Of a stretch of DNA of 64,000 nt, positions 1-64,000 are shown piece by piece. The stretch lies in the NCBI GenBank assembly GCA_965649765.1, contig OZ287754.1, forward strand, positions 7,750,001 to 7,814,000. The letters are read 5' to 3'. The notes beneath the pieces were generated by a model. It did not search any database, had not been told where the DNA came from, and was given only the letters and a program-made list of their open reading frames with translations. The translations under genes and the position numbers were made by a program. Source of the stretch: Bispira polyomma. Lineage: Eukaryota. Position 1 is the first letter of the stretch, and each line of letters begins with the position of its first letter.

Positions 1-342
1 GGGACTAGGCCAAACAAGCATTATAACAGCTAACCAGACAGACATTTGTTATGTAAAATATGAATCTGCCATATGGTGGTCACTTTGAGACAGAAGAATC
101 AATCATAGATTATCAATTAACCCCCTTAAGTAGAAGTCTGTTAGGTCTAATTCCCCCTTTTTATGTGGAGAAAAATTTGTAGTCCCTTAAAGGCATTTTC
201 CTTTAAAATTCAACTAGAAATGCTGCTTTGGTAGAGGTTTTTTTCCTAGTGGCATGTGGAATATGGGCATCAGGGTACATAATGGGCCTACCAACATTTG
301 TCAACAATAAGTCTTAGAGCAGAAGATTAACTGACGCACAAT

Positions 343-609
343 GAGGGACAGAGCGGTTACCAAAAGCTAAAGCCTACAAATCTGACGCAGCAGTTTACTA
401 TATACAACAGGAAATATACGTCAATATTTTGAAATGATGATATTTAATTTTTTAAGTACTTTAAGGTTGGCCATAAGTTATAATATTGTGTACTGCTATT
501 GTATTAACAAATATACAACCATAAAATTAACGGAAAGATGAGATTTGTTTTGTTATAGCTGCGGTGTCATATTTGTTGACTTTTGCTTATGGTAATCGCT
601 CTGTCCCTC
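343..609. mobile_element. MITE with terminal inverted repeats
   Basis: gagggacagagcggttacc at 343 and ggtaatcgctctgtccctc ending at 609 are near-perfect reverse complements; non-coding AT-rich interior. Confidence 0.65.
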
Positions 610-1193
610 GCCATGTGTCCATTAGTAAAAATCAAAGCATTGTCGAGGACAGAAACCTGTAAAATTAAAGTGGAACTCCGAGACAGGAGGGAATTGTGAC
701 TTAATTTCTTTGGAACTGAATATATAATCGAAATAAAGCATAGAACTGAATATATTGGACTTATTATTCACCTCTTAACAATGTCATTTGTATATATATC
801 TGTCATATATACAGTACAATATTAAATATTGTTATCAAAGAATCCAGCAATATTACTCAAAATCTAAGGATATCAAGCAATATAAAACTCAAACTATCAG
901 AATTTTCAGTTCATGATAGGCTTACCTGCTAATCACCTGACTTATTATCCAACACACAAGTAGAGCTTAATCAGATGTACATTCACACACACACTGGTAT
1001 TTTATTATATATGGCCATAATATATATTTTTATCATAGATATGTACAGGGGGGTCAATATACAAGTACACTGTATGCCAGTTTTTTTCAGTCTATTTTTT
1101 TTCTAACAAGGTAAAAAAGAATCGATGATCAGCTTCAGAGAAAAACTAATTCTGTATGGTTTATATATGCCTGCTGCACATGTACTGTGGTCA

Positions 1194-1422
1194 GAGTAAG
1201 AAATCTAAAAATTCGCCGCTGTATCTGAAATTCGCCACCTAGAAAATGTTGTGTTTTTGATAGAATTGTGGGTAATATTTGCTGAAATTGAGGTTTTTGT
1301 GACAATTTTGCCATACCCACCTAAATTCCAGTTATTTTTTGCCAGTTTTTCTTATTGATTTGACTTTAATTTTAGGGGGTGGCGAATTTCAGATACAGTG
1401 GCGAATTTTAGAATATTTACTC
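1194..1422. mobile_element. ~230-bp MITE family A (gagtaaggaatctaaaatt... TIR), copy 1
   Basis: ~45-bp TIR gagtaagaaatctaaaattcgccgctgtatctgaaattcgccacc / ggtggcgaatttcagatacagtggcgaattttagaatatttactc; same family at ~12688, 18195, 20398, 32345, 44921. Confidence 0.8.
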
Positions 1423-1758
1423 CAAATGTACTTAACATATAAAAAAAACAAATCAAAACAAATTCATGCACAAACACAATAAGTTTTTTTATCAGTTAAG
1501 TACATGATGAAAATCTCTATAATTTGTATGTTGGCTAACGCTTTTAAGTTTAACTCCAAGTCCCATTTGCTTGGTCCCTAGATCTAGCTAGGCTTGTTTT
1601 ATGTTACACGTTTTATGCTTTATTGTATGTCTATGTCAGTGTGTAATAAACAACAACTTGCATTTATTCATTTTGTTTCATTTCTTATTACACATAATTC
1701 TTAGTACAAATATGTGATCGTGACATATGATATTATTGTCTGCTCAATATACTTTGAT

Positions 1759-1883
1759 GCGTAATGACTGGACCATAATTTCAGTCATTACGCTTAATGA
1801 CTGGTAGTTTCAGTCATTTCGCAAAATGACTGAAAGTTTTAGTCCTTACGCATAATGACTGATTTCACAGATTGACTGTAACA
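1759..1883. repeat. Array of alternating aatgactg/cagtcatt inverted motifs ending in tgtaaca; probable end of a non-autonomous DNA transposon
   Basis: about seven copies of (gcg)taatgactg or its reverse complement in ~125 bp; TGTAACA terminus. Confidence 0.5.
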
Positions 1884-2000
1884 TATACATGTAGTATAAA
1901 TAATTATTTCCAATGTATAAAGTTGCTGTATAGGTCTAACCATATATATAAGCTGTTTCGGGTTTTTTCTTGTTTCTTTTCTATGTTAAAATGATTGTGC

Positions 2001-2098
2001 TGATTGTACGAATACTGAATAAATAAATTAAAAAAATTATATAATTGTGTTGATTGTACTAATACTGAATAAATAAATTAATAAAATTATATAATTGT
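2001..2098 (+). repeat. Tandem duplication, ~50-bp unit
   Basis: tgattgtac(g/t)aatactgaataaataaatta(a/t)aaaattatataattgt occurs twice. Confidence 0.8.
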
Positions 2099-3069
2099 CT
2101 TAACAGCTAATAGATCCTACTTGCCACATTTATAATTTTTTAATTTAATCCTGCCAAGGTTGTTTTGGGATATAGCACATAGTCAATGTATTTTTTATCA
2201 TCTGTATATTAATTTAAAGTGGAATAAAAGCTACAAATCAGATCAACATTGAATTTACATGCACAATTAACACATTACAGTGTCAAATATTTACAGCTTC
2301 GGTACAGATGTTCAAATCACATTTTAAGATTAAAAACACTGGTGTTGAAACAACATCAGTATTTGCTCTTTTTGAAAAGTGTCATCTTTTCAACCAAGCC
2401 TTTCCAAAATAAGCCCTCCCTTTTTCCCTTGGCTGAATACTAAATTTTTTTGTTGATAACTTTGGCAAAGCGGGAATTCCAAGAAAAATGCATTCAGATG
2501 TGCGAGTTTGTTGAAGTGATTTAGTTGAAAATGAATTTCATTTTTTATGTATTTGTATAGTTTAGAATTCTTTACGAGAACAAATGTATTGCAATATAGC
2601 ATCACACTTTGAAGGTTTTTCATCCATGGACACCACAGAGAAATTTATATAACAAAAATTGTCAAACAGATTTATCAAAGTATCTTGTACGAGCTTGGGA
2701 GAAGATGAGGAAGATTAAGAAGATTTTATTTAAATAGTTGTTTAATTGTTGATTCAAAATTGGTTACATACATGTAAAACAAAGTATTTATAAATTTAAA
2801 ATACGACCTGTGAATAATGTAGATGTGTTTAAAGTGTATGGGCAGCGCCTGATAAAATCAACCCCTTAGTTTGACCGGGTAGATTGTTTTCCAGCCAATC
2901 CATGAAGGGGCCTTACATAATATTTTCAAAATGGACGTGCTTTCCAACATGGCCGTGCCCTTTATAGAATGAAAACAATAGCAGGCTGTGCCTGATAAAA
3001 AATAACTAAGTGAGCTCTCAATGGTTATACAATACTTTCTGTAGGGCCCCTCAGATTTGTTAACTTTTG

Positions 3070-3286
3070 GTCATGGTATCGCTCTGTCTAGGCTTGCAGA
3101 TGACCCCAATTATCAACCTCTCTAAAGTGTGTTAGCCTGCCACTGGGGATAGGACCCAATGGCAAAGGACCGTCATTTAAGGTGGTCTTCCAAATCACTA
3201 TATGTATCTGCCTGTACCTGGTCACCTCAGGCTGGGATCAAACCCAGGTCCTCAAGAGAGTGTGTTAGCCACTGGACCGCAGTGGC
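3070..3286 (-). mobile_element. tRNA-derived SINE (degenerate)
   Basis: minus strand begins gccactgcggtccagtggctaacac (A-box-like) then gggtttgatcccagcc (B-box-like); 3' boundary approximate. Confidence 0.5.
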
Positions 3287-4060
3287 AGATGCACATATTA
3301 ATTCAATCTGTTTCAATGATTTGTTGGGCTTTATTTGACTTTTAAATAGAAGGGAAGTAAATAGAAAATTTATAAAAAGTGTTTCAGTCTATTTGTGAAA
3401 TAATAATACATCAAATCTGACCAGTTTTGCACTGAATGAACAGCATGAAATATATATCTACAAATTACTTTAGAGTTGGTTTTACTTCTTCAGATCTAGA
3501 ACATAGTATCTGGTTATAGGCCTCGGTTAAATATGTTTACCGTATGTACTGATTCTTTTGTAGCTTTTTAGACACAGATTGTCAGTTCAGTTTAACTATT
3601 ATAAGTGTAATATAAGTGAACAGTTACTTGTAAGAAAAACTTTTCTTGGAGACAAGCCATATATTCTGTTGAAAGCCATGGAAAGTCCCCAAGTTTTTAA
3701 AATGAGGAAATAAATAAACAATTTGGTGTGTGTGTGTGTGTGTGTGTGTGATATTATTTCATGTGAGAGCAACTTTGTTGGAAAGTTTTTGTCCCAAACT
3801 TTTTTTTATAATATTCCCCAAAACATCATGTTAAGCATCAAACGTTTGGTAAAAAAGCCTAAGTACAAGGAGTGTACTGTATAATACAATTATTAAGTGC
3901 ATAAACCATGTGATACACACACAAAATGAGGCTATTACAGTAGAACCGTTATTACCTGAGCTCCCATGCTTTGGTGACAAAATATGCTAAAACAAATTCT
4001 TGTTCTTCATACCTACTTGTATAGTTTGAGGTCATGTTTAAACCAATGTTTATTACACAT

Positions 4061-4238
4061 ATAGTAAAACCCCTTTAAGTAGAACTCTGTTAAGTAATTT
4101 TCCCTGTTATGTGGAGTCAAATTTGAAGTCCCACGAAGGCCTTTTCCTTTCAAATTTACCCTGTTAGGTCGAAATCCTGCTTAAGTAGAGGTATTATTCC
4201 TAGTCCCTTGAGGTTCGACTTAAAGGGGTTTAACTGTA
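4061..4238. mobile_element. Tc1/mariner-pogo-type MITE (cagt...actg termini, TA flanks), family B
   Basis: tagtaaaacccctttaagtagaac ... gttcgacttaaaggggtttaactgta inverted ends; relatives at ~121-250 and ~12133-12303. Confidence 0.65.
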
Positions 4239-4879
4239 CTGTCAAAAGATAAAAGTTTAATAAAGAGGTTTCACATTAACCTACTTAAAGAACTTGCAAA
4301 GAATTGCCATATATGGGGGACCTTTTTGTCTATAGTATACTGTGGTGTGTGTTTTAGTGACTCCAGCTATTTGTATTAACACATTACCCGATCAATTCCT
4401 TCAGTTCCTGGCGATACTTTTCTCTAGGGGGGCTAAAAGGGTTGGGATATGTGTGTGTATATATATATTAGCACAATTGCAAACCTTAACAATAAACACT
4501 GGAGGAGAAAGGGGGCTCTAGAGAGAAGAGGGGTCAATAATTACGGGTGCATAAAGAAGTCCCCACTAGAAGTCCCACAAGGAGAAGTCCCTATCATCCT
4601 AATTGAGAGGAAGAAGTCCCTATCAATTTTGATTTTTTTGGAATTTTATTTAAAGAACAATTATTAGCAAAAGACAATGAATATACATTAATACTTATTA
4701 ATATTTTTTTCTCACACAATTAACACAGTGAATGTGCATTAAAGAAGAGTCCTTGAAAGTTTCAATTAAAAAATTATTACCTAAAAAAGTAACTTAAGCC
4801 AGTGTAACTTTTAACAGTGCCAAGTAAATATGTAAAGTAAGCCTACGTTTCCTTTCAGCACATTCCGACGTCGGCAGAT

Positions 4880-5314
4880 TTAAAGGTGTCCGATCCGATC
4901 CAACGTTGTGCTTCTTTGCATATATACTTTGATATATACTCAAGATTAGTCGGATATTGCTTTTAAAAATGGCAGGAGAAAGCCTATTTTATTGTGATTA
5001 CTGTGCTTCTTTTCCTACCAAAAGCCGTTGAGAAACAGCTTATTTATTTACAGTTAAATAAGGGTAACAATATTTACTTCCTTGTTTGTAAGTTGTGACG
5101 TAGCAGCAAAACTGACGTCACTATGACGTTGCTATGACGTACCATTCACAGTAGAAGCGAAAGTTAAATGGGGGACCCGTCTCATCTGCATCTATAAACT
5201 TAAATATCTGAGCCGTTTCTTAACAGATTTTGGTGAAAAAAAAGCACAGTAAGTACAATAAAATAAGTTTTCTCATACTTTTTTTCAAAGTCAAAATCTG
5301 ACGAATATTAAGTA
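4880..5314. mobile_element. Foldback non-autonomous DNA element (ttaaagg start, Kolobok-like), interrupted by a MITE at 5315
   Basis: gagaaagcctattttattgtgattactgtgct (~4976) is mirrored by agcacagtaagtacaataaaataagttttctc (~5243); central tgacgt(c/t/a) repeats; gatccgat at ~4892 mirrored by atcggatc at ~5932. Confidence 0.5.
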
Positions 5315-5315
5315 T

Positions 5316-5928
5316 ACAGCGGGGGGGGGGGGGGGGCAGCAATTCGTGGTGGACAGCATTTCGCCATAAATATGGTTATTACACCCAATCACTGTATGAA
5401 ATTAATTTTAAAGGAATTATTTTCGCATTATAATATCCATATAACCTACATATTCCTACACCACAAATATATAAAATATTGTCTGCCTAAAGTACCAACA
5501 CAGCTAAATAAACAGTGGTACTGCCCAAAATTTGAGGTTGATTATTAGACGGTACTAATGATTGGCTATTGGGCTGTATTGCGGTTTCTTTTCTGTTTCT
5601 CATATTATCTATCGTTCACATAAACTATTTTATAACATAATATATTATTGTTAATAAAACTTATTGGTAATATTTTAATCTAAATATTTACTATTGTTTG
5701 AAAATGGCGAAATGCTGTCCACTTTTTAATCAATATTACACAGTGACTTTGCTTTCTAACTTGTGGTTAAAATTCATCAGGAGTACCTTTATGTATCTGG
5801 ATACGAGTCAGATTTGTATGCAATGGAATGACCTCTACAAATTACCAGTGAATTGCCTTAACATTGTTTCTTTTTGCTCATATTTGTCAAATTTCCGTAA
5901 ATTTCGAACGAGTCGCTGTCCCCCCCTG
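5316..5928. mobile_element. MITE with cag(G)n termini at a TA site
   Basis: tacagcggg...gggcagcaattcgt versus acgagtcgctgtccccccctgta; TA on both sides. Confidence 0.6.
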
Positions 5929-6586
5929 TATATCGGATCAGTTCCCCGTGGTTGAGGGAAAGTTGGTTCTATAAGAAACCAAAGACTAAACTTGCCTTAT
6001 TCAACACAGTAAAAGAATTGCGGATATATTTTATTAGTATCTAGCATTGTTACATCTACAAGTATTATATACAGTTTATGACTCTAAGGTAGGGGCATAA
6101 GGTCAACTTAAACTCAGCAGTATAACTGAGGTGAACATAAGGTCACCTTAAATTAAGAGAAAGGTACGGTTGACTTAAGGTCACCTTAAAAGCAGAAATT
6201 CAGAGGGCCTAAAGGTGGCCCTAAATTAATTTTAAGAATAGCAACCTGTGTCTGCAAGGTATGATGATTAAGGGCACCATTAAGTGACCCTAACTTTACT
6301 TTTAGATTTTATTAAAGCATACCTTGAGTTTGAGTTAGTCTGGAAGTTGAGGGTACCAAATGGTAGCCCTAACTTGAGTTTACTGCTGATTTACAGCGTA
6401 CTATAAAGGTTGCAAATTGATTTGAAATAAGATATGTAAGAGTACATAATGTACTGAGATATATGTTGACCTTATGACCCAGGACAGTGGGAATTGTGAA
6501 CTGTCCAGTATGCATTTGTTATACATTAACATTTATATATTTATTTGACAGGTGAGCCATAGATGCCAGACCACCAAACACCAGAG

Positions 6587-7560
6587 TTACCTAGAAGTAA
6601 GTTGGAGAGCAGATCTGAAGGAGTCAGCAACCTGAAAACCAGTCTTTGCAGAATCTGTTATATACCTCCACACGCAGTCCGACGTCCAGGTGCCATGACG
6701 CTGGATGTCCTGGATACTGACATTATTGTTAAACGCGAAAGTGGCACCTGAACGCCGGAAGGCATGAAAAGTGAGATTTAGATGAGCACAGCCCAGGAGT
6801 TGTAGAACGTTCTTCAGATGGCGCCGTACCCTGGTGTCAGTCAGGGGAATCCAAGAACCACCTAGCCTGTATTGAAAAAGGGGAGCATTAGGGCCAGAGG
6901 GGGTGAAGGCTAAAGCATTCTTCAAAGCAGCAACCGGGCACAGATTAGAATTTCACAGTACAGGAATATTTAATAATTTAATCTGATTATTCGTCTGCAT
7001 GGTCTTTGACCATTTAATCAATAAGGTAATGTAGCCAGGTTTGAAAAGCACATCCCCTCTGGCCAAGTGCTTGAGGGGAGAAAAAGTCGCCACAGAGTGG
7101 GGACACAAATTTGACAGCCTCAGAAAACTAAAAAAGCTGGTGAGGTAAACGGCCTTAAAAATTTGGCCCATATAAGTGCTATCACACTTAGCCACTAGGG
7201 CAGTTAACAAGGGGATATCAAATACAGCCTTTAACTTTGCTTGCAGGGGTCTATTGACAGCAAGAGCCTTACTAAAGTAGCCTATACGGGGATCTGAAAA
7301 ACAGCCCACATCTATATAAAAGAGAATGCACTTAGCCTTAACAGCCGAGAGGTGATTAGCGATTTGAGAAGCTGACTTGTGATTAAAGCATAAAAATTCT
7401 AGAAAAGATAGAATACCAAACACATTCACCTGATCAACGGGCCATTGCATGAAGATCCAAAGGCCAAAAACAGCTTAAACATACTGTCGTAGGCTCTGGC
7501 TGTAGACTCCGCGAAGGCAAAGAGCAGTCTTTTACAGGCTCAGCTTCTAAGCAAAGCATC
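6587..7560 (-). pseudogene. Tyrosine recombinase of YR-1 (frameshifted)
   Basis: FLRLSNL (R), KWSKT (K), HAFRRSGA (HxxR), HGTW, VWRYI (catalytic Y) across ORFs 6953-7450 and 6587-6925. Confidence 0.92.
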
Positions 7561-7610
7561 CAATGGGTGAATGTCTGAAACATAAGGTACTGTATAGACA
7601 AAGCACAGGG

Positions 7611-9330
7611 TTATATTGTCTGGTCAATTTCCAGTAAAGTGACATCAGTCTCCAGCCAATTAACTGGGCCAGCCCATTGAGCCAGTAAGTACTCATTATT
7701 AGACGTTTTGTCCCAACGGGAGAGAAGGTCTGCAATTCTGTTCTTTATACCTAGTATATGGACCACTCTGATATCTATATCAAATTTACTAGCCCAAATA
7801 AAGATATTTCGACTATAGGCAGCAAGCAAAGGATCTGTTTTCTAGAATACTCACTACAGCTTGATTATCACATTTAAAAAGGATTCTACGCCCCTTCCAG
7901 ACCCTGGACCATAGTTTCAATACTACTAGTATGTTAATCATTTCCAGGGAGGCAATGTTGTCAGTGATCATAGACTCGGGTACTTGTAACTTATAAACTT
8001 CGTTCCCACAAATCCCCCCCATGCCAGTTAAGCAAGAATCTAACTCGACTTGTGCATGGGTGGCTTTATGTGCAAAAAAGGAAACCCCATTAAACTGTTG
8101 CATAAAGGTTCTTGACCAGTTTAGGTCACGCCTAAAGTCCTCAGTTACACGAAATCTGATCTTGCTGTGGTTATCCCTAAGTAACTGCAGCATTCGATTG
8201 AGAAATACTCTAGCATACCTTATGCACTTGGCCACATATAATAAAGACCCTAACAGGGATTGGAGTTCTTTCTTTGTACAATATTGTTTATTCTGCCAGG
8301 TTAGTATGCCAGGTTGCACATTTTTCCCTAATTTCGGTCATTTTCTCAGTCGGAATGGAAGTAGTGAAATTCTCAGTATTTATAAGTATACCTAGACATA
8401 CAACCTGAGTACTAGGGGGCACGAGCTTTTTCTGACTGACTGTCAGCCCTAGCTCCCTCAGAAGAGCCTGCAACCTGATATAGGTATAATTTATTGTACT
8501 TGGAAGCGATATAGTCAAAAAATCATCTATGTAGTTGTGGACTTTGTGTCCTTCCGCCTTCATGATAAATCTGACCGCGTCTGACAAACGCTGGAATATA
8601 GTGCTTCCGTTTTGATACCCAAAGGGGAGACACTTATCGACGTAATATTGCTTCCACTTCAGACCTAGTAAATTGATGTCCCCGGGATCGATAGGCACGT
8701 GCCTAAAGGCCCTACTCACGTCGGCTTTAAATATGTGGCAACCATTACCCAAGCTGGTGACCTCCTTAGTGAGGTCATCAATAGACAGATAGGACAATAT
8801 ACATTCTGTTTCGCGATAGGAATTTGGAGATGCACCTGCATTTACTGAATGGCCCTGTGGCCAACTCAGATCCAGTGTAACTCTCCTGTTAACAGAACTG
8901 GATTTCTCTCGTGTCATCATAGGTGAGCAACGTAATTGTTTAAGAAGGGGTTCTTTAAAAGGGCCTAATATCGCCCCAAATTTACACTCTTCCTCAAGAT
9001 AAGCTTCTATATGCCCTGGAAAACTTTCAGCCGAATTATGATTGGGATTTTCGGTTTGACTAATTTCGTCTCTACACACATCCAAAGGGAAGCCATATTT
9101 CACCAGCAATGGCAATTTCCAGTCCCAGTAGTCAGTAAGATAGCCTTTCCATTTGTCAACATTTAATTGGGATTTTACCGCCAGTTGTAAGCCCTTATAG
9201 GTATGTATCCCATCCCCCCGCAGTTTAGAATGCATTTCAAAGACATCGAGACCATGATTTTTTGAGCCATTATCCAGAATTCTGCATCCCAGAGTTGTGA
9301 GAGGGGTAAACCCATAACTTACATTGTTCT
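7611..9330 (-). pseudogene. RT-RNase H (pol) of YR-1 (frameshifted)
   Basis: RRVTLDLSWP, KADVSRAFR, LPFG, YIDD; RNase H ELDSC, LEMINI, CDNQAV, HILGIKNRIADLLSR; no Dam-methyltransferase domain follows. Confidence 0.92.
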
Positions 9331-10080
9331 GCTCTTTCCATTTTTATTATGAGTTTTATTAGACAAGGCCTTGGCCAGCAAATCTTGTTTATTACGTTTC
9401 TGCTTGAGCTCTAACGCATATTTATCAGAGGAGGCAACTAAATCACCCAAATTTGTTTCCTTATGGGTCTTTATGCAAGGAACCTTGCCTTGACATTTGC
9501 CATTGACATCACTGGTTTTGTTAACTATTGGTTGTTGAGGACCCTTATAGGTTTCCATACTTGCACTTCCACTACCCTTGACCTCCCCATTGCTGCCCAG
9601 GGCAACATTGGTTTGGCTGAGGGGGTGAAATCTATTATACCACACAGAAGTGCGACACATGTTAATTTTGTTCGAATTTACAATGGTAACCCTTTGGTCC
9701 AACTCACAGCTGTTGCTTTTATGTCACGTGGAAGGAACAAAGGGGAACTTATTGACACTATTTACACTTGGTTTTTTGTGAATGCGTGGGAGGACCTGCC
9801 AGTGCACTTTCTTTACACAGGTCCGAATTTCCCCCACACATTCACTCACCTTGTCATAATCACATGTATTTACAGTTTTTCCATCACCATATTTGCTTTT
9901 ATTTACCTTTTTCCAATGCTTCACTGTAAGAATAACATGGCCGTGTACCTTTACTGTATGCAAGCATTTTAGCTGTCGCAGCTGTATCGAACAAGTGACA
10001 ATCACTGAATTTTGACTTATAAAAAGTTCGTGAATAGACATTAATTTCTTGATTTGCCACTGCCAAAGTGCAGTGGCTAC

Positions 10081-11138
10081 TCAGTTTTTTGCATTGTTCT
10101 TGCTATAGGTGTTGGTCTTGTGTGTTCCCCCACAAGCTTCACACACGTGTTTAAAATCGGTATTACCTGTTTTGTGGCTGTTGGGGAATTTGCATGAGCC
10201 ATCTTGGTAAAATTTACAATTGGCAGTTGATGGCTTACCTTGGGCATTACTCTTGTTTGAACCACGACTGACACTGACCGAGCTGTTGCTAACAATATCC
10301 CGCTGGGCATGCGCTCTGCGAAATCTGTCTAACTTATCAACGTCCGACCAGTTAAGCTTGTCCATCTCCATATGAGTAAGGACAACGGCATGACACGCTT
10401 TTGCGGCTTCCCAAGAGAAGTCCTCCGCATCCTCCATCAAATTTGCCATATAATCAAGCATTATTTCACGGTTTTATTCGATTTTTCTTCATGAATTATA
10501 CGGGTAAACCCACATACCCACTGGTTTAAAGATAGGTCGTCGTATGTGGGTCTGGACTTAAAGTTGCCTGTCAAAACATGATTCTGCGGCCACTCGACAA
10601 CGCGTTCGACTAGCACATCAACGCCCCCCCCCCTTTGAGATTCCAATTTACCTGGCTTCACATTTTCATTCAACTGTTTAAGCTCAGCTAGTCTTACTTC
10701 TACTTGATTCTGAATCTGGGTGTTTTTCCGTAAAAAATCAATCCCTGGAATTATATTATCAGAGGGCAACGTTTCGGCACTGACATTGTTCACAGAACTA
10801 CTAGCGACGCCAGGATTTACAATGTTATTGGACACACTAGAATTTGAAATACTACTCGCCTGATTTTTGTCTGCTGTCAAAGCCGCTTCCGTCTGTTGGA
10901 CTCGTTGATCCATCCGCTCCATCATTTGTGCCATAGATTGTAATTGCAACAATATTTGATTAGACACTATGTTAGATTCCAAACCTGTGGTCATTGATGG
11001 AGCAGATGAATCCTCAGACAAGACAGCATTGGCAGAGACATCAGACACGATTTCATTAGTACAAGCTGACCCAACTGGCCTCTCATGCTTCCCTAAGCAT
11101 TTGGAACAATTAAAAACTGCCGGCATTGTAAAATACAA
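10081..11138 (-). pseudogene. Gag-like ORF1 of YR-1 (one frameshift at ~10461)
   Basis: homologous to 30803-31894 (WPQ..., PTYDDL..QWV.GF, LMEDA..SW..AK..HA); N-terminal CxxC-H-C motif and C-terminal CKFYQDGSC...H...HVCEAC...H zinc knuckle. Confidence 0.8.
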
Positions 11139-12687
11139 TGAATAAAATCAACTAAAAACACTAAAACCAGTCAAATAATCAGACATAAACATCGAATTTC
11201 CAAGATGTCCGTCTAAAAGTGGCTTGTACTGTGAACTCTATTGTTATAATGGCGGGTAATTTGAAGACGGTCGCTTTATATACTACCGCAATCAATGAAG
11301 CGTGGAGAGGAAGACTGGTACCCCAAGAACTGAGATCGCCAGCGCTGGGGCTCTGCCTTACAAAAAACTATACCTATATCACAGTGTATGAAGGTTCCGA
11401 TGCTGGCCGAGAAAAACATGCTGAAAAGAAGAGTAGGCTAAGGGACCCTTGAACTTGTAGATCTCAAGCACACATAACAACTGCAATCATTGAAATTATC
11501 TACTCAGTCTATTTAAAACATTTGTGGGTTAATATTTTAACTTGCAATTCCATATAGTTAATCAAAGTACTCTTCTCCGTCTCTTCTCTTTTTTTCTATT
11601 TTGTATATTATTTTGAAAACAAAGAAATTTTTTTTAAATAATAACATAAATGAAGCATCCCCCCCCCCCCTCACACACACACGCACACACTTGAGCTAAT
11701 GGGGACATCTGGTGTAGAACTTACTGATGAGGACTTCTCCTGGTGGGGATTTATCAGGAAGTCTCCATAATGACAGTATTCTAAATGCCACACAAGAGAG
11801 AAATCCCCACTTGTAACCAATGGCTCAATATATCATGTCCATGTCAGTTGCATTTGTCATTCTTGTTGAGATTAATTTCACTTGCAAATTCGAATTACTT
11901 AATTGGTTCTGGAGCAGAGGAGGCATTTTCTCTCCTTAATTTGGGGACACAGCTAAAGAAATAGCTGCAATGCATAATTAATGGCATGAGAATATTATTA
12001 CATTAATAGCATTGTGACTCCAATATTCATTCAGTCATATTCATATCCAGCTACAATTATACCCCATACAAGAAACTATAGAAATGTAGTGCATTTCTCA
12101 CTTTCGCAAATTTTTGGAAGCTTGCCTTGTAATACAGTGGAACCCTGTTAAGTTGAATCTGAAGGAACCATAAACATTTGTTTTACTTAACAGAAATTCT
12201 AATTAACAGGGTGAATTTTAATTAGAAATATAGCAATGGAACCTTAAAATAACTTCAACTTAACAGGTAATTCCACTTATGAGAGTTCTACTTAAAGGCT
12301 GTATTGAACAAAACTATAACAGGTATAAAACATATTTAAAATTTGTATTTCTGAACAAAAATAAGTTGAAATATTTCTAACATGGCAATTTTATAAACTA
12401 CACAGTGAAATGTACCACAGATCACAGCAGGTAAAGTCAAATTACATAGGTACTATATGTGAAAGGAATTGTCCTTTCAAAAATAAAGGCTATTAATGTT
12501 AATTACAGGTAGTTTTATATATATGGTATACAAATATATATATATATTATGTTCAATTTTTAACAGTAAATTAAAACATGGTACATTGAAAAAAGAAGAT
12601 ATCTATATACATGAATAGCAAAATGGAAACTCAAACTGGATTATCAGACTTTATTATTATAGTGTAATCATCCAATATATGTTGATA

Positions 12688-12910
12688 GAGTAAGGAATCT
12701 AAAATTTGCCACTGTATCTAAAATTTGCCACCCACAAAAATGTGTTTTGGGGGAAAATTGTGGGTATTATTTGCTAAAATGGAAATATTTGTGTCTGTTG
12801 CCTTATTTACCAAAATTGCAGTTATTTTTCGCCAGTTTTGATTGATTTGGCTTTAATATAAGGAGGTGGCAAATTTTATATACAGTTGTAAATTTTAGAT
12901 TTCTTATTCT
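12688..12910. mobile_element. MITE family A copy
   Basis: gagtaaggaatctaaaatttgccactgtatc ... gtaaattttagatttcttattc. Confidence 0.75.
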
Positions 12911-13039
12911 AACAATCAAATGCTTTACTACAACAACCACCATTATCACTTGTTCCACAAACATTGAGTTTTACAACATTTACCAGTTTTGTTTTTTAAT
13001 TATATTAATCCAGAAAAAAGTCTGTTTTCAGGAGTCTCC

Positions 13040-13259
13040 ATATTCGCGAAAAATTCCAAGCTCAACTGAGACTGCTTAGGGTGAAGTTAAGTAAAATCAG
13101 ACTTGCATATTTGAGTTCAGGACTGAAAGCTCTATTAGAACGAATATTTAGAATCATTAGTATTATAATGCTTATTCTATATACAAGGATTTCCACATAT
13201 AGTCTTCATTTCAGTTGAGTCTGAGTTTAAGCTTCAGTTAATTTCGAGAATCTGGTCCC
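13040..13259. mobile_element. MITE downstream of GS copy 1; paralogous copy at ~22050-22260
   Basis: ttcgcgaaa...ctcaactgagact mirrored by agttgagtctgag...tttcgagaatctggtcc. Confidence 0.5.
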
Positions 13260-25763: not shown

Positions 25764-26974
25764 GGTTTGGACAAACAATATTGGCAATTCAGTTTTATAG
25801 GGAATATTGTACATCACAATAAAAAAGAAAGGCAAAAATGGACAAAATGTATATTCTAAATAATTCTACTATTTATTTAAACTAGTGTTTCTGTTTGGCT
25901 GAGGCTTGATTTCATATTATTACTGCACACACACACATGTACTTACACACGTACATGTACTTACACACGTTTATAAGTAGTTTTTAGGGGGGGGGGGGGG
26001 GCTGGCTCGTTTAATTGTAGTTCACTTGTAGATAGGTAGGCTGTAAACAAGTCAGAAATTCAAGTGTTGTTCCTTCACGCAAGGGTGGCATCATTGGTGG
26101 CATATATTTCATTATCAAATATACCATAGAGGTGTAAATTTTACCCGGTAAAAAAAAGTTTTACACAATGTTTTAAAGATGTTCACCAGAATTAATTTCT
26201 CACTACTGCTAATTTTTCAGATCACATTTTCACTGAGGAAATTAATTTCTGTTTTTTACTATTCAGTTTCATTTTTTTGCTAAAATATAGTTAACATTTA
26301 TTCTCGGGTGAAAATGTCCACACATATACAGTATATGTGTGCATCTGTATATGCATATACCCATGTGCTATATTGTCCTGCTTTGTAAACAATAAACATC
26401 TAAGATGTACAAGGAAAGATAAAAAGTAGAATACTTTCAAAACCCATGTAATTGTTGACACATCTTCAGCGGTAGGTTATGTCATAATTATCCTGGTAGT
26501 TTATTTGGTCTAAAATGAGATAACCATATATTTATATATGTATTTTGCAGCAATTATATGAAGGAATTATCTTATTTTTGTCCTTTTTTTTGCCCCGATA
26601 CAGTTCCTGTCTCACTTATAAATGCAGACATGCCTCTCAGTTTACCCAGGTTGCGGTTGGAGGCTGGAATTGTGATGGCAAGCAGACAAGTTTAATATAC
26701 ACAAGTAAAAACACCATATGATACATTTGGGCTATTTATTACACACACACATGTTACTTTTTTACATGCCCTACTAACTAGTCCTTAGACTATTGTTGGC
26801 CTTAACCCTAGTTCTAAGGCAGCCTTACACTTAGTTAAGGTAACCTTAAAGTCAGACTTCATTCTCTTTGTCAAGGTGGCCTTAAGTTGTTAGGTTAGGG
26901 TTGTGTTAAAATGCTTAATATAAATGTATAACGTAAGGTGTATATAATAAAATTGCCAAACCCAAGATATATTT

Positions 26975-28001
26975 TTATGTAGGTTTTGGTGTGAGGTGTT
27001 TGTGGAAGGTTCTGGCCACCAAACCCGCTGCTGCAGGAGTCTTCACTAAATACTTCCAAATACAATCAGACCGCCAACCCCCATGCACTTTGATAAAGCC
27101 CAGGTCAATGTTATGGTCGAATGCCCAAAAGGGACCAGACCTTCGCAAAGAGTGAAACCCGAAACTTCCCGGGGGAAGGTTTATTTTTTCCAATAATTTT
27201 GCCAAAATCCGACGGACCTTGTGAGCTGTGACTACCACTGTTTTTCCCTTATGTGAATATTGCAGCAGCGGAGTTATGCGAGAACCTTTGTTTGGTAGAA
27301 TATTTTTCAGAGCTTGTACAGGACATAAATTTGAGCCAGGAAGCGCCGGGATCTGTACTACTTGTACCTGGCCTGACTGCTGCATATTTTTTTTCACATT
27401 TTGTAATGATATGCGCACCTGGCTTACCCCAAACTACATCCCTTTGTGTGGGGTATCTGGAAGGTTGAAATTGACCGACTGAATTAGGAACCAGGGTGGC
27501 TAGCCTGTAGAATCCAAAGAACCCGAGTAGTATAATAGTTTTATATACAGGAGCACCCGGAAACCCTTGTACCAGAGCCACCAGTTGTTGTAATTTATGT
27601 ACTGTAAACACCCCTTTCACCTTGTACTTAAGGGGGGCATTATTTGCTATTGACTTTAACATTAAACTCAGCTTCCTGTGTCCCAAACCCTGTGTGGGGA
27701 AGTTGTAGATCTGGAAAAAATGCCTCAGTACAGCCAAGTACCCTGTTATAGTCTGGGCCCTAAGCCCCTGCTGTGCCAAGTACTCGACGAACATCAATAC
27801 AGACTGAAGGTCATGAGGAGAAGTAAGTTGTAGTTTTGTGAGAAAGGCTGTGTAAAGTCTGAACTTTGCCTTGTATGCTGTGGAGGTTCGTGGTCTGAAC
27901 CCAGCCTGAACACGCACGTTGACCCCTTGTAATAAGTCTCTCGCCAGGGAATTACCTACAAGGTTAAATATTATAATTAGGGATGAGTAATTCCTGGTCA
28001 A
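26975..28001 (-). pseudogene. Tyrosine recombinase of YR-2 (one frameshift in a T run at ~27390)
   Basis: FYRLATL, LCPV.AL, HSLRRSG, HGGW.SD, WKYL; overlaps the pol 3' end. Confidence 0.92.
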
Positions 28002-30780
28002 CGTGGTGCCACTTGCAATTTTTTAGGAATGTTACTTCTGTCTTATTTGTGCCACCATAGTACGCCCAACGCGAAAGAATATCAGCATAAATGTTTGTGA
28101 CCCCACTAATATGCTCTACTGAGACCTCTATGTTATGTTTTGCTTGCAATAGCCATAGTGTGCGTGAACAGGCATTCAAAAACCCATCCTTACAATGCGC
28201 CCTGTTAAGGACATGAACCACTGCCATATTATCACAGTATACAGCGACTTTTAAATTAGCCCATTGCTGAGCCCACAAACGAAACGCCACCACAATATTC
28301 ACCATCTCAAAGTGAACAATGTTCAGTGTATTGTTATATTTCTGCGGAATGCCCACTGAGTAAACATTGTTGTTCCAAAAGACCCCCATCGCTTTTAGAG
28401 AGGCGTCCACAAATATGTGGTGTGTAATTTCTGACACTCTGTGCATAGCCGTGATACCATTGTATTTGTCTAGGAATTGGCAAAACCAATTAATGTCTTT
28501 GTGAAATTCACCTGTTAGCCTTACAGAGACATTGGGGGGGTTCCCCCTTAATACTGCCAATATTCTATTTACAAAGAGCCTCGCTGGCTTTACGCAACGG
28601 TGGATATAAATTAATTTACCCAGTAGTTTTTGTAGACCCCGTCTGGTAGCCCTATTTTTTGTTGACCATTGTTCACACAATTGCTTAGCTTCTAATAATT
28701 TATCCGCGGGTATAGTCAATATCCCTGTTTTGGCATTGATATTGATACCTAGACACGTCAGGCTTTCGGTGGGTGCATCTACCTTGTCCTGATTTATCGG
28801 TAAGCCGAGATTAAGAATTAGATTCTTTAGTGTGATAAAGGCATCGTTAGCCTTTCCTGGAGGCGCAACCCCTATGCAGTCGTCCAAATATGAGCAACAC
28901 CAGTGGTTATTTTATAACATGAGATATGTAATTCCGTCCGTAGTCATTTGGCATGCGCATGCGCCAGAGCGTAGGCCAAAGGGTATACTGACGTCAACAT
29001 AGTAACTATTACCCCAGTTAAGACCCAGTACTGAATAGTCGAACGGATCAGACTTCAAATTCCTATAGGCTCGTTGCAAATCAATTTTGTATAACAACGC
29101 TTTGGGCCCAAGACTGGCTATTTTGTCTACTATGTTATCTATAGTGGGATATTTTAACTGGAATTGGACATCATCGAATGCGTTCAGGGGAATCCCAGAG
29201 TTAACACTTGTGCCATGTGGCCACGAGAGATCCACTATAATGCGCCTTGAACCATTTGGTTTTGGTCTCGACATCATGGGCGAAACATGGAATGGTTTAA
29301 AGGGGGGTGGTGTTAAAGGCCCGACTATAGCTTTGTATTTAATCTCTGTGTTTAAATAAGTGTCGACTGAGTCTGGAAAATTTACTGCAGAAGCATGATT
29401 CTCAATATTTTGGTTGTACTGAAAAGTACTATAATTCAAGGAAAGGGGAAAGCCATATTGCAAGTATTCACAAAGTAGCGGGAAGTCATAATCCTGCAAG
29501 TACACACGCCAATTATCAATATTTAGCTGAGAAGGGACTGACAACCTGGCCTCTTTATAATTAGCTACACCTGTTAACTGTGTTGCACTGTGTGCCCCCT
29601 TCACCCATTGTAACATATCATTGTTGTTCAACACGCCAGTATAATCGGGAGGGGTATAATAGACCACCTGTGTAGGGATAAATCCCCTGAGCCATTCTCT
29701 TGTATTAACCTCTTTCAAACACGAAATTGATTTGTGCAGCGGGTGTGACCGAGGTGTTGTGTTGAGGCTATTGTGGGAAAGTTTCCCCCTTAATTGGCTA
29801 ACTGTGTCCCCAAACGCTCCACAATTAATGGCTGTACTTGCTGTGCTTGTGTACTCCCCATAATTGGAATTAGTGACACCCTGTGAGCTAAGCCCCTGAA
29901 ACCTTATTGAACTGTCAGAGTTTGCAGTCAATGTGAAACTCTCTAATATGGCCATGTTAAATATAGCAGAGCTAAATGTCTGCCCTATACAGGAGTCTTG
30001 GTCCTGTGATTCAAGTTGTAAACTATAATCCATGGAATCAATGTCAAGCTTTGTGCTATAACTGAGACTTAACTGTTGTGAATATGCGCTAGCCATTTCA
30101 CAGCTAGTCTGTGTGCGCCCTTCAGTGCTGTTTCTGATATGTACATAAGTAGTACCCTTAGTATCCTGGGGTTTGTCCCAACCATTTTGATCACTACTCT
30201 TACAGTCACTACTGTTAGGCATGCTAATACCGTCTCTGAGCTGTGTAGTATGTAATCCTAAACACGCTGAAAAGGTATCAGCACAAGCCCAGCTTACACT
30301 GGACTGATTAACGTCTACATTATTAATATCCCAGGTAATGTGTGTACTATTAACACTTAAACACGCTGAAAAGTTGTCAGCACAAGCCCAGCTTACACTG
30401 AACTGACCAACATTTGTATTCTCTATGCTACAGCTAATCTGTGTATTATTCACCCGTGAACACGCTGAAAAGTTATCAGCTTCAACCATAACCCCCAATT
30501 GGCTATGTGTTGTAAGTGGTTGTAAACCTTCAGCCCTGTTATTGTTATTTCTCAGCTGTAAATGAACCTGTTCATGAATCACTTGAGACACATTCCCCCC
30601 CAGCTTGGTAGTAGCTCTATTACCTTTGAAATTTAGATTTGCATCTCTACTACACCAGTTACAATAGCAATTCCCTAGGTGTTGACTCCCCCAGAATTGG
30701 CTATTCAAAACCCCAAGGCTGAAAGAGCCTTTTTTATGTATCCTGGTCGGAATTGGGACATAAGGTGTACTAACTACCAC
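27964..30780 (-). pseudogene. RT-RNase H (pol) of YR-2 with long N-terminal extension; single in-frame TAA at 28912-28914
   Basis: RIIVDLSWP, KIDLQRAYR, IPFG, YLDD; RNase H FVDAS, FEM.NI, CDNMAV, HISG..N..AD.LSR. Confidence 0.93.
30260..30481. repeat. ~99-bp (33-aa) tandem repeat inside the YR-2 pol extension
   Basis: acacgctgaaaag(g/t)t(a/g)tcagc at ~30262, ~30361 and ~30460; peptide AD(N/T)FSAC three times. Confidence 0.85.
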
Positions 30781-30802
30781 GGGAGAATGGCCAACAAAGC
30801 TA

Positions 30803-31894
30803 TCAAACCCGCTGATCTTTCTTCACCCCTGTCTCCTGAGTAGCAGGAGTTTCTTTAGCTTTGCGATTGCATTTTGATTCCGGATGCTCATAGTTCTTAT
30901 TTACTGTCCTATAGCAATACCCACACGAGTGCTTAAGAAGCTTCCCTCCCTCGTAGTGGTCACCTTCAAACTTACAGTACCCTTTCGAGTATCTATTGCA
31001 CACTGTTACCTTACTGCTGCTGTCCTTAGTTCCCCCTGCTGCTGATGTAGCCTGTTGGCTAGCTGGTTTTAACGAGCGTTGTGTAAACCGTTGGCGCACT
31101 CGGTCAATACCATCAAGGTCCTCCCACGCTAAGTTGCCCCGCTCAATATTCGACAAGATGGCTGCATGAGCCCTCTTGGCTGTGGGCCATGAGAGATCCA
31201 GCGCATCTTGCATCAGCAAGTACTGATAGTGCAACATGTTCTTTTTTATTTCTGGGTCCTTCTCGTGTAGCATACACCGGGCGAAGCCCTGAACCCATTG
31301 AAAAATGTTCAGCTCCTCATATGTGGGCATTTTGAGATTCTCCCCCAACATGTATAGCTCGTGTGGCCATGGGACAACCACTTTAACCCTTTGATCACCA
31401 ACCCAGTATCTGCCAGACTTAACCGTACGTTTAAAACCCATACCTGGAATGTCCTCTCGAGAAAAGTCCTCATACTGCCGCAACCGACGGTCCACTTCAT
31501 CCTGAATAGTAGAGTCCGACCGTAAGAAATCCATAGAGGGCAATTTCTGCGCATCCGAGGGCTGTATACGCGAGCCATTGTCACCTTTTGTGGGCTTCTT
31601 GAGCTTTGGGAAGCTGTGCGCTGACGGCTTCGACTGTATTGAGAACTCTACCTCGCGTTGTTGCTCTTGTCGGCTCACCCTGTCTTCCAGTGCTTCAAAC
31701 TTCTCCATAAACTTATCCAATTTGTTCATCACGTCTGCGTTGCTGACCTGTGATGCACCTGGCTTCGGCCCTTTAGCCTTGTGTATATACGAGCTCCCTA
31801 CTGCGCCCGCACTGGTTACCTTGCTGGTATGAGATTCCATCGTTAGGCCCTCAGATTCAGATGAAGCTGTGTATTCTGTGTTACCTAATCTCAT
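30803..31894 (-). CDS. Gag-like ORF1 of YR-2 (363 aa, open)
   Basis: coiled coil, conserved WP/PTY..L..QWV.GF/LMQDA..SW..AK.AHA blocks, C-terminal CNRY..G.C...H...HSCGYC...H...C zinc finger. Confidence 0.85.
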   Translation of the reverse strand: MRLGNTEYTASSESEGLTMESHTSKVTSAGAVGSSYIHKAKGPKPGASQVSNADVMNKLDKFMEKFEALEDRVSRQEQQREVEFSIQSKPSAHSFPKLKKPTKGDNGSRIQPSDAQKLPSMDFLRSDSTIQDEVDRRLRQYEDFSREDIPGMGFKRTVKSGRYWVGDQRVKVVVPWPHELYMLGENLKMPTYEELNIFQWVQGFARCMLHEKDPEIKKNMLHYQYLLMQDALDLSWPTAKRAHAAILSNIERGNLAWEDLDGIDRVRQRFTQRSLKPASQQATSAAGGTKDSSSKVTVCNRYSKGYCKFEGDHYEGGKLLKHSCGYCYRTVNKNYEHPESKCNRKAKETPATQETGVKKDQRV

Positions 31895-34001
31895 GCAATG
31901 GTTCCTCTGAAATTTTTACTCTTGCACCCAGAGAGCTTAAACCCAGAATGAAGGCTGGGGGCTTTTTAGGACCCCAGAGGGAATTTTTTGGCGGGAAAAA
32001 GTATTGACCCCAGCTACCAGGTAGTGAACCTTTTTAATTGGTATTGCTAGCAAGGGTGACAAGTTTGTTAGCCTACAGTGGCCCAAATGAATGACACTTT
32101 GACAGGGTGACAAGCTGGGGAGGTAAACCTGTTGTGATTTGTTTGTTATAATACTAAACCCAGTAAACTGATCCCCTGATGCTACTCACCGTACGCAATC
32201 AAAACATTGTTATAAATGAGTAAAATCCAGTAAATCACATTATATATTTTTTTTTTTTTTTTTTTTTTTGAACTAACATCAGCCTCAGAAACACCTTCAG
32301 TGATTTTTTTTTTGTGTGTCCTGGATTTCTCTCCATCTCTACTAGAGTAAGGAATCTAAAATTCGCCACTCTATCTGAAATTCGCCACCCAGAAAATGTT
32401 GTGTTTTTGGGGTAGAATTGTGAGTAATATTTCCTCAAATTGAGATTTTTGTGACTACTTTGCCTTACTTACTAATTGCTGTTATTTTTTGCCCAGTTTA
32501 TATTGATTTTGCTTAAATTTTAGGGGGTGGCAAATTTGAGATACAGCGGCAGATTTTTTAGAATTCTCTCCATTTAGTGACAGAATAGAAGCACCAATAA
32601 ACTGGCGCCTGATGAAAAGCAACTGCAGAAATGTCATTACAAAAATCCACGAGTATTATGGGAATCTTTATCAGTAGTTTGGATTCAGCTAGCCATAAAA
32701 GTGGAAATTTGTTTTCCTGAGAGGTTAATTAAGCTATAGTTTGGTTAATGAGACTGATTACTCCAATGAAAACTCTAAAATAAAAAATATTTAAATTATA
32801 ATATATTCAAAAAGAGTGAAAATTAATTCCTGTGAAATCTTTAAAATTGTAAATGAGAGATTTTTTTTAACAAGCTAAAATTTCCAACTTTACTGTATTT
32901 TACATTTGCTTATATTTGTCCTACAGAGCATTCAGTTGATGAATTGTATCTCAACGGTTTGAATGAAGGTTCTATACACCCTTTCCTTATTTTCTTTAGA
33001 CTTTTACCCCTTTAGTTCACAAAGGGTATGTGTACAGATATAAAAAAATACTGCTTCTTTGATACCGAAAACATGTATTTAACATTTTGTCCCTAAACTA
33101 CACCCCTCAGCCCACCCCTCTCTGTACCTTTCCGATCATCAAAGAAGTGTATCCATGGTATGCCAACAACAAGAAGAGAAATTGTTTTCATTGGCATATT
33201 TGTTTTTCTTCACCGTCTTCAAACTAGCACATGTATTTCCATAAGTCTAAAGATTATTTAAGTGAAAATTAGATTTCTTTATACAGTTTCATCAGCCATT
33301 GAATATTTTCAACTACATATTTGATTTCCTTGCTAAAAGCTCTATTAAAATGAATGGTCACATGTCTAGGTTACTCCTATTGACAAGGAAATCCACATTT
33401 GTGGTATTTGAGTTTTAGAACTCAGTCAGATTTAGCACAACTTTAAGTGCTTTGATGGGCATATGGCCCCTGGGAATACAAAAACTGGCCCCTGGGAAAC
33501 TGGCTACTGGGCATAGAGAAATTTTCAGTTGATATTGCTTATAGTTCAGTTGGTACAGTGATGTGTCAGACTATTGAGGACATAGCTGTGAAACAGCAGT
33601 TCAGAGGGGACATAGAACCTCTATTATGTGAACATATTGTTAGGTCAAGATTTTGTTTGGAGAATAGAAGGTTTGTAAAATAGAAAAGAGGTACTTTAGT
33701 ATCAAACTATAGGATAACTTGTAGAGTGACTTTTCATGTATTGGAAAGTTTGGATAAATATATTTGGTGGTGGGGGGGGGGGTGAAGAAAAGACACTGCA
33801 AGGGAAGGGGAATAGGGATGAGGGACAAAGAATCAGGAGGAATTGGCTACCAACCATGATGAATTTCAGGTTTGACAGCATTTGTGATGAAAAATCATAA
33901 GGTACCACAAGTTGAGCTATGCAGGCCAGTTGTGGCAAAACATAATTCTTTCATGTGCTTCATTGTAACGTGAATCTAGCAGCCAACAATAAGTAACAAT
34001 T

Positions 34002-34173
34002 ACAGTAAAATCTCTATTATCTGAACATGTTGGCTGAGTAAGATTTTGATTTGGATAATGGAAGGTTTATAAAATAGAAGAGGTAGTGTAAAATAGGAAA
34101 ATGGTTATTGGGGAGAACAAAACTATGTTCAAATATTTGGACAATAGAAGTTTGGATAATAGAGGTTCTACTG
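34002..34173. mobile_element. pogo/Tigger-type MITE family C (cagtagaacctctattatc TIR); also 38129-38314, 61018-61196, partial at 24885 and 33613
   Basis: tacagta(g/a)aa(c/t)ctctattatc ... gataatagaggttctactgta. Confidence 0.75.
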
Positions 34174-34875
34174 TATTACAAACTTTTGTTTGGCATTTAG
34201 ATCTACATAGGAAAGAGTCCACAAATGGTTAAAACTAGTGGATCACTGAAGATTGCGGACATATTGCTTCACTGGTCAGGGTTAGTAGGTATTTGTAGCA
34301 ATTATTTTAAACATCTTTGGTTATAATGTGATGGCCAGATTTATTGGTGCAGAGAACATGTACTGGAAACCATACAACATGCAGTCTCTGTGTCTGACCT
34401 TGTTTTGACCTTGGTGAGCAAAGCTAGTTCTTGTTATTAAATAATTTTATTTTAAAATAATTTTCTACTGCTAGAGAAATTATATACAACACCAGTTTAA
34501 ATATTCTTATATACACACAAAGTTAAGGTGGCCTCAATCTCTTGAGGTCACCTCAACTTAGACACCAGGTTATAGTGATTACAGTTTGTTTAATTTTTTG
34601 TGTAGGGTGACCTTTAGCTTTTTAAGGTGACCCTAAGTGATTAAGTTTTCTGAATATTGTAAGGTTACCTTATATATTTAAGGTGACCTCAGTTGGTTTA
34701 GATTTTGAACCTTGGTTTTAATTGAGTTGAATTATATGGGTTTTAATTTTAAAAGTTAACCTGTTGCCAATTTTTCAGTTATTGTGTTACTGTTTACATA
34801 TAACACATGTGAATGGATGCTGTCATACTACATGAATCCATTGTACTATATTTAGTTACTATATTACTTGTTAAT

Positions 34876-34911
<36 letters not shown>

Positions 34912-35848
34912 ATTAATGGAAGCTCTTATACTGTGTGAGTGCACTAAGCGCATCTAAGTAAGCCATGCATAATGTAACAATTTTATGTATTTTAGGTGTT
35001 CTATAAATGCTTTAATACACAGGTATATATATATATCTGTATATCAACATACAGGTAAGTAAGCACCAATAACAAATCACCATACCAGAACATTAATTCA
35101 TGTATATAAGATAAGCAGTACTACTAAGAACAATAGACCCTTGTAAAGAGGGTAGTTAAAAACATTAAGTTCAATTTAAAAGATAAAAAGCAATTGTGTA
35201 AATTTGCATATCATGGGGAGGACTATTACTGCACATTCTTGCGCTACGTATTTTGACACATTGCTGGGCCGGCAGGTTTTTTTAACCAAGTACATCTGTG
35301 TATATATATTACCTATATATGTAAACCACCCTCTACTAGCTTAATTTTTGTTACACTTTATGTAACTGAGCAGTACACTCCCTTAATCTTAATGATATCA
35401 TTCTCAGGTGAAGGTGGTCAGTATAGAATTACTCTTTTATCTTGCTCATAGTACCAATATTATAAATGACACAGTCTTTCAATTTATTACATATGCACAT
35501 TGTTCTTTATTGATTCTACTGTAGAGACACATAGTTTATTTAAATAATTATATAGGATTTTATTTGGTAAATTTTATAGGATTTTAGTTAGTGGATAATA
35601 TAGGATTTCAAAAAGTGATAACACAGTCATAACAAGAAAAGAGAAGTGTGACCAATATTAGATTTCTTTTTTTACTCCACACCAACAATATCAAAGTTTT
35701 ATCACAATGCAAGACCTATAAATAGCACTGTACTTGAACATGGTCCCTGCAATGTATACATTCAAAATTATGGTATATTCACACACTAGTTGACCACACA
35801 TGCACTAATCCCTTCAGAATCAATCCTGGGATAATTATAGTCCCACAT

Positions 35849-37666
35849 TTAGATGATCTCAAAATATTCCTTTTGCTCAGCCTCAAACTCCTCTGGGATG
35901 AATTCAGTCATCTGATGTTTCCCAAACTTTGCTAGCTCCACTGACCTCTTCTCTAAAATAAACCATTCAATGAATTCCTGCCCCAAAGTTTCTACCATGA
36001 CATCATCAGCTTCTAGGGCATTGATGGCTTCCTCCAGGGTGTATGGTATAGGACAATCTGGTTTGACTCCACAAGGAGGAGGCTCTATCTTCTTCCTAAT
36101 ACCATCAACTCCAGCAGCGACAGTTGCAGCAAGAACCAGATAGACATTGGAAGCACCACTGGGTACTCTATTCTCCATGTATGTGGCTTTCTCACTGGTA
36201 CTTTTCACACGCAAAGACACAAATCGATTGTCGTAGTCCCAATCTTTGTGGTCCGATCCAATACTTGCCCAGTTTAGATATGTGGTCTGGTTCATTGGGA
36301 TCATAGAAAGCATTTCGGTTGGTCTCAGTATCCCATAAACTCTGATTGAAATGAGTACCACAGGATGCATCCCCACCAGCAAACGGTTTGGACATGAACA
36401 CGGCTGTAATCCCAAACATTTTGGCTATTTCTTTCACTCCAGTTTTAAAGCGGAACATGTTATCAGCTGCTTCTATGCCAAACCTTGGCTGAAATACAAA
36501 CTCCACCTGCCCTGGGGAGTTTTCGATATGCATGGATTCAGACTCAATGCCGCACTTGGAAAGATTGCTATCCAAGGTCAGCATCAGGTCCTCAATATCA
36601 CTAAACCTCAGCTGAGTACAGTAGTCTGTTCCATCAAACAATGGCTTACCATCTTTCACAAAAAGAAATTCAGCCTCACAGGCAAACATAAGCTTCAAGT
36701 TCATACTCTTTAGCACATTCAGCTGTTTTCTGGCTACATATCTGGGACAAGCCTCCTGTATGCTACCATCTGGCCATGTGGTCTCACACAGGATTTCTCC
36801 AATCTTGAATTTGTCTGTACCTGCCCAGGGAAGAAGGACTATCTGCTGACAGGCTGGTTTGGCATAGATATTACCGTAATTGCTCTCCTTGACACGCCTA
36901 GTGTTAGTTATTTCTGACCTTGGTCCTAACACCACATTACCTGTAACAAAAGCATGATTTTAATTAGAAACCAAAAATGATGACACATTTAGCATGTAGG
37001 ATACATATGTTTTAACTGCCACTGTGGTGTTAGTATGCAACACATGCTTAAAAATGTAGAGTATCTGGGTTCAATGCCAGCATGGGTACCAGGTACCAAG
37101 TACAGACTAATAAATAGTCGCTGGAATGATCACATAAAATGGCGGTTTTGTATCATTGAGTCCCATTTCAAGTGCAAGGCTAATGAACCTGGGGGACATT
37201 GACAAATGGTCATCCTTAAGCCCTAAGTATTCATTTAAGGGTACAATTGTTTCTGGTTGGCTATGAATGGGCAATCAGTTAGGTAAAGTAGTGCTTTGAT
37301 ATCAGACAACTAAATTTACATATGAAATAAGAATTAACCACCAGATTAAGTTACATATTTCCATACATGCAGTATATTCGGCAGTAAATAACATTTACAT
37401 CATGTAGCAAAGCAGCAGTAAACTAGATTTTTTGATAATGCCTAGGAATTTACTTCGCATATATTTTTTAAACATACCTTACAAAAGCTGAACAAATCAA
37501 AAAATCAACATCTTCCATCATCTAACATGCTGTCAGCATGGCGAGCCGGAATTATCTTTCCTCTGGCAATTCCATGAATGTCGGACCATGTCATTCGTAA
37601 ATAATCAAATGTCTTAGCTTGTTGTTTCATTTGATCAACATCTAATTCTGGTAAAGATAGAGCCAT
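35849..37666 (-). pseudogene. GS-I/lengsin-like copy 3 (pseudogene)
   Basis: first exon 37666-~37513 with the donor removed by a ~90-nt deletion; last exon 36940-35849 with a frameshifting ~89-nt deletion at ~36253 that removes NCYRRL. Confidence 0.93.
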
Positions 37667-39036
37667 ATTGGCTATCCTGCAGATCTGAAACAAGGGAGAA
37701 TAATAACATTTACCATGATAATAATCAATATGTCTATAACCTCCACGTGAAATTTCTTTTATCCATCCATATACTTGTACTGTATTTTGCATTGTTAACG
37801 TGCTCTATTGATGCGAGTTATTTTCTAAGGCACAAGAACAGAATCCCATAAACATAGCCACGGTCATAAGGAAGGATGAGGGGTTGTTCAGGTAGGGTAT
37901 ATTACAGAAAAATAAAAAATAAAAATAAGTGTTTTTAGTAATCTAATCTCAACAGGTAGACTTTTACATATTATAGGGGCATCAATTGAGAAAGCTCTAG
38001 ATCCAGCCGTCTTGGCAGGTTTTACAGAGGAAACAGAAAATCCCAAAACTTGAAGAAATATCGCTTGAGATGCCACTTGTCAAAGATTCTCAGGCAGATC
38101 AATAACTATCACTGACAAAAGTTTAATACAGTAGAACCTTTATTATCTGAACATGTTGAGAAAGCAAACTTTTGTTCAGATAATAGAAGCCTCACAAAAT
38201 AGAAGAGGCATTTCTGTATAAAACAACAGGTAAACATGAATTTCGGAGAGCGAAAATGTGATCATAAAATTGAATATTCGGTTAACAGAAGTTCAGATAA
38301 TAGTGGTTCTACTGTATTGAAAATTCTTACGAAAATGAAGGGGAAAGAAACTGTATATCATAGCTGTAATAGAACGGACAAATTTATCAAAATCAATAAA
38401 TTAACCCCTTGACCACCATGTCTGTTGCCTAGTAGTCGATGGCCATTTTTATTCACAAGTGCCATGTCCGTCGGCCAGCAGTCGACGGTTTATAATATTA
38501 TTTTATAGCTCCCTATCCCTGAAATCTATGTGATACAGTGCTTTTAACATAAAGATAAATATTTGTTTTAATTTGTACTGCCATGAAAGTGTATCAAAGT
38601 ATTCTCACTCGGTATTGTAGAATTATTCTCCATTGGTGGAGAAGGGGTTATGCCGGTTTAAGTGCAATCAATCCATTTCAAGTACCTAAATTTCGTTTTA
38701 TAAACCATACTTTTATTACCTACTTGGGATATCTTTGAGATATTATACATTTTAAGACAACTACGACACTTGGGTAAAATGTGTACACATGCTATTAAGT
38801 AGGTTAAAATGCAAAGCCTAAATGAAGACCCAGTACCTTAGAAAATAAAGTTTATGGTTGACCTAACAGTTGCAAAATTATAAAAAGCAAGATTCCTATT
38901 TACAGTATTGTTTTTACAGAGACTACATACATGTACATTACTTCCAGCTATGAATTACTGGCTTTATCAATAACTCAGGCGATACCACCTATCTAACACA
39001 AAGACAACCATTTTTTTATTTTCTGAGGGCACTACC

Positions 39037-39792
39037 ATGTCTACTAGTGTTAGCCAGGACACACTTGTTACTGCCATTGGCACCCTTGGTGTAGAATCCG
39101 CCACCACATTAACTGGAATGGACACTCCAATTCCAACTTCTACCATCAGTGATGAGACTTTGCAGCTACTACAGCAAACTTCTATGTCTCTAAACCCAAA
39201 AAAGCCTAACCAAAATGCTCAACCAGCAAAAAGGAAGAGAATGGAGTCCACAGAAGACAATGACAGAGCCAACTATCCTGCTGAAAGCAAAATGCTTTAT
39301 CTGAAAACAAAAACACTCCACAGAAGAAAATTAAGCTTAGCTACCAACATTCACCAGATTAAGATCAATTTAACCAAGGACAAATTTCCAATACAGTGTG
39401 ACTTCAACTGCGAAGCCCCACTTAATAGAGATGAATGTTTTAAAGCTGAATGGGAGAACATCACTTCCCAATATAAAAGGACATTAACTAACCTGTTGGT
39501 TGATGACATGACCGCTAAATATCAATCAAGAAAAGCAGACATTCAAACATACCTGGTCCAATTAGAGACAATACTCAATCAACACCAATTCGAGGAAATT
39601 AAAACCTTCCTCAGTGATAGATATAAAGCAGCTGCATCCACAGCAATGGGTAAAGCTTCAAACAAATTTGAGGAGAGACAACCACAACAAAGAAAACCCA
39701 TGACAAGAAAACAGTCCATGGGCAGAAGAAACAAATCAAACAACCAAAATAGCCAGTTCAAAAAAATCTTGGTTTCCTTATTAAAGATTTAG
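39037..39792 (+). CDS. PLE upstream ORF (251 aa, open, helical/basic)
   Basis: ATG in accATG context ~60 nt from the element 5' end; F...W..I...Y...L..LL pattern reminiscent of PLE N-terminal regions; basic tail. Confidence 0.6.
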   Translation: MSTSVSQDTLVTAIGTLGVESATTLTGMDTPIPTSTISDETLQLLQQTSMSLNPKKPNQNAQPAKRKRMESTEDNDRANYPAESKMLYLKTKTLHRRKLSLATNIHQIKINLTKDKFPIQCDFNCEAPLNRDECFKAEWENITSQYKRTLTNLLVDDMTAKYQSRKADIQTYLVQLETILNQHQFEEIKTFLSDRYKAAASTAMGKASNKFEERQPQQRKPMTRKQSMGRRNKSNNQNSQFKKILVSLLKI

Positions 39793-39923
39793 TAAACACA
39801 TTTTGTTTGGCCTACCTCTCCTTCAGCTATAGTACAATGAAGGTATAAAAAACATATACCTATTGTTTTGCTGCTTGCCGGAGCCTTATTCTACACCTCA
39901 GGCACCTTGGCTTTAATCTAAAG

Positions 39924-41149
39924 GTAATAACTTAAATAGCCTAATTGGACACAATGTCATCAACATCTCTGACTTTAGTATCTCCAACACTCAGCTTTAA
40001 GCTTTCCAAAAAGGACTCACCTTCTGTCCCACTCCAGGTCCCACCAATAAGGCCCTGATTTGAAATGATTTCAAAGACTTCCACAGACGTCTTATACCTA
40101 AACATCATTTTTACAATGACAACCAACTACTTAGCAATGAAGACCAGGAATAAGTGAAATTCTTAGCTAATAACCTTGAAGATAACTTAAACCCATATAA
40201 ACACATCCACTCGGGTTTTACACCAAAAAGTATATGGAAACCAAGCAACACCCTCATTTCACTAAATGTGTTCAAATATAACTTATTGTTCTGCAAAAAA
40301 AAGAAAAATAGAAACAGAACATCCAACCTCACAAAAGAACATTTTCAAGGCCTCAAAGAACAAGCTGATAACCCAGAAATAATTATCAAAAAAAGCTGAC
40401 AAGGGGTCAGCAGTAATAGTAATGAACACCAGTGACTACCTACAAGAGGGATACAGACAATTAATGGATCCCCAATTCTATACACAATTAGATCATAACC
40501 CCACATCTGAAGTAAATGACAAAATCACTAAAACACTCAGAGCTATGAAAAACAAAGGTCTAATAATCGAAAAACACTTTGACTATCTAGTACCAAAAGA
40601 TTGTGAAGAAGGTCACTTCTACTTACTACCAAAAATCCACAAAAAGAACATACCAGGTAGGCCAATCTGCAGCTCAGTCAAACACCCCACAACCAACATC
40701 AGTAAATTTGTGGATGCACACATAAAAGATTATGTTCCAAAAACACCCTCATATATAAGGGACACTTAGGATTTTATCAGTAAGATCAAAGAGATAGGAC
40801 CAATACCTGAAGGAGCCATCATTGCCACCCTATATGTCACTTCTCTATACACCAACATTCCTAATCAGGAAGGGATAATTGCAGTTACTCAGTAAGGATC
40901 CAAGCGAAAATAAAATAGCCAACTACTTACTAAATCTATTAAAATTAGTACTACATAATATGTACTTCGAATTTAATGATAATTTCTTCATTCAAATTGG
41001 GGTCACTGTAATGGGCACATCATTAGCACCAAATTATGCTAATATCTTTTTAGATAAATTTGAACGTAAAGCCCTTGATAACTATCCCCAAAAACCCTTA
41101 ATATGGAAAAGATTCATTGATGATATTTTCCTTATATGGACACATGGAA
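39924..41149 (+). pseudogene. Penelope-type reverse transcriptase, degenerate and truncated after motif C
   Basis: NVINIS...KGLTFCPTP, IIIKK(A)DKG, FYLLPKIHK..PGRPI, YIRDT, SLYTNIP, MGTSLAPNYANIF, WKRFIDDIF; stops and frameshifts; no GIY-YIG domain seen. Confidence 0.9.
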
Positions 41150-42222
41150 ATATTACCGAGACCGTCACATTAGGAATATCCACATGATGCAGAGTGTTAA
41201 TTGTGTGTTATGCTCAAAATCCTACACAAGAGCCAGTGATCTTAAAAAGCACCACATGCAACACCATCAGACTACTACATCTGATGGTATGGACTCATCC
41301 AACAACATCTTGAGCCCCATAGAAGCATCCACTTCTACTAACCATGAGGATCAACAAGTATCCCAAAACATCCCACAGGATTACTTTGGTCTGCTTGAGT
41401 CACTGGAAGGGACTGCACAAACTGAAGTAGGTAACATTCAGCCTCTAGCAACAACAGCCAATATTTGTACCCAAACTAAGAAAACAAAACTTGCTGCTCA
41501 AAGAGTCTACACACACAATAACACAAATAACCCAATCATCTGCCAATTAGACAAGGCTACCAACACAGAGCCTCTCATTGTCCTAACTCCAGATGAAATA
41601 AGTAAACTATCATGTGGAGTCACTCTGGCTACATTCAAACAGAACCTCGAAATTTTTATCACAACCAATAATTCTGGACTGATTAAACCTTGTGCAAAAA
41701 ACAAGAATATGATCAAATCCCAAGTACCCCTAAAAAAAAAAGAGTAGCATGGGATTCTACTAACATAATAGTATTATACAAGAAAGCATTCAGGACAAAA
41801 AAGCTGTCACACAAAAAGCTTTAGACCAAAAACATGGGGACACACACCCCCTCAAAATACCAAAACCTAATCTTAATAGGCTAGTGGAGAGATATTTCCC
41901 AAATGAAGCGAATAAGAGAAAATCAAGCCTAAATTCGCCCATATACCCAGTCAACATACTGAACAAATACCCACTAACAAACCCACCTACACCTGGCACC
42001 AAATTAGCACCCAGTACTGAAAAACAACAACAGGACACACCTAAAAAAACTTTGACAGTCAATACTGATTGGCTGAAAATGATAGAGGCTGAATTAAGCC
42101 CTGACATTTGTGTAGCCCTTTCCAGTGACTCAGAAGAGGAACCACTGGGCACCAGCCCTGACAAAGTCGACATAGATTTCAGCAAAAAGTTACATGTTCT
42201 GTTTGGTGACAATTCACCTTAA
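41150..42222 (+). pseudogene. C2H2 zinc-finger ORF inside the PLE (5'-truncated, frameshifted)
   Basis: ...YYRDRHIRNIH (end of one finger) then CVLCSKSYTRASDLKKHHMQHH, followed by a low-complexity T/S/P/K-rich region. Confidence 0.6.
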
Positions 42223-42863
42223 CTTATTTTAAAAAGGTCTGGTAATATAAATTATATGTATATTTATTTATGAAAAGAAATATATTCATCCCTGATATTA
42301 AATATAGACATAAATAACTATGTTCGACCTACAATATAAATTCAGCAGATTCTTACTTGTTATGTGATATTATGCCATATACAATGTTATAAAATGTAAC
42401 CCTTTGTCAGAATAAAATCTCCAACATATAAGTAATCTATTAGATCTCTATATGTTTACTACTATACACAACATCACTCGGGGATTACTAAAAGGGTTTC
42501 TAACACAACTAAACTTATTGATGGAGATAATACATACAGTTAGTAACAATATCCCCATCAATCACTGAAATCTGATTTTAGATTTTTATTACCTACACAT
42601 CATATAACCTCCCTAACTCATTAGGGGGCAATGGGTCTGAGTGAAATACAAGCATGTAACCATGGTAACCTACCTTAAGGCCATAAAATATCCCCACTAC
42701 CTACAGGGAATTCACACTATAGCAAATATTAGAGATTTTTGAACATAAAAACCTATATCCAGTAAATAGCCATAAACTGATTTGCAAGAGCTAGCCGGAG
42801 CTAAAGATTGCACCTTAAGGAGCAGTACCTTGCTGGAGCCAAATTATGCACCTCAAGGAGTCA

Positions 42864-42952
42864 GTGATAACATACATCAGCCTCTGATGAGACCTTAAAT
42901 CCATAAGGTCGAAATATATAGAAACAATAACTTATATATCAGGCCATATCAC
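42864..42952 (+). ncRNA. Type I hammerhead ribozyme
   Basis: stem I gcct/aggc plus distal gtgata/tatcac; CUGAUGA 42884-42890; stem II gacctta/taaggtc; GAAA 42911-42914; stem III tatata/tatata; AUC cleavage triplet ending at 42940. Confidence 0.93.
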
Positions 42953-45657
42953 CTATCTAACACAAAGACAACCATTTTTCATCAATAACTCACCTCTCAA
43001 ATAGAATTCTTTTTCCTCTAGATGCTTATCCCCTTTAAATATTATATATAAAAATCCAAATACAAATTTACTGTCAACCAGTTCACCAAATGTGTGGGAC
43101 CAAATATTCTTTACTAAGTCTTCCTTTTGTATACACACCTCTATACCTGGAGGTAGAAGCATTTATCAAATTATGATCCTAATTTAAGCATATATTGGAC
43201 TTTAAACCTCCATAAATCAGTTTCCAACATTTTTTTACTGTTAGTAGATCAACTAATAGGTGCAGCATTTATTTATCATTCCACCAAATATTATGCCCAT
43301 GTTATGTATACAAATATTTAACATGTTGTTTTTTTTTCCTTCTGTCATTGGGCTAAACCCAACGATCAAACTATGGCAAGTGACAATGTGAACTCTTCAT
43401 TAATAGACGGCTTGCATTTTTTAATATTTTATCAAATATGGGCATTTTGTTTAATACTTGTGGAAGCAGGAGCTCCGGGGTGGTATTCACATTGTCTTCA
43501 ATCTAGGACAAAAGTATACTAGATCTAAGACAAAGTCTAGGCTTAGCGTTTTTTGTGAATACCACCCCTGGTTTGGACAAACAATATTGGCAATTCAGTA
43601 AAATAGGAAATATTGTATATCACAATGAAAAAAGAAAGGCAAAAAAAAGAGGACAAAAACATGTGTATTCTAAATCTACTATTTTTAAACTAGTGTTTCT
43701 GTCTGACTGAGGCTTGACTTCATATTATTACTGCACACACACGCATGTACTTACACATGTTTATAAGTAGTTTAAGGGTGTGTGTGTGTGGGGGGGGGGG
43801 GGGGGCTGGCTTGTATAATTGTAGTTTACGTGTAGATGGGTAGGCTGTAAACAAGTCAGAAATTCAAGTGTTGTTCCTTCACGCAAGGATGGCATCATTG
43901 GTGACATATATTTAATTATTAAATATACCATAGAGGTGTAAATTTTACCCTGTAAAATTTTCACCCAAGTTTTACACAATGTTTTAAAGATGTTTACCAG
44001 AATTAATTTTCTCACTACTGCTAAGTTTTCAGATCACATTTTCACTGAGGGAATTAATTGGTTTTTTTTTTACTATTCAGTTTAATTTTTTGGCGAAAAT
44101 ATAGTAAACATTTATTCTCAGGTAAAAATGTCCGCACATATACAGTATATGTGTACATCAATATATGCATATACCCATGTGCTATATTGTCCTGCTTTGT
44201 GAACAACCAAGATATACATACAAAGAGAGATAAAAAGCAGAATACTTTCAAAACCCATGTAATTGTTGACACATTTTCATCGATAGGCTATGTCATAATT
44301 ATCCTGGTAATTTATCTGGTCTAAAATGAGATAACCATATATTTATATATGTATTTTGCAGCAATTATAGACATTTTCTCTGATTTATGTCCTTTTTTCA
44401 CCCCGATAAAGTTTCCGTCTCACTTATTAATCCAGACATGCCTCCTTGCTATAAATGAGCAAAATCCAGTAAATCACAAATGTTTTTTTTGTTTGGAACT
44501 AACATCAGCATCAGAAACCACCTTCTATGGGTCTGATTTCTGCTTCTGTACTAAGGATAAAGAATAAAAAAATATGAAGCCCCCCTTGTACTAGAGCTTA
44601 AAAATTAATTAAAACAAGAGTTGTTTTTTTAAAAAAAAGATACAGGCATACAGGGTGAAATACATTAAAGTTGATATGCCTGCATCTGATAACAATACAT
44701 CTGACACATCCTCAGTTTGGACTGGTCGGTTGGTGCCAATCAATCCTTGCAAATCCTTGCAAATATTTTAAGATGGCGGCGCCCCTTTTTAAGAATGAAA
44801 ACAATATCAGGCTGCGCCTGATAAAAACAATTCTTCCATACAACCCCAATCAATAGGATCTAGGGACCTCAATTACTTCAGTGATTTCTTAGTGTCCTGG
44901 ATTTCTCTCCATCTCTAATAGAGTAAGGAATCTAAAATTTGCCACTATATCTGAAATTCGCCACCCAGAAAATGTGTTTTTTGGGTAGAATTGCAAGCGA
45001 TAATTACTAAACTTAAGATTTTTGTGACTATTTTGCCTTACTTACTATAATTGCAATTATTTTTCGCCCAGTTTTTATTTATTTGGCTTAAATTTTAGGG
45101 GGTGGCGATTTTTAGATACGGGCGGCGAATTTTATATTATTCTCCATCTACTAAAAGAATAGAAGTACCAATAAACTGACGCCTGATGAAAAGCGACTGC
45201 AGAACTGTCATTACAAAAATCCACCAGTATTATAGGAATCTTTATCTGTAATTTGGATTCAGCTAGCCGTAAAAGTGGAAATTATTTTTCCTGAGAAGTG
45301 AATTGAGCTATTGTTTTTGCTAAAGTGAGACTGACTACTGAAATAAACACTCAAAGTTAAATCAAAAAATTTAAATTATAACATTTTCAAAAAGAGTGAA
45401 AATTAATTCCTGTAAATTCTTCAAAATTGTTAATGAGCAAATTTTTTATCAAACTAAAATTTTTAAGTTTACTGTATTTTCCATTCGCTTATATTTGTCA
45501 TACAGAGCATTCTGTTGATGAATTGCATCTCAATGGTTAGAATGAGGGGCTCAATACACAGCTTTTCGGTATTTCATTTTACAATTTTAGTTCACATTGT
45601 GTGTGTACAGATATAAAAAATACTGCTTCTTTAATACCGAAATCTATATTTGACATT

Positions 45658-45780
45658 AGTAGTATAGGACAGTGAGAACCCCCCTCACCCCCCCCCCCCC
45701 CCCCAGACGGCGCAAATAGGGGCAGGAAGTGACGTATTTTTGGCATACCGGAAGAGACGGCATGCGCCTTTTTGGCGCAC
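45658..45780 (+). repeat. Maverick left TIR
   Basis: agtataggacagtgagaacccc...cggcgcaaataggggcaggaagtgacgt matches the reverse complement of 60362-60470. Confidence 0.9.
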
Positions 45781-45787
45781 TTCCAGT

Positions 45788-45950
45788 AGGTGCATACTAA
45801 ACGCCATCCAGGGGTATTCTATTACCAAATTTCCGGGGGTTGCACATTAAACGCCAGCCAGGGGTATCCTATTACCGGATTTCCGGGGGGTGTACACTAA
45901 ACCCCAGTCAGAGGTATTCTATTACCAGACTGGGTAGGTGTACATGAACA
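45788..45950 (+). repeat. Three ~52-bp subterminal direct repeats
   Basis: ggtgca(t/c)actaaacgcca.ccaggggtat(t)ctattacc..atttccggggg three times. Confidence 0.8.
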
Positions 45951-46877
45951 CCTACCCACGAAATATGTCAAACCACTCCCAAGCATCAGTCATTTTCGGG
46001 AATATTTGAAGAGAGTTTGAAAAACTGGATTTGGGTCAGTTTGAAATTTAGTATGACCCTGGTTGCTATGGGGGCCAGAAAGATGGAAGCTTTCTTGGAA
46101 GTTTCACAGTTTTTAATAAGTATCAGTAATTGGCGTGTGCAAAAATTGCCATGTACTTTGATAAAAAGTGTGCCCTCCACAAACTCAAAAAATTAAGACC
46201 CTTAAACTGTTCCAAATTTCACCAACTAACTCTATTATCACTCAGCCACCATCTTAGATTTTCTTAGAGCCCTCAAAAAGGTATATGTCAATGATATGCC
46301 AATCTTAAAATAGAGATATCATGGCCATGCATTCATCGATTTTCATTCTGTGAACAGTTTTAGAAACTAGAAGTTCTTGGTTTTCAGGTGATATATATAA
46401 CTGATTTGTACCTAACCCCCCAAAAAACCCCAAATGGGGGGGGGGGGGGCTGGTGTGGCCAAAACAGTGCCATGTGTATGCCTGACACAGTGTTACGCCT
46501 TCTTGAGCCATTAAGAAAGAGGATTTTGAGAGACAACAGAGATAAGTCCCTGGATGCCTTGTTACATTTTAGCGATTTTAAACTGTACAAGAGCAGTATC
46601 GCTGTCTATGCTCATGGTGTTTTTTTTCCTTCCCGATGTAAGTTCCCACCACAACCGCCACGGTTTATTTACTTATCAAACTTTAAAGGTGCAGAATGGA
46701 TAATGTCTGTCAAAAATCTTTGATCAAATATGTGGCTCAAATATTCTTAGTTATTATTGTGGTCTTGGCCTGCATTGTCAACTTGTCTTTGAACAAATAG
46801 GGTAGAGATATTTGGTTGACATTATTGTGTTCATCTCTGGGTTATGCTCTGCCAAGTCCCACTGTAAAAAAGAAAGA

Positions 46878-47134
46878 ATGAACAAACGTTTGAGTTCAAT
46901 TTACTTTAATCCTGCCCATCTTGCTAGTTTTTCTGGGCTGCAAAAGCTTTATAAGGCTGCAATAAAAGAAGACCCATAACCCTACCAGATGTAAAATCCT
47001 GGTTAAGTGGAGAAGAGACTTGTATATTGCACAAACCTGCAAGAAGGACTATTAAAAGAAACAAAGTCATTGCAGGGAGTATAGATCAGCAGTGGGATGT
47101 TGACCTGATGGATATGACTAAAATTGCCCGATAC
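46878..47134 (+). pseudogene. Maverick rve integrase N-terminal stub
   Basis: MNKRLSSIYFNPAHLASFSGLQKLYKA ... WLSGEE..LHKPARR..KRNKV....IDQQWDVDLMDM; truncated just after the first catalytic Asp. Confidence 0.85.
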
Positions 47135-47138
47135 AGAG

Positions 47139-47258
47139 CAAAAGAGAAAAGAGGATATCTTACAAATAGGGGGATTCTTGCCAGCCTTGCTATCTCCTAT
47201 TTTAGGGACTCTTATTCCTCCCATTGCTGAAAAATTAATTATATTATTCAAACAATGA
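47139..47258 (+). pseudogene. C-terminal part of an adenovirus pX-like Maverick peptide (absent from the ORF track)
   Basis: QKRKEDILQIGGFLPALLSPILGTLIPPIAEKLIILFKQ*; GG|FLPALL-type hydrophobic tail. Confidence 0.7.
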
Positions 47259-47833
47259 ACAAATATATTGAAAAGGTTGTTATTCCCAAAGCTTTGTTAA
47301 GTAGCAGGGTCTGTGTAAATCCAGTAGGGATGGCTGCTACGGCCATGGTAAGATTACAAAAGGATATGGGTGACCTGTTAGAAAATACCAATATGGAACA
47401 GTCAGAAAAAATGAAACTGTACAATCAGTAAATGACCCGGCTCGAAGCCTATGATCAACAGCAAAAGATACTTTTGGAAGATCTGGGTAAAAGAAAAGAT
47501 CTGGAAGATGACCTAAAAATAACACTATCTACATTTTTACGGAGTAAAGGGTGAAGTCTCTAACAACAGTTAAAAGGCACTTTAAGTTGGAATGACAGAG
47601 GTGAAATTTTGACAGATGAAAATCAGTCTATTACTGGATCACATATTACTGATTTAATTAACACAGCCATTCGAACTCAAAGAAAAAAAAGAAAAATGCC
47701 TACTGGCTGGCCTTATTTTGTTCAAAAGCTACAAGATGCTAATATTTCAGCCTCATTGTTGGGAATTGGACCTCAGTTTCAGTCACCAGAAATGGAACCA
47801 GAATTGAAGAACTATAAATGGGAGAGTGTATAA
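47255..47833 (+). pseudogene. Conserved Maverick accessory protein (degenerate)
   Basis: ATGA overlap with the previous stop; L..DM..LL....EK.KLYNQ and WNDRGEI....ITGSHITDLI...PTGW..F motifs. Confidence 0.6.
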
Positions 47834-47895
47834 AAAGGCTCACACTTTTGATGATGCATTTAGTTTAATGTGAACACTGTTGTGAACACTGCAGC

Positions 47896-48081
47896 ATGAA
47901 AGACTTCTATGTATACTTACCGAGTAATACAAAGCATGTAGGGAATACTCCAGGAGAGTATATCGTTCCCCTGGCTCAACCCTACGAACTGGTTGGTGAA
48001 TGGGAAGTGAGACTTATAGAAATTCATTATACAAAAACATGGCATAACGTCCCCTCAGATCAATTTATCCAAGTGGGTGAC
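47896..48081 (+). pseudogene. Maverick minor capsid (penton-like) protein, 5' part
   Basis: FYVYLPSN...NT..EY.V.L..P.EL.GEWEV.L.EI.Y..TW.NV; interrupted by the LTR element. Confidence 0.85.
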
Positions 48082-48841
48082 TGTTACGGTCACAGGAGCA
48101 AGCGCGGTAGCAATTATCGGTTACTTTTAAGTTGTAACAGGAAAAGGCAAAAAGTTTTACTTTACAAATTTATTTAACAATTAAAATAACAATTACAGAA
48201 TTACAAAATTACAGAATTACAGAGTTACAGTCAACTGAGACACTCTTAATAGTTCATACAATAATACAATAATGAAACCAATCTGACCTGACCACAGTCC
48301 TGTCCACATAAATAACAATTAAACAAGTTTGTTCACTGTATCCAGCAATCTGTCTTGAGATCCGCTCAGTGTCCACACAATGCCTGTATCCTGTTGTCCG
48401 TTTGGTGTCCACGAACACAAAATGTATTTATCCAGAGAGTCTTCACAACTAAGCTATCCAATCCAGGATGCAAACAATATCTCTGATAGATCCACAAATT
48501 TATATCCAGTTCACCACAAAATGTATATAACAATCAGTTTATATCCACAGGAAAAGAAATAAAATGTTTCACAGTATAGCAGTTCATATAGCACACCAAC
48601 TCAATAAACTCTAGTCTGTGGCGAGGCTGTTAACCCTTATATATACCACTGCTAGAGAAGGTTGCTAGAATATGTAAACAATTGCTAGAATGTCCAAGAT
48701 TGAGATGTAAACAAATTAACACAACATCAATAACAGAAACAAAATAGAACCAGCTTCTAGAAGCTTAGGGTTTCCCCAAATCTATAAATAAATCACTCTA
48801 GCAGAGTGCTTTAACATACCACAATGTCCTTATATGTAACA
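48082..48841 (-). repeat. 3' LTR
   Basis: direct repeat of 53789-54556; polypurine tract aagggggcagg immediately inside (48842-48852, minus). Confidence 0.95.
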
Positions 48842-49039
48842 CCTGCCCCCTTAAAGAAAAATTTTGGAAGCTAAGGGGTTACAAAAGTTTATATTACACA
48901 AAACATAAGTGAATATACAGTGTACATATGTAATAACATTCTATGGAACATTGTATTTTAAGTTACACAAGTAATATCCATAAGTAAATATCTAAGTTTT
49001 ACAAGTTTACTTTTCAGTTGTTAACATACAAAATGACCT

Positions 49040-50340
49040 TTAACTACAACTTCTGGATAGAGCATCAGCACAAATGTTATTCTTTCCTTTAACATGCTCT
49101 ATTTGTAAACTGTATTCTTGCAAAACCAAACTCCAATTCAATAAACGTCTGTTTTTGTTTTTCATTTTGTGCAAGGATACTAAAGGGTTGTGATCTGTGT
49201 ACACAATAGTTGGTTTTGATGATGAAGATTTATAGATATCAAAGTGTTTAATGGCTAAAATGAGGGCTAAAAATTCTTTTTCTATTGTAGAGTAATTCTT
49301 TTGATGTATGTGGAATTTTTTTGAAAAACAACAAATGGGATGTTCAATATCTTTATCATCAGTCTGCAGTAAAAATGCACCTGCCCCAACATCACTGGCA
49401 TCCACAGCTAGCCGGAATGGTCTACTGAAGTCTGAAGCAGTTAGTACAGGCTCCGAACAGAGAACATTTTTTACTTTGTCAAATGCTTTTTTGACGAGCT
49501 TCAGACCAGTGATATTTTACAGGGTTTTTTTAAGAGCTCAGTCAGTGGAGCAGTGACATCTGAGAATTTTTGCAAAATTTTCTATAATAACCTGACATTC
49601 CCAAGAACCTTATTAAACTTTTCTTATTTTTAGGAATAGGGTAGTCAATAATGCTTTCAACTTTTGCTTTAATTGGTGTCACAACTCCATGACCCACTAC
49701 ATGCCCTAAGTAAACAACCTTTGCTTTTACAAAGTCACTTTTCGATAGATTCACAGTAAGGTTAGCTTGCTTGAGCTGGAACAGAAATTGTTCAAGTCTT
49801 TTTAAATGTTCTGCCCAAGTATCAATAAAGATGACAATATCATCCACATACAACATATATTCATTAGTCTCTGAAATGTAGCTTGGGAATTTTTCATGCC
49901 AAATGGCATTACCTTGTACTGATACAGACCATCGGGAGTTACAAATGCTGATATTTCTTTTGCCTGTTCGGTAAGAGGTACACATCAGTAACCTTTCAAT
50001 AAGTCACACTTTGTGATATATTTGGCTTTACCAATTCGATCAATACAGTCTTCCATTCTTGGGATAGGAAATGAATCAGTTTTACTCAAAACATTAACCT
50101 ATCTATAGTCTGTGCAATATCTGATAGAACCATCAGGCTTTGGGACCAAAACACAAGGAGAGTCCCAACTACTTTGACTTGGTTCAATTATATCTTTGTC
50201 CAACATGTTTTGCACTCCTTGTCTTAATTTTTTAAGTTTGATCGGGTTTACGCGATATGGGTGCTATTTGACCTGAATGGCATTGCCAACACCAACATCA
50301 TGCATGAGTGCATTGGTCCTGGTAGGGGCATCAGGAAATA
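49040..50340 (-). pseudogene. Gypsy RT and RNase H
   Basis: KPDGS.R.C.DYR, MPFG, YVDD, RFLGM.GYYR; DASD.G.GA, YSTIEKE, TDHNPL, N..ADALSR. Confidence 0.92.
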
Positions 50341-50381
50341 CTGACATATACTTTAAGAGTAACTCACTGGGTGGGATCCTC

Positions 50382-51991
50382 TTATCTGGAGGTACATGAT
50401 TCAGATTTGTTTTCCAAATCAGCAAGAATCTCTGAATTACTCAACCTGATTTTACATTTAACTTCAACATCAGGAGTGTCACCCCATACTTCATGCTCCT
50501 GATTGTTGTCATTTTCCACATTACAGTCAGTAGCCATGACAGGCCTTGTCACACCCCTTTCAAAGTATGGCTTTACCATATTTACATGACACAGTTGGGT
50601 TGACTTCCTTCTGTCCGGGGTTTCAATGACATAATCGAGATCACCTACTCTCTTTAACACTTTGTATGGCCCATGATATCTGGCCTGTAACGTGTTCCCC
50701 TGGACAGGTAATAGCACTAAAACCTTGTCTCCCGGTTTAAAAACACGGTTTTGTGACTTTCTATCATAAAGCACTTTCATTTTTAACTGAGATCGTTTCA
50801 AATTTTGTTGCACCAGCTCACAAGCCTTTTTTTGCCTACTTCTAAACTTTGAGACATAATCTAACAGGTTTAGGCTCTCAGAGTTCTCGGATATCCAATT
50901 TTCTTTCAACAACTTGAGAGGACCACGGACTGAATGACCAAACACCAACTCAAAGGGACTAAAGCCTAAAGACTCTTGCACTGATTCCCTAACTGCAAAC
51001 AATAATAAGTTGATGCCTTCATCCCAGTCTTTCTCATTGTCTAAGCAATATGTCCCAATCATATTTTTAAAGTGGAATGGAACCTTTCAAGGGCACCTTG
51101 TGATTCTGGGTGATAAGCACTAGATTTGATCTGTTTGGCACCTAACTGAAACACAACTTGCTGAAATAATCCTGATATGAAATTTGACCCTTGATCTGAT
51201 TGGATCTCTTTGGGTAAGCCAACTAAAGTAAAGAAATTGACAAAAGCTTTCGAGATTTTCGGGGCTGTTATGTTGGTCAAAGGTATGGCTTCAATGAATC
51301 TGGTTGAGGCACACATAATGGTTAGGAGATATTGGTTTCTGGATTTAGTCTTTGGAAAGGGGCCTACACAATCAATTATCACCTTGCTAAAAGGTTCCTC
51401 AAATGCTGGAATAGGTTTTAGAGGAGCTATAGGAATCTTTTGAATTGGTTTTCCTATAACTTGACACAAGTGACAAGTTTTACAAAATTCTACCAAACAG
51501 TGCCTGATCTGAGGCCAGTAGAAATGTTTGATTATTTTGCCATAGGTTTTATTGATGCCTAGATGGCCACCCATTGGAGACTCATGAGCTAACCTCAATA
51601 CCTCATTTTGGTACATTTTTGGTATTACAATCTGATGTAGTATTGACCAGTTCTCAGATGTAGGGACATTTGGCGGCCTCCACTTTCGCATGAACACACC
51701 ATTTCTGATATAATAGCCTACTGGGACCTTATCTAGCTCTACTGGTGGTAACACCAATTTAAATAGAGGGGCTAATTCAGGGTCATTTTCCTGCTCTACA
51801 ATCAATTTTGATATTGAGAGTGATACATCTGGATCATCAATTGGGTCTTGTTTCTCAGAATCTTCCCTATCTTTAGAGTCAATATCACTATGATTTTGCA
51901 CATCATGGTCACAGTTGTTTAAGAATCTATCAACTAAGACATCTGTAAATTGTTTACAATCTTTTGGTTTTTCTTGGGCTTTTTTAGCCAT
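50382..51991 (-). pseudogene. Gypsy integrase (upstream of RT)
   Basis: HHCC (HESPMGGH...CHLC), IDCVGP, SDQG, LERFH; C-terminal GPY(K)V motif; frameshift at ~51060. Confidence 0.92.
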
Positions 51992-51994
51992 AGC

Positions 51995-53677
51995 TCAAGT
52001 CACAGCATAGGAGGGAATAATACCAAGAATAACCTCTTCTAATTTCTTAGTGCTAACCAAAGTGATCGGCCTAGAAGTAACCTTAGGATCAGCAACCACC
52101 TTACCACCTGCCAAATCGTTTCCCAACAGCAAAGACACCCCTCTAATGGGTAAAGTGGGCCTGGTACCCACCACAACAGAACCAGTACCTAAATCTGATA
52201 CTAAGTTGACCTTATGTAAGGGAATGTTTACACAACCTCCTTCAATACCTTGAGCAATAATATTCTCACCAGTAGAAGTGCTTACACTCAATGGCAATAC
52301 ACCTTCTAAAAGTAGTGACTGAGTAGCCCCAGTGTCTCTTAGTATCTTAATGGGAACTTGACTGGAACTACTATCTAAGGATACAAAACCCTCAGACACA
52401 AAAGGTTTGAACTCATCCCTAATCTCAGACTTGTCTAAACCAATACTAGATTCTGCTCTGTTGGGATTTGAACGCCAATTGGATTTGCTAGAAATAAAGG
52501 CATTAGGTGTTGATTCCTTTTCTCTCTTTTTCTTTAAGAGCCAACAGTCAGACATAACATGCCCAGGTTTTTTACAGTGATGGCACATAGAAGCAAAGGA
52601 CCTAGGTTTCCTATCCTTACTCATTGTCTGATTTGTTGTTTGACACTTATCTGAACTCTTTTCTGGAGCTACATTTTCTAATTTCTTTCATACTTCAGGA
52701 TAAAACTTTTTTGTGAGACCAGAGGATTTACTCTTGTTAAAAGTGGACTTGTGAGTCAGCGCATAATCATCAGCATAAGCTGCTGCTTTTTGCAAATTTT
52801 CTACTCTGTTCATCCAGATAGGTTATAATGTCATCACGAACACCCCTTTTGAACTCCTCAATTAAAATGACTTGTCTAAGCTTGCCAACCTCTCTAGAAT
52901 TACACCATCTGTCAAAAGTATACTTTTTTCATGGGCAAATTCAACATAAGTTTGACTTTCTTGCTTGCGGCAATTTCTGAATTTTTGAAGATATGCTTCT
53001 GGTACCAACTCCTATGCTTTCAAAATAGCATTTTTCACACAATTATAATCTCTACATTCAGAAATTGGCAAAGCTGTATATGCCTCCTGGGCTTTGCCTT
53101 TGAAAACACTTTGCAGCAATAAAGGCCACTGGTTTGTGGGCCATTTCAAATTTTGAGCCAATCATTCAAAATGTTGAAAATACTTATCAACGTCTGATTC
53201 GTTGATAGGCGGTACCAGTCGCATATTTTTACCCAAATCAAATTTGGTTGCCATGGAGTCTTTGTGGGCAATTCAGCGAGCATTGAGTTCCATAGCTTTC
53301 ATTTCCCTTTCATGTTTAAGCTCAAGTTCTTTTTCAAATTTTTGAGCTTCAAGCTCTTCCTTTCGTCTTTGAGCCTCAAGCTCTTCTTTTCGTGCCTCAA
53401 ACTCTTTAAGTTTTAGCTCTCTTTCAATTTCTAATCGCCTGATCTCAAATTGCCCAGAAGTTTCCATTGACAGAGGTTTATACACTTCTAAACAACTATC
53501 ATGCAAAAGGTCTTCATCAACTAACTGTTCAATAATAAGCCTTTTAAGTTCATGTTTACGTGTTGACCTTTTAACCTCTAATTGTAATTCTTGTGCTATC
53601 TGAATTAAAATATCTTTTTTAAAAGTTTCTAGAACCTCAATAGATGGTGACTGTACAAACTATTTAGCACTAGCCAT
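51995..53677 (-). pseudogene. Gypsy gag (SCAN-like capsid, CCHC knuckle) and aspartic protease
   Basis: CHHCKKPGHVMSDC; ILRDTGA and LLGNDL; homologous to 62817-64000; early stop and frameshifts. Confidence 0.9.
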
Positions 53678-53760
53678 TTTGAGTACTGTTGACTGTAATA
53701 TATTTTCCAACAAAATAAATGACATTTCAAAAAGCTTAAATAGTTAGATCAAATGGTTGG

Positions 53761-53781
53761 ATCCCGGACGACGAGCCCCCA
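53761..53781 (-). promoter_or_regulatory. Primer-binding site, tRNA-Pro, with a 3-nt duplication
   Basis: minus strand tgggggctcgtcgtccgggat versus canonical TGGGGGCTCGTCCGGGAT. Confidence 0.85.
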
Positions 53782-53788
53782 ATTTTCC

Positions 53789-54556
53789 TGTTACGGTCAC
53801 GGGAGAAGCGCGGTAGCAATTACCGGTTGCTTTCAAGTTGTAAAAGGAAAAGGCAAAAAGTTTCACTTAACAAATTTATTTAACAACTAAAATAACAATT
53901 ACAGAATTACAAAATTACAGTTAACTGAGACACTCTTAATAGTTCATACAATAATACAATAATGAAACCAAACTGACCTGACCACATAAATAACAAACAA
54001 GTTTGTCCACTGTATCCAGCAATCTGTCTTGAGATCCGCTCAGTGTCCACACAATGCCTGTATCCTGTTGACCGTTTGGTGTCCACGAACACAAAATTTA
54101 TTTATCCAGAGAGTCTGCACAACTAAGCTATCCAATATAAACTAAGCTAAACAATATCCAATATGCAGCAAACTCAATCTCTGGTAGATCCACAACTTTA
54201 TATCCAGTTCACTCCGATGAGTTCACCACAAAATGTATATAACAATCAGTTTATATCCACGGGAAAAGAAATAAAATGTTTCACAGTATAGCAGTTCATA
54301 TAGCACACCAACTCAATAAACTCTAGTCTGTGGCCAGGCTGTCAACCCTTATATATACCACTGCTAGCGAAGGTTGCTAGAATATGTAAACAATTTCTAG
54401 AACGTTCCAGATTGAGATGTAAACAAATTAACACAATATCAATAACAACAGAAACAAAATAGAACCAGCTTCTAGAAGCTTAGGGTTTCCCCAAATCTAT
54501 AAATAAATCACTCTAGCAGAGTGCTTTAACATACCACAATGTACTTAAATGTAACA
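53789..54556 (-). repeat. 5' LTR
   Basis: direct repeat of 48082-48841, adjacent to the PBS. Confidence 0.95.
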
Positions 54557-54561
54557 GTGAC

Positions 54562-55112
54562 ACACAAATTCCTATTCCAGAAGGCATTTACAATAACATG
54601 AAAGACTTGATCAGAATCATGAACAAAAAAGTTAGGAGGTTAAGAGCAGAGCCACCATTTACCATGCAGTTCAGTACCATTAAATTCACGCAAAAGACAC
54701 GATTACAAAAACTAAGCATAATAATGCGGCTAATATAGCACAGGCAGGGCCCAAAATAACCCTTTCCAAAAGATTAAGTGAAATTCTAGGTTTTGCCAAA
54801 ACCGGACCTTTTTTACCCGGGGATAGAAAATTTAAGTACCCATCCGACATTCAAGATGGCACACACAATCTATACATCTATTATGATTTGATCGAACCTG
54901 TGGCAGTGGGAGATGCAAAAGTTCCTCTTCTTAGAATAGTTCCTATCCAGAAAGGACATATTATCACTACATCGTACAATCAAGTATTTTATTATCCATT
55001 AATGAGGAAAGTCTTTGGTTCAGTGGAAATCAATATAAAGAATGACACGGGTGAAATCATCCCATTTGTGGGTGGGAAGTCATTTGTGACACTTCACTTT
55101 CGTCAAAAATGA
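54562..55112 (+). pseudogene. Maverick minor capsid protein, 3' part
   Basis: rejoins in frame across the TSD (QVGD|TQIPIPEGIYNN); ends LYIYYDLIEPVAVGDAKVPLLRIV...YYPL...VEINIKNDTGEIIPF..GKSFVTLHFR. Confidence 0.85.
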
Positions 55113-55411
55113 AGCACAAAGACTACTGCTGCGATAATTCCACACGGGAGGCATACAATGAATATTATACAAGTCAAGCTGGAAGCGGCCTGCCAGGATT
55201 TCAAGGTTCAAGATATCAGAGAGGACATGGGTCGGGTAGCTTGTTTAAGGGGTTAGTTCGAGTAGCTGCACCTCTGTTAAAAAAAGGAGCCATTGCATTG
55301 GGAAAATCATTGGATAAGAAGGCTTTGACAGCAGGAGTAAGTTTGGCACAGGATTACTTAGAAAGGGATAAAAGAGGTGCCCCTCGGGCAAGACCCGACA
55401 TTCGATCTTAA
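55109..55411 (+). CDS. Maverick core/membrane-lytic-like small protein
   Basis: YY..QAGSG...FQG..YQRGHG.GSLF..L.R...PLLK amphipathic motif; ATGA overlap with the minor capsid stop; C-terminus may be frameshifted. Confidence 0.7.
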   Translation: MKHKDYCCDNSTREAYNEYYTSQAGSGLPGFQGSRYQRGHGSGSLFKGLVRVAAPLLKKGAIALGKSLDKKALTAGVSLAQDYLERDKRGAPRARPDIRS

Positions 55412-55471
55412 TTGTTCAAACAGAGAGGACCTCCCTGAAAAAAGAGAAGGAGAAATTTATATTCCTAATCC

Positions 55472-56540
55472 ATGCCTCTGATTCACCCCCAGTCTTGCGA
55501 GTGTGTCAAAATGGAGTTACATCTGTTTGCTATACCCCTCACTCAGGCTAACATTGAAGAGGGAAAATGGGTCGAATATGGTCCTGTGACAGCGATGAAA
55601 GACAGCAGTGATACCATTGAATTTAAAATAGCTGAATCAGATTCTGAGTACATCGATCTAAAAAACAGTTTTATTCATGTCAAAGCCAAAATTGTAAAAG
55701 CAAACGGCGAGCCTTTAGCTACCGCCGTCGCCGCAGGAGCCGGCGTACCAGCTGTAGAAGCCGGCGATGTAGCTCCAGTGATTTTTTGGCTGCATGCCTT
55801 ATTCAGTCAGATAGATGTCACATTGAAAGACACTTTAGTGACCACCTCCAACAACACCTACCCTTACAAGGCATATATAGAATCTCTGCTAAGTTTTGGT
55901 ACAGAGAGTAAACAAAGTCAACTGACTGCATTGATGTGGTACAAAGACACCAACAACTTTTCCCTAGATGACACCAACAAGATACAAAAAAAGAAAGGAC
56001 CTAGCTAAAGGGAGTCGCCTGATTGACATGATGGGAAAATTGCACTTGGACCTGATGTTTCAAGACTAGAGCAAAGGCTCTACCGTGGGAATAGGAACCA
56101 GAAGTCACACTGAAGAAAACCTGTATTCTGGTCAAATTCTGAAATGCATTGTGTTGGGATTTCTAAAGAACAGTGCCATTAATGGAACCTACAAGACGAA
56201 TCCATTCCAGTTTGAACATTTTGATGTGGAACATATTGAGCTCAATGTAGGCAGAACACCATTTCCTGGCAAGGCACTGCAACCAGATGTCAACACAGGA
56301 CTACATGAATTGCTACATGACTCTATTTTCTGGCATGGGGACCATCTATCAAGATGACGGGAATCACATTGACAGAAAAGAATATGGGTTACACATTGAT
56401 ATGCTTTGATTTGTCACCCGATTTAGAAGAAGGGGGAGGTTATGTTAACAGAAACTATAAATATTGTTGTGTTTGGAGAATTTGAAAACACCATTGAAAT
56501 TGACCGTTACAGAGACGTTGTGACCGATTTCACTCTGTAA
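55472..56540 (+). pseudogene. Maverick major capsid protein (double jelly-roll), frameshifted and internally deleted
   Basis: C.K.EL.LF..P.TQ..IE...VEY.P, YIDL, LFSQ.DV, YPYKAY.E.LL, LHLDL..Q, NPF.F.HF, FDL.PD, EF.N..EID..R.V. Confidence 0.88.
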
Positions 56541-56541
56541 G

Positions 56542-56976
56542 ATGAATACAGCAGAACTCCAAAATCTACTGCAAAATTTCGAGCCTCCAAAATGGGATGT
56601 TGGTGTGTTTGCCAGAGACCAACTCAGACGTCCAAAATCAAGATGTGTATTTATCTGCAACACAGGTTGTTCTCATAAAAAGGGAACCCACTGGGTAGTG
56701 CTTAGTATTAACGAGCAAGGAGATGGGCTGTACTTCGACTCCTATGGATTACCATCTCTCTTCAAAGAGTTCATGCAGTTTTTCCAGCATTTTGCCAGAA
56801 ATTGTACTTACAACGATGTTCAGTTGAAAAGTCCATTTTCCATGGCCTGTGGACACTATTGTACATTTTTTGCTCTGTACGCCTTTGCTGGATATACCAT
56901 GGAAGAGATTGTCAACAGATTAGAAAACTACAATGATGGACAAATCCAGAACTTTATTAGACTACTTATGAATTAA
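56542..56976 (+). CDS. Adenain-like cysteine protease of the Maverick (144 aa, open)
   Basis: GVFARDQL, CNT....GTHWV (His), YFDSYG (Asp), QL....S.ACGHYC (Cys). Confidence 0.9.
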   Translation: MNTAELQNLLQNFEPPKWDVGVFARDQLRRPKSRCVFICNTGCSHKKGTHWVVLSINEQGDGLYFDSYGLPSLFKEFMQFFQHFARNCTYNDVQLKSPFSMACGHYCTFFALYAFAGYTMEEIVNRLENYNDGQIQNFIRLLMN

Positions 56977-57426
56977 TATTGAACAATTGAAGAAAAATTT
57001 TTAAAAAAATTGTTTGTGAAGACTAAATTTTTTGATTTAATATTTTAGCATTTAATTTTTCCAATTTGATTTAATGATAGTAAGAAAAAACCAATGTTCA
57101 TAATAGTTGAGTGATTATTAATTAAGACATTAAAAGTTTTTGTGTTTTAGCATTTTTAAAATTTTTTTATTTAATAATACAAAAAAAGAATAACACATAA
57201 AACTAGTTTCTATTATTTAAAATTTATGTTCATGTTTTAGTTTAAGTAGTTATTGTTTTAAAAAAAAATAAAATGGTTTAATAAATTTCATTTAATAAAT
57301 TTTGTTTAATGAATTTCGTTTAATAAATTTCGTTTAACATTTCTGTTCCTTATTAGTTAAGTATTTATTGTTTAAAAAAAAAGTTTGAAAATAAAGTTTA
57401 GAAAATGTACATCAGTGTTTTCTCTA

Positions 57427-57862
57427 CCACCACATATGGGGCTTCCACATGTGGTACCTCCAGATCTCCACACCTCCACATGTGGTATCTTCACATCTCC
57501 ACATATGGTGCGTCCACATCTCCACATGTGGTGCCTCCACATCTCCACACTTCCACATGTGGTACCTCCACATCTCCACACCTCCACATCTGGTACCTCC
57601 ACATCTCCACACTTCCACATGTGGTACCTACACATCTCCACATGTGGTACCTCCACATCTCCACACCTCCACATGTGGTATCTCCACATCTCCACACTTC
57701 CACATGTGGTACCTCCACATCTCCACACTTCCACATGTGGTACCTCCACATCTCTACACCTCCACATGTAGTCGCTCCACATCTCCACATATGGTACCTC
57801 CACATCTCCACATGTGGTAACTCTGCATCTCCACATCTCTAGATGTGGTACCTCATCCACCA
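57427..57862. repeat. ccacat-based minisatellite inside the Maverick
   Basis: ~15-31-bp units ccacatgtggtacct / ccacatct / ccacac(c/t)t repeated over ~435 bp. Confidence 0.92.
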
Positions 57863-57928
57863 ATGATTATAAAAGTTCATGCATTTCATGACAAAGGCCA
57901 TTTCAAGTTTAGACATGAAAGTGTAAAC

Positions 57929-58746
57929 ATGTCCCAGTGTCCTATATGCTTTAATGTACTTTCAAGACGTGATAGTTTAAAAAGACACATCAAACTTGTT
58001 CATGCTGAAAGAGGAAAAAAACTGTCACAACCACCAGTGTTACCAACGGTGTTATCAACAGTCTCACCACCACAGCAGGTCAGACCAACAGATATATATC
58101 AAACTCCTAGAGTAGATCAAGATGGCTACAGCGTGGAAGCGCTACCTAAAATGATACATCCATTTACATGTCTGGTGGCCGACCCAACTGGAAGTGGCAA
58201 AACCACATTTTTTAAAAAGTTATTGTAAGTTAAAGATGAAAAGATATATCAACCTCAATCAAAGATTATTTGGTGTTATACACAATGGCAACCTCTCTAT
58301 GCAACGATGAAAAATGTAGAATTTCATCAAGGACTGCCAGATGTCCAGGAATTAGAATCTTGCTTGCTTATTTTAGATGACATGATGGATCACTTGAAAA
58401 GTGGAGCGACTGTGTTGTTTACCAAAGGCAGTCATCACCGCAACATTTCTGTCATTGCGATGACTCCAAATGTGTTTCACCAAAGTAAATACCAGAGAAC
58501 AATCAGCTTGAATACACAATATATGGTGCTGTTCAAGAATCCCCGAGATGCCAGTCAGATTCGATATTTAGCTAGACAGATGTACCCCAAAGATCCAGAG
58601 TATATGGACCAAGTGTCTGACAGAGTGATGTCCTTGGAACCTTACGGCTTTTGTTCATCGATCTCAAGCACGAAACTACTGAGAATATGAGACTGAGAGC
58701 CAATGTGTTGGAAGATGAAGAAAGATACTATTATCAAAGAAAATAA
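57929..58746 (+). pseudogene. A32/FtsK-type packaging ATPase with in-frame N-terminal C2H2 finger (stop and frameshifts)
   Basis: CPICFNVLSRRDSLKRHIKLVH; HPF...ADPTGSGKT (Walker A); LLILDD (Walker B); SHHRNIS; RTISLN..Y..LFKNPRD; F.DL. Confidence 0.88.
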
Positions 58747-60361
58747 TTGTGATTAACACTGTTGTAATAATGTTGTAAATAATGTTGATGTTATTGCAAA
58801 TGAAAATAAACTTGAATTTGAATTGAATGTTAAGATGATGTTTAAATAAACCGTTTAAATAAACATTGAAAATAAAAATTTCAATTTTTCATTCTTTATG
58901 CTGGGACACTAGCTATTTGTCTTTACCTATTTTCCTCATAACTTTGGTCAATAGACTTGAGAATTATGGTAGTCAGGGTTTGAATATTACAGTTTTTTAA
59001 TATGAACATGAATAATTTATTTTAGTCAAAACTGATTTACACCCTTTTGGTACATTTCCTCAGCAACCATAGTGAGGTGACCCAATTTTGTCACTGTTTT
59101 AGCCACGCCACGCTTTCTTTTTCAATTCCTGTGTGATTTGTTCCTTTATGTGTATTTGACAGTATTCACCATTATGACGTCATAATGATTGTCATTGTGA
59201 CGTCACAATAGCATAGCAGTGAAGTCATATTGATGAGTTGAGGTTATGTCCTACACATTTAAAAATAATTCTTGTTTTCTTCCCAAAATATTACCTATTT
59301 TTGAGCAGCAATATCTCTATTATTTTACAAGTTACAAACATATAATTCATATCAATTTAAAGCTCAGATTCAGTGTTTATAAGTACTTTTGATTTCATTA
59401 AAATCTATCCAGTAATTTGGGAGATATCTTCTACGTTACACAGCCTATTTTGCTTGTCAAAGCTTGCCATATGTTTTTACAAAATTAAAAAATATAAGAT
59501 TTTATTTAAACGGCTATAGCTAAGTGACTATGTACACTACAAGGTCATACTTTATACCAAATTATAAAGACCGGAAATGCATATAGAACACAAAAGCCGT
59601 CACTGCGCAATTCGAAGCCGTACTTTATCTGGTAGAATAGATCATGGAAAAATAGTTCTGTCAGTAGCTACAAAAATAGTTCATAGTAAGTTGGGAAATA
59701 TCTTATTATTTGCTTTAAAATACATTATTGTTAGTCTTTACAATAGAAATAAAGTACACGTGCTTGTACTTTATTGGCCGGCCCTTGTCCATTATTCCGC
59801 CGTAAGTTCTTTCTTTGAATCTCCAATAAAGTACTCGCCCTTGAACTTTATTTCTGCATTAAAGATCACAATCCAACCTTTCTAACACTTTTTACTACAT
59901 CCAAATCCATACAGTACTTCCTGAGATATGTGCTCCCAAACAATTTGACTCTCCTTCATTAGGCCCCCAATCTATTTATAGAGGCACCCCTTCTGTTTCT
60001 GGAAGGCGCAACAGTTGATTGTGCCGTTCTAATGACATAGCAGTGACGTCATAATGATGAGTTGACATCCTATGGATTTGAAAACAGTTAACAAAATATT
60101 ATCTATAATTAAAAGGCTATAACTCAGTGACTATATACACTACATGGTCATACTTTATATCAAATTCAAGATCACAATCCAGGCTTTCCAATACCTTTTG
60201 ATGCATTCAAATACATCCAGTACTTCCTGAGATATTTGCTCCCAAAAACATTAGGCTCTTTTTATGTTTAGATGCGCCAAATTGACGCCAAAATCGGCCT
60301 GCGTACTAAAAAGACACAGGGCTATTCAATGGTGCGCCAAAAAAGAGCAAAACCCCATTTA

Positions 60362-60470
60362 CATGCGCCTAAAAGGGGCATGACGTCACTTCCGGTGCGC
60401 CAAAAAGGCGCATGACGTCACTTCCTGCCCCTATTTGCGCCGTGTGGGGGGGTTTTCACTGTCCTATACT
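60362..60470 (-). repeat. Maverick right TIR
   Basis: reverse complement of the left TIR; two ~34-bp units gcgccaaaaaggcgcatgacgtcacttcc. Confidence 0.9.
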
Positions 60471-62712
60471 GTGCCTTTAAACTCTAACCACCCTACCACC
60501 CCTTCCCCCATCCTTTTAATCATCAAAGGAGCGTACCCATGGTATGCCAACAACAAGAACACAAATAGTTTTCATTGGCTTATTTTGTTTTTCTCTGCCC
60601 TGTCTTCAAACTAGCAAACACATTTCCATAAGTCTAAAGAATATTCAAGTCAAAAATACAGTACAAAAAGACAATCTTGATCCATTAAACTAGTCATAAA
60701 TTTCCATTTATTTCCGCTTGTATTTTGCCTGATATTCCTGATTTTTCATAACACCATGATTTTTCATATTAACAGACACAAGCAAATGCACAAAAAGAAT
60801 TGGTTATCTTGTATTTTTTTTTTTGCTTATTTATTGCAGATTGGTTAAATCCGTTTTGTACATGATCGTGTTTGTCAATACATGTCAAAGTGAAGCATGA
60901 AAACTCTTTTACTGAAGAATGAAACAATCTGTCGGCAATCTTCAGTGATCCACTAGTTGAAAACAGTTGTGGACTCTTTCCTATGTAGATCTAAAGGCCA
61001 AACAAAAGTTTGTAATACAGTAGAACCTCTATTATCCAAACTTCTGTTGTCCAAATATTTGATTTGATAACCATATATTATTATTCTCTCCCAAAAACAT
61101 TTTCCTATTTTATACCACCGCTTCTATTTTATAAACCTTCCATTATCCAAAACAAAATCTTGCTCACCCAACATGTTTAGATAATAGATTTTACTGTAAT
61201 TGTTAGTTTTTGTTGGCTGCTAGCCTCATGTTACAATGAAGCACATAACAGAATTATGTTTTGCCACAACTGGCCTGCATAGCTTTTGTTTTAAGTCAGG
61301 GTCAGCAGGTCAGGGTCAGCAGGTATTTGCAGCAATTATTTAGGTTTTTACATCACTTTAAACATCCTTGGTCATATTGTGATGGCCAGATTTATTGGTG
61401 GAGAGAACGTACTGGAAACCACTGACGTACGACATGCAGTCTCTGTCTCTGACCTTGTTTGTTTGCAAAGCTAATTCTTGCGGTTAAATAATTTTATTTT
61501 AAAATTTTCTACTGCTACAGAAATAATATACAACACCAGTTTAAATAATTTTATATACACACAAAGTTAGGGTGACCTCAATCTCTTGAGGTCACCTTAA
61601 CTTGGGCACCAGGTTATATTGATTACAGTTTGTTTAACTTTTTTAAGTAGGGTGACCTTAAGCTTTTAAGGTTCTCCGAATATGGTAAGGTTACCTTATA
61701 TATTTAAGGTGACCTCAGTTCAGATTTTGAACCATGGGTTTAATTGAATTGAATTATATGGGTTTTAATTTTGAAAGTTACCTGGTGCCACTATTTCTGT
61801 TATTGTGTTACTGTTTTTATATATTACACATGTAAATGGATGCTGTTGTACTACATGAATCCATTATACTATATTTAGTTACTATATTACTTCTGTTACA
61901 TATGGGGACATTGTGGTGTGTGGAAGAAAAACCGGTCTAGTTAGTACTAATGGTTTTACACTCTGCTGGAGTGAGCTATTTATAGATTTGGGGAAACCCC
62001 TAAGCCTCTAGAAACCGGTTCTATTTTATTTCTGAAGGTTATTAAAGTTGTATTCATATGTATATCTCATCTCTGGAATGTCCTAGCGATTGCTTACACA
62101 TTCTAGCAACCTTCTCTAGCAGTGGTATATATAAGGGTTGACAGCCTGGCCACAGAAGAGATTTAATTGAGCTGAGGTGCTATATGAATGCTATATGAAC
62201 TACTATACTGTTTGTTATATGCATTTTGTGGTGAACTCATTGGAATGAACTAGATAGAAGTTGTGGATCTACCAGAGATTGGATTTACTGCATATTGGAT
62301 ATTGTTTGCATCCTGGACTGGATAGCTTAGTTGTGCAGATTCTCTGGATATATACATTTTGTGTGCGTGGACGCTGAACAGATAACAGGATACAGGCATT
62401 GTGTGGACATTGAGCGGATCTCAAGACAGATTGCTGGATACAGTGGACAAACTGGTTTAATTGTTATTTAAGTGGACAGGACTGTGGTCAGGTCAGATTG
62501 ATTTCATTATTATATTATTGTGTGAGCTATTAAGGGTATCTCAGTTGACTGTAATTTTGTAATTTTGTAATTGTATCATTTTGTAATTCTGTAATTGTTA
62601 TTTTATTTGTTAAATAAATTTGTTAAGTGAAACTTTTTGTCTTTTCCTGTTACAACCTCAAAGCAACCGGTAATTGCTACCTCGCTTGCTCCCGTGACCG
62701 TAACAGGAAAAT

Positions 62713-62730
62713 TGGGGGCTCGTCCGGGAT
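62713..62730 (+). promoter_or_regulatory. Primer-binding site, tRNA-Pro
   Basis: TGGGGGCTCGTCCGGGAT, the 18-nt complement of the tRNA-Pro 3' end, 7 nt after the LTR. Confidence 0.92.
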
Positions 62731-62816
62731 CTAACCATTTGATCTAACTATTTTTATAGCTTTTTGAAAAATCATTTATTTTGTTGAAAAATATATTACA
62801 GTCAACAGTGCTCAAA

Positions 62817-64000
62817 ATGGCTAGTGCTAAAGAGTTTATACAGTCACCATCTATTGAGGTTCTAGAAACTTTTAAAAAAGATATGTTAATGCAGATAACA
62901 CAGGAATTACAGTTAGATGTGAAAAAGTCAACACGTAAACATGAACTTAAAAGGCTTATTGTTGAACAGTTAGTTGATGAAGACCTTTTGCATGATAGTT
63001 GTTTAGAAGTGTATGAACCTCTGCCAATGGAAACTTCTGGGCAATTTGAGATCAGGCGATTAGAAATTGAAAGAGAGCTAAAACTTAAAGAGCTTGAAGC
63101 TCAGCAACAACAGAGAAAAGAAGAGCTCGAAGCTCAAAGGCGAAAAGAAGAGCTCGAAGCTCAAAGGCGAAAAGAAGAGCTTGAGGCTCAAAGGAGAAAA
63201 GAAGAGCTTGAGGCTCAAAGGAGAAAAGAAGAGCTTGAGCTTGAGGCTCAAAGGAGAAAAGAAGAGCTTGAGGCTCAAAGGCGAAAAGAAGAGCTTGAGC
63301 TTGAGGCTCAAAGGCGAAAAGAAGAGCTCGAAGCTCAAAAATTTGAAAAAGAGCTTGAACTTAAACATGAAAGGGAAATGAAGGCTTTGGAACTCAATGC
63401 TCGCCGAATTGCCCATGAAGAGTCCATGGCAACCAAATTTGATTTGGGTAAAAATATGCGACTGGTACCACCTTTCAACGAGTCCGAAGTTGATAAATAT
63501 TTTCAACACTTTGAACGAGTGGCTCAAAATTTGAAATGGCCCACAAACCAATGGCCTTTATTGCTGCAAAGTGTTTTCAAAGGCAAAGCCCAAGAGGCAT
63601 ATACAGCTTTGCCAATTTCTGAATGTAGAGATTATGACTGTGTGAAAAATGCTATCTTGAAAGCATATGAGTTGGTACCAGAAGCATATCGTCAAAAATT
63701 CAGAAATTATCGTAAGCAAGAAAATCAAACTTATGTTGAATTTGCCCATGAAAAAGAAGTGTACTTTGACAGATGGTGTAATTCTAGAGAGTTGGTACAG
63801 ACTTTGAAAAGCTTAGGCAAGTCATTTTAATTGAGGAGTTCAAAAGGGGTGTTCGTGATGACATTAAAACCTATCTGGATGAACAGAAAGTAGAAAATTT
63901 GCAAAAAGCAGCAGCTTATGCTGATGATTATGCGCTGACTCACAAGTCCACTTTTAACAAGAGTAAATCCTCTGGTCCCACAAAGAAGTTTTATCCTGAA
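62817..64000 (+). pseudogene. Gmr1 gag with expanded coiled-coil repeat; frameshift at ~63790
   Basis: MASAKEF..., (RRKEELEAQ)n, VPPF.E..VD.YF.HFE..A...W, YELVPEAYRQKFR SCAN-like region. Confidence 0.88.

Follow-up and report, generated by a model that had tools for sequence, protein, structure and literature searches.

Endonuclease-bearing (EN+) Penelope-like elements (PLEs) have been described as single-ORF elements (PMC8557442). Closest to the elements considered here are Neptune and Nematis, which the available part of the same account presents with one ORF, a C-terminal GIY-YIG endonuclease with CCHH, a CX4CxxC linker, a DKG motif and a hammerhead, and whose insertions, tandem as well as inverted, have a tail and a target duplication (PMC8557442). 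A killifish Neptune consensus comprises two ORFs of 420 and 2004 nt, of which ORF1 is unidentified (PMC12602865). Several co-oriented ORFs, a coiled-coil ORF and a hammerhead are found in the telomeric, endonuclease-less (EN-) Athena/Terminon elements, whose accessory enzymes, as far as the available part of PMC6431247 goes, do not include a C2H2 factor. Chlamys elements, PLEs of the green lineage with an N-terminal endonuclease, carry PHD, SAP or an upstream ORF with a CCHC zinc knuckle (PMC8557442).

The elements analysed here share every trait listed above for Neptune and Nematis except the single ORF, having instead a separate helical ORF and a C2H2 zinc-finger (ZnF) gene in a pseudo-LTR of 2-2.4 kb. 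They resemble Athena/Terminon elements in their co-oriented ORFs, coiled-coil ORF and hammerhead but are EN+ and dispersed, and resemble Chlamys elements in carrying additional domains but have C2H2 fingers in place of the knuckle. The accessible text of PMC8557442, including one supplement, does not mention C2H2, and no such ZnF gene appears in the available portions of PMC6431247, PMC3846280, PMC4209133 and bioRxiv 10.64898/2026.07.22.740005. More generally, no C2H2 ORF in Penelope elements was found in the literature searched, Repbase and Dfam being outside its scope; a Repbase entry may show the ORF. What appears to be new, as read from the sequence, is the presence of LC8-type TQT motifs in the ZnF tail, in a layout resembling that of ASCIZ, and of repeats whose middle base tracks residue 3 of finger 1.

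A deleted three-gene copy in the window

Positions 38975-42979 of the window (the whole stretch of DNA that was analysed, 64,000 nucleotides) are, judged by their sequence, a deleted copy of a three-gene Neptune-type PLE. Its features are as follows.

38966-38977, no strand: left target-site duplication, 12 bp, the last 3 nt overlapping the element start
38975-39015, + strand: 5' end of the element, starting at a predicted hammerhead cleavage site and identical in sequence to the 3' tail
39037-39792, + strand: helical ORF, 251 aa from ATG
39941-41147, + strand: RT, its ORF broken by stops and frameshifts and cut after WTHG
41147-41148, no strand: deletion junction, ~1.85 kb gone (1077 nt of RT-EN and 770 nt up to the ZnF junction)
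41148-42222, + strand: ZnF ORF remnant with finger-1 tail, finger 2, LC8-type motifs and low-complexity tail
42879-42944, + strand: hammerhead motif, GCCU-CUGAUGAG-stem II-CGAAA-stem III-AUC/AGGC, predicted cut after 42940
42939-42979, + strand: 3' tail and 3' end of the element, about 41 nt beyond the predicted cut
42981-42992, no strand: right target-site duplication

The 12-bp target duplication ATCAATAACTCA flanking the element (38966-38977 and 42981-42992) occurs twice more within the window. The two element ends share a 41-46-nt direct repeat that also ends other copies; the 46-nt repeat was considered as a target duplication and rejected, being element sequence, that is, the PLE tail. 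The tail described in PMC11167929 agrees with the ~41 nt that the window copy has past its second predicted cut. As originally predicted, the ZnF segment is co-oriented with the element (both on the + strand) and lies inside the target duplication, and the proposed A/C-rich bias agrees with the base skews over 39000-42000 (GC skew -0.18 to -0.31, AT skew +0.16 to +0.35).

The original prediction also had the RT stopping abruptly and continuing into a ZnF. This holds for the DNA: the RT frame at 40879-41187 contains WKRFIDDIFLIWTHG, similarity to family copies ends at 41147, and from 41148 the sequence is that of the ZnF ORF of other copies, entered in the middle of finger 1. It does not hold for the protein, since the ZnF frame (41124-41747) differs from that of the RT, and an RT-ZnF fusion protein was rejected on this ground. 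The predicted tail of one finger (41151-41183) and complete second finger (41202-41267; Pfam zf-C2H2, E 0.004) are present, whereas the "roughly 300 aa" of disordered sequence thought to follow turned out to comprise 159 aa, closed by the stop 41745-41747, and a further frame at 41764-42222. The remnant is frameshifted near 41730-41770 and again further on, so that small indels in the window copy account for the split frame. Two LC8-type motifs lie at 41457-41480 (NICTQTK) and 41547-41570 (DKATNTE). A long-range inverted repeat within the ZnF coding region (41396-41462 versus 42068-42132) is also found in L013 and, over 20 nt, in L054 of family B; it is absent from families D, E and H.

The deletion removed the RT thumb, the GIY-YIG domain, the promoter and half of finger 1, which bears out the proposed internal deletion and the absence of GIY-YIG from this copy. 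The window sits in a local duplicated segment, of which an identical copy is found 44 kb further along and another, 98% identical, at 88 kb. The latter (L016) has the same flanks as the window insertion and retains the RT thumb and endonuclease; as it represents the same insertion, the deletion in the window is secondary. In L012, L013 and L014 the endonuclease stop, a spacer and a two-finger ORF follow one another in this order, and the endonuclease of family A, to which the window copy belongs, is present in L012, L015, L016 and L070, being absent only from the window copy. Among the contigs of three sequencing runs (kind unstated) covering the window region, no listed piece bridges the junction at 41147/41148.

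Several observations concern the surroundings. The region copy 44 kb off (L017, G000:C7:7833117-7836379) is 100% identical, reflecting either recent duplication or assembly redundancy, and the spacer of the paralogous copy L016 holds a secondary insertion with nested inverted repeats (4666-6190). The element lies, within the tandemly duplicated segment, upstream of a glutamine-synthetase-like host gene (35849-37804, - strand; Pfam Gln-synt_C) that has a frameshift or intron near 36200-36400. A 200-bp MITE-like element with terminal inverted repeats is present in two copies (38122-38321 and about 34001-34187), and a 50-bp tandem repeat in three (45776-45927).

The parent unit and its families

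The proposed parent, a helical ORF, an RT with GIY-YIG, a ZnF ORF and a hammerhead, was found as entire units in family B, and its endonuclease in L016. Family B is a young sister of family A (RT ~70% identical at the DNA level), its copies being 97-99% alike. Whole units of 5.9 kb (L054, L061, L065) encode a ZnF protein of 392 aa, a 262-aa ORF and an RT-EN of about 800 aa in the order ZnF gene, hammerhead, helical ORF, RT-GIY-YIG; the junction from RT-EN into the ZnF ORF is preserved in L056. Among the 15 family B loci the ZnF ORF is whole in 4 and partial in 2. It is 5' in L054, L061 and L065 and 3' in L056 and the window. Three ORFs exist, as predicted, but the unit is circularly permuted, so that the ZnF gene is as much the first ORF as the third. 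It is part of the tandem period in the arrays L107, L108 and L116, and a 67-bp duplication surrounds L054.

A genome search with the 262-aa helical protein scored 146 places, of which 40 spread over identity levels were fetched; a ZnF ORF lay within 10 kb in 18 of them. Families C-K were defined from these loci and, with A and B, make 11, whose RTs are about 55-65% identical to that of sister family B. In every one of the 11 families sampled in this genome, the ZnF ORF occupies a fixed place between endonuclease stop and hammerhead, and relatives exist outside the genome; the segment is thus neither confined to the window copy nor a one-off capture. When the genome was searched with a ZnF protein from outside it, 161 matches were obtained, corresponding to >100 copies, many with open frames. 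The elements are dispersed over many contigs. The endonuclease end lay directly upstream in 13 of the 20 ZnF loci fetched, the hammerhead downstream in 15, and one or the other in 17, the remaining 3 having neither under the strict patterns used. None of the 20 had a helical ORF downstream, as expected for insertions terminating at the tail.

A second precise end, C/T-rich and without poly(A), is seen ~55 nt after the RT-EN stop in 14 of 16 family B rows (L051-L065). Several family A copies share it, and the ATTGG/CRE cluster adjoins. It might mark where a transcript ends or where an antisense template begins.

RT-endonuclease, helical ORF and hammerhead

Pfam RVT_1 and GIY-YIG were found in L064 and L107, the latter domain at residues 720-799, C-terminal and with CCHH. 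Between RT and endonuclease, families A, B and close relatives have CTRLGKCTYC, an instance of the linker motif CX2-5CxxC that marks Neptune/Nematis. Pseudo-LTR, tandem/inverted structure, tail and target duplication are those of EN+ PLEs; the single ORF of that class is not, a stop separating the helical ORF from the RT and the ZnF ORF standing apart. The C-terminal position of the endonuclease differs from the N-terminal one of Naiad/Chlamys, and its fusion to the RT, together with the dispersal of the copies, from the unfused, telomeric state of Athena/Terminon. In an RT tree from a quick search (94 rows, hits unnamed), a single branch (SH-aLRT 99) unites 11 genome rows with 16 outside proteins, the two being interleaved. 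A PDB sequence search with the RT-EN returned 0 matches. Taken together, we regard it as almost certain that the ZnF ORF is a conserved, real third gene in a Neptune-type lineage.

The ORF originally called ORF1 exists as a separate ORF; it appears, from a weak match, to correspond to the N-terminal domain that the canonical single ORF includes, here detached. For the family B protein long helices are predicted, residues 85-208 having a pLDDT of about 90, and there was neither a Pfam match nor, using the model, a Foldseek match at E<=0.001. Its profile matches the N-termini of 3 of 120 RT relatives (E 1e-6 to 4e-5), and hhalign against the protein P0186 is weak (probability 11.6, E 0.0026). 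The N-terminal domain of anole Poseidon is a predicted helical dimer arm (PMC11167929). The helical ORF is thus likely, on these profile matches, to be a split-off N-terminal domain of the canonical PLE protein. Many distant RT relatives likewise begin at the RT domain; with these and the two ORFs of killifish Neptune, the split is less surprising than the ZnF gene and may be more widespread. In the families inspected for this, a stop and 220-460 nt in varying frame separate the helical ORF from the KGLTF motif of the RT; a conserved intron joining the two was rejected, no common frame or donor being seen in these families. The two ORFs may still be spliced together, which would leave the unit with two genes.

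Core and stems of the hammerhead are conserved in the 11 families by alignment and folding; Rfam did not report the hammerhead and gave one chance lncRNA match. In family C the core reads CUGAAGAG in place of CUGAUGAG in all five copies shown (L101, L103, L104, L121, L122). Leaving aside L105, an inverted pair, 4 of the 10 other copies without an upstream hammerhead start at the AGGC of the predicted cut.

Conservation of the ZnF gene

The substitution pattern shows the ZnF gene to be under purifying selection within and between families: dN/dS is 0.12-0.36 in the 7 of 13 pairs with unsaturated dS, pS exceeds pN at p<0.005 in 13/13, and constraint covers both fingers and the post-finger region. 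Shifted reading frames gave no selection signal in the two pairs examined. For the 11 families, the groups (G,H), (E,F,I), (J,K) and GH+EFI are recovered with the ZnF as well as with the RT, and the two trees have no well-supported conflict.

A post-finger profile, from which the fingers were left out, found 25 matches among 1.84 billion proteins; 24 pair with ZnF proteins of this genome by BLAST at 29-49% identity, and 12 bear one or two fingers though the query had none. Some of these relatives form multi-copy clusters on megabase contigs. The best genome match to one of them, P0207, is 43%, so that other hosts likely carry the gene. Helical-ORF relatives (21) and RT-EN relatives occur in the same protein collection; with the 16 outside RTs interleaved among the genome families, these relatives make it likely, on sequence comparison, that the lineage lives in more than one host. 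Of 54 pattern matches in metagenome contigs, 0 were confirmed. In Pfam the fingers match only generic C2H2 families, neither an ASCIZ type nor another host-gene family appearing there, and in the ESM atlas only generic C2H2 clusters with low recognition. In family A, a predicted phase-2 intron of ~300 nt would link the ZnF ORF in frame with a short ATG-bearing exon (L012, 5999-6330; L013, 6050-6360).

Disordered tail and LC8-type motifs

The modelled ZnF protein consists of two fingers (pLDDT about 90), a short helix and a disordered tail (pLDDT<50 over 219 of 353 residues). Along the tail runs a spaced, conserved row of motifs, xQTD, G[T/V]NT, [K/R]xxQ and TSP or TNT, of which TSP corresponds to a known LC8 anchor. 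The pattern xQT[DE] occurs 8 times in 7 of 9 families, against a shuffle mean of 0.39. There are 2-5 LC8-type motifs overall, two in the window's family A and fewest in family J. The recognized LC8 anchor is a TQT that has Asp, Glu or Pro in position +2, and many TQT peptides fail to bind (PMC6607443); Asn and Ser anchors are also on record (PMC12057147). The host has six intronless, near-identical LC8 genes (L141-L146, 93-95% identical, on five contigs). N-terminal C2H2 fingers followed by a disordered stretch with multiple TQT-type anchors is the layout of ASCIZ/ATMIN (PMC5963919). The resemblance is one of layout only. ASCIZ/ATMIN is a single host gene with four fingers and 7-11 motifs (PMC5963919). 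We consider it rather likely from these motifs that the ZnF tail binds LC8; no transposon that exploits the LC8 hub appeared in the literature searched.

Candidate target repeats

GG[A/T/G]G[C/T] repeats precede both other ORFs, one group lying before the hammerhead and helical ORF (site 1) and the other before the RT start (site 2). In the window these are:

42788-42862, + strand: site 1, four GGAG[C/T] repeats and ACCT[C/T]A[A/G]G boxes upstream of the hammerhead, the predicted ZnF target
39878-39901, + strand: site 2, a CCGGAGC motif and an ACCTCAG box upstream of the RT ORF

Site 1 of the window has 4 repeats versus 0.35 in shuffles; enrichment at this site is weak in families E (p 0.11) and F (p 0.06), and shuffle p-values overstate, as the motif patterns were chosen after the alignment had been seen and the families are related. 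In most families the repeats of either site are followed, 10-15 nt on, by an ACCT[C/T]A[A/G] box (window 39893-39901 and 42812-42860). Many repeats also occur inverted and could form RNA stems. Upstream of the ZnF gene itself, in all eight families tested, lie not these repeats but ATTGG and a CRE cluster, TGACGT occurring 2-6 times within the 300 nt upstream (shuffle mean about 0.1).

The middle base of the repeats goes with residue 3 of finger 1. Families E, F, G, H and I have Asn there, and GGAG is the commonest site-1 motif in all five; C, D, J and K have Ser, and GGTG is commonest in all four, family C having been missed by the first repeat pattern and fitted on later inspection. In A and B, with Tyr, the commonest motif is GGAG or GGGG. 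The middle base of site 2 agrees with that of site 1 in the families seen. Among the selected fingers in Table 1 of PMC1920264, Asn is at position 3 in 5/6 of those for GAG and Ser in 3/4 of those for GTG, so that the direction of the covariation matches the C2H2 code; this code is loose, Asn and Ser at position 3 occurring for other triplets too (PMC1920264, Table 1). The Asn families form one clade (98/98), and the covariation therefore amounts to roughly two coupled changes instead of nine. Residue 6 of finger 2 fits the 5' base in part (Arg with G in 4/5, Lys mostly with C), and family A, with Gln at -1 and Tyr at 3, is a poor fit to GAG.

Proposed function and alternatives

On balance we favour a role for the ZnF gene as encoding a transcription factor of the element itself, which would target the repeats before the other two genes and would likely be dimerised by LC8. 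The CCAAT/CRE cluster directly after the endonuclease stop would drive the gene. Its product would recognise nnG-G[A/T]G repeats, both those of site 1, preceding the hammerhead and helical ORF, and those of site 2, preceding the RT ORF; two fingers by themselves would have to be paired across tandem sites, and LC8 at the 2-5 motifs could bring this about. The bound protein would then activate (the likelier case) or dampen both transposition genes, each family controlling its own, and transposition would proceed by the known PLE route, with a GIY-YIG nick and the RT starting in the A/C-rich tail. Foamy virus Tas/Bel1 is a retroelement-encoded DNA-binding activator with an internal promoter that acts on the element's own promoters; protein and element class are unrelated to those described here, and the analogy is functional only. 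We see evenly balanced prospects for the wider proposition of a PLE clade with its own sequence-specific, LC8-tuned two-finger factor, whose recognition helix has co-evolved with operator-like repeats to give each family group a private circuit.

Alternatively, the ZnF protein may act on element RNA or cDNA during transposition, in RNP assembly, LC8-linked transport or choice of the template end, the repeats being RNA stems or signals for the RT-EN. Such a role would suit the repeats in both orientations directly upstream of the hammerhead, the sub-threshold Pfam matches of 7 and 6 of 11 members to the RNA-binding types zf-met and zf-C2H2_jaz, respectively, and the identity of LC8 as a dynein subunit. 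However, the fingers have Arg/Lys-x-x-Asn/Ser-x-x-Arg helices typical of DNA readers, the site-2 repeats of G and H are direct, not inverted, and site 2, far from any end, yet switches base together with site 1. We therefore consider this role unlikely.

About equally unlikely is a counter-silencing or host-manipulating factor that soaks up LC8 or binds host loci, with shared descent behind the covariation. LC8 does dimerise the Piwi silencing complex in Drosophila (PMC7861614, PMC7919418), and each chain has several LC8-type motifs; that complex is known from Drosophila, however, and not from the host here, and the direction of the base switch follows the finger code. The ZnF proteins also lack a histone-H3-like start; such a start was looked for and rejected, 0 of the 25 outside proteins having one.

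PLEs are able to move host genes between their repeats (PMC3846280), and the family A gene has a predicted intron, as might a host zinc-finger gene captured once and carried as passive cargo of the pseudo-LTR. Purifying selection within and between families contradicts this, as do co-divergence of the ZnF with the RT, the >100 copies with many open frames, and the lack of any host-gene family match beyond generic C2H2; passive cargo is thus very improbable, although an ancient host origin of the gene is possible. That the ZnF stretch is a separate element inserting into PLEs, as the many copies holding only endonuclease end, ZnF gene and hammerhead might suggest, is the most improbable of all, given its fixed position and strand in 11 families, its place in the tandem period, its lack of ends or a duplication of its own, and the expectation of just such short copies from 5'-truncated PLE insertions ending at the tail.

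Implications

To our knowledge, little has been established on how EN+ PLEs are transcribed. If they have a regulator of their own whose target repeats can be named, as in the transcription-factor reading favoured here, the question could be tested with no more than a 30-bp probe and a two-finger domain. If true, this reading would provide a case of natural finger-site co-evolution inside a transposon and a possible use of the LC8 hub by one. The lineage has also placed >100 mobile C2H2 genes in one genome, which gene annotation would mistake for host factors.
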